From Methanomassiliicoccus sp. (GTDB lineage Archaea > Thermoplasmatota > Thermoplasmata > Methanomassiliicoccales > UBA472): DNA of 46,481 nucleotides. The notes under the pieces are model-generated. The model was not told the origin of the DNA, did not search any database, and worked only from the letters and a program-made list of their open reading frames with translations. Both the position numbers and the translations under genes were made by a program. Shown piece by piece: positions 1 through 46,481 of the stretch; the stretch's first letter is position 1, and each line of letters begins with the position of its first letter. The stretch is from assembly GCA_004525545.1 (NCBI GenBank), contig SPCU01000002.1, positions 1 to 46,481 on the forward strand. The letters are read 5' to 3'.

Positions 1-111
1 GATTATGGTTACGCCCAGAGGGCGATTCATCCCTTCCATGGGATTAAATTAATTTCATCATTAATAATATTTTCTAATAATAGATATGTCTGGATTTTAT
101 GATAGGACACC

Positions 112-1521
112 TTAGCAAAATTCCAGGGTCTTCTGGAAACGCAATTCTTCCCCAGCGATCTTCGTTGGGTACTTACCGTTGATACACGCCATGCACAGTT
201 CCGACTCCGATATCCCCAGAGCCCTTACCAGTCCTTCTTGACTGAGATAACCGACCGAATCGGCGGTGATGATCTCGGCTATCTGCTCCGAGGTACGGTT
301 GAGGGCGGCGAACTGCTCTCTGGTCTTCATATCGATACCATAGAAGCAAGGGGCGATGATCGGAGGACAACCGATGCGCACGTGGACCTCTTTGGCACCA
401 GCGCGGCGGGTCATCTGCACGATCTTCCTCATGGTCGTTCCGCGAACGATGGAGTCATCCACGATGACCACCTTCTTCCCTTCCATGGTGGAGCGTATGG
501 GGTTCAGCTTGAGCAGAACACCCTCGTCCCTCTGTGATTGGTCGGGCATTATGAAGGTCCTCTCAATGTATCGGTTCTTCATGAACCCCTCAGCGTAAGG
601 TATGCCGGAGGCTTCAGCGTATCCAAGGGCGTGAGCGCGCCCGGAGTCCGGTACCGGCACGACCACGTCGGCCACTGCAGGTTTCTCTTCGGACAGGATA
701 TGTCCGATGTTCAGGCGCACCTGGTATACCTCCTTGCCTTCTATGATCGCGTCCGGGCGGGCGAAATAGACCCACTCGAACATGCAATGGGCGGTATGGG
801 GTGAGGCGGGGGTCCGAGTGGACGTTATCGATGTGGGGCTGATCTCCACTATCTCCCCCGGGAGGATGTCCCTGATGAAATCCCCGTTGGTGATCTCAAA
901 GATGGAACTTTCAGATGCTATTGCGTAGCCACCTGGTATTTTGCCCACACAGAGGGGGCGGAACCCAAGGGGGTCTCGGAAGCCGAACACCCTGCTACCC
1001 AGCATCAATGTGATGGAGTATGATCCCTCCAAAGATTTCATCACCGTCTTTATGGCCCGGATGGGGTCTGGATTGATCGACAGCTCTGTGGCCATCATGC
1101 GTATGATGATCTCAGAGTCCGTAGACGTCAAGAAGGCCCATCCCTCCGCCTGCAGACGGTTGCGTATAGAGTTGGCGTTGACCAGATCCCCATTGTGCGC
1201 CAATGCTAGATCTCCGGCCATGGTGGTGACGACAATCGGCTGGCAATTCTCGGCGCAGGATGAGCCTGTCGTCGAGTATCGCACGTGGCCGATGCCACCT
1301 GTGCCTGACAGAGCGCTGTAGGCGCGACCGGTCAGTACCTCGTGCACCAAGCCCATGCCGCGGTGATATGAAATGGAGCGGCCGTTAAAAACAGCAATGC
1401 CAGCGGCCTCTTGTCCGCGGTGTTGGATGACCCTTAATGCTTTCTTGAGATTGGGTACGGCATCGCCATCCAGGGCCATGCCCACTACGCCACAGAAATG
1501 TTTCGGCCGGTCATCCTCCAA
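112..1521 (-). CDS. purF: amidophosphoribosyltransferase (glutamine-PRPP amidotransferase)
   Basis: 469-aa ORF. Short propeptide then catalytic Cys (HFCGVVGM), PRPP loop VVIVDDSIVRGTT, and C-terminal Cys ligands (CPPIIAPCFYGID) typical of Fe-S PurF. Confidence 0.93.
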   Translation of the reverse strand: MEDDRPKHFCGVVGMALDGDAVPNLKKALRVIQHRGQEAAGIAVFNGRSISYHRGMGLVHEVLTGRAYSALSGTGGIGHVRYSTTGSSCAENCQPIVVTTMAGDLALAHNGDLVNANSIRNRLQAEGWAFLTSTDSEIIIRMMATELSINPDPIRAIKTVMKSLEGSYSITLMLGSRVFGFRDPLGFRPLCVGKIPGGYAIASESSIFEITNGDFIRDILPGEIVEISPTSITSTRTPASPHTAHCMFEWVYFARPDAIIEGKEVYQVRLNIGHILSEEKPAVADVVVPVPDSGRAHALGYAEASGIPYAEGFMKNRYIERTFIMPDQSQRDEGVLLKLNPIRSTMEGKKVVIVDDSIVRGTTMRKIVQMTRRAGAKEVHVRIGCPPIIAPCFYGIDMKTREQFAALNRTSEQIAEIITADSVGYLSQEGLVRALGISESELCMACINGKYPTKIAGEELRFQKTLEFC

Positions 1522-1537
1522 AGGATTACCTCGACAA

Positions 1538-1705
1538 TTAATGAGACTTCGCCCAATTATAAGTTCTCATGGTAGCGGTCTTGCCATATCCACAGGAGGC
1601 ACAGAACGACGCCCTAATGTTGTATGCCCTCTTTCCGCACCTGCGGCAGGGGACGTGCGTCTTACGGTCTCCCATCTTACCATGTGCTGCCGTGCCTTTC
1701 GTCAT
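1538..1705 (-). CDS. rpl37e: 50S ribosomal protein L37e
   Basis: Not in the ORF track (55 aa). Manual translation of the minus strand gives MTKGTAAHGKMGDRKTHVPCRRCGKRAYNIRASFCASCGYGKTATMRTYNWAKSH. This is a C4 zinc ribbon (CRRC...CASC) with a basic composition. ATG at 1705-1703, TAA at 1540-1538. A GAGGT Shine-Dalgarno-like element lies just upstream, 9 nt after the LSm stop. LSm-L37e is a conserved archaeal gene pair. Confidence 0.88.
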   Translation of the reverse strand: MTKGTAAHGKMGDRKTHVPCRRCGKRAYNIRASFCASCGYGKTATMRTYNWAKSH

Positions 1706-1714
1706 AAGAATACC

Positions 1715-1933
1715 TCAGGGTGAAATGTAAATTACGTTGTCTCCGCGGACAATGGCAACAGTGAGCTTGCGTACAACCTCGTTGTTGATGAGCTCATCAG
1801 CGTTCTTCAGCACCAGGTTCATGTGGGGATCGTATCCGTCCAGGACCCCGCGGTATTCCCGGTTGCCCTTCAACGTGACGATGACTTGGTTGTTGATCGC
1901 CGAGTTGAGGACGTTCAGAGGTTTCTGCATCAC
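1715..1933 (-). CDS. lsm: Sm-like (LSm) archaeal RNA-binding protein
   Basis: 72 aa. Sm1/Sm2 motifs are present ([26 protein letters not shown] ... [11 protein letters not shown]). AGGTGA RBS lies upstream. Confidence 0.92.
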
Positions 1934-2010
1934 TCAAATCACCTAATGGGTCGAATGAGCGTTCAGTATATGAAGTTTTTGCGTTTCCGATATTCGTTCC
2001 GAACATCCAG

Positions 2011-3141
2011 TTAGATGAAGGCCCCCAAGGTGGGAGCGTCTAGTCGGTCCATGTCGTAAAAGATTATGCCTTCCCGCATCCACTCCCCGTCCTTGGACCC
2101 TGGGAAGAAGGCGGCTATCAGGGCTGAACGCCACAGTAGGTCCAATACGGACGTGGAGAGCACCCCAGCGTAAACGTTGGGCCAGGGATCCTCGTAATCG
2201 TACTCGTCCATCAGATAGAACGCATATCCCATGAAACTATCCCGATTATTGAGTATCTTAAGATAATCGCGCAGCACAAGGCGGTCTTTGCCCTCGGGTT
2301 GGCGGAGCTTGATCTCATTTATGGGCATCTCTCCTACTTTGCGCACGTCTCCCTCGACGTCCATCAGATGCCTTTCCACGCTCTGCCCTTCGATCCGGAA
2401 CAGATTCCAACTGCCATCCCGGGCGCAGTAGACCGGCGCCTGGAAGAGCTCGTCCGCCGCCAGAGAGCCAGTTACCATCTCCAGGGCAGACTGGGTCAGC
2501 TCTTTCATGGTGTTGCCTTCGAGCAATGGCTTGGCCTTGAGATCTGATATGGAAAGCTCATCTTCCTCCACGCTTCCCTCTAGCAGAGAGGCGATCAAAC
2601 GCAGATCGATCAGTTCGTCCAGGCGGGCGTTGATCTGGGAGCGTGCCTTGGGCACATCGACGTCCAGACCTGCGTCGGAGCAATTATGATTGAATTCGCG
2701 GTAGACTGGCGTGGCCTCCCGTAAGGCCTTTCGGATGGCCGCGTCGTTCTGCTGGACGATGAGAATGCCTTCGCTGATGGCCTCATCGCCCTGATCGAGC
2801 CAAACACCGCGGCAACTAAGGTCCAATTCCACCTGGACACGGCTTCCAACATGTATGTGGAAGGGGAACTGGCGGCAGAAATGAGGGCGATGCGCGTACA
2901 CCTGGCATTTCCCCTGCTCCAGGAAGGAACAGGACCCTTGTCCCTTTTTCAGTGCAAGGGCGTAATGCCGGTGAGGCTCCTTCTTCATCACCAAACGGTC
3001 GGGGTGGTTCTTCTTGAAATAATCGACCTCGTCCCCCAGGCATTCTGGCTGGCATAGACAGCACAGCTTGCAGGGGTCCTGACATATGAAACGGCGTCCC
3101 TCCAGTTCGCTCAGGTCCAGCGAGTATGGCACCTTAAACAT
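2011..3141 (-). CDS. YkgJ/UPF0153-type Cys-rich (CxxCxxCC) putative Fe-S or Zn protein, long form
   Basis: The ORF runs to 3159, but the ATG at 3141 lies 2 nt after the pyrC stop and is the more likely start. Cys cluster ICQDPCKLCCLCQPEC plus CSFLEQGKCQVYAHRPHFCRQFPF resembles the YkgJ zinc/iron-chelating domain. The C-terminal ~250 aa are unassigned. Confidence 0.6.
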   Translation of the reverse strand: MFKVPYSLDLSELEGRRFICQDPCKLCCLCQPECLGDEVDYFKKNHPDRLVMKKEPHRHYALALKKGQGSCSFLEQGKCQVYAHRPHFCRQFPFHIHVGSRVQVELDLSCRGVWLDQGDEAISEGILIVQQNDAAIRKALREATPVYREFNHNCSDAGLDVDVPKARSQINARLDELIDLRLIASLLEGSVEEDELSISDLKAKPLLEGNTMKELTQSALEMVTGSLAADELFQAPVYCARDGSWNLFRIEGQSVERHLMDVEGDVRKVGEMPINEIKLRQPEGKDRLVLRDYLKILNNRDSFMGYAFYLMDEYDYEDPWPNVYAGVLSTSVLDLLWRSALIAAFFPGSKDGEWMREGIIFYDMDRLDAPTLGAFI

Positions 3142-4384
3142 GGGACACCTCCCTTCCACACCTTTCGTTCATGATCGTACCGTCCCTTAGCATCATCCTT
3201 CCCCGCAGGAACACCGCCTGGGGGAATATCGCTTCCTTTCCTTCGAAAGGGGTCCAACCGCACTTACTATGCAGTTCTCTAGCGCTTATTTTCCTTATAT
3301 CCCTGGGATCGATCACGACGAAGTCGGCATCCCGTCCCTCGGCTATCTCTCCTTTGTTCAGACCGAACGTCTTGGCCGGGGTCATCGAAGCGGCCTTGAG
3401 CAAAGTGTCCAATGACATATGACCCCTCTTGACCAACGCCAACATCATACTGAATCCGGTTTCTACGCCTGGCAGACCAGAGGGCGCCTCTCCAAAGCCT
3501 CGTTCCTTCTCTTCAGGTGCGTGAGGGGCGTGATCTGTGGCTAGCATTGGGACCTCGCCTTTACAGAAGGCGGTGAACAGCGCCTCGCGGTCTCCTCTTC
3601 GTCGAAGCGGAGGATTGACCTTGCCCCAAGCTCCGAGGTCCATACTGGAATCCAATAACATGTGATGAGGTGTGACCTCAAAGGTCGTTCGGCTACCTTT
3701 CAGTAGATCCAGCGATTCGGGGCAGCTGACATGGCAGACATTGAGGCGAGCCTTGTCCTGGTAGGTCAACAGACGCTCTATCGCCCTAAGCTCTGCCCCC
3801 CTAGGCCTGCATTCTTCGTGGTCACGGAGAAACCTTTCGTCCTTTTGCAGGAGCATGTCGTCCTCTTCGGCGTGCACGCTGACAACCTTATCAGTACTGC
3901 CGGCGGATACCAGCGCCTCGGCCAGATCCGTTTCCTCGCGCATCAGTACGCTTTGGGTGGATGAACCCATGAATATCTTGAAAGCATGACAATTGGACAG
4001 TCCCTCGATATCTTTCCCGGGGGATAGACAGGCGAACAGCCCATAGTCCACCCAGGATCGACCGAGGATCCGCTCTCTTTTCTCCCTGAGGGATTCCGCG
4101 TCAACTACCGGCGGCACAGTGTTTGGCATTTCCAAAACGCAAGTGACCCCGCCGAATAGAGCGGAAAGGGAACCTGAGAGAAAGTCCTCCTTATTGGTAA
4201 GTCCTGGCTCTCTGAAGTGTACATGTGGGTCCACTGCTCCAGGCAGGATGAGCCGATCGCCGAAATCGTAATGCTCCTCGCCTTCAAGCGCTTTTTTAAC
4301 ACTAACGATGAGGCCGTCCTCATACCCCACGCAGGCCTTTTGCAGTCTTCCTTGATAGAAGACCCTGCCCTCGACTACGTCCAT
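3134..4384 (-). CDS. pyrC: dihydroorotase (cyclic amidohydrolase family)
   Basis: Metal-binding motif DPHVHFREPG and later ATDHAPH; length matches the family. The track ORF extends to 4450. I prefer the ATG at 4384 (MDVVEGRVF...), which begins just after the upstream gene ends at 4389. Confidence 0.85.
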   Translation of the reverse strand: MDVVEGRVFYQGRLQKACVGYEDGLIVSVKKALEGEEHYDFGDRLILPGAVDPHVHFREPGLTNKEDFLSGSLSALFGGVTCVLEMPNTVPPVVDAESLREKRERILGRSWVDYGLFACLSPGKDIEGLSNCHAFKIFMGSSTQSVLMREETDLAEALVSAGSTDKVVSVHAEEDDMLLQKDERFLRDHEECRPRGAELRAIERLLTYQDKARLNVCHVSCPESLDLLKGSRTTFEVTPHHMLLDSSMDLGAWGKVNPPLRRRGDREALFTAFCKGEVPMLATDHAPHAPEEKERGFGEAPSGLPGVETGFSMMLALVKRGHMSLDTLLKAASMTPAKTFGLNKGEIAEGRDADFVVIDPRDIRKISARELHSKCGWTPFEGKEAIFPQAVFLRGRMMLRDGTIMNERCGREVSHV

Positions 4385-4388
4385 GCAA

Positions 4389-4982
4389 TCATTGGGTACG
4401 AGACCGGAGTATTTGACCGTATGGCGACTCCTCGTGGAAGACCTCGGCATGGAATACCAGTATCTTGGTCAGCTGGTCCAGCCACATGTCCTGGGTCAGC
4501 CCGGCCTTGATGCAAGCCTGCTCCAGAAAGGTGTTGGCGTCCCATTTCCACTCGATCGGGACCTGGGGTAATAACAATCCTCGATTGAGTCCCCTCTCCA
4601 CGATCAACCCGTCCCGTCCAATGACGATGTTTCCGGGCATGTCCTTTCTGGGCTCGATCTTCAATTCCTCCGGGGGCGTCAGCACACTGACCTCCACTAC
4701 GACATCGTCCAGTTCTTCAGCCCTAAGAATGGGGAAGCGTGGATCATGGCAGGCCCCTTGGGCAGCCCTCAGAATGGCCTCGGCCATGGGAAAATTGGGT
4801 TCGGGATAACCTATACACCCTCTCAGCTCCTCTCCCGGGAAGGTCTTCAGGGTGACAAAGGCCCCGCTCTTCTGGCGGAAACTGTCCGGGACGTCGAACG
4901 TGTCTATGTCCAGGTCCCTGGTCTCGGCATCAACCCCTCGGCGGGCTAGTTTAACTGCGATAATGCCCTCTTGGTCCTTCAT
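4389..4982 (-). CDS. AMMECR1-domain protein
   Basis: Signature LRGCIGYPEP, plus a conserved C-terminal half (GLIVERG..RGLLLPQV). The internal ATG at 4982 (MKDQEGIIAVKLAR) is preferred over the track start at 5009. Confidence 0.85.
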   Translation of the reverse strand: MKDQEGIIAVKLARRGVDAETRDLDIDTFDVPDSFRQKSGAFVTLKTFPGEELRGCIGYPEPNFPMAEAILRAAQGACHDPRFPILRAEELDDVVVEVSVLTPPEELKIEPRKDMPGNIVIGRDGLIVERGLNRGLLLPQVPIEWKWDANTFLEQACIKAGLTQDMWLDQLTKILVFHAEVFHEESPYGQILRSRTQ

Positions 4983-5108
4983 ACCGATACCAGACTGATA
5001 GGAATACATCTTTTACATATAACTATTGATAACATACCTCATTTTGTCCATTCATCCCTGGGCCAGTTTCAGGAAAGATATTTAGCGCCGTATCTCCAAG
5101 TACACATT

Positions 5109-5672
5109 ATGCAGGCCGAGGAGGTAAGGGATATACTGGTTCAGGAGATCATGTCCAGCAGCCCCAGCACTGGGCGGCCTGACATGACCGTGAAGGATGC
5201 AGCGTTCCTAATGCTCCATGAGGGCGTGGGTAGCTTAGTGATATTGGAGCATGGGGAGCCAGTAGGTATTTTGACCGAACGGGATATCTTATACAAGGTG
5301 GTGGCGGAGGGTGAGTTGCCTTCCCGGATCAAGGTCGAGAATATCATGTCCTCCCCGGTCATCACCGTGTCCCCGGATTCCAGCGTTGCGGTGGCCGCCA
5401 AGCGTATGTCTGACCTGCACTTGCGGCGACTGCCTGTGGTGGAAAAGGGCAAGCTCATAGGCATGTTGACCGAGAAGGACGTGCTCCGCCTTTCACCCTC
5501 CCTGATCGCACTTACAAGAGAATGGGGCATACTAGGTGTCGGAAAAGGAGTGGAGATCAAAGAACCGGGCAGTGTGTCTGGGTATTGTGAGGACTGCGAG
5601 TCCTATTCCATCAACCTACAGCTGGAGAACGGCATCCTGCTATGCCATGACTGTAGGGAAGAACAGACCTGA
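5109..5672 (+). CDS. CBS-domain pair protein with C-terminal zinc ribbon
   Basis: Two CBS repeats (VGILTERDILYKV; LIGMLTEKDVLRL), then CEDCESYS...LLCHDC. The track ORF starts at 4971 inside the divergent promoter region, so the ATG at 5109 is preferred. Confidence 0.8.
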   Translation: MQAEEVRDILVQEIMSSSPSTGRPDMTVKDAAFLMLHEGVGSLVILEHGEPVGILTERDILYKVVAEGELPSRIKVENIMSSPVITVSPDSSVAVAAKRMSDLHLRRLPVVEKGKLIGMLTEKDVLRLSPSLIALTREWGILGVGKGVEIKEPGSVSGYCEDCESYSINLQLENGILLCHDCREEQT

Positions 5673-5673
5673 T

Positions 5674-5982
5674 TCAGTCCAGGTCGATCTTTCTCAGGCG
5701 GGGGGCGGGAGCTTCTGCCTTCCCCTCCATATCTTTCAGCTGGGTGTCGATGAAGGAACGGAACAGTAACAGGGTCTCCTTCTTGATGTTGTTGTAATGC
5801 TCCTTGACCTCTGGAGGCATGGCGTTACGTGGCATCAGGGTGTCCATGGCCATTAGGAACTCCGTTCCGGACTTCATCAGATGAACAACGGTGTCCTGTT
5901 TCAGATGTCCAGTGCCCATGCTCTTGGATTGGCGGGACCTTGCCTGTGGCTCGCTCTCGGATGGATCGTTCTTGGTGGTCAT
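5674..5982 (-). CDS. hypothetical small protein coupled to the ArsA/Get3-like ATPase
   Basis: About 102 aa with no family recognised. It starts 12 nt after the arsA-like stop, with GTGAGGG as an RBS. A TTG at 5988 is an alternative start. Confidence 0.5.
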   Translation of the reverse strand: MTTKNDPSESEPQARSRQSKSMGTGHLKQDTVVHLMKSGTEFLMAMDTLMPRNAMPPEVKEHYNNIKKETLLLFRSFIDTQLKDMEGKAEAPAPRLRKIDLD

Positions 5983-5994
5983 ATCCAATATCCC

Positions 5995-7176
5995 TCACTT
6001 GAAGCTGATGAGCAGCCGGCCGTCCTTGAACTCCGCCTTGTGCGCTTCTTTTTGTACCAAGGAGTAAGGCAAAGCGACCGAACGCTTATACCAGCCAACC
6101 TTGACGATTAGGACATCGTTCGTTTTATATAACTCTACCTCATCCTTACTGGAGAAGGGCAATTTTAGGGCCATCATGTCCACCCCGTTCTTGGAGAATA
6201 TCTCCATGCTCTTCTCGGTAGTGAAGACGATGGCAGGATCTATGTCTCCGAACAACTGTTCCGCCAGCACTTCAAGCGACCTTTGCCCCACCACCTCGGT
6301 GGTGGACTGATATGCCTTCAGCATTTTCAATGGAGAGAAAGATTCCTCAATAAGCTCCATGTATCGCGACTGCTCCTCGTACTTGGCCTGCGGATAATGG
6401 TCCCGCATTTCTTCCGGCAGTAACCGGTTGATGACCATGCATTCCACGGTCAGGTTGTAGAGAGAAAGGTAGGTGTAGGCACGCTTGGTTTCGTTGATCA
6501 CCATCTTTTCCGGATTGACCACCAGCCGCACCGATGTCATCTGGGAGTCCTGCAGTATTATGCGTACCTCCTTCATGCGGTCCCTGATCTGGTCCAGGTC
6601 GTCCAAGAAGGCATTTGATGGCATTGGGGTGCTCATGACCTTGCCCACGGTGGCACGGGCGAGCTTCACCGTGTTCTTGAACATCTTATACATCTTGTCA
6701 AAGTACCAATCGGCGGTGTCTGGGAAGCTTAGTAGGCGTAGCGTCTCGGCCGTAGGCGCCGTATCCATGACCACCACATCGTACTTCCCGCTGATCTTGA
6801 ACTCCTCGATGTAGAACAGGGCGGACATCAGCTCCATACCAGGCCACACGGTCATCTCCTTTGCCGAGATAGGGTCCATACCTTGCGACTCCATGAAGTC
6901 CGAGAGGTACTGCCCGATCTCCTTCCAACGGGTCTCCATCTCGTGTATGACATCAACCTCGATGGCATCCAGGTTAGGCAAGATGTTCTTGATATCACCA
7001 GTTAGCGGCATGTCCAATGAATCGGCCAGCGAATGAGCCGAATCGGTGCTGATGACGATGGTTCGATGCCCCAGTTTAGCACAACGCAGGGCGGTAGCCG
7101 CAGAGACCGAAGTTTTGCCAACGCCACCCTTGCCAGTATAAATTAATACCCTCAGTCTCTCACCGAAAGGAACCAA
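5995..7176 (-). CDS. ArsA/GET3-family ATPase with C-terminal HSP20/alpha-crystallin-like domain
   Basis: Deviant Walker A (YTGKGGVGKTSVSAA) and STDSAHSL are present. The C-terminal ~70 aa (VELYKTNDVLIVKVGWYKRSVALP...AEFKDGRLLISFK) resemble the ArsA-associated HSP20-like domain. The start codon is TTG. Confidence 0.85.
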   Translation of the reverse strand: MVPFGERLRVLIYTGKGGVGKTSVSAATALRCAKLGHRTIVISTDSAHSLADSLDMPLTGDIKNILPNLDAIEVDVIHEMETRWKEIGQYLSDFMESQGMDPISAKEMTVWPGMELMSALFYIEEFKISGKYDVVVMDTAPTAETLRLLSFPDTADWYFDKMYKMFKNTVKLARATVGKVMSTPMPSNAFLDDLDQIRDRMKEVRIILQDSQMTSVRLVVNPEKMVINETKRAYTYLSLYNLTVECMVINRLLPEEMRDHYPQAKYEEQSRYMELIEESFSPLKMLKAYQSTTEVVGQRSLEVLAEQLFGDIDPAIVFTTEKSMEIFSKNGVDMMALKLPFSSKDEVELYKTNDVLIVKVGWYKRSVALPYSLVQKEAHKAEFKDGRLLISFK

Positions 7177-7223
7177 GAAAGTCGGTCATACTTGAATAAT
7201 TGCATTCTAAACGATAGAGATGA

Positions 7224-7238
7224 GTATAAAAAATAAGA
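7224..7238 (-). terminator. oligo-T tract after the tRNA; may double as a TATA-like element for the arsA-like gene
   Basis: The minus strand reads CTTATTTTTTATAC immediately 3' of the tRNA and ~50 nt upstream of the arsA-like TTG start. Confidence 0.45.
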
Positions 7239-7243
7239 GGGAG

Positions 7244-7352
7244 TGCCGGGGAGGGGGTTCGAACCCCTGACCTTCGGATTTCCCTGGAGAGGGTCTTGAT
7301 TTGCTCCTAATCCCTATGAGTCCGACGCTCCACCAGGCTGAGCCACCCCGGC
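7244..7352 (-). tRNA. tRNA with CAU anticodon (elongator Met, or Ile2) containing a ~35-nt intron at the canonical 37/38 position
   Basis: The minus strand reads GCCGGGGTGGCTCAGCCTGGTGGAGCGTCGGACTCATA[GGGATTAGGAGCAAATCAAGACCCTCTCCAGGGAA]ATCCGAAGGTCAGGGGTTCGAACCCCCTCCCCGGCA. The acceptor stem (GCCGGGG/CCCCGGC), anticodon stem (TCGGA/TCCGA) and T arm (AGGGG-TTCGAAC-CCCCT) all pair. The G1:C72 acceptor end argues against an initiator. No CCA is encoded. Confidence 0.88.
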
Positions 7353-7367
7353 ATTCGGGGAAATGGT

Positions 7368-8096
7368 TTACTGCTCTGGCTCGGCTGCGACCTCTTCCAC
7401 AGGCTCTCCCACAGGCTCTTCCACAAGGTCGGGCTCGGGGATAGGTTCAGGGACGGGCTCGGGGGCGAAGACCGGCTGGTCTTGGGGCTCTGAGCCCATC
7501 TCCAATACCTCGGTCTTGCGTATCTCGACCCTCTTGATGGGCACAATGACCTTACAGACAGTTCCCAGCCTGCGGGCCATTTCACCGTCGATTATGGCCT
7601 TGACGATCTCGGAGATGGTCTTTTCGTCGCCCATCTTCCGCATCTCATCGTCCATAATTCTCCTGAGGGCGGTCTCCTGCGAAGACTGGATACGCTTATC
7701 GGTGATGCTCATAGGCTTCACCCTGATCAGGTATCCATCCTTAGTGCGGACATCGATGACATGATCGGTCTTGGTCCGCTTTCTGCGGGTCAACCGACGG
7801 ATGTAATCACTGGTCAGATCCTGACCGATGAACACTGTGTGTACATCGAAACCAGTGACGTCCATAACTTTGAACTTAAGCTTGACATGCATCTTGGAGA
7901 AGTCGCCGTTTATATCGTGAACGGTTGCCTCGGTGGTCCTGCCGATCAGATTGGTCGAATCAGCACTGGGGGTTTCGCCCAGCTGGGCCTGGTTGAACAT
8001 GCGGGGAGCGTATATCTTATACCACTCCTTGGCCTTCCACCGGTCCTTGACCTTCCTTGAGGCGGCCTTCGTAGACGCTTTTTTTGTAGCAGCCAA
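7368..8096 (-). CDS. rps3ae: 30S ribosomal protein S3Ae (eS1) with an acidic Pro/Glu-rich C-terminal tail
   Basis: N-terminus KVKDRWKAKEWYKIYAPRMF and body DFSKMHVKLKFKV are typical of S3Ae. TTG start with a GGAGG RBS 7 nt upstream. Confidence 0.92.
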   Translation of the reverse strand: MAATKKASTKAASRKVKDRWKAKEWYKIYAPRMFNQAQLGETPSADSTNLIGRTTEATVHDINGDFSKMHVKLKFKVMDVTGFDVHTVFIGQDLTSDYIRRLTRRKRTKTDHVIDVRTKDGYLIRVKPMSITDKRIQSSQETALRRIMDDEMRKMGDEKTISEIVKAIIDGEMARRLGTVCKVIVPIKRVEIRKTEVLEMGSEPQDQPVFAPEPVPEPIPEPDLVEEPVGEPVEEVAAEPEQ

Positions 8097-8213
8097 TTAA
8101 TAGCCTCCAATCGTGAGATGGTCTCGGAAACGGGTAACCCTATTAATAAGTTTTCTATTGTTCGAAAGAATCACGACCTATCACTGGACCAAAGGAAAAA
8201 GGAATGAAGGGGT

Positions 8214-8498
8214 TTATTGTGGAACCATCTCCTGCAGCACCCGCTGCAGGGATACTTTGCTCACCTGGTCGGCCTGAACGCCTTGTTGCGACAGTTTTAC
8301 CTCCAGGTCCTCATAGCAGCACAGGTCGCTGAGGAAGAGGGGTATGTAGGAGGAGGTGCCCACCACGTTGAGCACCGCGATCCTTTCCCCTTTCTTCATC
8401 TGATGCCCGTCGTGGGCCGCCTGGTACTTGACGAAGCCTTCTAGCTCGTCAGGGATCTCCTCTGGAGTGTAAACTCCCACTAGGTGAGCTTGGTCCAA
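8214..8498 (-). CDS. hypothetical 94-aa protein, last gene of the hdrCB operon
   Basis: TTG start 9 nt after the hdrB stop, with an RBS overlapping that stop. No family recognised. Contains a CC pair (LSDLCCYEDL). Confidence 0.5.
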   Translation of the reverse strand: MDQAHLVGVYTPEEIPDELEGFVKYQAAHDGHQMKKGERIAVLNVVGTSSYIPLFLSDLCCYEDLEVKLSQQGVQADQVSKVSLQRVLQEMVPQ

Positions 8499-8507
8499 GT
8501 CAAAACC

Positions 8508-9362
8508 TCACAGGTTGACCTTGACCTCGTGGGCCTCGAGTCCTAGGGAGGACTTGGGCAGACCCATGGCCAGACCGTACAGCTGTGCCAGGTGGATGAC
8601 CGGGATGTTGTATCCAGGAAGGTCCTTCTGACCGCGGTCGAACTGCAGGTGGCAGAACGGGCACACGTCGATGATGTAGTCCGCTTTGGCCGCCTTCATG
8701 TTCTTGAGCTTGGTCTCGGTGAAGCTCATGGCGAACTTGGCATCCCTGCTTCTAACACCGCCACCAGCGCCGCAGCACATGTTCTTGTCGGCGTAAGGAA
8801 CGCTCTTGGCCCCGGTCCACTCGATGAGCTCGTCCAGAAGGCGCGGCCTCTCCGGGTCATCGATGTGCTTCAGCTTGGAGGGGCGCGTGAAGTGGCATCC
8901 GTAGTGGGCGGCCACGTTCATGCTCAGTGGGTTGACCATCTTCTGCTTGACCTTCTCAATGCCCAGGTCGTTGAACAGGACCTCGGCGAAGTGGCGCACC
9001 TGCACCTTGCCTTCGTAGTGCATCCCTACTTCCTTGAGGATCTCGTTGACCTTTTTCAGTAGTTCGGGGTCCTCGTGCAACATGTGGTTGGCGTCGAACA
9101 GGGAACCGTAGCAGCCGTTGCAGATGGTCAGGATATCGCAGCCTTGCTGCTCAGCGATGGCCAGGTTGCGGGCGGCGAGAGCCAGCCAGGTGGCCTGGTT
9201 AAAGGAGCGTATGACACCAGGGGCGGGGCAGCAGCCGGCACCGGTCATTTCCTTCAGGTTGTAACCGAGGTTCTTGAACACCTCGCGGGTGGCCTTCTCA
9301 ATACCAGGGTATCTAAGGGGGGCGACGCAGCCCAGGAACAATGCGAACTTGTCATTAGTCAT
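8508..9362 (-). CDS. hdrB: heterodisulfide reductase subunit B
   Basis: Two CCG-type Cys-rich motifs (GAGCCPAPG; NMCCGAGGG). Its start directly abuts the hdrC stop. Confidence 0.9.
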   Translation of the reverse strand: MTNDKFALFLGCVAPLRYPGIEKATREVFKNLGYNLKEMTGAGCCPAPGVIRSFNQATWLALAARNLAIAEQQGCDILTICNGCYGSLFDANHMLHEDPELLKKVNEILKEVGMHYEGKVQVRHFAEVLFNDLGIEKVKQKMVNPLSMNVAAHYGCHFTRPSKLKHIDDPERPRLLDELIEWTGAKSVPYADKNMCCGAGGGVRSRDAKFAMSFTETKLKNMKAAKADYIIDVCPFCHLQFDRGQKDLPGYNIPVIHLAQLYGLAMGLPKSSLGLEAHEVKVNL

Positions 9363-9872
9363 TTATTGACCTCCGATGAGCTTGTCGAATCCAGTCTTCT
9401 CCATGATCTTGCGGAAATCGGCCATTGCCTTGGCGTCCCCGACAGTGGTCGGCGGGTCCGCGGATAGGCCCATGCTGACCCTCAGCTGCCTGATGTTGTC
9501 GGCCATAGGGACGGTGGCTCCAGTCTTCAACAGGGAGCGACCAACCTTCTTATGGTCCTCGGCCATGTATCCTTTGGCCACGGCCATGTTCCTCATCAGG
9601 ATGATTATGTCCACGATTTCCACATCGCGGGGGCAGCGCTCCACACAAGAGTAGCATGTGGTGCACATCCACAGGTCCTCGCTCGGCAGAATGTCGTCCT
9701 TCAATCCGAGCTGGGCTTTCCTGATCAGTTGTCTGGTACGGAACGCGGTGGTGCGTCCGGAGGGGCAACTGCCAGTACATGTACCGCACTGGTAGCACAG
9801 GTCCAAGGTCTTGCCGCCGGCATCGATAATGCTCTGGGCGAAGGCCGGGTCTGGAATCTTCACATTTGACAT
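9363..9872 (-). CDS. hdrC: heterodisulfide reductase subunit C (2x[4Fe-4S])
   Basis: CYQCGTCTGSCP and CTTCYSCVERCP ferredoxin motifs. Size and position upstream of hdrB fit. Confidence 0.9.
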   Translation of the reverse strand: MSNVKIPDPAFAQSIIDAGGKTLDLCYQCGTCTGSCPSGRTTAFRTRQLIRKAQLGLKDDILPSEDLWMCTTCYSCVERCPRDVEIVDIIILMRNMAVAKGYMAEDHKKVGRSLLKTGATVPMADNIRQLRVSMGLSADPPTTVGDAKAMADFRKIMEKTGFDKLIGGQ

Positions 9873-9908
9873 GGATGTTTCCTCTGTCTCAGGGGAGCGG
9901 AGATATCG

Positions 9909-9917
9909 TATATAAAA
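9909..9917 (-). promoter_or_regulatory. TATA box for the hdrC-hdrB-orf94 operon
   Basis: The minus strand reads CACTTTTATATAC about 40-45 nt upstream of the hdrC ATG, a near-consensus archaeal TATA. Confidence 0.55.
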
Positions 9918-9958
9918 GTGAATGAAAAAAGTAACGAGTGTTAGCTTAATGGGTTACA

Positions 9959-10768
9959 CTACTTTCGAGTCTCGGGGCGCATCGCTCGGAGCAGTTCCTC
10001 GACCTTGGGAACTCCGGGGCGGTAGAGGCAGAGAATAGCGTACGATAGCAGGGATGGGTCGGTAGCGCTGCGTATGCGCTGCCCCTTCCTGATCATCAGG
10101 CTTTCGTTGACGAAGTAGCTATAATTGCTGCGAGTGAGAGCGGCCAGGGATGAATACGTTCTGACCACGCGGTACTTCACGTTCGTCGAGTCCAGGTAGC
10201 GGTACCCTAGCCTCTGAGGTCCAAAGCGGTACCGAGCGTACTCTTCGCCGCGACGAACGTGCACCAAACGGTCGTTCCCCAGCTCCTCCCAGTTCCCACC
10301 TTCCATCTCGTATGCGTATAATGGGTCGTCCAGCACTACGAGGTCCAGCATTCCGGCCTGGAACTCTGTCAGGTTGTGGCGGTCCTCGGATATCACCAGT
10401 TCAGCCTCGCCCTCGGGATCTGCGACGTTGAGCGCTTGGAGCAGCAGTTCCTCCGAGAGGGGAGTGCAGGCCACCGTCAGATGCTCGCGCTCTCTGCGCT
10501 TTCCCTGCAGGGCGAGCTGTTCCCGGGCTATTTTCTCCCCAAGTTCGTTCAGTATCGTACCGCGCGGTCCGCATTCCATGATCGGGCACCCGATCTTGGC
10601 CTCCACCTGCCGCAAGTGGCGGTTCAGCACGGGAGCCGAAACGCCCAGGGACCTGGCGGCGGCCCTCTGCGTCCCTTTCATGAACAGGGTCAACACGGCC
10701 TCGGCCTGCTTGTGGGTAAGAGGCTTGCCGTCCACCTGCACTATCAATGACGCTCGAACCTGGGTCAC
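9959..10768 (-). CDS. transcriptional regulator with ModE/LysR-type winged HTH N-domain and a binding-protein-like C-domain
   Basis: GTQRAAARSLGVSAPVLNRHLRQVEAKIGCPIMECGPRGTILNELGEKI resembles the ModE/LysR HTH. Ends in TAG. Confidence 0.65.
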   Translation of the reverse strand: MTQVRASLIVQVDGKPLTHKQAEAVLTLFMKGTQRAAARSLGVSAPVLNRHLRQVEAKIGCPIMECGPRGTILNELGEKIAREQLALQGKRREREHLTVACTPLSEELLLQALNVADPEGEAELVISEDRHNLTEFQAGMLDLVVLDDPLYAYEMEGGNWEELGNDRLVHVRRGEEYARYRFGPQRLGYRYLDSTNVKYRVVRTYSSLAALTRSNYSYFVNESLMIRKGQRIRSATDPSLLSYAILCLYRPGVPKVEELLRAMRPETRK

Positions 10769-10858
10769 GGTGCGATAATGCTTCGGAGATTAGATTAATC
10801 CGTCGTTCGGCGAGAGAAGGGGCAAAAGTTCATAATAGGTGCCCTTCCTCCGCGGCAA

Positions 10859-11323
10859 ATGATGAAAGCTACTCGTTTAGTGCTGGGGATCGGTAGCCCG
10901 ATCATATGCGACGATGGCGTAGGGTTCAAGGTCGTGGAGGCGTTGATGGCCATGGACCTGCCAGACCTGGATTTCGACCAGCAGGCGGTCAGTGGCCTTG
11001 ATTTTATTGAGATAATGATGGACTACCAGCAAGTCGTGGTGGTGGACGCCATCGTAACCGAGCGGTATCCGGCTGGAACGGTCATGTTGCTGCAGCCGGA
11101 GGACTTCAAGAACGCTGTCCACGGCAGCAGCCCCCACGAGGTAAACATGCACATGGCCATCGAGCTGGGGAGGAGATTGGCCCCGGACCGTATGCCCAAG
11201 GACATACAGTTCGTGGCCATCGAGGTCAACGACATTTGGACGGTCACTGACATCATGACCGAAGAGGTTCAGGACGCTGTGCCCAAGGCCGTGGATGCGG
11301 TGCTCAAGGTCCTCAGCGCGTGA
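10859..11323 (+). CDS. hydrogenase maturation endopeptidase (HycI/HyaD/FrhD family)
   Basis: LVLGIGSPIICDDGVGFKV, a later GSSPHEV motif, and a ~150 aa size all fit the family. Confidence 0.85.
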   Translation: MMKATRLVLGIGSPIICDDGVGFKVVEALMAMDLPDLDFDQQAVSGLDFIEIMMDYQQVVVVDAIVTERYPAGTVMLLQPEDFKNAVHGSSPHEVNMHMAIELGRRLAPDRMPKDIQFVAIEVNDIWTVTDIMTEEVQDAVPKAVDAVLKVLSA

Positions 11324-12601
11324 TCAGAAATCCAAAGCCTGCATCCGCATAGCGGCCTTGCCGCCTTCCTTCTCTGGCGCAAGCAGGGCAACGCACATCC
11401 TTTTCCTTTGGAATATCTCATTGCTCACCCGGACCACGTCCTCTTTGGTCACCTTCTCGAACTCGGCCAGGGAACGATCCACCTGGGCCAGTTCGCCGTT
11501 CATCATGAAATGCTCCCCCTGCCAGTAGAGGCGGCTGTCCGTACCTTCCAATTTACGCACCAGCATGCCTTTTATCCAACGCTTGGCCCGGTTCATCTCC
11601 TCTTCCGATGGCCCTTCGTTCTTGAAGCTGATCAGCTCGGTGCAGATGGTGGAGTTCACCTGGTCCAACTTGTCCAGGGAGGCGGAGAAGAACGTGTCAA
11701 CAATGCCGCAGTCCGTGTATGCCTGGGGGAACATGCTGATGTGATACACCAGACCTTGGTCCTCTCTCACCGTCTGATAAAGACGGGAGGAGGTGCCCCC
11801 GCCCAGAATGATGCATGCCAGTGAAAGGGCTTTGCGATCATGGTGCTTCCCAGACAGACCCGGGAAACCCAGTTCCACATAGGCCTGGTCCCCCTCTCTG
11901 GGGAAGACCTTGGTGCAGGCCTTCGGGGAAGGAGGAGTGCGGCCATTGTTAACCATTGCCTTGGGCAGGGCATCGAAGGTATCTTCCACCCAGGAGACCA
12001 CATCATCGGCCACCACGTTCCCGCAGGCCACCACGCACATGTTCGGTGGGCGATAGTGCTCTTCGAAGAAGTCGCGGACGTCCCTCGCTTGCAACCCTGA
12101 TACGCATTCGGGGCGCCCGGTCTCGGTGTTGGCCATAGGATGGCCTTCCCATATGGAACGGTCGAGGAGCACACGGGAGTAATCTTCAGGGTCGTCCTCC
12201 AGCATACTGATCTCCTGCAACACCACGCCGCGCTCCAGCTCAACGTGCTCTTCATCGATGAGGGGAGCGGTCATCATGTCTGCCATCAATCCCTTCATGA
12301 CCTCAAAGGTCTCGTCCAAGGAGAACACGTGGTAGGAGGTCGTTTCTTTGGTGGTGTAGGCGTTCATCTCACCGCCCGCACCCTCTACCATTTCCGAGAA
12401 CTGCTTGGCGTTCCTTTCCCTCGTCCCTTTGAACATGATGTGCTCTAGGAAGTGGGCCACGCCGAATCGGTCCCGATTCTCGTCTCGGGATCCAACCCGG
12501 AAGTTGACCGACAGTGCGGCAGTCCGGGAACGTGGGAGGACCTCGACGATCACGGGGATCCCCGCCGAGGTATGATTTAGGATCGGTCCATTTTTGACCA
12601 C
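11324..12601 (-). CDS. M16 (pitrilysin/insulinase) family zinc peptidase
   Basis: Inverted zinc motif HFLEHIMFKGT and a two-domain length. Its stop directly abuts the convergent stop (TGATCA). Confidence 0.88.
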   Translation of the reverse strand: MVKNGPILNHTSAGIPVIVEVLPRSRTAALSVNFRVGSRDENRDRFGVAHFLEHIMFKGTRERNAKQFSEMVEGAGGEMNAYTTKETTSYHVFSLDETFEVMKGLMADMMTAPLIDEEHVELERGVVLQEISMLEDDPEDYSRVLLDRSIWEGHPMANTETGRPECVSGLQARDVRDFFEEHYRPPNMCVVACGNVVADDVVSWVEDTFDALPKAMVNNGRTPPSPKACTKVFPREGDQAYVELGFPGLSGKHHDRKALSLACIILGGGTSSRLYQTVREDQGLVYHISMFPQAYTDCGIVDTFFSASLDKLDQVNSTICTELISFKNEGPSEEEMNRAKRWIKGMLVRKLEGTDSRLYWQGEHFMMNGELAQVDRSLAEFEKVTKEDVVRVSNEIFQRKRMCVALLAPEKEGGKAAMRMQALDF

Positions 12602-12681
12602 GAATCGAGATAGAATTGATAGAGATAATGTTTTTCTTTAGACTGAAATCGCCAAGTATTAAGTAGCCCACACACAATAAA

Positions 12682-13458
12682 ATGCCAGTGATGCCAATGG
12701 ACGAAGGAAGGATGTTTATTCACGAATACGGTGAGGTCGACCTGAAGGATGGGATGGCCATAGTAGGCTTCCCTAGCGTAGGGTTGGTCAGCTCCATCGC
12801 CTCGAACTTCATAGTGCGTACCATGAAGCTTGAGCGCCGGGCGACCATCATTTCCAAGGACTTCCCGCCCTTCACGATCATTCACGAGGGAGTACCTTCC
12901 CCTCCAGTGCGCATCTATGCGGGACACCGGGATTGCGAGAACAAGGGCGAGAAGTGCGAGAAGCTGGTGGTCATCACGTGTGAGTTCATGCCCCGGCCGG
13001 ATCTAATTAAGGAGCTTTCGGACCTTATTCTAGGATGGTGCAAGAAAAAGAACATTGCGACCATCTTGACCTTGGAAGGTATCAACATCGCCGATGAAGG
13101 GGAGGTCAAGGTCCTGGGAGTGGGGACAACAAAGCTCACCAGAGATATGTTGGAGACCTACAAGATCAAGGAATTGAAAGAGGGGATGGTCACTGGCATA
13201 TCTGGACTTCTGCTCTCGGAGGGTGAGCGATATCAAATGGATGTCATCTGCCTTCTAGGCTCGGCCAGGACCGACGTGCCGGACGCCAGGGGGGCGGCCA
13301 ACCTGCTCGATGTGGTCGGCGATATGCTGCCTGAGATCAAGTTGGACCCTGAACCATTGGTGAAAGAGGCGGAGCAGATCGAGAGCGACATGCAAAAGGC
13401 CATGGAATCTGTGCAGCAGCCCAAGAAGCCAACGGAGTATTCAAAGATCTATAGATGA
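12682..13458 (+). CDS. PAC2-family protein (proteasome assembly chaperone-like, PbaA/B type)
   Basis: The N-terminus LKDGMAIVGFPSVGLVSSIASNFIV matches the archaeal PAC2 pattern, as does the length. The start among the first Met codons is uncertain. Confidence 0.7.
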   Translation: MPVMPMDEGRMFIHEYGEVDLKDGMAIVGFPSVGLVSSIASNFIVRTMKLERRATIISKDFPPFTIIHEGVPSPPVRIYAGHRDCENKGEKCEKLVVITCEFMPRPDLIKELSDLILGWCKKKNIATILTLEGINIADEGEVKVLGVGTTKLTRDMLETYKIKELKEGMVTGISGLLLSEGERYQMDVICLLGSARTDVPDARGAANLLDVVGDMLPEIKLDPEPLVKEAEQIESDMQKAMESVQQPKKPTEYSKIYR

Positions 13459-13470
13459 GCGCAGGATACG

Positions 13471-13479
13471 AATATATAG
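13471..13479 (+). promoter_or_regulatory. TATA-like box upstream of the small GTPase gene
   Basis: AATATATAG lies ~26-34 nt upstream of the ATG at 13505. This spacing suggests a leaderless or very short-leader mRNA. Confidence 0.45.
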
Positions 13480-13504
13480 ACGCTGGCCTCATACTGTGGA
13501 TAGA

Positions 13505-14011
13505 ATGGCGAAACGCCAGTTCGTAAAAAAGATCTGCCTTTTGGGAGACGGGGAGGTTGGCAAGACCAGTTTAATAAGACGGTACGTGCTGGACATCTTC
13601 GATGACCAATATATCCAGACGTTCGGGGCCAAGGTCAGCAAGAAGGTGCTGGACCTGGAGGACGTCAACCTCACCCTGATGATCTGGGACGTATTGGGGC
13701 AGAAGACTCAAAAGGCGTTGCACACCACATACTATGCTGGAGCGAACGGTGCTTTCCTGGTCTGCGACATGACCAGACCGGAGACCTTGGAGCGCCTTCA
13801 CCATTGGGCCGAGGACCTGCGGGAGGTGGCCGGAGACATTCCTATCATCGTCATCGGCAACAAGTGCGATCTGGAGATGAAGATCGACCCTCTTGACCTG
13901 CAGCACTTCGCCACTGAGATCAGGACCCCGATGTTATTGACCAGCGCCCTGACCGGGGAGGGCGTGGAAGAGGCGTTCCAGGCGCTTGGACAAAAGGCCA
14001 TGGGGGGCTAA
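13505..14011 (+). CDS. Ras/Rab-like small GTPase
   Basis: All five G motifs are present: G1 GDGEVGKT, G2 YIQTFG, G3 WDVLGQ, G4 GNKCD, G5 TSALTGEGV. No C-terminal prenylation motif. The track start is a GTG at 13496; the ATG at 13505 is preferred. Confidence 0.88.
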   Translation: MAKRQFVKKICLLGDGEVGKTSLIRRYVLDIFDDQYIQTFGAKVSKKVLDLEDVNLTLMIWDVLGQKTQKALHTTYYAGANGAFLVCDMTRPETLERLHHWAEDLREVAGDIPIIVIGNKCDLEMKIDPLDLQHFATEIRTPMLLTSALTGEGVEEAFQALGQKAMGG

Positions 14012-14012
14012 G

Positions 14013-14966
14013 ATGGGAAAGGACATGCGGCCGTTCTTCGTCATGCCTGGTTCCGCCCTCAAGGACCTGAGGGAGGAACTGCAACTTATCAACGGGGCGG
14101 ATTCCGCCCGGACCATGGAACGGTATGGATTCCGCGCTGGTGTCGGGCTGGTTCGAACTCTGGGGTTGGAATGCACCGATATCGTGGAGGCCAAGGCCAT
14201 CATAGAGCAGGTGTGGACCGAGACCGGGCTCAGCCGTATGATCATCGAGATGATCAACGAGACGGAGATAGTCATCACCTTCAATGAATCGGTGGAGGCG
14301 TACAACGGAGACCATTGCGATTTCACCAAGGGCTACATCTCCGGGATCATCTCCTCACTGATGCGCCGACGTTATGACGCTTACGAGGCGTCCTGCATTT
14401 CTGACGGGGCGGCCAAGTGCGTACATGTGCTCACGCCCTCGCCCACCTATCCCACCGAGAAACGGGAGATCATCATTAGGGATGAGGATAGACAGCGCAA
14501 GTATCTGCTGGAACCAGGGACCTCATACCTGGTGGAGTCGGCCACTTTGGAATCGGCCTACCAGATGTACAAGGACCAGGTCGTAGAGGGATGCACCGGT
14601 ATGGTGCTGGCCCGGGAATTCCCGGAAAAGGTGCAGAAGGTCTATGGGATCACCGAAGGGACGTTGCTATGGTTATCGTACGAGAGGGGAAGGCGTTACG
14701 CACGCGAGCCGACCGATATTCCCATGATCTATAGCGAGATCAAGAACTTCTTCGAGGCGAACAGCAAGGCTGTCGTTCTGCTATCCGGTCTTGAATATCT
14801 GATCAGCCAGAACACCTTTCTGAAGGTGCTCAAACTATTGCAGCTGCTCAACGACAACGTCTCCATGACCGGTTCCATGCTCATCATACCAGTGGTCCCT
14901 GAGGCGTTGAACCCTCAGGACGTTAAGATGCTGGAGAGAGAATTGCGCGTCCTCGAGATCGATTGA
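14013..14966 (+). CDS. V4R-domain (N-terminal) plus DUF835-domain (C-terminal) protein
   Basis: The V4R-like half ends in the characteristic EASCISDGAAKCVHVL. The C-terminal half (MVLAREFPEKV...LLWLS...VVLLSGLEYLISQNTFLKVLKLLQLLND...LIIPV) matches the DUF835 pattern. The ATG at 14013 lies 1 nt after the GTPase TAA; the track start at 13986 overlaps the GTPase. Confidence 0.72.
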   Translation: MGKDMRPFFVMPGSALKDLREELQLINGADSARTMERYGFRAGVGLVRTLGLECTDIVEAKAIIEQVWTETGLSRMIIEMINETEIVITFNESVEAYNGDHCDFTKGYISGIISSLMRRRYDAYEASCISDGAAKCVHVLTPSPTYPTEKREIIIRDEDRQRKYLLEPGTSYLVESATLESAYQMYKDQVVEGCTGMVLAREFPEKVQKVYGITEGTLLWLSYERGRRYAREPTDIPMIYSEIKNFFEANSKAVVLLSGLEYLISQNTFLKVLKLLQLLNDNVSMTGSMLIIPVVPEALNPQDVKMLERELRVLEID

Positions 14967-15007
14967 GGGAAAACCCTTAAATCAGGGAATAATTTAACAT
15001 CAGAATT

Positions 15008-15478
15008 ATGAACCTAGTCCCGAAAAAGTTCTTCGTCACCCAGGGAGTCGCCATGAGCAAGGTCTCCGACCTCAACGCCTTCGATCAGGCGCTAATGCAG
15101 GCCAAGATAGGAGAGCAGAACCTTGTCTCGGTATCGTCCGTTCTCCCCATCGGGGCTAAGAAGGTCGCGGTCCGCGAGCTGCCCATGGGTGCCATCACCC
15201 ATTGTGTGCTGGCACAGATGAGAGGTGGTGAGGGTGAGATGATCTCTGCCGGGATCGCCTACGCCTTCCGCAAGGACGGTAAGGGCGGCTATGTGGCCGA
15301 AGGGCACATGCACGGTACCAAGAAGGCGCTCAGGGAAGTGCTGGAATGGAAGATGAGCGAGATGCAGGCCCTGCGTGGAGTTGAGCTGATGAAGATCAAC
15401 TACGCCATCGAGGAGCTCTCCATCCCCATGGACCATTACGGAACTTGCTTGGGAGCATTGGTCTTCGTCGAGGTCTGA
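15008..15478 (+). CDS. pdaD: pyruvoyl-dependent arginine decarboxylase
   Basis: VPKKFFVTQGV, the self-cleavage region LVSVSSVLP, and a ~155 aa size fit the family. Confidence 0.9.
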   Translation: MNLVPKKFFVTQGVAMSKVSDLNAFDQALMQAKIGEQNLVSVSSVLPIGAKKVAVRELPMGAITHCVLAQMRGGEGEMISAGIAYAFRKDGKGGYVAEGHMHGTKKALREVLEWKMSEMQALRGVELMKINYAIEELSIPMDHYGTCLGALVFVEV

Positions 15479-15885
15479 TGTTCGGTGCGGTGGTCTGTCC
15501 CCGTTGTCGCAAGGGTTTCGCGGTCGACCTGGAACATCGTTCCTCGTCCTGCCCCCATTGCGGTCGTCAGATACAGGTGCGTCGCATGAAGGTCCATTTC
15601 AGCTCCTCTTCCGCCTCCCTCACCGCTCAGGCGGTCGGAGAGCTCAATCGAAAGGGGCGGGAGCTGAAGTCTTTTGATGGTGAAATTGAGCAGAAAACAA
15701 AGAGGATCGTCCTCTCCCCTGTCCAGATCGAGATATTGATCAGGGATATGGAAGAGTTCGACCTCGCCGAACTGGAAGGAAAGCTGGCCGGAAGGATGGT
15801 CATGAGCCCCGATGAGCTGCTACGCAGAATGCTCTCTCTCGGTCTGGTCTACGAGTCCTCCCCCGGTCGTTATCGACGGGCTTAG
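15478..15885 (+). CDS. zinc-ribbon protein, function unknown
   Basis: CPRC...CPHC ribbon at the N-terminus. The ATG overlaps the pdaD stop (TGATG). Ends in TAG, which overlaps the TAA of the convergent gene (cTTAGa). Confidence 0.55.
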   Translation: MFGAVVCPRCRKGFAVDLEHRSSSCPHCGRQIQVRRMKVHFSSSSASLTAQAVGELNRKGRELKSFDGEIEQKTKRIVLSPVQIEILIRDMEEFDLAELEGKLAGRMVMSPDELLRRMLSLGLVYESSPGRYRRA

Positions 15886-16961
15886 ATCTCCACCTTGGCC
15901 ATCATTTCAACGGAAAGCGTTACCTTGTCATCGCTCTCTTGGTAGCTCAGCACTTCCCAGCTCTCACTGAATTCCGGTGTCTCGCCTGGGCCGTAGGTGC
16001 TCGCATCATAGAAGACGCTGATCATATGATAGTAATCCCGTAGCCCATCCGGCTCACCGTTGTCGGTGTACTCGCAGAACAGGTTCGGCATCCAGACCAG
16101 GAAGTCCTTGTTGACTATGTCGATGGTCACATTGACCCCGCCATCCTCCGTAGGCATGAACATTTGCACCCAGCCGTGTCCGCCCATCTCGCCTGTGGAG
16201 CGATCGTATAGGGCGCCAAGCTGCAACCATGCCGGCACTCCGGCCGACCTTGCCAGAGCACAGAACAATATCGATTGGTCATCGCAGTCACCCCTTCTGT
16301 CCTCGTTCGTCTGCAACGATGACTTCGGCTCCCCGGAAATGATCTGGTTGGGGTATTCCACGTTCTCCACCATCCAATCATAGATGGAGCGGGCGATGAC
16401 GTACACGTTGTCCTCGTCCCCCACTATCTGATGGCTAAGTTCGCTGATGATCGGATCATCGATAATGATCTGCCATTCTTCGTGCAGGTAGCGGTCCTGC
16501 AGGTCCTGTGGTATGTCTCCCTTGTCCAGGACGGTATCTTCGTCCAAGTCCCATTGCTGCAGTGTCTGTCTCACTGACTGGGTCACCACGATGCTGATCT
16601 GACCATAGAGGTCGTCCCCCTCCCAGACCATGGTACGATAAGTGCCATTGTCCCATAGCTCGTCGTATTGAGGTGAGATATTGAGCGACGTCACCTGCTG
16701 CAGATAGGTGCCGTTATCGCTGATACTTGCCGGACGGGGCAGATCGAAACGGTATTGGGTCACATGTCCACCATTGGCGTCCAATATCATGGTACGGCGT
16801 AATTCCATCTCTACCTCCTCAGGATATTGAGAAGAGAACGGATCCAGCAGATACTTTCGGAAAAGGTCTTGAGTTGGGGGAAGTAGTAACAGAAATATTA
16901 CGATGAGAACCACTGCCAAGACCAGCAGCGCTTTGCCCGTTTTTCTGTGGGATTCAGACAC
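15882..16961 (-). CDS. membrane-anchored transglutaminase-like cysteine protease-fold protein
   Basis: N-terminal TM helix (LLVLAVVLIVIFLLLL). Catalytic core RRGDCDDQSILFCALARSAGVPA ... GHGWVQMF. Confidence 0.82.
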   Translation of the reverse strand: MSESHRKTGKALLVLAVVLIVIFLLLLPPTQDLFRKYLLDPFSSQYPEEVEMELRRTMILDANGGHVTQYRFDLPRPASISDNGTYLQQVTSLNISPQYDELWDNGTYRTMVWEGDDLYGQISIVVTQSVRQTLQQWDLDEDTVLDKGDIPQDLQDRYLHEEWQIIIDDPIISELSHQIVGDEDNVYVIARSIYDWMVENVEYPNQIISGEPKSSLQTNEDRRGDCDDQSILFCALARSAGVPAWLQLGALYDRSTGEMGGHGWVQMFMPTEDGGVNVTIDIVNKDFLVWMPNLFCEYTDNGEPDGLRDYYHMISVFYDASTYGPGETPEFSESWEVLSYQESDDKVTLSVEMMAKVEI

Positions 16962-16987
16962 GGCGGTTTATTCCCTCGTAGGATAAA

Positions 16988-17683
16988 TCAACCTTTCGCC
17001 CCTTTCATTCGTGCCGTGGCGTCCCTGACCATTGCTGGAAGAAGGTTTCGGTGCACCTGACGGTAGTAGTAGACGACCAGGAGAGTGGCCAGAATTAGCC
17101 CCGCCCAGCCTTCCAGTCCGCTGCCATAGTTCAGAGGTACTGCCATCAGCAGGTTCACACCGATATGTAACAACCCGGCCTGGGCGAAATAGCCCCATAC
17201 CTCCCCACGGGCAACGCCCGTGCCGATCATGGCACCAGTGGACGAATGTAACAGCACCAATTGGATAGCTAGAATGAATGCTATGATCCAGCCGTCAAGT
17301 CCCAGGCCCTCGGACTGTTGCAGGGTGATGAACACCGCCCCGAAGGCCATGGTGCTGCCGATGCCCAGACCCAATGAATAACCGTAGAATGACGTGTCCA
17401 GCTTTCTCTGGAAGCGCGGTATGTTCAGAAAGACAAATTTGATGAGCTCTTCCATGACGGCGAAGAGGAGGGCGAAGAGCAGGAAACCCAGATCGAAGTA
17501 GGATTGAACGACGTAGATGATCACACCGAAGACCATGCCTACCGCCAACATGAGGAACAGTTTGCGGTCATCGAAGAACGGACGCTCAACCTTGGGGTAT
17601 GTGAAATTCCGAAGGGTCCAGAACATCAGGGCCAGGGCCGGTCCCACCCCTAATGCCGCGGCCATCAACATCTGCCAATCCAT
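16988..17683 (-). CDS. PrsW-family intramembrane metalloprotease-like protein
   Basis: Polytopic membrane protein with MEELIKF (EExxK) and a late LLHIGVN (HxxxN) motif, arranged as in PrsW. Confidence 0.62.
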   Translation of the reverse strand: MDWQMLMAAALGVGPALALMFWTLRNFTYPKVERPFFDDRKLFLMLAVGMVFGVIIYVVQSYFDLGFLLFALLFAVMEELIKFVFLNIPRFQRKLDTSFYGYSLGLGIGSTMAFGAVFITLQQSEGLGLDGWIIAFILAIQLVLLHSSTGAMIGTGVARGEVWGYFAQAGLLHIGVNLLMAVPLNYGSGLEGWAGLILATLLVVYYYRQVHRNLLPAMVRDATARMKGAKG

Positions 17684-17709
17684 ATCAAATGCGCCCCACT
17701 GTCCTCTTT

Positions 17710-19629
17710 TTATTTAACGCCTGCGTATGTCGGCCGACCAGCCCCGGCCTGCACCAGCTTGTCGTAGTAATGTGCTACCACGCAGGCTTCGGAACACTTA
17801 CCACATTGGCGGCATTTGTATTCGTCCACCTTCAATTGACCGTCGGTGGTGATCGCCCCGAACTTACAATTGCGCTCGCATATGCGGCATGAAGTGCACA
17901 GCTGTCCTCGAAGGAACGCCTCCACCCCGGCGCGGAAGAGATACTTGGCCTCCTCTTTGGTGGGGCCGATGGCCGAAATGTGCCCTCCCCCGAATATCTT
18001 CAGGGTGGCGTTCTTGGTCTTCACCATGGCCACCTCGAACTCTGGAGAGTACTTTACCTTGCCAATGGTCTTTAGGACCTCCACCACCTGGGAGAAGTCT
18101 CTTTTATGCGGGATGGTCAGAACCCTTTCCATGGAGAAGCCGCCGGCCACGCAGGGACTGGCCCCCTTGGATACCTTCAGTTCCATGATATCGCTCCTCA
18201 TCTGCGGCACCTTCATCTGCAGTTCCTCGGCGACCAACCTCATCTTCGGCGGCAGTGATTTCCAGCGCCAGAAGCCGTGGCGAACGAAATCTTCAGAGAC
18301 GCCTACCTGCTTCCCCCAATTGTTAAGGAACCCCTCCCATTCCAAATGAAGGTCGGGATGTATCTCTCCGGTGGTCTTCCACTCGCTGCCCAGGCAGGAT
18401 GCGCAAAGATAGCAGCCGATACGTTCGAAATCGTTCTCGTAAAGAGGATTATACTCAAGGTCCTCCATCCAGATGTAACCCCATACCTCCGCCGCCCGCC
18501 AATGCCTGATGGGGTTCAGCACCACTTGGTTGGGCACGAAGGGGTTGCGCTCGACGAAACCAATGTCCGCCCTGGCAAAGGATTCCAAGGCACGATTGCC
18601 CTCTACCGTTACCGTTCCCTGACGGTAGTTGTCCTCGATCAGGGAGGTCAGAGGACCAAGCTTGCAAACCTTGCAGCACCAACGGAAGTCCTTGGCCGGA
18701 GGACCGAAGGCGCCGACCTGCTCCCAGAAGGCCCTTCCGGCCTTGGCCACTCTCAAGCGTTCACCGCGTTCGTGGGCGAAGTTCCGCACATAATCGACGG
18801 TCTCCGGGAACTCCAGTCCAGTGTCCACAAAGATCAGGTCGAATCGGCCCAGCGCCTTTTTGGCCAGGCCAAAGCATGCCAATGAGTCCTTCCCCCCGGA
18901 AAAGGACAGGGTAAGCGGTAATTTGCTGTTGTTGGCGAAAGAACGAAGGTCGCTCACAACGCTTGATTCCAAAGCCTTGAAGTGCTTTTGGTTGGCCTTG
19001 ACGAAATCTTCCCAGGAGGCGGGGATCAATGGGAACGGTATATCCCCTTTACCCACGTCCTTCAGGTGTATGACCTTCTCTCCCTCCTTGATCATATCGG
19101 AATTGACCCGGGCCTCCCCGGCGGCCACATTGTTGCCCATGACCACCACGACCGGGTCGCCCGCCTGGAATTCCCCGAGCTTATCGATGATGTCCGCACC
19201 GTTCAGCTTCTTTCCCTTCAGATGTCCCGGTGGCCGATGCGCTCTGACCAGGCCCTTACGCGCTGCTTTGGCCAGCAGAGCCGCGCCTTCGGCCTTCAGT
19301 TCCAGGGAGAAGTCGTTCTTGATCAGCTCGAAACGCATGACGGCGATGACGCGGCCATCCAGCACGATCTCGTCCGCGCGGTCCTCGCCAGCTATCTTGT
19401 TGAGGAAGACGTTCCTGGTACGTAGCATCCCGGAGGTCCCGAAGTGCTTGAGGAACAGGGCGGCCACGGTATCCACCCCTTTCCCGAAACAGGGACGGAT
19501 GTCCCCCGGGGCCGAGACCTCGAAGTCACGCCCCGGACGGCCGCAGATGCCGCATAGCTCGTCCAATATCAGTGTGCCGCAAGAGTCACACCATTTGAAC
19601 CGTACTTTTCCGTGCTGGTACCGTTTCAT
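17710..19629 (-). CDS. Zn-ribbon + PUA + PP-loop (PAPS-reductase family) + 2x[4Fe-4S] ferredoxin fusion protein
   Basis: Four modules in order. (1) CDSC...CGIC ribbon. (2) PUA-like segment (LNGADIIDKLGEFQAGDPVVVV...AAGEARV). (3) PP-loop LSFSGGKDS with RWCCKVCK. (4) C-terminal CTSCRICERNC ... CRQCGKCSEAC. Confidence 0.75.
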   Translation of the reverse strand: MKRYQHGKVRFKWCDSCGTLILDELCGICGRPGRDFEVSAPGDIRPCFGKGVDTVAALFLKHFGTSGMLRTRNVFLNKIAGEDRADEIVLDGRVIAVMRFELIKNDFSLELKAEGAALLAKAARKGLVRAHRPPGHLKGKKLNGADIIDKLGEFQAGDPVVVVMGNNVAAGEARVNSDMIKEGEKVIHLKDVGKGDIPFPLIPASWEDFVKANQKHFKALESSVVSDLRSFANNSKLPLTLSFSGGKDSLACFGLAKKALGRFDLIFVDTGLEFPETVDYVRNFAHERGERLRVAKAGRAFWEQVGAFGPPAKDFRWCCKVCKLGPLTSLIEDNYRQGTVTVEGNRALESFARADIGFVERNPFVPNQVVLNPIRHWRAAEVWGYIWMEDLEYNPLYENDFERIGCYLCASCLGSEWKTTGEIHPDLHLEWEGFLNNWGKQVGVSEDFVRHGFWRWKSLPPKMRLVAEELQMKVPQMRSDIMELKVSKGASPCVAGGFSMERVLTIPHKRDFSQVVEVLKTIGKVKYSPEFEVAMVKTKNATLKIFGGGHISAIGPTKEEAKYLFRAGVEAFLRGQLCTSCRICERNCKFGAITTDGQLKVDEYKCRQCGKCSEACVVAHYYDKLVQAGAGRPTYAGVK

Positions 19630-19729
19630 TTCCCCAACCTATCCTTCGCTTACGTACTTCAACCTTCCTGCACGGTACGGCATCGGCGGATAATGTTTAT
19701 TTACGAGTGCGTACAGTGAACGGGCCAAG

Positions 19730-20386
19730 ATGTACGACGAATACGGGAACCTTATCATACCCAAAAACTTCGGTCGGATACATTTCGGCCACAAGGAGAT
19801 AGTCCAAATTCTGATCAGCGTGGTCGTGCTCACGGTCGCCTTCACCATCGTGCTGTTGGGAGGGGTGCTAGGAGACATTGGTAGTTTTACCACCCTAAAC
19901 TGGCTGTTCGCCTTGGGCGTCTCGGCCGTTGTCTCCGTCTGCGGATTCCTGTTGCACGAGCTGGCCCACAAGTTCGTAGCCCAACGGTATGGCGCCTGGG
20001 CAGAGTACCGCATGTACCCCACAGGATTACTTATGGCCCTGGTATTTTCATTCCTGGGCTTCATCTTTGCCGCCCCCGGAGCGGTGTATATTCAAGGAAG
20101 GATAACCAAGAAGCAGAACGGGCTGATATCCGTGGCTGGACCGGCCACCAACGTGGTCTTCGGCTCGGTGTTCATCCTGCTGTGGCTCGCTTTCCCGGAC
20201 ATGGACCCATGGAGCTACGCGTTCAGACTCATCGGCTTGCTGTCCCTGTTCCTGGCGGTCTTCAACCTTCTACCCTTCGGACCGTTGGACGGAAAGAAGG
20301 TACTGGACTGGAACCCGGTGGCATGGATTGTAACGATAGGCTTGGCAGGCTCCATATTATTGGTATTCTGGGGGGGCATCATCTAA
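19730..20386 (+). CDS. M50 (site-2 protease) family membrane metalloprotease
   Basis: HELAHKF zinc motif and NLLPFGPLDG in a polytopic membrane protein. Confidence 0.88.
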   Translation: MYDEYGNLIIPKNFGRIHFGHKEIVQILISVVVLTVAFTIVLLGGVLGDIGSFTTLNWLFALGVSAVVSVCGFLLHELAHKFVAQRYGAWAEYRMYPTGLLMALVFSFLGFIFAAPGAVYIQGRITKKQNGLISVAGPATNVVFGSVFILLWLAFPDMDPWSYAFRLIGLLSLFLAVFNLLPFGPLDGKKVLDWNPVAWIVTIGLAGSILLVFWGGII

Positions 20387-21824
20387 GGTCGCATATGTCC
20401 CGGCAGGGATAACGGAGATCGCGGATGATCCCGCCCTCCCACTGCATCATCTTGCCTGGGTTGAGGATGTTCTGAGGGTCCATGGCCTTCTTCAGTAGCA
20501 GCATGGTCCCCCAGGCGTCCGGCCTCTCCTTCATCATATAGGGGGCCTTGGACATTCCTACGCCGTGTTCACCGGTGACCGTTCCGCCTAGGGCGATCAC
20601 TGTGTCGAATATCTGCCCGACGGCCTTCTCGCCCCTGATCCAGTCGTCCTCGGAGCAGGGGTTCAAGAGCATCTTAGTGTGCAGGTTGCCATCGGCGGCG
20701 TGACCATACGTCCCCACGATAACCCGATTCTCCTCGGCGATGCGGTGGAAGGCCACGACCGCCTCCGGTATGCGGGAGATGGGAACGGCCATGTCATCGG
20801 CCAAGGATACGGATACCAGCTCATCGCCCAAGCGGCTCAGCGCGGACATGACCGACTTGCGGGCGCTGGTCCATAGGGCCATCTGTTCTTTATCGTCCGA
20901 TGTCTGCACCGTGACGGCGCCGCTCCTGCGGGCCACTTCCTCCACGATCTTGAGCTCCTTGGCAACCATCTCCGGCTCTCCGTCCACTTCGATCATGCAG
21001 ACCGCTTGGACGTCTGGGAGTCCGGCCTTCACCGCCTTATTGACCGCCCTGATACAGATATCGTCCATCAGCTCGGTGGCCGAAGGTATCAACGGCAGGG
21101 AGATGAGGTTGGAGACAAAGGTTCCGGCATCCTCCAAGCGATCGAAGGCCGCCAGCGCCATGGCCGCCTTCTTCGGTTTCGGGGCCACTCTCAGAGTGAT
21201 CTCGGTGATCACCCCCAGAGTGCCTTCGCTTCCGACGAACAGCCTCTCCAACTGGTAACCGGAGGAGTTCTTGATGGTGTTGGTACCCACGTGTATGACC
21301 GAACCGTCGGCCAGGACGACCTCCAAGCCGAGAACGTAATCCCTGCTCGCCCCGTACTTCACCGCCCTCATGCCCGAAGCGTTCGTGGCCACCATGCCGC
21401 CGATGGTGCAGGCCTCCCCGCTGCCCGGGGTCGGGGGGAAGAAGAACTTGTATGGCGCCAACGCCTCGTTCAATCTATCGTAGACCACGCCGGCCTGCGT
21501 CACGCAATAGAGATCGTTCACCCGTACCTTCTTGATCTCGTTCATGCGGGTGAGGTCCATGACCATGCCACCCATGATGGGCACCGCCGCTCCGCAAAGG
21601 CCTGTCCCTCCTCCGCGGGGGACCACAGGAATACCTTCCCTAGCGGCGATCCTGATCAGCTCCGAGACCTCGGATGTGCTCTTAGGACGTACTACGATGT
21701 CCGGGTTGTGGTGGTGGATGGATGAATCAAAACCGTAGGTATAGAGGTCCGCCGCCCTCGTCGAGCAGTTCTCCTCCCCCACGATGGACGCGATCTCCTT
21801 GACCAGCCCCTGCTCTATCGTCAT
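20379..21824 (-). CDS. FAD-linked oxidase (GlcD/D-lactate dehydrogenase family)
   Basis: PCMH-type FAD domain (IPVVPRGGGTGL) and a C-terminal FAD-oxidase domain (GTVTGEHGVG). Overlaps the convergent M50 gene by 8 nt. Confidence 0.85.
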   Translation of the reverse strand: MTIEQGLVKEIASIVGEENCSTRAADLYTYGFDSSIHHHNPDIVVRPKSTSEVSELIRIAAREGIPVVPRGGGTGLCGAAVPIMGGMVMDLTRMNEIKKVRVNDLYCVTQAGVVYDRLNEALAPYKFFFPPTPGSGEACTIGGMVATNASGMRAVKYGASRDYVLGLEVVLADGSVIHVGTNTIKNSSGYQLERLFVGSEGTLGVITEITLRVAPKPKKAAMALAAFDRLEDAGTFVSNLISLPLIPSATELMDDICIRAVNKAVKAGLPDVQAVCMIEVDGEPEMVAKELKIVEEVARRSGAVTVQTSDDKEQMALWTSARKSVMSALSRLGDELVSVSLADDMAVPISRIPEAVVAFHRIAEENRVIVGTYGHAADGNLHTKMLLNPCSEDDWIRGEKAVGQIFDTVIALGGTVTGEHGVGMSKAPYMMKERPDAWGTMLLLKKAMDPQNILNPGKMMQWEGGIIRDLRYPCRDICDLR

Positions 21825-21912
21825 ATCGAGCCATGATACGTAGCGGGGTCTAGATAATCGTTACTCGACGGAATGATAAACTTCATCTATTCATCCGTCA
21901 AGGTATTACCCC

Positions 21913-22251
21913 GTGAAGCAACAGTCGGACGGTAAGATGGTCATCGTTCCGGCCGACCAATTCATAATATTGTTGGAAAAGGTCGAGAACGGGGAATGTT
22001 TACTTCTGGACGTGCGCGATCCTGATGAATTTAATGCCGAGAGGATCACTGGGGCCAAGAACGTGCCGGTGGACGACATCCGGAACAAGCTCGATCAACT
22101 GGACCGCGATACCTCCCTGCTCATATACTGCAAGGCCGGCAAGCGGAGCAATCGGGCTTATGACCAGCTTATTAGAATGGGTTTCCACGATATCGTTGTC
22201 CTGGATGGGGGCATCGAGTCCTTGAAGGCCCATTCAAGAAAGATGATCTAG
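21913..22251 (+). CDS. single-domain rhodanese-like sulfurtransferase
   Basis: LLLDVRDPDEF and active-site loop YCKAGKRS. GTG start in the track; an ATG at 21937 is an alternative. Ends in TAG. Confidence 0.85.
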   Translation: MKQQSDGKMVIVPADQFIILLEKVENGECLLLDVRDPDEFNAERITGAKNVPVDDIRNKLDQLDRDTSLLIYCKAGKRSNRAYDQLIRMGFHDIVVLDGGIESLKAHSRKMI

Positions 22252-22560
22252 ACATCTGAGCTTAAGTGATTATGTGAGAATATCGTTTCACAGATCTGTT
22301 CGTAATATATTGATCGAATCGGATATGGGTACGAAAAACATCGTTTGAATTTCGTTTTCAAATATGATATTTAATGATTGTTATATACATCTCTATTTTA
22401 TGAAACGAATAACCACCCAGGACACTTTTTAATATGCTGGCTCATCTTTAATACATGTTAATACACTTGGATGGTTAATCCATCCATAACAATAGTTTAT
22501 AATCCCAACGATGTTTTGTCTTTTACCAAAACTGAAAAGTATTGGAGAGGTGAGTAACAA
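22252..22560 (+). promoter_or_regulatory. AT-rich ~300-nt promoter/leader region of the corrinoid methyltransferase operon
   Basis: Visibly much more AT-rich than its flanks. Candidate TATA TTTATAAT at 22496-22503 and RBS GGAGAGGTGAG before the ATG at 22561. Contains repeated octamers and a 17-nt hairpin palindrome (see findings). Confidence 0.55.
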
Positions 22561-23199
22561 ATGCAAGGACAGGAAATTCTGGCAGCATTGGAGAACGCGG
22601 TTATCACTGGTAACAAGGCTGACTCTATTAAATTCGCCAAGGAGGCATTGGAAAACGGAGTTAAGGCCTTGGACGCCATCGATAATGGATTGGTCAAGGG
22701 TATGACCATCGTCGGTGACAAGTACGCCAAGCACGAATTCTTCTTACCCCAGGTACTACTGGCCGCGGCGTCATTGTACGGCGGGTTGGACATTTTGCTA
22801 CCCCATATTCCAACGGACGGAACCGCCAAAAGGGTGGTGGGAGTCATTGGGGTCGTCGAGGGTGACGTGCACGACATCGGTAAAAACATCGTGAAGACCA
22901 TGTTGACCGCGGCCGGACTAGACATGCACGATTACGGCAAGGATGTGCCCGTCGAGAACTTCGTCAATTCGGTGAAGAAGGATGGGGCTTTCATACTGGC
23001 GATGAGCACCTTGATGACGCCGACCATGGACGGTATGAAGTCGGTCGTCGACGGATTGATCGAGAACGGGGACCGCACGACGGTGAAGATCATAATCGGT
23101 GGCGCACCAACGTCCCAGCCGTTCGCGGACGACATCGGGGCGGACATGCACGCCATCAATGCCCAGGAAGCGGTCAAGAAAGTAAAGGAGGTGTTGTGA
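22561..23199 (+). CDS. methyltransferase cognate corrinoid (B12-binding) protein, MtaC/MtbC/MtsB-like
   Basis: N-terminal helical cap. B12 motif GDVHDIGKN (DxHxxG), MSTLMT (SxL) and IIIGGAP (GG). Confidence 0.9.
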   Translation: MQGQEILAALENAVITGNKADSIKFAKEALENGVKALDAIDNGLVKGMTIVGDKYAKHEFFLPQVLLAAASLYGGLDILLPHIPTDGTAKRVVGVIGVVEGDVHDIGKNIVKTMLTAAGLDMHDYGKDVPVENFVNSVKKDGAFILAMSTLMTPTMDGMKSVVDGLIENGDRTTVKIIIGGAPTSQPFADDIGADMHAINAQEAVKKVKEVL

Positions 23200-23200
23200 A

Positions 23201-24298
23201 ATGACTGAGAAGATGACTCATATAGAGCGGGTCTTGGCATCCTTGGGCGACCAGCCGGTTGACAGGCTGACGGTATACCCCATCGCATGCGGCGTCTCCC
23301 GCCGGACGATCGGGGACGGGACAATGCTGTACAAGGACTGGTGCTCGGACCCCAAGAACTACGCACAGGGGTTAATATCCGGGCAGAAGTACTTCGACCT
23401 GGACTTAACCGTCGGCCTGATGGACCTGTCGGTCATAGCCGGGGACTTTGGGTCCCATGTGCGCATGGACGAGCAGAACACACCGTTCGTGGACGATCCA
23501 GTGATCAAAGGGCCGGAGGACTATGAGAAACTGCAGGCTCCGGACATAAATAAGGGTAGGTCTGGTGTTATCCTCGAAGGCACCAAGATCTTCGCCGATG
23601 CCCTGAAGAATGAGACCATCACATCGGGGTTCCTTGAGGGCCCATTATTGGCACTGACCCAGTCGGCCAGCGCAGAGAAGGTCTTCATGGACATGTACAA
23701 CAACCGCTCGGCGGTCCACAAGGCCCTGGGGACCTTCACCGAGTATTTAAGGGATATGGTCAAGGGGATGGGACAGTCCAAGCCTGCCGCGTGTATGTGG
23801 GACTATCTCTGGGCTTCCTACAGCTGCCTAGGCGACAACGAGTACGATGAGTTCGAGGGGCAGTACAAGTACGCTGGCGGCCTGAACGAGCTGGTCGGCA
23901 AGGAGGGCATGGCCTTGGCCATACACAACTGCGCCGACCTGCCCCACCTGGACACCCAGATCAAGGCGATGAAGCCCGCAGCCTATACCATGGCCTACTA
24001 CCCGCTGATACCCGGCTCGCCGTCGGCCTCCGAGGTCATCGGAAAGGGATACGCGGACAATTGCGTGGTATGCGGTAACATTGACCCCCAGGGCTACGTG
24101 CGCTGGAGCCAGGAGAAGATGCAGAAGACCACCATGAACTTGTGCCAAGAGGTCAAGACGGCCTTGTGCGCCCGCGGCCTGAAGTCTAAGTATTGCATCG
24201 CTTCCGGATGCGAGGTACCCCCGTCAGTCACTACCCGCCTTGAGAACATCAAGACAATGGTTGACACCGTCAAGCAGTACGGTCAGGTCACCTGCTGA
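23201..24298 (+). CDS. UroD-family methyltransferase, Zn-type (MtaA/MtbA/MtsA-like methylcobamide:thiol methyltransferase)
   Basis: UroD-like N-terminus (ERVLASLGDQPVDRLTVYP). Putative Zn ligands H-x-C (AIHNCAD) and a downstream Cys (IASGCEVPP), as in MT2 enzymes. Starts 1 nt after the corrinoid gene stop. Confidence 0.8.
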   Translation: MTEKMTHIERVLASLGDQPVDRLTVYPIACGVSRRTIGDGTMLYKDWCSDPKNYAQGLISGQKYFDLDLTVGLMDLSVIAGDFGSHVRMDEQNTPFVDDPVIKGPEDYEKLQAPDINKGRSGVILEGTKIFADALKNETITSGFLEGPLLALTQSASAEKVFMDMYNNRSAVHKALGTFTEYLRDMVKGMGQSKPAACMWDYLWASYSCLGDNEYDEFEGQYKYAGGLNELVGKEGMALAIHNCADLPHLDTQIKAMKPAAYTMAYYPLIPGSPSASEVIGKGYADNCVVCGNIDPQGYVRWSQEKMQKTTMNLCQEVKTALCARGLKSKYCIASGCEVPPSVTTRLENIKTMVDTVKQYGQVTC

Positions 24299-24300
24299 AC

Positions 24301-24338
24301 GATGGCTCCGGCCATCATCTTTATTTTTTCCTTTTTCC
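24301..24338 (+). terminator. hairpin plus oligo-T terminator after the methyltransferase gene
   Basis: GATGGC-TCCG-GCCATC hairpin at 24301-24316, followed by ATCTTTATTTTTTCCTTTTTCC. Confidence 0.6.
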
Positions 24339-24396
24339 AAAATTTTAACAACCTATTCATACTTGAAATCAGATTTCTGGATATACTGGTGAACCG

Positions 24397-25068
24397 ATGA
24401 AAATTGCTCAGGTCGCAGGTTTTCTTGGAAGTGGAAAGACCACCTTCCTCATAGAATTGGCCAAGATCCTGGTGGATCGTGGCCATAGGATCGCTATCAT
24501 CGTCAATGACGTGGGGGAGATAAACGTAGATGCCAAATTCATCGAGATGTACGGACTGAAGGCCAAGGAGATATCCGGCGGATGCATTTGCTGCCAGGTA
24601 GCCGGTAACTTCGCCAATACCATCGCCATCCTTTACAACACTTTCAAACCTGACATCGTCATCGTGGAGCCATCTGGTGTTGCGATCCCTTGGGGACTGA
24701 AACGTGCCGCGGAATACTCCGAAGAGGAGATGGACGACGTCATCGTCCATGCTCCGGTCATTACCTTGGTCGACTCACTCAGGATCGAGGAGCTCATGCA
24801 GTCGGTGCGCCGCCTGGTCGAGACGCAGATACGCGAGGCGGACGTGGTATTCATCAATAAGGTGGACAGCGCCACCAAGGAGAAGATCGACCTATCGGTA
24901 CAGTTCTCTAAGGCCATCAACCCTAACGCTGAGATCATGTTCGGTTCCGGTCGCAATAACCAGGGGGTAAAGGAAGCGGCCACGTTGATAGAGACCAGGA
25001 CCTCGCCCCGCTACGACGAGTCGTATGAGAAGGAGATGCTTAAGAGGGACTACGGAGGGGGCGCCTGA
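24397..25068 (+). CDS. COG0523/CobW-family G3E GTPase, GTPase domain only
   Basis: Walker A GFLGSGKTT, metal-binding GCICC, EPSGVA, and NKVD. The ORF ends where the usual C-terminal domain would begin. Confidence 0.85.
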   Translation: MKIAQVAGFLGSGKTTFLIELAKILVDRGHRIAIIVNDVGEINVDAKFIEMYGLKAKEISGGCICCQVAGNFANTIAILYNTFKPDIVIVEPSGVAIPWGLKRAAEYSEEEMDDVIVHAPVITLVDSLRIEELMQSVRRLVETQIREADVVFINKVDSATKEKIDLSVQFSKAINPNAEIMFGSGRNNQGVKEAATLIETRTSPRYDESYEKEMLKRDYGGGA

Positions 25069-25541
25069 TGACCGAACTTGATGAAGATGACGACCTTCAT
25101 TTGGAAATGCATCGTGCGGTGGATGAGCTGGGCAAGTTCTCCCTCCACATGCGGATGGATTTCGGGAAGGGCGCACCGGCCAGCAAGGCCATCTCCTTTA
25201 TTGAGGAGCTGCTCATCCAGGTGACCGATGCCTGCCTTCACCACGGAGCGGACCTGATCGGGCACGTTAAAGCGTTCATGATGGTAGATGAGGACTCCAA
25301 TGTAGGATTCTCTATCATAAACCAGAATATGCAGGTGAACATCACCAGGCACCTGAAGGGTGACAACATAGAGAGGGCAGATGTGATCGTGCACATCATT
25401 GTCCACGGCATTTGGGACCCGGAGGTCCGCGATCTGACCATGGGCGTCCTAGATGGTCTGACCAAGGCTCGAGAGGTCACCTTTCAGGTTATCAAGGACT
25501 ATTACGAGACGGAAAAGAGCGTGGAGCACCACGGAGGTTGA
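25068..25541 (+). CDS. hypothetical protein, possibly the detached CobW C-terminal-like domain
   Basis: The ATG overlaps the GTPase stop (TGATG). 157 aa and His-rich (HHGADLIGHVKAF...VIVHIIVHG). The assignment to a CobW_C-like fold is inference only. Confidence 0.4.
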   Translation: MTELDEDDDLHLEMHRAVDELGKFSLHMRMDFGKGAPASKAISFIEELLIQVTDACLHHGADLIGHVKAFMMVDEDSNVGFSIINQNMQVNITRHLKGDNIERADVIVHIIVHGIWDPEVRDLTMGVLDGLTKAREVTFQVIKDYYETEKSVEHHGG

Positions 25542-25544
25542 CCA

Positions 25545-25856
25545 ATGGAAACCTACTATCAATACATGAAGGCGAAGGGCATCTCCCGGAACAGCGTGGA
25601 CTCCATCCGCAAGTTCAAATGCCCTAACTGTGGGTTCGAATTCTCAATAACCTACGCGCGTACCTTTGCCTGCCGCGGCTGCCCAGAGGTCATGAACTCC
25701 TGCCCCAAGGTGCGTTGTGGCAAGTGCGATCATGAGTTCTACATACGGGAAGCGCCGCATGTGAATGGAAAGATGAGGGAACGAGAGATCTCCAATCATA
25801 TCTCATCGGTGGTCAACAGCTACTATCAGGAACAGGGTTGGAAAAAGAGCCGCTGA
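25545..25856 (+). CDS. Cys-rich double zinc-ribbon protein, function unknown
   Basis: CPNC...CRGC...CPKVRCGKC. Starts 3 nt after the preceding stop. Confidence 0.55.
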   Translation: METYYQYMKAKGISRNSVDSIRKFKCPNCGFEFSITYARTFACRGCPEVMNSCPKVRCGKCDHEFYIREAPHVNGKMREREISNHISSVVNSYYQEQGWKKSR

Positions 25857-26234
25857 TCAGCGGATCGCCGCTTCCATGGCCTTGACCACGGCCTTCACTT
25901 CCTCTTCCGAGGGCTCCGGGAAATCGAAGGACGTTGTGAACTGGCAGGGCAACAATCCCCGTGCCACGTGATCGTCGATCGTAATGGAACTTCCGATCTC
26001 CAACCCGTTCTTCTCCATCATCCGGTCGCAGCAACGGTTGCGGCAGCCGTTGACCGTCACCAGTGAAGACATGTCCACCCCGCCCATCTCCAACATTATT
26101 GGACTAAGTCCTACGGTGCATACCGAGAACTGGATGACCTTGCTCATGTTGTCCTTGGCGAACGCCTCGGTCACTTTCTCCAGCAAGTACCCCCTTTCCC
26201 CGTTGGCCCCGCATACTACCACCCCTTTTCTCAT
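25857..26234 (-). CDS. DGC-domain putative zinc-binding protein (NGC variant)
   Basis: VVVCGANGERG ... VTVNGCRNRCC pattern in a ~125 aa protein, paralogous in layout to the upstream ORF. Confidence 0.6.
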   Translation of the reverse strand: MRKGVVVCGANGERGYLLEKVTEAFAKDNMSKVIQFSVCTVGLSPIMLEMGGVDMSSLVTVNGCRNRCCDRMMEKNGLEIGSSITIDDHVARGLLPCQFTTSFDFPEPSEEEVKAVVKAMEAAIR

Positions 26235-26578
26235 CCTCGCATCTCCTTCAGCGTCTGGCGGATGCGTTCTTTCGTTTCATCGATGCCTTTACGAGAGACG
26301 TTGAAATGCTTGTCGATCATGATCATGGAAGAGGGCAACACTTCAAATCGATTTAACACCAGAAGGCCGCAACCTCCCTCGCAACCGTCCACTAACAATA
26401 CCTTACGGAATTGAAGGGATCGCATCTCTTCCATAGCCTTCGGCAATTCAGCCAGGGCGGGAGCGACGGTCACCACCCTAATATTTTCTTCCTTGGTCAG
26501 CTCCCTCACCGCTGCCCTCAGCACCCTAGCCCCAGGGCTGTACCCGCTGCATATGGCCACATCAATCTGTTCGCTCAT
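26231..26578 (-). CDS. DGC-domain putative zinc-binding protein
   Basis: AICSGYSPGARV ... LLVDGCEGGCG, the eponymous DGC motif with 4 conserved Cys. Overlaps the next gene as ATGA. Confidence 0.65.
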   Translation of the reverse strand: MSEQIDVAICSGYSPGARVLRAAVRELTKEENIRVVTVAPALAELPKAMEEMRSLQFRKVLLVDGCEGGCGLLVLNRFEVLPSSMIMIDKHFNVSRKGIDETKERIRQTLKEMRG

Positions 26579-28589
26579 GCTCCACCTCGAAGTACATGCG
26601 GGGCTTGCCCACTGCTGTTACTTTCATATGGATCTCCAGAAGCAGGCCTTCACCCCATGATTTTCCGATCTGACCCATGATCCGTTCGTTCTCCACTATA
26701 ACCTCGATCTCGTCGGCCCCGGCCATTACGGACATCTGCCGTACCTTGCTCTCCCCCCAGGACCTGGCATAGTTGGTGGCCTCGGTGATCGTCTCGAACT
26801 CCCTCATCTCATCCATGGAGTGCATGGTGCAAGGTGGGTCCTCCATGACTCCCAGTCCAGGCTTGGGCTTGATCAGCACCTCTACCGATTCCATTATACT
26901 GCTGGTGATTGCTCCAACGGCGTTCCCCACGTCCGAGTTCACAGGCATGAGCAGCTCGGTATGCAATCTCTGGGCCACGGACGGGAGATAGGCGGCGATG
27001 GGCGCCCCGATGCCTATTATCTTCTTGTGCACCCTGATGTCAGCAGAGAAATCGATTCCTGGACGCTGGGTGGTCATCTTTTCGAATAGTACGTTGCAGA
27101 CATCACAATGGGCCATCTTTCCGCAGTCCTCGTAGACCAGACGGAAGATGATCTCCTTGGCTATCTTTTGGATGGCCGCCTCTTTTACCGTTGCGCAGAA
27201 CTCCTTGATGCCTACGTCACATAGTTCGGCCCGATAATCAGCGGCCAGGGTCGACGCTTCCGCATCGTATTCCACATACTCCCCGGAGGCGTGCAGGGCG
27301 TCTGTGGGGGTAAAGCCGATGCGAGTGATGATGCCCAATTCCTCAAGCTTGCGAACATTAAAACTGTAGGGGTGCACACCGGTGCCTTCGGATAACTCCA
27401 TCAAGGTCTTCGGTTCATCCTTGATGCTCTCCACCAGGAATTTCTCGTTCTGAGAGAGCTCGTATCCCTTGACCGTGCGAGAGAAGATGAAGAACTCATC
27501 GGCCTGCAGTATGTTCTCCATGGCGATGTGAGTGGCCTGGGGGGTCGGCTTGAGCCCCTTGACCTTCTTCAGGCTCTCGAGTATTCGAGGGTATTGAGTG
27601 GATGCAATGCATAGCGGCATGACCCGAAGCGCCCCCAGCAGTATGTGGCCGTTGACCACGACTACCCGGCTGTCACCACCGATACCAGATGTGGATATGT
27701 CCGCGGCCTTGACACGGGTGCGCCACCCTCCTATTATCGCCCCTTCGGGGTCCAAACGGGGTTTCCCCCCGCGCAGCACGCCAATGTCGGTGGTCGTCCC
27801 TCCGATGTCGACCACCACCGCCTCTTCCTCACCGGTCAAATTCTTCGCCCCGATCAGGCTGGCTGCCGGACCGGATAATATGGTCTCCACCGGCCGCTCC
27901 TTTCCCTGTTGTTCACCCATCAGCGATCCATCGCCTTTGACGATCATCAAAGGGGCTGATATGGAGTTCTCTTTCAGCACCTTAATGACCGATTGTATGA
28001 GGTCGGCCATTATCGGTATCAACTTGGCGTTCAGCACCGCGGTCAGGGTCCTCTCATGGAAGCCCAGCTGAGTAGACAGCTCATGACCACAGACCACCGG
28101 GATCCCCCAGTTACTGGATATCATGTTCTTTAAAGCGATCTCGTGCTCCGGATTTCGTACGCTGAAAAAGGTGGAGATCGCGATGGCGTCCACCTGGTTG
28201 GCTACCCCTTTCACGAAATCCATGGCTGCGACCAGGTCGATATCACAGTTGGCCTTCCCACGAATGGTGTGTCCTCCCTGAACCTGGACGACGTGCTCTA
28301 CAGGGATGCTTTGTTTATACTCCTCACCGGCGATTATCAGAGCCACCCGGCAACCCTTGCCCTCCACTACCGAATTCGTTGCCAATGTGGACGATAAGGA
28401 GACCAGCCGGATGTCTTTGACCGGTATCGACCCTAGGTTCTTTATCGAGCCGGAAATGCCGATGCTCAGATCGTTCCTGGTGGTCAATGCCTTGGCCTTG
28501 GCTATAACTCTGCCATCAGCAAGGTCTATCAATGCTGTGTCAGTGTACGTGCCTCCGGTATCGATTCCCAACCCTAGGTCCATTTGCAT
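26562..28589 (-). CDS. hydantoinase/oxoprolinase-like ASKHA-fold ATPase with an inserted winged-helix-like segment
   Basis: N-terminal GIDTGGTYTDTALIDL and second phosphate loop VVVDIGGTTTDIG. A central ~60 aa segment (LSQNEKFLVESIKDEPKTLMELSE...LEELGIITRIG) looks wHTH-like. No Fe-S Cys cluster is visible. Confidence 0.72.
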   Translation of the reverse strand: MQMDLGLGIDTGGTYTDTALIDLADGRVIAKAKALTTRNDLSIGISGSIKNLGSIPVKDIRLVSLSSTLATNSVVEGKGCRVALIIAGEEYKQSIPVEHVVQVQGGHTIRGKANCDIDLVAAMDFVKGVANQVDAIAISTFFSVRNPEHEIALKNMISSNWGIPVVCGHELSTQLGFHERTLTAVLNAKLIPIMADLIQSVIKVLKENSISAPLMIVKGDGSLMGEQQGKERPVETILSGPAASLIGAKNLTGEEEAVVVDIGGTTTDIGVLRGGKPRLDPEGAIIGGWRTRVKAADISTSGIGGDSRVVVVNGHILLGALRVMPLCIASTQYPRILESLKKVKGLKPTPQATHIAMENILQADEFFIFSRTVKGYELSQNEKFLVESIKDEPKTLMELSEGTGVHPYSFNVRKLEELGIITRIGFTPTDALHASGEYVEYDAEASTLAADYRAELCDVGIKEFCATVKEAAIQKIAKEIIFRLVYEDCGKMAHCDVCNVLFEKMTTQRPGIDFSADIRVHKKIIGIGAPIAAYLPSVAQRLHTELLMPVNSDVGNAVGAITSSIMESVEVLIKPKPGLGVMEDPPCTMHSMDEMREFETITEATNYARSWGESKVRQMSVMAGADEIEVIVENERIMGQIGKSWGEGLLLEIHMKVTAVGKPRMYFEVEHERTD

Positions 28590-28635
28590 CCCCTCCGATA
28601 ATTAAATACGATATACAATCCCAATTCCTCAATCA

Positions 28636-28643
28636 TTTATAAA
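28636..28643 (-). promoter_or_regulatory. palindromic TATA box (TTTATAAA) upstream of the hydantoinase-like operon
   Basis: Lies ~47-54 nt upstream of the ATG at 28589, in an AT-rich gap. Confidence 0.45.
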
Positions 28644-28692
28644 TCAATCGTTAATATCTACACTATATTCAGATGACTGGCACATATCCATT

Positions 28693-29868
28693 TCATTCCT
28701 TTTCCACCTCTATCCCGACCTGGTATTTGCGGGCTAAATTATTAATATGATGCACAATCGCCGGTACCAGATCTGGCTCCGCGAAAAGGACCGCTTCCCT
28801 GCCGTCGATCATCTTATCTAGGCATGCAGTGAGCCCGGGGAGCCGAACGTCGGTGGGCAGGGTCATGGCCAGTAGATGCTTGGCCCTTGAACCGTAGTAT
28901 CCCACGGCCTTGCCGTTGGAGAGCATTCCGTGAACATCTCGAACCGATGGCACGTGTTCCTGGTCCACTTCACGGATATGGAGGCCGCCCACCTGCCGCC
29001 GGTTCATACGGCACATCTTCAGTCTCATTTCCGTCATATCCCTAGGCACAGGTTCCCGTTCCATCAGGCCGGAACGGTGCATCTCCTCGTTCATTCGGTA
29101 GACCGACGGGGCTTGGAAGCCCAAAAGCTCCAGCAAGGTTCGGTTGGCGAAAAGCTCTTCCGCTGGTCCGGAGTAGAGGAGACGTCCTTGGTGGACCACC
29201 TTGAAATCGTCCGCCCAGGAATAGGCCACCTCCATCTCATGGGTTGACATGATGAGCGTTATCCCTTTCATGTGCAACTCCTCGGTCAATTCCAGTACCT
29301 CCTGGACCATATGAGGGTCCAGCCCGGCGGTGGGCTCGTCCATGATGAGGACCTTGGGCCTCATGGCCAAAGCGCCAGCCAGAGCTAGTCGCTTCCTCTG
29401 ACCGAAGGACAGCTGCTGGGAGGGTCGTTCCCTATTGTGCGTGAGGTCCACCAATGCCAGGGCCTCATCCACTCTAGCCTCGACCTCATCCCGAGGGAGT
29501 CCCAGGTTCAGTGGACCAAAGGCTACATCCTCCTCGACGGTGGCGGAAAATATCTGATCGTCCGGATTCTGCAATATCACCGCCACCTCCTTGCGCAGCT
29601 GGCTCAGCTCCTTGTTGCGGTATACCAGCGGCGAACCCTGGTACAACATTTGACCGCTCTTGGGTTTGAAAACCCCATTGAAGTGCAGGAACAATGTGGA
29701 TTTGCCGGCACCGTTGGGTCCCAATATAGCCGTCTTCCTTCCCTCTTCGATCGTCAGGCTGATATCCCGTAGAGCCATCCCCCGCCCGGGGTATTCGAAG
29801 CATAGGTTCTGGCATTCCAGAAGGGACCTGGCCAACCTTTCACCCCATAAGAATGCCCGATCGGACAC
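28693..29868 (-). CDS. cbiO: ECF/cobalt ABC transporter ATP-binding protein with ~110-aa C-terminal extension
   Basis: Walker A GPNGAGKST, signature LSFGQRKR, Walker B LIMDEPT. The gene is last in the cbiMNQO order. Confidence 0.88.
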   Translation of the reverse strand: MSDRAFLWGERLARSLLECQNLCFEYPGRGMALRDISLTIEEGRKTAILGPNGAGKSTLFLHFNGVFKPKSGQMLYQGSPLVYRNKELSQLRKEVAVILQNPDDQIFSATVEEDVAFGPLNLGLPRDEVEARVDEALALVDLTHNRERPSQQLSFGQRKRLALAGALAMRPKVLIMDEPTAGLDPHMVQEVLELTEELHMKGITLIMSTHEMEVAYSWADDFKVVHQGRLLYSGPAEELFANRTLLELLGFQAPSVYRMNEEMHRSGLMEREPVPRDMTEMRLKMCRMNRRQVGGLHIREVDQEHVPSVRDVHGMLSNGKAVGYYGSRAKHLLAMTLPTDVRLPGLTACLDKMIDGREAVLFAEPDLVPAIVHHINNLARKYQVGIEVEKE

Positions 29869-30625
29869 AGATGTCGTTCAATTGCAATAGGAGGAGGAAG
29901 CTCATCACACAGATAGCGGCCCATGCGTAACTCATACCTTTCGGCTCCCTGAGCATCCCGATGTTGCTCTGATAGTTGCGGCACTGCATGCCCAAATTGG
30001 ACCTCTCGGCGGTCTCGATGGAACGAATGAAAATACCAGTCATCATCTTGGCATATGTCTTCACGCTGTTCAGGCGTCCGTGAAAGCCCAACCGGCATTG
30101 GGCAGCGAGATGCATTCTACCCGCCTCATCCAGCAGCATAAAGGAGTAGCGATAGACCAGCACCATTAGCTCGGTGAACTCCTTAGGTACTTTTAAACGC
30201 ACCAGCATATCTGCGAAGTGCGGGATCGGAGTGGATGTGGCGAAAAAGAGCATGACGCTCACGCCGGCCAAGGCCCGCAACGTCACAAGGGATGCGGTAC
30301 TGATCCCGGTATCCGAAAAGGTGAGAACGAAAACCCCCAGGTCGACGCTCCAGATGGTTAAACCGGGGGTCACCGCAGCGATTACGACCCCACCTAGAAC
30401 GATCATCCCTAAAGATTCCAGAATGATGATCCCGATGATCTTTGGGAAGCGGAAACGTATGAAGTATCCCAGCAATAGCACCCCCGCCACCAGGACCAGC
30501 ATCGGAACGATCATGGACTTGGCCAGCAATGAGGACATGAGCAGCGTCAGAACGAAGAGGAACTTACCGGTCGGTGACCATTTTAAGGCCGAAGAACGAT
30601 AGGCGAGTTCGTCCAGTTCGAACAT
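29840..30625 (-). CDS. cbiQ: cobalt ECF transporter T component
   Basis: Polytopic membrane protein of ~260 aa between cbiN and cbiO, with the conserved ARG-type motif region (AAQCRLGFHGR). Confidence 0.82.
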   Translation of the reverse strand: MFELDELAYRSSALKWSPTGKFLFVLTLLMSSLLAKSMIVPMLVLVAGVLLLGYFIRFRFPKIIGIIILESLGMIVLGGVVIAAVTPGLTIWSVDLGVFVLTFSDTGISTASLVTLRALAGVSVMLFFATSTPIPHFADMLVRLKVPKEFTELMVLVYRYSFMLLDEAGRMHLAAQCRLGFHGRLNSVKTYAKMMTGIFIRSIETAERSNLGMQCRNYQSNIGMLREPKGMSYAWAAICVMSFLLLLQLNDICVRSGILMG

Positions 30626-30626
30626 T

Positions 30627-30920
30627 TTACTTCTCCTGTGAACGGTCTAGTGCTTTACGGGCCTTGTTGATCCCCAGGAAATAACCGATCACAAGGGCGC
30701 CGATGGCTGCCTGCAAAGTGAATAAAAGCGTCGCCAGCTCCCCAGAGGGTTCCCATAGACTGTTGAACCAAGGCTGATAGTCCGGATCCGTATCATTGAT
30801 GACATCCCCACCACTGTCGTCGGTGCCCGAGAAATCCGAATTGGGATTGAGAAGCACCGCCGACACCAGGATCGCGGCCATGATGACAAAACCCAGAATG
30901 TAATAGTGTCTATGATTCAT
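30627..30920 (-). CDS. cbiN: cobalt transport protein CbiN
   Basis: 97 aa with two TM helices. YQPWFNSLWEPSGELATLLFTLQAAIGALVIGYFLG matches the CbiN pattern. Confidence 0.85.
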   Translation of the reverse strand: MNHRHYYILGFVIMAAILVSAVLLNPNSDFSGTDDSGGDVINDTDPDYQPWFNSLWEPSGELATLLFTLQAAIGALVIGYFLGINKARKALDRSQEK

Positions 30921-31572
30921 CGGTCACCCTCCTGGGAAACACCCTGTCCGTCAGATCCGGTCTCGCTCTCTGCAGATAATCCACGAAGATGGTGAAGAGT
31001 ATGCCCTCAACGATCCCCAGGGGGATCTGGGTTACGGCGAAGACCGAAAGAAAACTTACCAGGGACTCGGAGAATGTGCCATAGGCCAAGGCCAGCTGTA
31101 CAGCGGTGGTCATGTAGGTTATTATACCGGCCAAGAACACGGTGGTGAAAACAGTGATAGGAGTGCGAACCCCAGCCTTGCTCATTGTTTTGAAGGCCAT
31201 GTAGGCCACGAACGGGCCGGCCACGCCCATGGAGAACACGTTCGCCCCCATGGTAGTGAGCCCCCCGTGCGCCAGAAGCAAAGCCTGGAAGATCAGTACG
31301 ATGAAGGACATGACAGCGGTCACACCAACGCCAAAGAACATAGTGGAAAACCCAGTGCCAGTAGGATGAGAGGATGAGCCAGTTACCGAAGGCAGCTTGA
31401 AGGATGAGAGCACGAATATGAAGGCTCCGGACAGAGCTAACAACGTCTTCTGCGCTGGGTCCTCCCTGATGAGACGGCGGATCGTATAGAAACCGTAGAC
31501 CAGGAAAGGAGCGGAGAGCATGGTCCAAAGGAGACACCACCATGGGTCCAGGTAACCTTCCATTATGTGCAT
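30910..31572 (-). CDS. cbiM: cobalt transport substrate-capture protein CbiM
   Basis: The N-terminus MHIMEGYL (metal-ligating Met-His) is diagnostic. About 220 aa, polytopic. Ends in TAG inside cbiN. Confidence 0.9.
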   Translation of the reverse strand: MHIMEGYLDPWWCLLWTMLSAPFLVYGFYTIRRLIREDPAQKTLLALSGAFIFVLSSFKLPSVTGSSSHPTGTGFSTMFFGVGVTAVMSFIVLIFQALLLAHGGLTTMGANVFSMGVAGPFVAYMAFKTMSKAGVRTPITVFTTVFLAGIITYMTTAVQLALAYGTFSESLVSFLSVFAVTQIPLGIVEGILFTIFVDYLQRARPDLTDRVFPRRVTDES

Positions 31573-31961
31573 TTATCGGCACACTCCTGGCATACGCCCT
31601 TGAGACGCAGTTCATATCCGTCCAATGTCAGCCCGGTATCCTTGGCAATTTGGGTCAAGGATAGGTCGAACGGTACGCTTTGTAAACGGCCACAGACCCG
31701 GCATTCCAGATGGGTGTTGGAATAGGGATGAGCAAAGAAGCATTGCATCGATCCGACATTGGTCTCGGATATCAATCCGATGGCCACCAATCGGTTGAGG
31801 TTTCGATATACCGTGCCCAGGCTGATACGGGGAAGTATCTCTCGGGCCAGTTCATAGACCTGGTCCGCCATGAGCGGTCCCTTGCTATCATAAACGATGT
31901 CCACGGTGACCTTCATCTGCCTTGTCCATCTGGTCGGATATGAATTCATAATAGTAATCAT
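31563..31961 (-). CDS. Fur-family metal-responsive transcriptional regulator
   Basis: LGTVYRNLNRL recognition helix, plus CRVCG and CQECADKC metal sites. Overlaps the cbiM start. An ATG at 31949 is an alternative start. Confidence 0.85.
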   Translation of the reverse strand: MITIMNSYPTRWTRQMKVTVDIVYDSKGPLMADQVYELAREILPRISLGTVYRNLNRLVAIGLISETNVGSMQCFFAHPYSNTHLECRVCGRLQSVPFDLSLTQIAKDTGLTLDGYELRLKGVCQECADKCT

Positions 31962-31966
31962 TACTA
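31952..31966. promoter_or_regulatory. Fur-box-like perfect palindrome TAGTAAT-C-ATTACTA
   Basis: 15-bp perfect inverted repeat overlapping the first ATG of the fur-family gene. It lies downstream of a TTTAATAA TATA-like element on the minus strand. It matches 14 of 19 positions of the classical GATAATGATAATCATTATC box by hand alignment. Confidence 0.55.
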
Positions 31967-32104
31967 CTAAATTGGATTATTAAATGATTCGCTCTAACAC
32001 GGAAAAGATATCAGCGTGATGCGCGTTAATTGGTCAAGCCCGTCCCGATGCGCCCTTTGGTCGGAACATTTGGGAAAGGCTTAAGTAAAGAATGAGGGAG
32101 CATC

Positions 32105-32425
32105 TTGGAGTTCGATGAATACGTGATCGACCTGAACGCAAAGTGTACCTGCGGGTGCATGGAGGGCGATCGGTTCCATAACATCTATCGGTTCCCAAAT
32201 AACTATGGGGCCTCTGTAGTGTCCAGTCCCAAGAACGATCCGAAGAGGAAGGGGGGCTATCGCATCATGTTAATTCGATTCGACTCTCCCGCTCCCGAGC
32301 ACATGTGGACATTGGACGATGATAATCCCATATCCGATTCCATCCTCGATTGCGACGATTGGGAGACTGCGTTGGCATATCTCCGGCGCCTGTTCGCCCT
32401 TCCCACACATTTGAATGACGGATGA
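32105..32425 (+). CDS. hypothetical 106-aa protein
   Basis: TTG start preceded by a GAGGGAG RBS. CTCGC motif near the N-terminus. Overlaps the DUF1638 gene start by 11 nt. No family recognised. Confidence 0.5.
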   Translation: MEFDEYVIDLNAKCTCGCMEGDRFHNIYRFPNNYGASVVSSPKNDPKRKGGYRIMLIRFDSPAPEHMWTLDDDNPISDSILDCDDWETALAYLRRLFALPTHLNDG

Positions 32426-33098
32426 TACCATGACCGAGAACGATTCAGCCAAGAAGGGGCGTTTGGCCATTATTGCCTGCGAGATCCTGAAACCTGAACT
32501 TGAGAAGCTCACAGAGGGTTGGGACGAGGTGGTCCACAGAGAATATCTAGAGTTCGCCCTGCATATCAACGCCGACGATCTGAGGGTCAAGGTCCAGGAC
32601 AAGGTCAACGCCTTGCATGGTCAGGTCGACGCCGTGTTCTTAGGATATGCGGTCTGTCAATCACTGTCCGGCATAACTGGTCTTTTGAAAGTGCCGACGG
32701 TCATGTTGGAGGGAGATGATTGTATCGCCGCCATCCTGGGGCCAGTAGAGTACGAGCACCAGAAGCGTTTGTGCGGAGGCACCTGGTTCAATACGCCTGG
32801 ATGGGCCTTGAGAGGGGTAGAGGGAGCGATCAAGGAGCTACACCTGGATATGCTCATAGACCAAGGATACGAGCCGAAGTACTTTCTAGACATGCTCTTC
32901 GAGAACTACGAGAGGTGCATATACGTCGATACGGATGTGGGCGATGCGGAGCATTACGAAGCATTATCCCGCCAGTTCGCCGAGGACCTGGGGCTGAGGC
33001 ACGAGAACCGGCCCTGCGGCACGGCCAACCTGGAAAGGTTCCTGGCTAGGACACTGCAGCTGGCAAGAAGTAATGGTCCAGCGGCGAAACTTCAATAA
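32415..33098 (+). CDS. DUF1638-family protein (family usually found beside corrinoid methyltransferase genes)
   Basis: RLAIIACEILKPELEKL ... AVFLGYAVCQSL ... DDCIAAILG pattern and a ~225 aa size. Confidence 0.7.
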   Translation: MTDDTMTENDSAKKGRLAIIACEILKPELEKLTEGWDEVVHREYLEFALHINADDLRVKVQDKVNALHGQVDAVFLGYAVCQSLSGITGLLKVPTVMLEGDDCIAAILGPVEYEHQKRLCGGTWFNTPGWALRGVEGAIKELHLDMLIDQGYEPKYFLDMLFENYERCIYVDTDVGDAEHYEALSRQFAEDLGLRHENRPCGTANLERFLARTLQLARSNGPAAKLQ

Positions 33099-33139
33099 TC
33101 CTTTTGAACCAGTATGCCGTTCCAGCTGGCTGAAAGAAG

Positions 33140-34261
33140 ATGAACGACGATTTCAAGGTCACACCCTGGGAGGTCACGGGGGAGATCGACTACGATCAGC
33201 TCATCACCCGTTTCGGGACCAAGAAGATCGACCGCGAAATGCTGGACCGTTTGTCTGGCTACGGCGAACTGCACCCCATGTTGCGCCGCAGCGTGGTCTA
33301 TTCACAAAGGGACCTGGGATGGTTGCTGGACCTGTACGACAAGGGGCAGAAGTTCTTCCTTTACACCGGTCGCGGTCCTTCCGGGGGCACTCACCTTGGC
33401 CACCTAATGCCCTGGATATTCACCAAGTATCTGCAAGACCTCTTCCATGTCAATTTGTACTTCCAGATGACCGACGATGAGAAATACCTGTTCAACGAGA
33501 ACCTGAGCTTGGATGATACGCGCCGGGCGGCCTATGATAACGCCTTGGACTTCATCGCTCTTGGCTTCGACCCAGAAAAGACCAAGATCGTCATCGACAC
33601 CGAGCAGATCAAGCTGTTATACCCGTTGGCTTTGAAGGTGGCAAAACGTGTTACATTCTCCACCGCCAAGGCGGTATTCGGCTTCGACAACAGCAACAAC
33701 ATCGGCAGCATATTCTATACCAGCATGCAGGCGGCGCCATGCTTCATCGAGGATGCTCTGTACGGAAAGAACACCCCCTGCCTTATTCCCTGTGGCATAG
33801 ACCAAGATGCTCATTTCAGAGTGGCCAGGGACGTAGCTCCACTGCTGGGATATCATAAGCCGGCCCTAATTCACAATAAGATGTTCCCGGGCCTCACTGG
33901 CAATGACAAGATGTCCTCCTCACAGCCACTGACCACCATATTCACCACGGACAAGCCCAGGGAAGTAAAGAAGAAGATCGGCAACGCCTTCACCGGGGGA
34001 CAGGCCTCGGTGGATGAGCAACGCAAACTAGGTGGCCGACCGGAGGTCTGTTCGGTCTTCAAGTACCAGTACTTCCTCTTTGAAAAGGACGATAGAGCTT
34101 TGGACGATCTGTCAGAAAGATGCCGTAAGGGAGAGATACTTTGCGGAGAGTGCAAGCAACTGCTGACCCAGCGGATCAACGAGTTCCTGGAGGAACATCA
34201 GAGGAAGAGGGAGGAGGCCAAGGAGCGCCTCCACGAGTTCATGCTCCCCCCTACCTGTTGA
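33140..34261 (+). CDS. trpS: tryptophan--tRNA ligase (archaeal/eukaryotic type)
   Basis: Class I motifs GGTHLGH (HIGH-like) and KMSSS. Confidence 0.92.
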   Translation: MNDDFKVTPWEVTGEIDYDQLITRFGTKKIDREMLDRLSGYGELHPMLRRSVVYSQRDLGWLLDLYDKGQKFFLYTGRGPSGGTHLGHLMPWIFTKYLQDLFHVNLYFQMTDDEKYLFNENLSLDDTRRAAYDNALDFIALGFDPEKTKIVIDTEQIKLLYPLALKVAKRVTFSTAKAVFGFDNSNNIGSIFYTSMQAAPCFIEDALYGKNTPCLIPCGIDQDAHFRVARDVAPLLGYHKPALIHNKMFPGLTGNDKMSSSQPLTTIFTTDKPREVKKKIGNAFTGGQASVDEQRKLGGRPEVCSVFKYQYFLFEKDDRALDDLSERCRKGEILCGECKQLLTQRINEFLEEHQRKREEAKERLHEFMLPPTC

Positions 34262-34671
34262 CGCCGATAGGGAAGGTAGTTTCAGTGGAGGACGATATCT
34301 CAGTGATAGAGGTCCTGCCGGAGTATGTCGAAGGGCTGTACCGCATAGAACTGCTGAAGGAACTGGACGTGCTCTTCGTCTTTGATCACAGCCAGGGGTT
34401 CGATCTGCACGTGCATCCTCGCGGGGATGCAAACATTCCACTGACCGGGGTCTTCGGTACCCGCAGTCCGCGCCGCCCAAACCGTATAGGCCTCACGCGA
34501 GTACGATTACTGGAGCGTAAGGGGGATCGCCTTAAGGTCAAAGGGCTGGACGCTTTCCTGGACACACCCGTCCTGGACATCAAGGGAGTGATGAGCAAGG
34601 GATTTTCCTGGGACCCCGCTGAATGCCGGAAAACCGTCAAGCGACCGGTCGTGCGCCGAGTACATAAATGA
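34258..34671 (+). CDS. TsaA/TrmO-family SAM-dependent tRNA methyltransferase
   Basis: GVFGTRSPRRPNRIGLTRVRLLE and LDGTPVLDIK-like LDTPVLDIKG. The track ORF starts at 34141 inside trpS. I prefer the in-frame TTG at 34258, which overlaps the trpS TGA (TTGA) and gives (M)TPIGKVVSV. Confidence 0.78.
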   Translation: MTPIGKVVSVEDDISVIEVLPEYVEGLYRIELLKELDVLFVFDHSQGFDLHVHPRGDANIPLTGVFGTRSPRRPNRIGLTRVRLLERKGDRLKVKGLDAFLDTPVLDIKGVMSKGFSWDPAECRKTVKRPVVRRVHK

Positions 34672-36221
34672 CTTATATCGAGGACAAAATCTCCCAGAAC
34701 ATGAAGGCCACCGATGTGTTGGAAGGTCTCAGCTATTCCGAGAAGAACGTGCTGGTGACCCTGCAGAGACTTAATGGCAGGGCATCACCGGACAAGGTCT
34801 TCGATGAGGGGGGATTCCAGCAGCTGGTGGAGGTCATGAACGCCGCCTCCTGGTTGCAATCAAAAGGCGCCCTGGAGATCGAGGAGAGCGCCCGCAAGAC
34901 CTATTGCCTGAAGGACCGCTCCTTGGTGGAGAAGGGCGTGCCTGAAAGGAGGGCATTGATCGCCATATCTCAAAAAACAGGGAGCATGGGAGTAAAGGAG
35001 CTCGAATCCGTCATGGGGAAGGATGAATCTTCCATGGCCATCGGCTGGCTTATGAAGAAAAAGCTCGCCCATTTGGATAAATCGGGTCCAGAGCCGATAT
35101 TGCACCTTACCCAAGAGGGGGAGAGATTTCAGGACAAAGAGATGTTGGACGAATCGCTGCTTCAGCAGTTGGGCGTCAGGGATCTCGATGAAGGAGAGGT
35201 GGACCCGAAGGCGCTGGACCTCCTCAAGGCGCGCAAGGGTGTACTACAGGAGAAGCTGTTAGTGTCCCGGACTCTGCGTCTAAGCAAGCTCGGTACCGAG
35301 ATATTGTCATTAGGAGTGCAGCTGACCGAGGAAGTTGCCCAGCTCACCCCTGAGCTGCTTCAGACCGGAAAATGGAAGGATGTGGATTTCCGCCGCTATG
35401 ATATCAGGACGTTCGCCCCTAGTCAATACCCGGCCAAGAAGCATCCCCTTACCAGAGTGGCCGATGAGGTGCGCCGTATCTTCATTCAGATGGGGTTCAC
35501 CGAGATCGATGACGAGTACGTTCAGCCGGCGTTCTGGAACATGGATGCGTTATTCACTCCCCAGGACCACCCGGCCCGCGACCTGCAGGACACCTTCTAC
35601 CTGAAGAACCCCTGCCGACTCCCTTTGGAGGACGAGGAGGTGGTGCGGAAGGTCAAGGCAGTGCACGAGGATGGCGGCGACACCGGATCAATGGGATGGC
35701 GTTACGCCTGGTCCAGGGAGGAGGCCGAAAGGGCCCTGCTCAGAACGCACACCACCGTCAACACGATCCGCTACCTTTCCAAGAACCCCGACCCCCCGTT
35801 GAAGGTCTTCTCCATCTCTCGCATATTCCGTAATGAGAGCATTGATATGACCCATCTGCCGGAGTTCGTGCAGATCGAAGGCATCATCATGGAAGAAGGT
35901 GCCAGCTTCGATATGCTGGTCAGCATGCTCAAGGAATTCTACCACCGCATGGGCTTCGACAAGGTAAGAGTGCGGCCAGGACCGTTTCCATATACCGAGC
36001 CATCATTGGAGGTGGACATTTACTTCAACGGCTCCTGGATGGAACTAGGAGGCGCGGGCGTTTTCAGACCGGAGGTCACCGGTCCCCTGGGGATCAAACA
36101 CCCAGTGCTGGCCTGGGGTTTGGGATTCGAAAGGCTAGCTATGTTGAAATGGAACCTCAAGGACATCCGAGAGCTGTACGTAACCGATCTGGACCTCCTC
36201 AGACAGAACCCGATCTTTTAA
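34668..36221 (+). CDS. pheS: phenylalanine--tRNA ligase alpha subunit (archaeal type)
   Basis: Class II motifs ISRIFRNE, GAGVFRPEV and GLGFERLAM, with a long N-terminal wHTH-repeat region. ATGA overlap with the upstream gene. Confidence 0.92.
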   Translation: MTYIEDKISQNMKATDVLEGLSYSEKNVLVTLQRLNGRASPDKVFDEGGFQQLVEVMNAASWLQSKGALEIEESARKTYCLKDRSLVEKGVPERRALIAISQKTGSMGVKELESVMGKDESSMAIGWLMKKKLAHLDKSGPEPILHLTQEGERFQDKEMLDESLLQQLGVRDLDEGEVDPKALDLLKARKGVLQEKLLVSRTLRLSKLGTEILSLGVQLTEEVAQLTPELLQTGKWKDVDFRRYDIRTFAPSQYPAKKHPLTRVADEVRRIFIQMGFTEIDDEYVQPAFWNMDALFTPQDHPARDLQDTFYLKNPCRLPLEDEEVVRKVKAVHEDGGDTGSMGWRYAWSREEAERALLRTHTTVNTIRYLSKNPDPPLKVFSISRIFRNESIDMTHLPEFVQIEGIIMEEGASFDMLVSMLKEFYHRMGFDKVRVRPGPFPYTEPSLEVDIYFNGSWMELGGAGVFRPEVTGPLGIKHPVLAWGLGFERLAMLKWNLKDIRELYVTDLDLLRQNPIF

Positions 36222-37488
36222 CGGAGGCCTTTTTAGCGTACTCCCGGGCCTTTTCCCTCATTTCCAAAGCGTCATAGCAGGCGGCCATGGCTTTGTAGAT
36301 GCCCCGCTTGTCGCCGGACCTTGCTAGACCCAGTGCCTTGCTGTAGTTGGCCAATGCTTCCTCCTTGCGATCAAGGAAAACCAGTGCCTCACCCTTGCGG
36401 GTGTATACCTCCTCCAGCAGGTCGGGATCGTTGATCCCTCCTCTCCGGTTCACCGATTCCAGCAGACGCAAGGCCTCACCATTCTGCCCTAGTTTCCCCA
36501 AGCAGATAGCGATATCGCAGTCCACCAATGGTGACGATCTTTGTTCTCCGGCCTGCCTCAGGTTCTCCAATGCCTCCTGCGCCTTTCCTTCGGCCAAAAG
36601 CAATCTACCTTTTAACACCAAGGCGTTTTGGATCTCCTCTGGATCGCCGGTCAGGAACATTTCCTCGGCCATCTTCAGGCCGTAGGTCAGGTCCTGGTTC
36701 CTTCTGGCCGATTCGCCCCTTGTGCGGCGTACCTCACGAGCGTACCGGGGTAGGATATCGTCCATCCTTTTCAGCGATTCTAGCATCTCCGGTCCCGCAG
36801 ACCGGGCCATTTGCCATCCTCGGTTTGCCAGGAGCATTTGCGCCTCCATGCACCGGCTCGCCTCCAGAAGGTGGTGCAATCGTTCTATGAAATCTCCCTC
36901 TGACAACCAATAATCGGCAGCAAAACTGTGTGCCTCCCGTAATGACGTCTTATCCAACAAAGCTGGTATGGAACTTCGCAGTGACGCTGGGATGTCCACC
37001 ATACCCTCCTTATTCTCGGGCAGCAGGCTTACATTGGCCGCCGGTAAAGCCGAGCGTTTGAATGGTTTGCGAAAGACCACCGACTTAGCCATTAATGCTT
37101 TCAGTTCAGGATTGAGCTGGGTCCAAAGTTCCTCCCCCTTGCATTTCTTGAGATCCAGCAAGGGCATGATCTCGATGCCCTGGCGAGTGGCGAAATCCTT
37201 GAGGTTCCTAGCCCTATCCTCACCTGATTGGGTGAGGAAGTACACCTTGCGCTTGACCGCTCCGGCCTTAATGTGGGATATTCTCTCCGCCACGGTTCCC
37301 GCCCCTTTCAGCTTCTTCAGCTCTATAGCAGCGTGCGCCCTGGATATCCTTAAGGCCTCACCGATGCCATCCTGACTCACCTCGAACGGTACATCGAAAT
37401 CGTTCTGATTCTTTGAATATTGAGCCAGATGGAGCACTATCCTTTCCCCGACCGTGATTGGCGTCGCCATTTCAATCCAATCGTTCAA
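36199..37488 (-). CDS. N-terminal winged-helix plus TPR-repeat protein
   Basis: wHTH-like N-terminus (VSQDGIGEALRISRAHAAIELKKL). The C-terminal TPR-like repeats include AEGKAQEALENLRQA, LGQNGEALRLLE, KEEALANYSKALGL and EKAREYAKKA. Confidence 0.65.
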   Translation of the reverse strand: MNDWIEMATPITVGERIVLHLAQYSKNQNDFDVPFEVSQDGIGEALRISRAHAAIELKKLKGAGTVAERISHIKAGAVKRKVYFLTQSGEDRARNLKDFATRQGIEIMPLLDLKKCKGEELWTQLNPELKALMAKSVVFRKPFKRSALPAANVSLLPENKEGMVDIPASLRSSIPALLDKTSLREAHSFAADYWLSEGDFIERLHHLLEASRCMEAQMLLANRGWQMARSAGPEMLESLKRMDDILPRYAREVRRTRGESARRNQDLTYGLKMAEEMFLTGDPEEIQNALVLKGRLLLAEGKAQEALENLRQAGEQRSSPLVDCDIAICLGKLGQNGEALRLLESVNRRGGINDPDLLEEVYTRKGEALVFLDRKEEALANYSKALGLARSGDKRGIYKAMAACYDALEMREKAREYAKKASVKRSGSV

Positions 37489-37617
37489 TGATCGGTCGCC
37501 TTATACCCCATGCGGTTACATGTAGCATGATTGATAATCAGAAAAAAATGCTGAGCGCCCTGAAATGATGGGGAGAACTTCCATAACGGTAATATGCTCT
37601 GAGGGAATTGGCCGGTC

Positions 37618-38454
37618 ATGCGACTCCTAGTGTGCTCAACGCCAGATGTTGCCAGCGTTAATCTGCGCGACCGTTTGCTGGAGATCGCTGATTGGAAGGA
37701 AGAGGGTCAGTTCCAGGGACGGCCCTGTTATCTGCTGAAGGATCTGTATCTAGTGACAAGCGATACCTTGCACCTTGATCTGGATCACGTCGATCGGCTG
37801 GTGAATGAAGCGACCGGGGTGATCGTGAACGAGGTGGTCTTCCTATCAAAGCATCGCGCCGCTTCGGGAATGCCTACCTTGACCATGCACCCCATAGGCA
37901 ACTTCGGAAAGGCGGACCATGGGGGGAGGGAGAGGACCCTGGTGCCGTCGTCCCCGGCGTTCCTCAGCGGAATTCTCCGAGAACTGGCCATCAGGGGGAA
38001 AGAACTTCCCTTCCAGATATCCTATGAGGTCACCCACCACGGACCATACTTGGAGGTTCCTACGACCTATGTCGAGATAGGCAGCGATGAGAGCAAGTGG
38101 GGGCATCTGGGCGCCGCTAAGGCTCTGGCGGAGGCTATTTTGAACTGGCGGGCGATCGATGGCCCTGTCGTCATCGGGGTCGGCGGAGGGCATTACGCCC
38201 CCAGGTTCACCGAGGTCACCCTGGCGAAGAAGTTGAACTTTGGGCACATGGTGGCAAAGCACGTCCTGGAAGCAGGGGGTGACGAACACATCTTATCCTC
38301 GATCACCTTGGCAATGAAGGCTAGCGGAACTGACATCGCCTATGTGCACAAGAAATCGTTCTCCCGACCGGAGGCCCGTCGCATCAAGGACCTGATCGAG
38401 GGAGCGGGCTTCAGGGTGCTGGAGAGCGAGAACCTGGAAGACCTTCAGAGTTGA
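37618..38454 (+). CDS. dtdA: D-aminoacyl-tRNA deacylase, archaeal DTD2 type
   Basis: Layout matches the archaeal DTD2 family: MRLLVCSTPDVASVNLRDRLLE, SKHRAASG..TLTMHPIGN, EVTHHGP, GGGHYAPRF. Confidence 0.85.
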   Translation: MRLLVCSTPDVASVNLRDRLLEIADWKEEGQFQGRPCYLLKDLYLVTSDTLHLDLDHVDRLVNEATGVIVNEVVFLSKHRAASGMPTLTMHPIGNFGKADHGGRERTLVPSSPAFLSGILRELAIRGKELPFQISYEVTHHGPYLEVPTTYVEIGSDESKWGHLGAAKALAEAILNWRAIDGPVVIGVGGGHYAPRFTEVTLAKKLNFGHMVAKHVLEAGGDEHILSSITLAMKASGTDIAYVHKKSFSRPEARRIKDLIEGAGFRVLESENLEDLQS

Positions 38455-39143
38455 TCCCACTCGTTCCTGTCCTCGGAAATTAGGGCATAACCGCACGATG
38501 GGCAAGCCTTCCATCCGGGCTGCATCTCCTCCTGGCAGGATGGACATCGAGGTAGCTTGACGGATGTCTCTGGTGGTTTCCATTCCTTTTGACCAATGGG
38601 GCGCATGCTGCGTTGGGTCAACCCCTGGAATCCTGATGCTGGCTTTGCCCCTTTTTGGGATATTGTCGTGTTCATCAAAGAACCGGACATGACCAATATA
38701 GCCCCGATGACGTTCAGGAAAGCCCCGATACCGTATTTTACATCCTGTCCTTGGTATTCCTTCTGCAATAGCAATATCACAAGGATTATCAACATGGATA
38801 CGCCGATTGCCACCACCACTTGCATCAAGGGGGCCTTCCTCCTCCCTTTGGATGGTCGGTAGACGTGAATTAATGAGATCGCTGAAAAAACCATCAGCAG
38901 TGCTCCCAGTATCGGGACGCACAGCGCGGTGATGTATAGGATATCGATGTCCAGTAATCCCAGCGTGTACACGAAGCTGCCCTGCATATCGATCCATGGA
39001 AGCAAGGAGGACAAGGAGATCAATAGACCGCCTAGGATGGTGAAGGCGCCTCCGGTCAATAGGGCGTCATGCTGCACCTGGGTAAGCTTTGAAGATGACT
39101 TCGACTGGACCTTCTTAGGGGAGGGAGCTGCCGCCTTGACCAA
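38445..39143 (-). CDS. membrane protein with Lys-rich N-terminal region and C-terminal zinc ribbon
   Basis: About 4 TM helices, then RCPSCQEE...CPSCGY. The track ORF extends to 39371 and overlaps pyrH, but no ATG lies between the pyrH stop and the first TM. Candidate starts are TTG at 39143 or GTG at 39077, so the start is uncertain. Confidence 0.5.
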   Translation of the reverse strand: MVKAAAPSPKKVQSKSSSKLTQVQHDALLTGGAFTILGGLLISLSSLLPWIDMQGSFVYTLGLLDIDILYITALCVPILGALLMVFSAISLIHVYRPSKGRRKAPLMQVVVAIGVSMLIILVILLLQKEYQGQDVKYGIGAFLNVIGAILVMSGSLMNTTISQKGAKPASGFQGLTQRSMRPIGQKEWKPPETSVKLPRCPSCQEEMQPGWKACPSCGYALISEDRNEWDQL

Positions 39144-39219
39144 CTCTTTTTTAGAAGCCGGCTGCTTCTTTTTTTTGGCCTGCTGTTTCTTCTTGTCAGG
39201 CTTCCTCTTTCCAAAGATG

Positions 39220-39903
39220 CTAATCTGAAACCACCGTCCCTTTGATGGGCTTTCCCTCAATGGCCGATCGCATCTCTTCCATATCGCGGCCATTGACAAT
39301 ATAGATATCAATATGATTGTCCCGGGCGATCTGCGCGCCCAGCTTGTCAAAGACGTTGGATGGGCCGGCACCGTGCAGCCCCATATTGACCAGTTCGTAC
39401 AGATGCTGATGGGTTATCGACGAAAGGCGTTCAGCCTTAGGGTCCTTCTTAGGATCGGCGGTGTATGCGGCGTCGACCGAGGTTCCATTAATGATCCGTA
39501 CCGCTCCCACCTCCTTTGCTAGCATTGATGAGACAGCGTCTGTGGTGTGTCCGGGAACGGTACCTCCCATGACCACGACCTTTCCTTTGCATTCCAGACG
39601 TTGGGCTTCGATGATGTCTTCAGGGATCTTGATCGCCGAAATCTCCCCCAAAGTATAGGACACCAACTTAGCGTTCAAACGCGTGGCCATGATGCCCATA
39701 TCATCCAGTTGATCCTCGGAAAGATCAAGGGAGCGCCCTAGGCGGATGTAGTATCGAGCGACCTTGCCACCTCCGCAGACCAGGTAAATTTGATAGTTAT
39801 CGCATAGCTCGCTCACCATCTTCGCTAAGCGCTTCAAAAAGACGTCGTCCTTGTCATCTGGCACGATCACGGAGCCGCCGAGGGAGACCACTACCTTGTC
39901 CAT
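39220..39903 (-). CDS. pyrH: uridylate (UMP) kinase, archaeal type
   Basis: Amino-acid-kinase fold. MDKVVVSLGGSVI, LVCGGGKVAR, VVMGGTVPGHTTD. Ends in TAG. Confidence 0.9.
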   Translation of the reverse strand: MDKVVVSLGGSVIVPDDKDDVFLKRLAKMVSELCDNYQIYLVCGGGKVARYYIRLGRSLDLSEDQLDDMGIMATRLNAKLVSYTLGEISAIKIPEDIIEAQRLECKGKVVVMGGTVPGHTTDAVSSMLAKEVGAVRIINGTSVDAAYTADPKKDPKAERLSSITHQHLYELVNMGLHGAGPSNVFDKLGAQIARDNHIDIYIVNGRDMEEMRSAIEGKPIKGTVVSD

Positions 39904-39966
39904 TAGTATACCAACAGATATAAGTCAGGAATCGTTTTCACCTAAAAAAAGGATAGGTTTCAGATA

Positions 39967-41214
39967 ATGGTTGGAATAACAGGCGATATCCTCTCGGATC
40001 GGCAGAAATACGATTTCAAGAGGGCTCTGGAAGAGATCATGGACCTGAAAGGACGGGGCACAGAGCTCATCTCAGTTTACGTGCCGTCCGGCAAGCAGAT
40101 CTCCGACGTTGCAGCATATCTCCGAGAGGAGTTCTCCCAATCATCCAACATCAAGTCGGCGAGCACGCGCAAGAACGTGCAGGGAGCCATCCAATCCATA
40201 TTGGCCAGACTGAAATACTTTAAGCATCCCCCGGCCAACGGCATTATTTTCTTCGTGGGAGAGATCTCCGCCTCAGGTGATCAAACAAGGATGGTCCAGT
40301 ACGTGCTGGAACCACCAGAACCGATCACCACCTTCCTCTACCGATGCGATTCCGACTTCCATCTGGAACCACTGAAGGACATGCTTCTGGAAAAGAAGGT
40401 GTACGGTCTTGTGGTGATAGACCGTGGCGAGGCCACTGTGGGCTTGCTAAGGGGGAGGACCATCACCGTCATCCGCAACCTACCCTCCTTGGTGCCCAGC
40501 AAGCATCGGATGGGAGGTCAGTCGGCCCAACGTTTCGAAAGGCTCATCGAGATCGCGGCCAATGAGTATTACAAGAAGGTCGCCGACATCGTGGCCGACT
40601 CCATGCTGAACCTTGAGGGACTGGAGGGGATCCTGGTCGGAGGACCTGGCCCCAGTAAGGAGTTCTTCGTCAAGGAAGGGTATCTGCACCATGAGCTCGC
40701 TAAAAAAGTGATCGATTCGTTCGACATCGGCTACACCGACGAATACGGCTTGAAAGAGCTGGTGGACAAGGCCAAGGACAAGCTTTACGACCTTGACCTC
40801 ATGAGGGAGAAGCGCTTCTTCCAAAAGTTTCTGGAAGAAGTGCGCAAGACCGATGATAGCCTGGCAGTCTATGGCGAGGACCATGTGCGCAACGCCATAA
40901 TGATCGGGGCGGTGGACACACTGCTATTGTCCGAGGGACTGAGAAAGAGGCGTATCACCATCGAATGCCCCGCCTGCGGTACTGTGGAAAAGACCTTCGA
41001 CAATCATCCGGAAGGTAGCAGCATGCCCTGTCCCAAGTGCAATGGCATAGGCAATGTGGTCAAGGATATCGATCTGGTCGATGACATGTTCGACCAGGCA
41101 GGTCTTATGGGCACCAAGGTGGAATTGATCTCCCACGAATCCGAAGAGGGGGATATGCTCTTGAAGGCCTTCGGTGGCATCGTCGGACTCCTGAGATTTA
41201 GCATAGGTGCTTAA
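39967..41214 (+). CDS. prf1: peptide chain release factor aRF1
   Basis: NIKS (SSNIKSAS) and GGQ (HRMGGQSAQRF) motifs, and a C-terminal domain carrying a Zn-ribbon insertion (CPAC...CPKC). Confidence 0.93.
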   Translation: MVGITGDILSDRQKYDFKRALEEIMDLKGRGTELISVYVPSGKQISDVAAYLREEFSQSSNIKSASTRKNVQGAIQSILARLKYFKHPPANGIIFFVGEISASGDQTRMVQYVLEPPEPITTFLYRCDSDFHLEPLKDMLLEKKVYGLVVIDRGEATVGLLRGRTITVIRNLPSLVPSKHRMGGQSAQRFERLIEIAANEYYKKVADIVADSMLNLEGLEGILVGGPGPSKEFFVKEGYLHHELAKKVIDSFDIGYTDEYGLKELVDKAKDKLYDLDLMREKRFFQKFLEEVRKTDDSLAVYGEDHVRNAIMIGAVDTLLLSEGLRKRRITIECPACGTVEKTFDNHPEGSSMPCPKCNGIGNVVKDIDLVDDMFDQAGLMGTKVELISHESEEGDMLLKAFGGIVGLLRFSIGA

Positions 41215-42927
41215 ATGGACGCTCTGGGTCATTTCGAATCGAGTATCAAGGAACGTTTGTCTAAAGAACTGACATCGTTAGGGTTCACCGGGGATTTCAC
41301 GTTGGAACGACCGGACCATGAGATGGCCGATCTCGCCCTACCGTGCTTCCAGTTCGCCAAGTCTTTGCGCAAGGCGCCCCAGGTCATTGCAAAGGAGCTC
41401 TGCGCATCATTATCGCCAGACGAACACATCGGCAAGGTGTGGGAGGACCGAGGATATCTGAACTTCCGGGTGAACGAGTCATTGCTGGGCCCTTTGGTGA
41501 TCCATGAAGCTTTGGACCACCGAGAGAATTTCGGACGGGGAGTCCCTCGTCCTGGACGGATATTGCTGGAGCACACTTCGGTAAATCCAACTGGCCCCAT
41601 TCACGTCGGCAGGGCGCGCAATCCCCTGATCGGAGACACCCTGGCGAGATGCCTCCGCATGTGCGGACATCAGGTCATCACCGAGTATTACGTGAACGAT
41701 GTGGGGAAGCAGGTGGTGTTGCTGACATGGGCCTTGGCGCATCTCACAGAGAAGGATGTGCCCCCAGCTGACCGGGAGAAGACGGACTACAAGTTGGTGG
41801 GATATTACCAGGTCGCAAACAAGCTCATGGAATCGTCGACCGAGGTGGCGGCGGAGATATCGCAGATGACCCAGCGCTTTGAGGCTGGTGACCCAGATAC
41901 CATCATGAACGTGCGGCGAACCGTGGACATGATGCTTGACGGCATCCGGGAGAGCCTGAGCAGCATCAACGTCACTCTGGACCATTACACTTTTGAATCG
42001 CAGTACATCCTAGATGGCAGCGCCCGGGATGTGGTGGAGAGATTGAAGGCCTCGGATTACGCCATGGTCGAGGATGGTGCCGACTACCTAAACCTGGAGG
42101 AGTTCGGGGTGCATGGACGTGATACCCGCTTCTTCTTCACCCGCAAGGATGGAACAACACTGTACACCACCAGGGACCTGGCATACCATTTGGACAAGTT
42201 CCGCCGAGCGGAGCAACTGCTGAACATACTTGGTGAGGATCAAAAACTGGGCCAGAAACAGCTTGCCTCAGCATTGCAGATACTTGGCTCGGAGCGAATA
42301 CCGGAATGCATATACTATTCCTTCGTCTCCCTTCCAGAGGGGCGAATGTCCACCAGGAAAGGCCTGGTGGTCTACCTGGATGACCTACTGGACGAGGCGG
42401 TGGAGCGCGCCTATAACGAAGTGTGCACCAGGCGCCCGGACCTGGACGACGATAAGAAGAGGCAGATCGCCAAGGACATCGGTGTGAGCGCGGTCCGCTA
42501 CAACATGATCCGAGTTCAGGCAGAGAAGCAGCTCATATTCAAATGGGAGGAGGCGTTGAACTTTGAGGGCAACAGTGCCCCCTTCGTGCAGTACGCCCAT
42601 GCCCGTTGCTGCAGCATTCTAAGGAAGATAGGAGAATATAATAAACAGGCCGACCTTTCGGTACTATCGGACCCATTCGAGCGTAGGCTCATATGGACAC
42701 TGGCACAGTTCCCGGAAGTGGTCATGCAGGCGGGGGAGAAGCGACGCATCAATATGCTCCCGATCTATGGTCACGAGCTAGCCTCGGCCCTTAACCAGTT
42801 CTATGGGGCGGTGCAGGTGTTGAGGTCTGAGCATCAGGATGCCCGGCTCTGCTTGGTGGAGGCGACGCGCTGGGCTTTGCATAATGCCCTGATCACTATG
42901 GGAATAGCTGCTCCGGAGGAGATGTAA
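41215..42927 (+). CDS. argS: arginine--tRNA ligase
   Basis: NPTGPIHVGRARN (HIGH-type), MSTRKG (KMSK-type), and a C-terminal DALR-type anticodon-binding region. The start directly follows the prf1 TAA. Confidence 0.92.
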   Translation: MDALGHFESSIKERLSKELTSLGFTGDFTLERPDHEMADLALPCFQFAKSLRKAPQVIAKELCASLSPDEHIGKVWEDRGYLNFRVNESLLGPLVIHEALDHRENFGRGVPRPGRILLEHTSVNPTGPIHVGRARNPLIGDTLARCLRMCGHQVITEYYVNDVGKQVVLLTWALAHLTEKDVPPADREKTDYKLVGYYQVANKLMESSTEVAAEISQMTQRFEAGDPDTIMNVRRTVDMMLDGIRESLSSINVTLDHYTFESQYILDGSARDVVERLKASDYAMVEDGADYLNLEEFGVHGRDTRFFFTRKDGTTLYTTRDLAYHLDKFRRAEQLLNILGEDQKLGQKQLASALQILGSERIPECIYYSFVSLPEGRMSTRKGLVVYLDDLLDEAVERAYNEVCTRRPDLDDDKKRQIAKDIGVSAVRYNMIRVQAEKQLIFKWEEALNFEGNSAPFVQYAHARCCSILRKIGEYNKQADLSVLSDPFERRLIWTLAQFPEVVMQAGEKRRINMLPIYGHELASALNQFYGAVQVLRSEHQDARLCLVEATRWALHNALITMGIAAPEEM

Positions 42928-43418
42928 TGGTAGAGATAAGGAAGATCAAGGAAGAGGACAGGTCGCACGTGAGGACCTTAGAACTGTTCTGTATCAGGGA
43001 TTACATGGAGAGCTCCTTACAGAAGAGTTGGGATGATCTACCATCAGAACTGATGGAACAACTGGGGGCCTCGGCCAAGGATTCTTTCGAGTTCTACAGG
43101 GAAAGCGGCATGAGCTACGTGGCCATGGAGAAGGGGCAAGTGATCGGATTCCTCTTCTCACAGATGATCCAATACGTCAACAACATCGAGAAGGTGCTTT
43201 GGATCGAGAACGTGGGCGTACACCCGGACCACCGGCGCAAGGGGGTCGGGCTGAAACTGCTGAGGAAAGCGGCGTTAGACTCCAAAAAGAAAGGCGCGAA
43301 GGCCGTTCAGAGCGTCATTATGCCTGACAGCAAGAACGCCGTGATGCTGCACAAGAAGGTGGGTTTTTTCATGGACGGCAGGAAGTTCGCCTTCCTGGAC
43401 CTGGAAAACTTTCAGTAG
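42927..43418 (+). CDS. GNAT-family N-acetyltransferase
   Basis: Acetyl-CoA motif VHPDHRRKGVGLKLL. TAATG overlap with argS. Confidence 0.8.
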   Translation: MVEIRKIKEEDRSHVRTLELFCIRDYMESSLQKSWDDLPSELMEQLGASAKDSFEFYRESGMSYVAMEKGQVIGFLFSQMIQYVNNIEKVLWIENVGVHPDHRRKGVGLKLLRKAALDSKKKGAKAVQSVIMPDSKNAVMLHKKVGFFMDGRKFAFLDLENFQ

Positions 43419-44153
43419 TTAGAACTGGAGGATGAACTCCTCCCTTCCATATTTTTCTTCGATCAGCTCCTTGACCCGTCCGTTCTCCCGCTCGTTGACC
43501 GGGATCGTGACGGCCCTTTGATCGATAGCGGCTGCAAAGGCCTGCATAATAACGTGCTTGACCTCGCCCATTTCCACCGATCGTCCCATCTCCTCGCGCA
43601 GACAGGTCATCTCGTAGCGGGTCCTTGACCTCTTATCCCCGTGGGGACGAAGGACCTTGACCATGAGGTCCAGATCCGTATCCACCAGCATCGTGCCGTG
43701 TATCAGGAGCATGCCGTGCTTCCGGGTCTGGGCGCTGCCTGATATCTTCTTTCCTTGGACCAGGACGTCATTGGGTGGTTTGTGCTCCGCCTCCACGCCT
43801 AAACTTTTCAAGGCGGATACCAGAACGGAGCAGGCGAGGGCATAGGCCTGGTCCGGGCGGGGAAGCGAACCCTGATCTATCGTTAGGGAGAAAATCAACT
43901 GTCCCCGATCGGTAAATATGGTGCTCCCCCCGGACATTCGTCTGACCAGGAAGATGTTCTCCTGCAACAGTGCGTCCATGTCCACTGTCTCTGACACCCT
44001 TTCGAAGTAGCCCAAGGAGACCGTCGGTCGGTCCCTTATATAAAAGTGCAGTGTGGGAGGCATGAGCCCCTTGGCACACGATTCCATTATGGCTTCCTCC
44101 AATGCGACGGAATAAAGTGGATGACAGATGCCGGAGTCGATTAGCCTAAGCAT
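43419..44153 (-). CDS. lplA: lipoate-protein ligase A family protein (catalytic domain)
   Basis: PTLHFY, RRMSGGSTIF and the lysine motif GKKISGSAQ. Confidence 0.82.
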   Translation of the reverse strand: MLRLIDSGICHPLYSVALEEAIMESCAKGLMPPTLHFYIRDRPTVSLGYFERVSETVDMDALLQENIFLVRRMSGGSTIFTDRGQLIFSLTIDQGSLPRPDQAYALACSVLVSALKSLGVEAEHKPPNDVLVQGKKISGSAQTRKHGMLLIHGTMLVDTDLDLMVKVLRPHGDKRSRTRYEMTCLREEMGRSVEMGEVKHVIMQAFAAAIDQRAVTIPVNERENGRVKELIEEKYGREEFILQF

Positions 44154-44194
44154 TGAATAAAAAAAAGAAAGAGGATGGTTAAAGGGTTTGCGGC

Positions 44195-46481
44195 TTATTT
44201 CTTCTTGGCCGGCGGGGTCGTAGGCTTCTTACCGGGCATCATGGGCAGCTTCTTCCGGAAGAAGAAGAGCACGATGACCACGATGATCACGGCGAATATC
44301 CCACCATACAACAACCACGCCTTCCATCCGGCCTCGTTGACCGTCAGGGAGACGGTGGCTGAGTTGTCGCTCATCTTGGAGGCGACCTCGTTGTTGGCAG
44401 TGACGTTCATCTGCAGGGTGTAGTCACCTTTTGACCCGAGGCTGACCTGCATGCGGATGACACCGCTTTCGCCTGGCTCGAGATAGGTGACCTCAGTGTC
44501 ATTCACCAGAAGCACACCGATATCACTGAGCCCGGTCCTGCTGCCGTCCAGGTTGATCTTCCACAGCTGGGCGAACAATCCCTCGGCCCTGGCGGTACCA
44601 ACGTTGGTGACGTTGATGTATATGTAGCCAGCCTCACCCTCGGTGAAGGTCGTGGGATCGAATATCACAGTGCCTACCCGGAGGTCCGGGCGGGCTGAGG
44701 ACCCGATCATCAGGTTGAAGGTCGTGTTGGCCGTGTTCCCGGCGTTGTCGATCAGCGTCAACTTGACCGCGAAGGTCTTGATGCTGCTGAAGGAGTGGCT
44801 CGGGGTTGACAGGTTGCTACTGGTTCCGTCGCCGAAGTCCCACAAGTAGCTGGCTATGCCACTGTAGTCGTAAGAGGCCGAGGAATCGAAGACCAGGGTC
44901 TGGTTCTCCTTGGCGCTGGTGACCACGGTGTCGTTCAGCTTCACGGAGAACTTGACGGTGGGCGCTACAGAGTCGTTCACGGTGACGGTGACCATCTTGC
45001 TAGAGGTGTGGTTGGCCACGTCGGTCACGTTCAGATACATGCTGTAGGTCCCAGGCTGGGACCAGATGTGACTGACGGTCTGGTTCTCGCCCATCAAGAC
45101 GGTGGTGCTGTTGCCGTCGCCGAACACCCACTTGTAGCTGGCTATGAGGCCGGCCTCGGTGGAGGCGTTCAAACGATCGTAGGAATCCACACTGGTGAGC
45201 TTAACGGCCGTATTCTGGTCCACGGTCAGAGCGTTGCCGACCGCAGTACCGTTCTCGGTCGTCATGACCACGGGTGCGACGCCATCGACCTTGACTTCGA
45301 ACTCCATATAGGCGTTCAGGCCGGACTTATCGGTCACGGTCAGGTTAACAGCGTACTGCTCAGCGGCTGTGTAGACATGCACGGCGGTGACGGTTGTCAC
45401 TGTGGTGCTATTGCCGTCGCCAAAGTTCCAAGTGTAGCTCAACGGGTTGCCGTTGGGGTCGCTGGACCCACTTGCGCTGAAGGTGACGTTGACGTTCGCG
45501 GCCACGACGTAGTGTAGCAGTGCGGACCCGTTCATCACCTTATAGGCGTCTACGCCGGTGACTATAGCGGCATTGGCCGTCGGGGCCAGGGACTTCTGGA
45601 CCGTCAAAGTGGCGTAGCCGGGAATAGAGGCTGCCACAACGGTGACCTCGGTATATCCAGAGACACTGATGCTGGTCGGGCTGGTGACGTTCTTCACCAT
45701 CTCATACTTGTCAGTCCCGCTGGGGAAGGCCAGATTGTAGCTGTATCCCATAGAGGCAGTGCTCGCGGCGGTGAAGACCTTGGCCTCGTAGCTGCTCAGA
45801 GCATTGGTAATGCCGGTCGTAACGTAATTGGCCATCATCTCCATTTGGAAGCCGGTGGTACTGTTGATCGGGCCAGATAGATCGGTGGTGTTAATGACGA
45901 CCGCGTCCTCGGAAACGAATACCTTGGCGGACACTGTCATCATGCCCTCAGTGGTAACATCCACAGGGCCATAGGAGGTCATCTCGACCTCGAACGCTGC
46001 TAGTTCAGTGGCATTTACCATGCCGTCACCGTCACCGAGGGCCAGGTCGATCTGCATCCTTGCGGAGGGCAGATAGGCGTAGTCCAGACCGGGTATGGTG
46101 TAGTCATAGTCAACGTTCATGGTCTTGGTCATTACCGCTGAGTTCCAGTCATCGGCGTCGAAGGCGAAGGCGTTCTCCACGCTCTGCAGATTCTGCGCGT
46201 TGAGGACGACCGATACCATGCTGTTGCCGCTGATGGTGACATCAGTTATTTTCGTCAGGGCTCCGCTGGCGTCGACCATTAGGGTGAAGTCCCCTGGGTA
46301 GGCGTCAAAGCGGAAGTAGTTGGAGGTGACTGTGGCCGAGATGACCTTCATGTCCGGAGCGGATAGAGGGTCGTTCTTGTCCACCAAATAAGCACTCACA
46401 CCGGTGGCTGGAGAACCGGCCACGGTGACGGTCCCGCTGTAGGACACTGATGCGTCCAGGGTCACGTTCTGCACCATGTTA
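44195..46481 (-). CDS. large cell-surface protein with PKD repeats, a CARDB-like domain and a C-terminal TM anchor (N-terminus outside the window)
   Basis: Three PKD signatures: SYTWNFGDGNSTT, SYKWVFGDGNSTT, SYLWDFGDGTSSN. CARDB-like PDLRVGTVIFDP..YIYINVTNVGT. C-terminal WLLYGGIFAVIIVVIVLFFF followed by a Lys/Pro-rich tail. Many N-x-S/T sequons. The ORF is open to the window edge. Confidence 0.8.
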   Translation of the reverse strand, partial: NMVQNVTLDASVSYSGTVTVAGSPATGVSAYLVDKNDPLSAPDMKVISATVTSNYFRFDAYPGDFTLMVDASGALTKITDVTISGNSMVSVVLNAQNLQSVENAFAFDADDWNSAVMTKTMNVDYDYTIPGLDYAYLPSARMQIDLALGDGDGMVNATELAAFEVEMTSYGPVDVTTEGMMTVSAKVFVSEDAVVINTTDLSGPINSTTGFQMEMMANYVTTGITNALSSYEAKVFTAASTASMGYSYNLAFPSGTDKYEMVKNVTSPTSISVSGYTEVTVVAASIPGYATLTVQKSLAPTANAAIVTGVDAYKVMNGSALLHYVVAANVNVTFSASGSSDPNGNPLSYTWNFGDGNSTTVTTVTAVHVYTAAEQYAVNLTVTDKSGLNAYMEFEVKVDGVAPVVMTTENGTAVGNALTVDQNTAVKLTSVDSYDRLNASTEAGLIASYKWVFGDGNSTTVLMGENQTVSHIWSQPGTYSMYLNVTDVANHTSSKMVTVTVNDSVAPTVKFSVKLNDTVVTSAKENQTLVFDSSASYDYSGIASYLWDFGDGTSSNLSTPSHSFSSIKTFAVKLTLIDNAGNTANTTFNLMIGSSARPDLRVGTVIFDPTTFTEGEAGYIYINVTNVGTARAEGLFAQLWKINLDGSRTGLSDIGVLLVNDTEVTYLEPGESGVIRMQVSLGSKGDYTLQMNVTANNEVASKMSDNSATVSLTVNEAGWKAWLLYGGIFAVIIVVIVLFFFRKKLPMMPGKKPTTPPAKKK

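Follow-up and report, generated by a model that had tools for sequence, protein, structure and literature searches.

A Rab/Ras-like GTPase gene coupled to a V4R-DUF835 gene: a conserved gene pair and candidate signalling module of Thermoplasmatota

Described systems and the present locus

Eukaryote-like small GTPases are abundant in archaea, and for almost none of them has a regulator been matched. In Asgard archaea the genome layout does not reveal the GTPase partners, and as a rule GTPase genes do not share an operon with genes for TRAPPC3, roadblock or longin proteins (Tran et al. 2024, PMC10933270). The closest described systems are those in which a GTPase is genetically tied to a regulator or sensor, namely MglA-MglB, where MglB is a roadblock GAP, the actinobacterial conservon CvnA-D, which brings together a sensor kinase, a roadblock protein and a GTPase, and Rup group 1, whose clusters encode signalling output proteins (Wuichet & Sogaard-Andersen 2014, PMC4316618). 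In these systems the GTPase serves as a signal-transduction switch, and the gene neighbourhood is kept across lineages. An archaeal small GTPase is likewise found in a conserved operon with family-specific partners in Haloferax volcanii, where ArvB (DUF2073) and ArvC (a DUF2072 zinc ribbon) have been proposed as GEF and GAP of ArvA, an Arf/Sar-like protein with an N-terminal amphipathic helix (Mills et al. 2024, PMC10927574).

Other described systems resemble the locus through single domains. A Bet3/V4R fold occurs with a Rab-like GTPase in TRAPP with Rab1/Ypt1 and in the case of the Asgard TRAPPC3 proteins (PMC2253512; PMC10933270). V4R-type sensor domains are found in the phenol sensors PoxR, MopR and DmpR and in MsvR, a redox-sensitive methanogen regulator (PMC3729527), and DUF835 serves as a C-terminal output domain of archaeal response regulators, where it has been labelled iKaiC, an inactivated KaiC-like domain (Galperin et al. 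2018, PMC5847659).

The window considered here, meaning the whole stretch of 46,481 nucleotides of Methanomassiliicoccus sp. DNA that was analysed, contains a gene for a Rab/Ras-like GTPase followed by a gene for a V4R-DUF835 protein. We think it reasonably likely (probability about 0.6) that this pair is a dedicated sensor-GTPase signalling module of Thermoplasmatota, encoded by one leaderless, coupled operon, with the V4R domain as input and DUF835 as output. The pair probably constitutes a signalling module not described before; it is not a proven TRAPP-Rab precursor. In agreement with the original prediction, neither an experimental nor a comparative account of such a pair was found in the literature searched. 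In contrast to MglAB and Cvn, the partner is a V4R-pseudoKaiC protein with no roadblock/LC7 domain or histidine kinase, the distribution is in Thermoplasmatota and the system is known from its genes alone; unlike MglA, the GTPase belongs to the Rab/Ras-like type and has the catalytic Gln. Membership in the MglA/MglB system was rejected, as Robl_LC7 was not found in the window ORFs scanned, and membership in ArvABC was rejected because the neighbours are not DUF2073 or DUF2072 proteins. In contrast to ArvA, the window GTPase matches Ras at 127 bits against 49.5 for Arf and has no such helix, and its partner is a different one.

The GTPase partner is unambiguous here because the two genes are translationally coupled and conserved together across the phylum, which makes them a GTPase-partner couple open to direct testing. 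The pair also gives a first concrete partner to one subfamily of DUF835, the widespread 'iKaiC' output domain, and is, within the literature searched, apparently the first genetic link of a V4R/Bet3-fold domain to a Rab-like GTPase.

The two-gene operon and its GTPase

Table 1. Coordinates of the features of the operon in the window
Feature	Positions	Strand	Remarks
TATA-like box gaatatatag	13471-13480	+	about 25-34 nt 5' of the GTPase ATG
Rab/Ras-like small GTPase	13505-14011	+	168 aa; G1-G5 complete, catalytic Gln66 present
V4R-DUF835 gene	14013-14966	+	317 aa; begins 1 nt past the GTPase stop
V4R / Bet3-fold sensor domain	14034-14441	+	residues about 8-143
Predicted Zn/thiol site	14316-14426	+	C102, E125, C128, C136, H138
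C102 codon	14316-14318	+	
E125 codon	14385-14387	+	
C128 codon	14394-14396	+	
C136 codon	14418-14420	+	
H138 codon	14424-14426	+	
Interdomain linker	14445-14492	+	residues 145-160; pLDDT <50; unconserved, length varies
DUF835 domain	14505-14957	+	residues about 165-315; predicted KaiC/RecA-like alpha/beta fold

The TAA of the GTPase (14009-14011) is followed by a single G (14012) and then by the ATG of the partner (14013), exactly as had been noted, and this 1-nt gap indicates translational coupling. The pair had also been credited with a TATA element of its own. The box is real, and an equivalent A/T box at equal distance is kept in orthologous loci of two clades, eight of them in one (L001, L002, L009, L011, L013, L014, L016 and L072) and four in the other (L043, L047, L038 and L052). 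The closeness of the box to the GTPase ATG points to a leaderless or near-leaderless transcript that begins the two-gene operon. The Pfam neighbours of the window GTPase are PAC2, V4R-DUF835, PvlArgDC and a DUF5817-like zinc ribbon.

All five motifs claimed for the GTPase (GDGEVGKT, YIQTFG, WDVLGQ, NKCD and TSALTGEGV) are present in its translation, and a profile search places it firmly in the Ras family (Pfam Ras 6.6e-37, 127 bits against a cut-off of 21.6, residues 9-164), with further matches to Roc (2.4e-30), Arf (4.4e-13, 49.5 bits) and the NCBIfam small_GTP model TIGR00231 (2.2e-17). Among 70 unique members of the GTPase family, G1 and DxxGQ are each conserved in 69, and NKxD and [ST]SA in all 70. 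The closest solved structures are Rab21, the Thorarchaeota Rab 7ezb, Ypt32 and Rab1A/B (4e-28 to 1e-25), with Ypt1 likewise among the closest, and orthologues carry the NCBI label 'Rab family GTPase'. By eye, sequences resembling RabF4 (YYAGA), RabF5 (LVCDMT) and RabF2 (LMIWD) can be made out in the window GTPase; RabF1 and RabF3 are unrecognisable. Archaeal sequences of this kind are unplaced in published trees. The window protein terminates in GQKAMGG with no C-terminal prenylation cysteine, a Cys being present within the final six residues in only 3 of the 70 family members, and it has no N-terminal amphipathic extension.

The V4R and DUF835 domains of the partner

The N-terminal half had been read as a V4R domain, and this holds for the domain as a whole, with the qualification that the Pfam V4R match itself (5.1e-6, 26.9 bits, residues 101-142 of the 317-aa protein) lies under the 31-bit cut-off. 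Homologues, profiles and fold agree on the assignment: distant homologues exceed the Pfam cut-off at 44-47 bits, the NCBIfam model of the MsvR C-terminal (V4R) region matches residues 34-139 (1.3e-6), and PDB profile alignment, run with a profile of 22 orthologues, pairs residues 6-150 with the complete PoxR/MopR sensor domain. The region therefore spans the entire PoxR/MopR-type sensor fold, beyond the short Pfam V4R core. In the structural model of the protein (pLDDT 83 overall, 77-93 in the V4R domain), Foldseek matched the V4R domain to PoxR/MopR/DmpR at about 1e-7 and to Bet3/TRAPPC3 at about 2e-5, the latter with a TM-score normalised to the target of 0.62-0.67; further matches were YslB, MJ1460 and Thorarchaeota TRAPPC3. 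Judged by Foldseek E-value on this model, the PoxR/MopR sensors match more significantly than Bet3 does.

The motif E-x-x-C-x-x-x-G-x-x-x-C proposed for the end of the domain is indeed there, as E125-A-S-C128-I-S-D-G132-A-A-K-C136. Across 22 orthologues neither this motif nor any of the five residues of the predicted site, C102, E125, C128, C136 and H138, varies. The resulting pattern C-x22-E-x2-C-x7-C has the Cys...Glu-x2-Cys-x7-Cys arrangement of PoxR/MopR/DmpR and MsvR, the nearest sequence and fold relatives of this half, and the cysteines align with those of PoxR/MopR; Thorarchaeota TRAPPC3 and PoxR likewise have a zinc-type cysteine site (PMC10933270). The spacing of 26 and 8 (C102/C128/C136) is that of C206, C232 and C240 in MaMsvR, which govern redox-dependent DNA binding (PMC3729527). 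The outputs of these relatives differ from the present one, being AAA+/HTH in the bacterial enhancer-binding proteins and HTH in MsvR, whereas here the output is DUF835 with no DNA-binding domain, and the gene is partnered with that of a GTPase. Membership in MsvR proper was rejected, since the match is confined to model positions 129-235 and scores 28 bits against a cut-off of 220, and an HTH was not found by Pfam. The cysteines of the site are missing in two clades (P0323 and P0381), so that a zinc or redox input cannot hold for all clades.

The assignment of the C-terminal half to DUF835 stands without qualification (Pfam PF05763, 2.7e-26, 92.4 bits against a cut-off of 33.1, residues 181-311, covering profile positions 7-136 of 136). 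The statement that DUF835 has no assigned function does not, since the family has already been classed as an inactivated KaiC-like output domain (PMC5847659), and the predicted fold agrees: Foldseek matches to this half were FlaH/ArlH (4yds, 6.8e-6), PH0284 (1.3e-4) and KaiC (8fwj, 1.4e-4). The Walker A motif GxxGxGK[ST] is absent from residues 165-317, with VESATLESA in its expected place. An hhalign comparison of the orthologue profile with one KaiC-like ATPase was not significant, and the probable kinship with KaiC rests on the fold matches and the literature. DUF835 is found C-terminal to REC, PAS, 7TM, AAA and V4R domains, where output domains are placed, and the archaeal response-regulator iKaiC domains share with it the Pfam family, this C-terminal place and the KaiC-like fold with no P-loop (PMC5847659). 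The present protein differs from these other DUF835 proteins in that its input is V4R in place of REC or PAS. Among the few contexts sampled, only the V4R-containing subfamily had a GTPase gene next to it; neither of two non-V4R DUF835 proteins did.

Conservation of the gene pair and its interpretation

The adjacency noted for the two genes extends well beyond a single genome. Loci were gathered solely through similarity to the V4R-DUF835 protein, and a Ras-like GTPase gene lay directly beside it on the same strand in 97 of 102 informative loci, upstream in 91 (one of them fused), downstream in four and on both sides in two. The metagenome search used a 10-sequence alignment; a contig search with the single protein had returned only relatives of 79-88% identity, which are uninformative on deep conservation. 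The spacing between the genes is mostly +1, -1 or -4 nt, and a reverse search from a GTPase homologue again found V4R-DUF835 adjoining. The pair occurs in at least eight flanking contexts and in both gene orders, among them, with GT for the GTPase and VD for V4R-DUF835, HycI-M16-PAC2-GT-VD-PvlArgDC, M16-GT-VD with PAC2 absent, GT-VD-ZnR-TM-PAPS reductase, GT-GT-VD-V4R, GlyRS...GT-GT-VD, MscS...VD-GT-NifS, and GT-VD-GT-CinA with roadblock and V4R genes close by. All loci apparently belong to Thermoplasmatota, and the conservation is thus due in part to common descent.

It could be supposed that the two genes are neighbours merely through a conserved housekeeping block of Methanomassiliicoccales and have unrelated functions, and the closest relatives do keep the whole block HycI-M16-PAC2-GT-VD-PvlArgDC-ZnR-TGase-TM-PAPS reductase. 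Against this, the pair outlives the loss of every flanking gene, inversion of the gene order, duplication of the GTPase gene and one fusion, its start/stop overlaps are kept, and with one to three Ras-like genes per fetched locus a chance adjacency in about nine lineages would be very unlikely. Conservation in multiple contexts effectively refutes coincidental synteny, which we regard as highly improbable. The adjacency is a conserved module and goes beyond local synteny. PAC2 and PvlArgDC were considered as further members and rejected, since there are clades that have lost them but keep the pair.

In two GTPase-less lineages (P0242 and P0243), a gene for a KaiC-like ATPase of 241-245 aa adjoins the V4R-DUF835 gene in the stead of the GTPase, so that the pseudo-ATPase protein seems to have a P-loop NTPase as its partner in every case. 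Makarova and colleagues reportedly proposed in 2017 that KaiC-like ATPases are archaeal signalling hubs. These two lineages, together with the KaiC/FlaH-like fold and the iKaiC label of DUF835 (PMC5847659), would fit a protein whose pseudo-KaiC domain inserts into or docks on KaiC-like ATPase oligomers encoded elsewhere, with the GTPase as an accessory timer or input and not as the target. We consider this unlikely, as the tight translational coupling is to the GTPase and Pfam revealed no KaiC-like gene in the window ORFs scanned. Moreover, none of the loci examined has a GTPase and a KaiC neighbour together, which suggests alternative partners and not a three-way complex.

The KaiC neighbours also bear on the inference that the partner acts by TRAPP-Rab logic, for which no positive evidence was obtained, since they point to DUF835, and not V4R, as the NTPase-facing domain. 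According to that inference the Bet3-fold V4R would itself be the exchange factor, or its core, for the Rab-like GTPase, and the pair a prokaryotic forerunner of TRAPP-Rab1/Ypt1. The structural homology of V4R to Bet3/TRAPPC3, the presence of Rab1, Ypt1 and Ypt32 among the best solved relatives of the GTPase and the strong genetic linkage are in keeping with it, as are a second, stand-alone V4R gene in some clades (L022, L030) and the roadblock/LC7 and V4R genes beside GT-VD-GT in one clade (L104), which recall multi-subunit GTPase regulators; a roadblock/LC7 gene was found only near this distant cluster (L103/L104). The main contacts of Ypt1, for its part, are with the longin subunits Trs23 and Bet5 and with the C-terminal tail of Bet3, and TRAPP exchange depends on these. 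TRAPP is multi-subunit with longins required for exchange, whereas the present partner is one chain that includes a KaiC-like domain, and the 30 window ORFs scanned with Pfam yielded neither a longin nor a roadblock (Robl_LC7) protein. The V4R domain, nearer to PoxR/MopR than to Bet3, retains the Zn/Cys site typical of the sensors PoxR, MopR and MsvR, and the Asgard TRAPPC3/V4R proteins are probably ligand binders (Tran et al. 2024, PMC10933270). In contrast to Asgard genomes, the operon of GTPase and V4R-DUF835 is the rule here. The present data neither support nor exclude a TRAPP-like exchange factor, and we hold it to be rather improbable. Similarly doubtful is a role of V4R-DUF835 as a dedicated GEF or GAP of the GTPase with the pseudo-KaiC domain as docking platform; were a GEF/GAP reading true, a Bet3-fold protein would already have been connected to a Rab/Ras-like switch in an archaeal phylum outside Asgard, giving TRAPP-Rab logic in a simple, ancestor-like form with one chain and gating by a signal.

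One natural fusion, P0323, encoded in record JAUVCJ010000012 of assembly GCA_030595765.1, joins Ras, V4R and DUF835 in 527 aa, with a relic TGATG at the junction. It is a singleton among 5.8 billion sequences, no further GTPase-V4R-DUF835 fusion having been found, and could reflect a one-base assembly error. In an AF2 model of it (pTM 0.44) the domains V4R and DUF835 were good and no interdomain packing was predicted with confidence; the C-terminus of the GTPase came out poorly, since MAFFT had put about 43 residues in the GTPase rows out of place, and from this partly misaligned alignment the result is silent on the interface either way.

The dedicated sensor-GTPase module that we favour would work as follows. 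The first product of the operon would be a soluble Rab/Ras-like switch, with G1-G5 and the catalytic Gln intact, and the second its cognate cytoplasmic sensor-adaptor of two domains. The V4R domain would receive the input through a conserved pocket and a zinc or thiol site made up of Cys3/Glu (+His); by analogy, the signal would most likely be the redox state, as for MsvR, or a small hydrophobic ligand, as for PoxR/MopR. The KaiC-like DUF835, which has no Walker A motif, would be the output and most likely docks on the GTPase at a stoichiometry of roughly 1:1; a signal sensed by V4R would thereby alter the nucleotide state of the GTPase or its access to targets. If the cysteines do sense redox, the module could give strictly anaerobic gut and digester methanogens a switch that responds to oxygen or redox stress. 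The identity of V4R-DUF835 falls to 26-37% across clades with the pair still kept, while the switch I block of the GTPase, YVxDxFDDxYIxTxGxKVxKK, is near-invariant across clades, and this fits a conserved binding partner.

Domain composition of the GTPase and its neighbor

The TAA of the GTPase gene occupies positions 14009–14011 and, as the original prediction had it, is followed after one base by the ATG of the 317-residue reading frame at 14013. The gene pair described in the original prediction is confirmed. The A/T-rich box upstream, which had been proposed as a TATA of the pair's own, has counterparts equally far from the GTPase ATG in orthologous loci from two clades, and for this reason the pair is considered to have its own promoter and, judged from sequence, is probably transcribed without a leader.

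All of the G motifs expected in the GTPase were found, with Pfam scores of 6.6e-37 for Ras, 2.4e-30 for Roc and 4.4e-13 for Arf. Its nearest solved relatives are Rab21, a Thorarchaeota Rab, Ypt32 and Rab1 (~1e-28), and its orthologues carry the NCBI name "Rab family GTPase". A C-terminal prenylation cysteine is absent from the window protein and also from 67 of 70 family members, so that we class it among Rab/Ras-like prokaryotic GTPases and not as a Rab. G1, DxxGQ, NKxD and [ST]SA hardly vary among the 70 unique members; outside the catalytic motifs, conservation is highest in the switch I block, YVxDxFDDxYIxTxGxKVxKK. Single Rab-like sequences were reported from a "Thermoplasmatales archaeon" and from Aciduliprofundum, without context analysis, by Surkont & Pereira-Leal (2016).

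In the predicted model of the partner protein two domains are well folded and residues 145–160 between them form a disordered linker; the model's pTM of 0.51 reflects that the domains have no fixed position relative to each other. The assignment of the C-terminal half to DUF835 is borne out by a Pfam score of 92 bits, over the cut-off. The N-terminal half, thought to be V4R, reached only 26.9 bits against Pfam's 31-bit cut-off, but the assignment is firm on other grounds: NCBIfam matches the protein to the V4R half of MsvR, a redox-sensitive methanogen regulator; residues 6–150 align with the complete PoxR/MopR sensor domain in a profile alignment; distant homologues score above the V4R threshold; and Foldseek matches the model (pLDDT 83) to PoxR, MopR, DmpR, YslB, Bet3/TRAPPC3, MJ1460 and a Thorarchaeota TRAPPC3. 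By Foldseek E-value the bacterial phenol-sensor domains come first for the N-terminal domain (1e-7), followed by Bet3/TRAPPC3 (2e-5). The anticipated motif, E125-x2-C128-x3-G132-x3-C136, was found and does not vary, and neither do C102 and H138. The spacing of the three invariant cysteines, 26 and 8 residues, is exactly that of C206, C232 and C240 in Methanosarcina MsvR, which govern redox-dependent DNA binding as shown by mutagenesis (PMC3729527).

The fold of the DUF835 domain matches FlaH/ArlH, the RecA-superfamily ATPase PH0284 and KaiC (Foldseek), and no Walker A motif is present in the window sequence of this domain, both in agreement with Galperin et al. (2018, PMC5847659), who label DUF835 "iKaiC" and list it among the output domains of archaeal response regulators. 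In the 3,444 relatives that an exhaustive profile search returned, REC-PAS, 7TM, AAA, zinc-ribbon or V4R modules precede DUF835, and DUF835 takes the C-terminal place of an output domain.

Linkage of the two genes across loci

The closest relatives are syntenic over a whole block (HycI, M16 peptidase, PAC2, GTPase, V4R-DUF835, PvlArgDC, zinc-ribbon protein, transglutaminase-like, membrane protein, PAPS-reductase-like), so adjacency there proves little, and loci were therefore fetched through similarity to V4R-DUF835 only: 13 from genomes, 80 from metagenomes through an alignment of distant members, and several through 50%-cluster representatives. All were searched with a local GTPase HMM. A Ras-like GTPase directly adjoins V4R-DUF835 on the same strand in 97 of the 102 loci with enough flanking DNA, with a spacing of +1, −1 or −4 nt in most. 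A look-up begun from a GTPase homologue recovered the same pair, and neither of two sampled DUF835 proteins lacking V4R had a GTPase next to it.

Grouped at 55% identity, the V4R-DUF835 proteins form about a dozen lineages; about nine of these have the GTPase adjacent or fused, while the rest of the neighborhood changes. In one clade only the downstream genes of the block remain, and another has the pair without PAC2. The order is GTPase-GTPase-V4R-DUF835-V4R in a soil clade, GlyRS...GTPase(273–288 aa)-GTPase-V4R-DUF835 in another, and reversed in three lineages with unrelated neighborhoods (L039; L101/L102; L089, truncated upstream by its contig end). In one Thermoplasmatota clade (L103/L104) V4R-DUF835 is flanked by GTPase genes on both sides, and roadblock/LC7, stand-alone V4R and CBS genes lie about 1 kb off on the opposite strand. 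Coincidental synteny of the two genes is effectively ruled out, and the conservation is stronger than originally supposed. Every lineage with a name belongs to Thermoplasmatota or is listed as "Euryarchaeota archaeon".

A single 527-residue protein (P0323) is a Ras-V4R-DUF835 fusion. Its junction, aagcTGATGctc, retains TGATG with the ATG in frame, the remnant of stop and start codons that overlapped by 1 nt and are now translated through. The fusion thus derives from the common overlapping gene order through the change of one base, which may be genuine or an error of assembly. Glu replaces the catalytic Gln, about 25 residues are inserted after switch I, and all V4R cysteines are lost; the AF2 prediction, with a partly faulty alignment, gave a pTM of 0.44. 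The fusion is weak support for the module.

The set of folds in L103/L104 recalls Ragulator and TRAPP components. The stand-alone downstream V4R gene occurs in two soil and sediment clades. Three of the four upstream second GTPases carry a C-terminal extension of 60–110 residues with no Pfam match; that of L004, closely related to the window organism, is a plain tandem duplicate.

Features of the window and of fetched loci carrying V4R-DUF835 genes (L numbers)
Feature	Coordinates	Strand	Remarks
A/T-rich (TATA-like) box	window 13471–13480	+	
GTPase ORF	window 13505–14011	+	168 aa
V4R-DUF835 ORF	window 14013–14966	+	
KaiC-like ATPase beside V4R-DUF835	L018 2060–2785; L105 3154–3891; L106 266–1003	−	PF06745, 3.7e-41
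GTPase(220 aa)-V4R-like(no Cys)-DUF835-GTPase(277 aa), with roadblock/LC7, stand-alone V4R and CBS genes nearby	L103 2832–5264 and 6300–7078; L104 1–3919		Stops/starts overlap
Stand-alone V4R directly downstream of V4R-DUF835	L022 about 5095–5538; L030 5092–5598		~145–168 aa, Pfam V4R 1.7e-8
Second Ras-like GTPase just upstream of first	L022 2545–3276; L034 2580–3446; L036 2635–3456; L004 3312–3821		
GTPase-V4R-DUF835 fusion	L017 6001–7584		Junction 6535–6545; only fusion found
Zinc-ribbon protein	window 15478–15885 (ORF listed from 15445); L043 4959–5411; L110 5067–5492	+ (window)	~135–150 aa, weak DUF5817 match, CPxC...CPxCG
ArsA/Get3-type ATPase, C-terminal HSP20-like domain	window 5995–7176	−	ArsA_ATPase 7e-84, ArsA_HSP20 1.8e-18
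Methylotrophic-methanogenesis-type cluster	window 22561–25068; 26562–28589; 32415–33098	+; −; +	
PAPS-reductase-domain protein	window 17710–19629	−	639 aa, N-terminal Cys clusters, C-terminal 4Fe-4S dicluster domain
Membrane protein	window 16988–17683		231 aa, no Pfam match

Candidate role of the V4R-DUF835 protein

Two lineages (P0243 and P0242) are without the GTPase, and in both the gene adjoining V4R-DUF835 encodes a 241–245-residue KaiC-like ATPase, which suggests that DUF835 is the NTPase-facing domain. Taken with the sensor-then-output architecture and the phylum-wide, translationally coupled linkage, this exchange of the GTPase for another P-loop NTPase points to V4R-DUF835 as the cognate partner of a complete GTPase switch. 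The signal would be redox state or a small hydrophobic ligand, sensed by the V4R domain with its Cys3/Glu(+His) site and pocket, and the pseudo-KaiC domain would then dock on the GTPase and couple the signal to its cycle. Which of the two proteins acts upstream, whether the partner serves as a GEF, GAP, GDI-like protein or effector, and what the output would be are matters of inference. An adaptor acting with KaiC-like ATPases is a plausible reading where the GTPase is missing, but it leaves the tight GTPase coupling unexplained. Two more KaiC-like genes lie within 4 kb in L105.

The original prediction also drew an analogy with TRAPP and Rab, which would be of high value if true. Its exchange-factor form, with the V4R/Bet3-fold protein acting on the GTPase, is of low probability: fold homology is the one positive point, whereas the V4R domain is sensor-like, the KaiC-neighbor lineages suggest DUF835 as the domain facing the NTPase, and a scan of 30 window ORFs turned up neither a longin nor a roadblock protein. 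Podar et al. (2008, PMC2253512) linked V4R to Bet3 and never mentioned GTPases, and Tran et al. (2024, PMC10933270) state that in Asgard archaea the GTPase genes do not as a rule share operons with TRAPPC3, roadblock or longin genes.

The cognate-partner reading places the module among prokaryotic GTPases that come with a sensor or regulator of their own. Its nearest known counterparts are MglA/MglB, conservon and Rup1 clusters (PMC4316618) and the archaeal ArvABC operon (PMC10927574), all of which differ from it in the type of partner. No description of it was found in the full-text literature searched, and it is a real, conserved and apparently undescribed module.

Other genes in the window

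The window is Methanomassiliicoccales DNA: all close homologues are named as that order, and the corrinoid-protein, CobW and DUF1638 genes in the rest of the window are typical of methylotrophic methanogens. Their cluster contains a corrinoid (B12-binding) protein, an adjacent 365-residue gene product, a CobW-family GTPase, DUF1638 and a 675-residue hydantoinase/MutL-like protein whose gene is flanked by two DGC-domain genes. The zinc-ribbon gene comes directly after V4R-DUF835 in one Methanomassiliicoccales clade; in the window's clade it comes after PvlArgDC, with its likely ATG overlapping the stop of pdaD. It is absent in more distant clades, and it may be a third operon member or mere order-level synteny. 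The genes for the PAPS-reductase-domain protein and the membrane protein are conserved downstream of the module throughout Methanomassiliicoccales.

Follow-up and report, generated by a model that had tools for sequence, protein, structure and literature searches.

A HyuA-type ATPase without HyuB partner as a candidate accessory factor of corrinoid methyltransferase systems in Methanomassiliicoccales

Background

Methylotrophic methanogenesis, the demethylation of betaines and methoxy-aromatics by acetogens, and part of methionine synthesis are driven by corrinoid methyltransferases. To our knowledge, the known upkeep of these enzymes consists of RamA/RACE alone. In Methanomassiliicoccus sp. 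(assembly GCA_004525545.1), a corrinoid methyltransferase operon is followed by three minus-strand genes that code for a hydantoinase/oxoprolinase-type ATPase and two small Cys-containing proteins. An earlier interpretation of the same DNA, termed the sequence-only reading here, proposed these genes as an unconventional module for activation or repair of the adjacent corrinoid protein. The question raised by this locus is whether the ATPase belongs to the corrinoid system and, if so, whether it takes the place of RamA. The window, i.e. the whole stretch of DNA analyzed, comprises positions 1 to 46,481 (46,481 nucleotides) of contig SPCU01000002.1.

Results and discussion

Gene arrangement

The following features of the window were used:

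22561-23199, plus strand: corrinoid protein with B12-binding and B12-binding_2 domains (TIGR02370, 198 bits)
23201-24298, plus strand: single UroD-family methyltransferase (URO-D domain; matches to the MtaA/CmuA subfamilies)
24397..25541, plus strand: COG0523 metallochaperone, split into a GTPase domain (24397-25068) and a detached 157-aa partner, hyp157 (25068-25541)
25545..25856, plus strand: ZnF103, Cys-rich zinc-ribbon protein (tblastn synteny, HMM context, weak zinc-ribbon Pfam matches)
25850..25863: palindrome CCGCTGATCAGCGG across both convergent stop codons, followed by a T-rich tail on the minus strand
25857..26234, minus strand: DGC2 (ORF of 125 aa; Pfam DGC below cut-off, hhalign, alignment, AF2 model)
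26231..26578, minus strand: DGC1 (ORF of 115 aa; Pfam DGC, hhalign, alignment of 10 orthologues)
26562..28589, minus strand: HyuA-family ASKHA ATPase (ORF of 675 aa; Pfam, AF2, Foldseek, motif alignment)
28590..28692, minus strand: AT-rich spacer of 103 nt between cbiO and the ATPase gene, read from the sequence
32415..33098, plus strand: DUF1638 protein (Pfam DUF1638, 108 bits)

The three minus-strand genes are coupled as previously described, with overlaps of 17 nt (ATPase/DGC1) and 4 nt (DGC1/DGC2), and the stop-to-stop ending was confirmed: the stop codon of the DGC2 gene abuts that of the convergent ZnF103 gene (25856/25857). Based on start-codon context, translation of the ATPase probably starts at the second ATG (28583), giving 673 aa and matching the database proteins. 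The spacer upstream holds a TATA-like element, TTTATAAA (28643-28636), and a Shine-Dalgarno-like GGAGGGG (28596-28590), so that 28590..28692 is likely, judged from these elements, to act as a promoter of the three-gene unit's own. A search for RNA runs covering this stretch found none. Adjacency to cbiMNQO was kept within the genus only (tblastn synteny) and was therefore not used as functional evidence.

Family and fold of the ATPase

Both hydantoinase domains were detected by Pfam, Hydant_A_N with 92.7 bits (cut-off 25.2) and Hydantoinase_A with 105.8 bits (cut-off 22.9), the latter match spanning profile positions 1-137 of 291 only. The sequences GIDTGGTYTD and DIGGTTTDIG are present, and the phosphate-1 (DTGGTYTD) and phosphate-2 (D(I/V)GGTTTD) motifs are invariant across 36 homologues. 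In Foldseek searches with the AF2 model (pLDDT 85), the top seven matches were all HyuA-type chains (E 2e-26 to 2e-24, TM 0.58-0.62). The protein thus has the hydantoinase/oxoprolinase-type identity assigned to it before. In Pfam domains and fold it resembles the HyuA subunits of hydantoinase, 5-oxoprolinase, caprolactamase and acetone/acetophenone carboxylases (PDB 9h03, 6yra, 5m45/5svc, 5l9w), with which it shares the ASKHA core, the inserted alpha/beta domain and both phosphate motifs.

The winged-helix-turn-helix-like insert noted earlier was recovered in the secondary structure of the model (residues ~325-520) and by a weak, not significant MarR-like sequence match (E 0.35). This insert of ~200 aa carries a conserved pattern (…LxELxExTG…RKLEELGxIxR…) in its winged-helix-like segment. 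That segment is part of a stretch of ~265 residues between phosphate-2 and GIGAP/GNAVGA; in CapA, only ~63 residues separate phosphate-2 from the adenosine motif (PMC8453981).

Unlike the HyuA holoenzymes, the ATPase has no HyuB partner in its genome. HyuB (PF02538) was found by profile search neither in this genome nor in 40 of 41 relatives, with a control search for PF02538 positive in 6 of 14 known genomes. The gene context also differs, consisting of corrinoid methyltransferases and not of lactam or ketone catabolism. In the tree, just one true HyuA comes with HyuB, and it stands on a very long separate branch, far outside the ATPase clade. Clustering with true hydantoinases was hence not observed, and a true hydantoinase/oxoprolinase identity was rejected because the HyuB partner is absent.

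A RACo-like identity was likewise rejected: Pfam, the rank among fold matches and the missing Fe-S motif all spoke against it. As stated by the sequence-only reading, no such motif occurs in the ATPase: Pfam detected no Fer2 or Fer4 domain and neither RACo_middle nor RACo_C_ter, and C327 and C587, the only near-invariant Cys in the alignment of 36 homologues, form no cluster motif. RACo (PDB 3zyy) appeared at Foldseek rank 49 with E 2.7e-4, a generic ASKHA similarity. By its modelled fold, the ATPase is HyuA-like and not RACo-like.

The N-terminal residues 8-67 match Pfam MutL (PF13941) above cut-off (38 bits), but this covers the phosphate-1 region only, and the NCBIfam GlmL model (NF040745) scored 33.7 bits against a cut-off of 475. 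With GlmL/MutL, DdrA/PduG and EutA the ATPase shares the superfamily and a B12-related context, and a role in cofactor exchange or as a chaperone is a plausible analogy. The clients of those factors are adenosylcobalamin mutases and eliminases, however, and not methyl-transfer corrinoid proteins, and no DdrB-like small subunit is present.

Gene context in Methanomassiliicoccales

The gene set corrinoid protein, UroD methyltransferase, (COG0523-hyp157), ZnF103 and ATPase was found to be kept across families of the order, at identities from 96% down to 43% (tblastn synteny, HMM context). The corrinoid-to-ATPase set lies on one strand at loci L028-L030, L042, L045-L051 and L056, and at L081 the entire set including DGC1-DGC2 does so. 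In sister lineages the ZnF103 gene is located directly upstream of the ATPase gene on the same strand; ZnF103 is the most constant small partner of the ATPase. The COG0523 GTPase domain (Pfam cobW, 130.7 bits; NCBIfam CobW-related selenoprotein, 112.6 bits, below its cut-off) and hyp157 are conserved as a pair with the ATPase module and are duplicated in a paralogous cluster. This cluster, present in congeners, contains a corrinoid protein gene, an ATPase paralogue, a DGC gene, two UroD genes, hyp157, COG0523 and RACo, and also transporter-like genes. In the genome analyzed here, one ATPase paralogue is flanked by a corrinoid gene and by UroD genes (L034), and another adjoins a DUF362-ferredoxin gene instead.

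Among 41 genomes, a listed B12-binding gene was present within 10 kb for 46 of 86 family members (53%), compared to 4.8% expected, an enrichment of ~11-fold. Of 17 Methanomassiliicoccales, 16 carry the ATPase family, which is absent from all of 134 other genomes of the phylum. All 16 carriers hold several methyltransferase-type corrinoid proteins; the co-occurrence proposed earlier as a check is thus found within the phylum, although at this level it is confounded by phylogeny since all carriers belong to one order. The adjacent MtsB/MtsA-like pair of corrinoid protein and UroD methyltransferase is likely the client system of the ATPase.

Homologues outside the order

Homologues in Sporomusa, Syntrophomonadaceae, Clostridia, Anaerolineae, Methanosarcina and Methanolobus adjoin corrinoid, RACo or DUF1638 genes. 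Adjacency to methyltransferase genes in Methanosarcina has been published (PMC11619418) and was also seen in this analysis; in Methanosarcina and Methanolobus the subfamily is accompanied by fused corrinoid-UroD genes. RACo is directly beside ATPase homologues at L041, L066, L073 and L097. DUF1638 genes are adjacent to members of the ATPase family at L042, L047, L060, L073, L100, L104 and L107, being placed directly downstream in the sister lineages (L042, L047), and natural DUF1638-HyuA fusions of 915-967 aa occur in many bacteria. DUF1638 and a RamA-like protein are genetically required for a split B12 methionine synthase (10.1101/192971). A 'HydA' gene has been described in glycine-betaine methyltransferase clusters, and glycine betaine strongly induces the HydA protein (PMC9768040). 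Published type 1 mlp clusters for methyl-selenide or methyl-sulfur metabolism (PMC10418091) were considered and are not the same: alongside RACE they have two or three Mlp genes, with no mention of a HyuA-like gene.

In the tree, the context label was clustered, with 18 changes compared to 36.9 in shuffles, and none of 500 shuffles was as low. A corrinoid, methyltransferase, RACo or DUF1638 gene was located within 6 kb for 34 of the 44 members of the clade of the window ATPase. A clade of 24 sequences, mainly from Chloroflexota and Proteobacteria, mostly has no B12 genes within 6 kb. No alternative common partner of the context-less homologues was detected by Pfam among 148 neighbours, where the top family was again B12-binding (5/148). 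Because of the B12-poor clade, the context-less loci and the DUF362-ferredoxin paralogue, the B12 association is regarded as a property of some clades and not of the whole family. The window ATPase belongs to an undescribed, corrinoid-methyltransferase-linked subfamily of solo HyuA proteins, defined here by gene context.

Synteny, B12-gene enrichment, paralogous modules, the contexts of homologues and the DUF1638 fusions together tie the ATPase to the adjacent corrinoid methyltransferase system. On this basis, the best explanation is that the ATPase, a HyuB-less HyuA-type protein, serves corrinoid methyltransferase systems as a dedicated accessory factor and acts alongside RamA (probability about 0.6).

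Alternatively, the ATPase may activate, by phosphorylation or in another way, either the methyl donor of the methyltransferase system or a metabolite of its pathway. Small molecules such as lactams, ketone enols and bicarbonate are phosphorylated by characterized HyuA modules (PMC8453981); in addition, no separate substrate-specific MT1 gene accompanies the UroD and corrinoid pair, and the paralogous cluster offers transporter-like genes. The subfamily, however, accompanies several substrate classes, namely the UroD modules, MttB-family glycine-betaine clusters (PMC9768040) and the fused corrinoid-UroD proteins, and therefore points to their common component, the corrinoid protein. Fusion or adjacency to DUF1638 and RACo, both of them factors of cofactor maintenance (10.1101/192971), and the lack of a HyuB-like second active site that could consume an activated intermediate also make substrate activation unlikely.

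A role in transcription regulation was considered very unlikely. By analogy with the ROK-family ASKHA repressors, the ATPase would sense ATP or a ligand and bind DNA through the winged helix of its insert. The segment is conserved, an operon adjacency as stable as the one observed would also be expected of a dedicated regulator, and one Methanosarcina line, evolved with switches between methanol and trimethylamine, acquired a frameshift in the homologue MA4396 (10.1101/2025.05.05.652248). Against this, the ATPase gene is located inside operons and translationally coupled to structural genes, the MarR-like match is not significant, and the protein is fused to DUF1638 in many bacteria and, in a proteome, belongs to the proteins of highest abundance from the induced cluster (PMC9768040), which is unusual for a regulator.

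RamA/RACo genes and the activase question

The sequence-only reading had pointed out that the window lacks a RamA-like Fe-S ASKHA gene, and indeed no RACo gene is located there. The check for a canonical ramA elsewhere in the genome revealed four RamA/RACo genes on other contigs. A split or alternative reductive activase, in which the ATPase and the DGC proteins replace RamA/RACE and the latter carry electrons or a metal cluster in trans, would be consistent with the absence of RACo from the window, with the ASKHA fold common to the ATPase and RACo, and with the tight coupling of the three genes. In addition, four conserved Cys of DGC2 are placed at C-terminal strand ends in the model and could form a metal or cluster site. 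These points are opposed by the four canonical RACo genes of the genome, by the RACo gene that shares a cluster with the ATPase paralogue in congeners, and by the adjacency of RACo to homologues in several bacteria (L041, L066, L073, L097). The HyuA-like fold with RACo at rank 49, the lack of Pfam RACo domains and of an Fe-S motif, and the absence of DGC genes from most orthologous modules are further arguments, and replacement of RamA is judged quite improbable. Of the earlier proposal, the link to the adjacent corrinoid methyltransferase system is therefore supported and the alternative or split activase is not; the structure search recommended for it returned a HyuA-like protein. What the ATPase has in common with RamA/RACo/RACE (COG3894; PDB 3zyy) is the ASKHA fold, the location in corrinoid methyltransferase clusters and a presumed action on the corrinoid carrier; unlike these activases it carries no RACo_middle, RACo_C_ter or ferredoxin/Fe-S domain and coexists with them in the genome and in clusters.

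Proposed function

For a HyuA-type accessory factor acting together with RamA/RACo and not in its place, the following course is suggested. A HyuA-type module may have lost its HyuB catalytic partner and gained the insert of ~200 residues with the winged-helix-like segment. Its client at this locus would be the adjacent MtsB/MtsA-like corrinoid protein with the Zn-type UroD methyltransferase. Judging from gene context, the ATPase may carry out a step on the corrinoid carrier for which RamA alone does not suffice, powered either by binding and hydrolyzing ATP or by transferring a phosphoryl group in the manner of other HyuA modules. Candidate steps are the opening of the B12 site so that cofactor can be loaded or exchanged, and a shift of the cofactor into a reducible, ligand-off state. 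ZnF103 would be the partner across the whole order, with DUF1638 in this role in many lineages and DGC1/DGC2 in the family studied here.

Methanosarcina barkeri possesses the methyltransferase activation protein MAP, of ~60 kDa. We know of no gene identified for MAP and of no MAP sequence for comparison. Like the ATPase, MAP is ATP-dependent; it has no chromophore, and a separate reducing system takes part in its action on a corrinoid methyltransferase. The ATPase family, too, has members beside methyltransferase genes in Methanosarcina. The ATPase differs in size (~73 kDa). A link between the two is drawn by analogy and is purely conjectural. MAP has been cited as an early archaeal phosphoprotein (PMC2652253). 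It is conceivable, though doubtful, that the ATPase and its Cys-rich partners (ZnF103, DUF1638 or DGC1/2) constitute a third widespread corrinoid accessory machine in archaea and bacteria, beside the carrier and RamA/RACE, and that the ATPase could be the autophosphorylating MAP. In that case, phosphoryl transfer might switch the cofactor to a reducible or exchangeable state, and the invariant C-X5-R-like loop of DGC2 might handle phosphate. A second ATP-dependent helper, conserved in methanogens of gut and sediment as well as in Firmicutes and Chloroflexota, would change the in vitro reconstitution of corrinoid systems and could explain the poor activity of some recombinant ones. The MAP activity would then have a definite candidate gene, and DUF1638, important by genetic evidence, would gain a partner.

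DGC1 and DGC2

The DGC1 protein matched Pfam DGC (PF08859) with 43.6 bits (cut-off 27) and canonical DGC with 95% by hhalign. DGC2 scored 26.1-26.2 bits, just below the cut-off, and was accepted as a divergent member because hhalign gave 92% to canonical DGC (89% to DGC1). Membership of both proteins was thus correctly recognized before, whereas the description as two 4-Cys proteins was only roughly right: three Cys are conserved in DGC1 and six in DGC2. Canonical members keep four Cys in the alignment (C...C...DGC...C). DGC1 has lost the second of these and retains C9, C65 and C69 in 10 aligned orthologues; DGC2 keeps all four plus two more, its DGC motif reads NGC, and it carries an invariant VCGANGERG loop. 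The AF2 model of DGC2 (pLDDT 86) has a flavodoxin-like fold. The DGC2 subfamily comprises ~171 clusters, and every one with a named source is from Methanomassiliicoccales.

Synteny and HMM context showed that DGC genes are absent from most orthologous modules. The pair is a lineage-limited addition and not a conserved part of the module. DUF1638 (PF07796) resembles DGC in its setting, being a small alpha/beta protein with conserved Cys in the slot downstream of the ATPase. Homology of DGC to DUF1638 was rejected, since profile-profile comparison (hhalign) gave <1% for both DGC1 and DGC2; the gene position alone is common. In the slot held by DUF1638 in sister lineages, DGC1 and DGC2 probably serve as metal- or thiol-handling adaptors.

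The DGC pair and the ATPase could also handle or detoxify metal(loid)s or thiols, with no link to the methyltransferase genes other than their location. In these genomes, canonical DGC genes adjoin ArsP permease or ACR3-like genes, for which reason the DGC domain in general is not regarded as a B12 factor; moreover, DGC2 shows a weak fold likeness to LMW-PTP-type arsenate reductases, including the C-X5-R-like loop, and the COG0523 protein resembles the CobW-related selenoprotein family. The divergent DGC1/2 type, however, immediately follows the ATPase orthologue wherever it occurs (19-20 of 41 genomes) and is in no case accompanied by transporters, the Foldseek matches of DGC2 are not significant, and the corrinoid context of the ATPase persists in lineages without DGC, so that detoxification was considered highly improbable.

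As a lineage-specific variant, the DGC1/DGC2 pair allows the comparison of partner proteins. An assignment of DGC2 to the LMW-PTP/ArsC type was rejected, with weak Foldseek matches (E >= 0.02) and no sequence-profile support. The likeness of DGC2 to this type, with its C-X5-R-like loop, is a lead at the level of the motif.

Organization of the three-gene unit

The HyuA-family ASKHA protein encoded beside the corrinoid methyltransferase genes (hereafter the ATPase) was judged, at a probability of about 0.6, to be an ATP-dependent accessory factor, as yet uncharacterised, that serves corrinoid methyltransferase systems. It would be of HyuA ancestry, act without HyuB, the catalytic partner of true HyuA enzymes, and stand alongside RamA with small Cys-rich partners. 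Biochemically, it may load or exchange the cofactor, switch the ligand state or transfer a phosphoryl group. No functional assignment for the family was found in the literature.

The stretch belongs to a Methanomassiliicoccales archaeon with an assembly of 1.6 Mb (98% complete), and DNA runs containing it came from marine-sediment and soil metagenomes. The three minus-strand reading frames, with overlaps of 17 nt and 4 nt, lie exactly where the sequence-only reading had placed them, and that observation is confirmed with small corrections.

Features of the ATPase unit and its neighbours
22561-23199, plus strand: corrinoid protein
23201-24298, plus strand: UroD methyltransferase
24397-25068 and 25068-25541: split COG0523, GTPase and hyp157 (157 aa)
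25545-25856, plus strand: zinc-ribbon protein ZnF103
25850-25863: perfect 14-nt palindrome CCGCTGATCAGCGG, covering both convergent stops, ZnF103 and DGC2
25857-26234, minus strand: DGC2, 125 aa
26231-26578, minus strand: DGC1, 115 aa
26562-28589, minus strand: ATPase, 675 aa

The stop of DGC2 adjoins that of the convergent zinc-ribbon gene, and the palindrome is a possible bidirectional terminator hairpin. An AT-rich spacer of 103 nt, with a TATA-like TTTATAAA and a ribosome-binding site GGAGGGG, separates the unit from cbiO. Based on the spacing of this site, the second ATG (28583) is favoured as the ATPase start; the resulting 673 aa equal the length of the database proteins.

Family assignment and structure of the ATPase

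The ATPase carries Hydant_A_N and Hydantoinase_A domains (Pfam), and both phosphate-binding motifs are invariant. Among solved structures, a profile of 36 homologues matched only HyuA-type chains. The AlphaFold model (pLDDT 85, pTM 0.82) was compared using Foldseek, and the top seven matches were N-methylhydantoinase, acetophenone and acetone carboxylase, and caprolactamase (E ~1e-25, TM 0.58-0.62). The canonical activator RACo (3zyy) ranked 49th (E 2.7e-4) amid generic ASKHA kinases. A HyuB partner is the defining feature of true hydantoinases, oxoprolinases and carboxylases. No HyuB gene was found in the window's genome or in 40 of the 41 relatives; the search did detect HyuB in 6 of 14 control genomes. 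The ATPase could also be a substrate-activating kinase, a weaker reading than that of an accessory factor.

The Hydantoinase_A match reaches no further than profile position 137 of 291. From the phosphate-2 motif it is about 265 residues to the conserved glycine-rich segments that come next (GIGAP, GNAVGA); in caprolactamase CapA, the stretch between phosphate-2 and the adenosine motif measures about 63 residues (PMC8453981). This points to a subfamily-specific insert of about 200 residues. The wHTH-like insert noticed earlier was recovered as a conserved winged-helix-like stretch (…RKLEELGxIxRxGxTPTD…) within it, and the ATPase, as had been noted, contains no Fe-S motif. A winged-helix regulator, suggested by this stretch, is also the weaker interpretation; its MarR-like match was weak (E 0.35).

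Relationship to RamA

The sequence-only reading had proposed an alternative activase and a check for a canonical ramA elsewhere in the genome. Four canonical RACo_C_ter genes were found there, on other contigs. RACo also shares a cluster with the ATPase paralogue in congeners, and directly adjoins ATPase homologues at four loci (L041, L066, L073, L097). Taken together, these placements indicate that the ATPase accompanies RamA and is no substitute for it. The proposed activase was retained only as a weaker reading.

Conservation of the neighbourhood

Searches by tblastn covered 18 loci of relatives. At identities between 96% and about 47%, the ATPase orthologue was accompanied throughout by the genes for the corrinoid protein, the UroD methyltransferase, split COG0523 and the zinc-ribbon protein. 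Within the window's family, the ATPase unit and the corrinoid-methyltransferase operon usually converge. In other families the genes run corrinoid-UroD-ZnF103-ATPase along a single strand, the last two just 5-7 nt apart, and at one locus (L081) all eight genes, DGC1-DGC2 included, share a strand. The corrinoid and UroD pair of the window resembles MtsB/MtsA, for which a likely role in dimethylsulfide use has been annotated within the Methanomassiliicoccales (PMC4153887).

Across 41 Methanomassiliicoccales genomes, 46/86 ATPase family genes were located within 10 kb of a B12-binding gene (random positions would give 4.8%). This count is a minimum, as several contigs are incomplete and the 150 listed B12-binding genes used do not include every B12 match. 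Of 151 genomes sampled evenly over the phylum, 17 are Methanomassiliicoccales, and 16 of these carry the family; the other 134 lack it. All 16 carriers hold several methyltransferase-type corrinoid proteins, so that an occurrence mostly in genomes without corrinoid methyltransferases, considered earlier, was not observed; this comparison is confounded by phylogeny.

Methanomassiliicoccales-type ATPase genes were also found in genome records titled Bifidobacteriaceae bacterium (L050, 43% identity, with a corrinoid-UroD-ZnF103-COG0523 cluster) and Bacteroides salyersiae (L102, 38% identity, with none of these cluster genes within 6 kb). Both are probably mis-binned archaeal contigs.

Wider distribution and DUF1638

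A scan of one genome per species yielded at least 592 relatives of the ATPase. The best 80 of these include Sporomusa, Syntrophomonadaceae, Desulfosporosinus, other Clostridia, Anaerolineae, Methanosarcina and Methanolobus, and many of the 80 adjoin corrinoid, RACo or DUF1638 (PF07796) genes. A DUF1638 gene either overlaps the ATPase stop or lies right against it at L042 and L047, in the downstream slot of DGC1/DGC2 in the window. A concatenated DUF1638+ATPase query retrieved many natural fusions of 915-967 aa with PF07796, PF05378 and PF01968.

In a FastTree phylogeny of 112 sequences, the window ATPase fell into a well-supported clade of 44 Methanomassiliicoccales sequences. For 34 of them a corrinoid, UroD, RACo or DUF1638 gene lies no more than 6 kb away; most exceptions are on incomplete contigs or have such genes just past 6 kb. 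Context labels were clustered on the tree (18 changes versus 36.9 in shuffles), and the sole HyuA with a HyuB neighbour formed a very long outside branch. Not all of the family shows the corrinoid association: a clade largely of Chloroflexota and Proteobacteria, and one paralogue of the window's genome, occur in other contexts.

Published data place related genes in similar surroundings. The glycine-betaine methyltransferase clusters drawn for strain DCMF, Sporomusa and Frackibacter include a gene labelled 'HydA', whose product was strongly induced on glycine betaine (PMC9768040). The predicted hydantoinases MA4395/MA4396 of Methanosarcina acetivorans adjoin mtaCB2 and msrDE (PMC11619418), and during evolution under substrate switching one line acquired an MA4396 frameshift (10.1101/2025.05.05.652248). 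DUF1638, for which no role was proposed, is required together with a RamA-like protein by a split B12 methionine synthase (10.1101/192971), and in Ruegeria N-osmolytes induced it along with RamA (PMC12478193).

The window itself contains a DUF1638 gene (32415-33098), overlapped by 11 nt by an unknown 106-aa reading frame; together they span 32105-33098 and are divergent from a fur-like gene and cbiMNQO. The pair is kept in the genus, and a homologue of the 106-aa protein occurs at L028 (44% identity).

The DGC pair

Both small proteins matched the DGC domain (Pfam), DGC2 with 26.1 bits against a cut-off of 27; its membership was backed by profile-profile comparison (92%). The earlier description as paralogues holds, since they are divergent copies (hhalign 89% mutual, 92-95% to canonical DGC). 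The assignment of four Cys to each had to be revised: three remain in DGC1, where the second canonical Cys has been lost, and DGC2 keeps four plus two extra. All weak-scoring matches of the DGC1/2 type in the 41 genomes are immediately downstream of an ATPase orthologue. The DGC2 subfamily comprises only about 171 clusters, every source-named one from Methanomassiliicoccales. The pair is a lineage-specific addition and probably a metal- or thiol-handling partner.

The DGC2 model (pLDDT 86) has a small flavodoxin-like fold with Cys at strand ends, and its Foldseek matches, to LMW-PTP/ArsC, PTS-IIB and lumazine synthase, were all weak (E >= 0.02). The invariant loop VCGANGERG of DGC2 (residues 6-14), which links strand 1 to helix 1, has the pattern C-x2-N-x2-R, i.e. 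C-X5-R, and resembles the phosphate-binding loop of LMW-PTP/ArsC-type enzymes; sequence profiles gave no support for a PTP relationship. Homology between DGC and DUF1638 was not detectable.

Canonical DGC proteins of these genomes score about 100-120 bits, have four conserved Cys and are located with ArsP and ACR3-like genes. A co-located metalloid-handling function, to which this company would point, is the weaker reading beside an accessory role in corrinoid methyltransfer. Small proteins of one family (about 110-135 aa; …VxMNxCxK…DC.NV…) are repeatedly encoded close to canonical DGC, ArsP and ACR3 genes (L119; L120, on contig C52 of the window's genome). In two other lineages, members are found close to ATPase orthologues as well (L029, 10401-10778; L056, 13994-14404).

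Paralogues

Congeners carry a paralogous module, complete at three loci:
L116-L118 (G006:C4, G016:C6, G004:C10): corrinoid protein, coiled-coil ArsR-like protein, membrane protein (464 aa), ATPase paralogue, ArsP permease, canonical DGC, two UroD, hyp157(-like), COG0523, RACo

The matching contig of the window's genome (C133, L034) lacks ArsP and DGC genes, and the ATPase paralogue sits between the corrinoid gene and the UroD genes. A third paralogue (L035, own genome contig C128, 5283-8362) adjoins a DUF1015 gene and the gene of a DUF362 protein into which a 2x[4Fe-4S] ferredoxin is inserted; no corrinoid gene is nearby, and this context suggests a different client or electron-donor partner. 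Some Methanomassiliicoccus genomes (L040, L044, L057) have two tandem ATPase paralogues ahead of the DGC pair, the upstream copy falling in the clade of the paralogous module.
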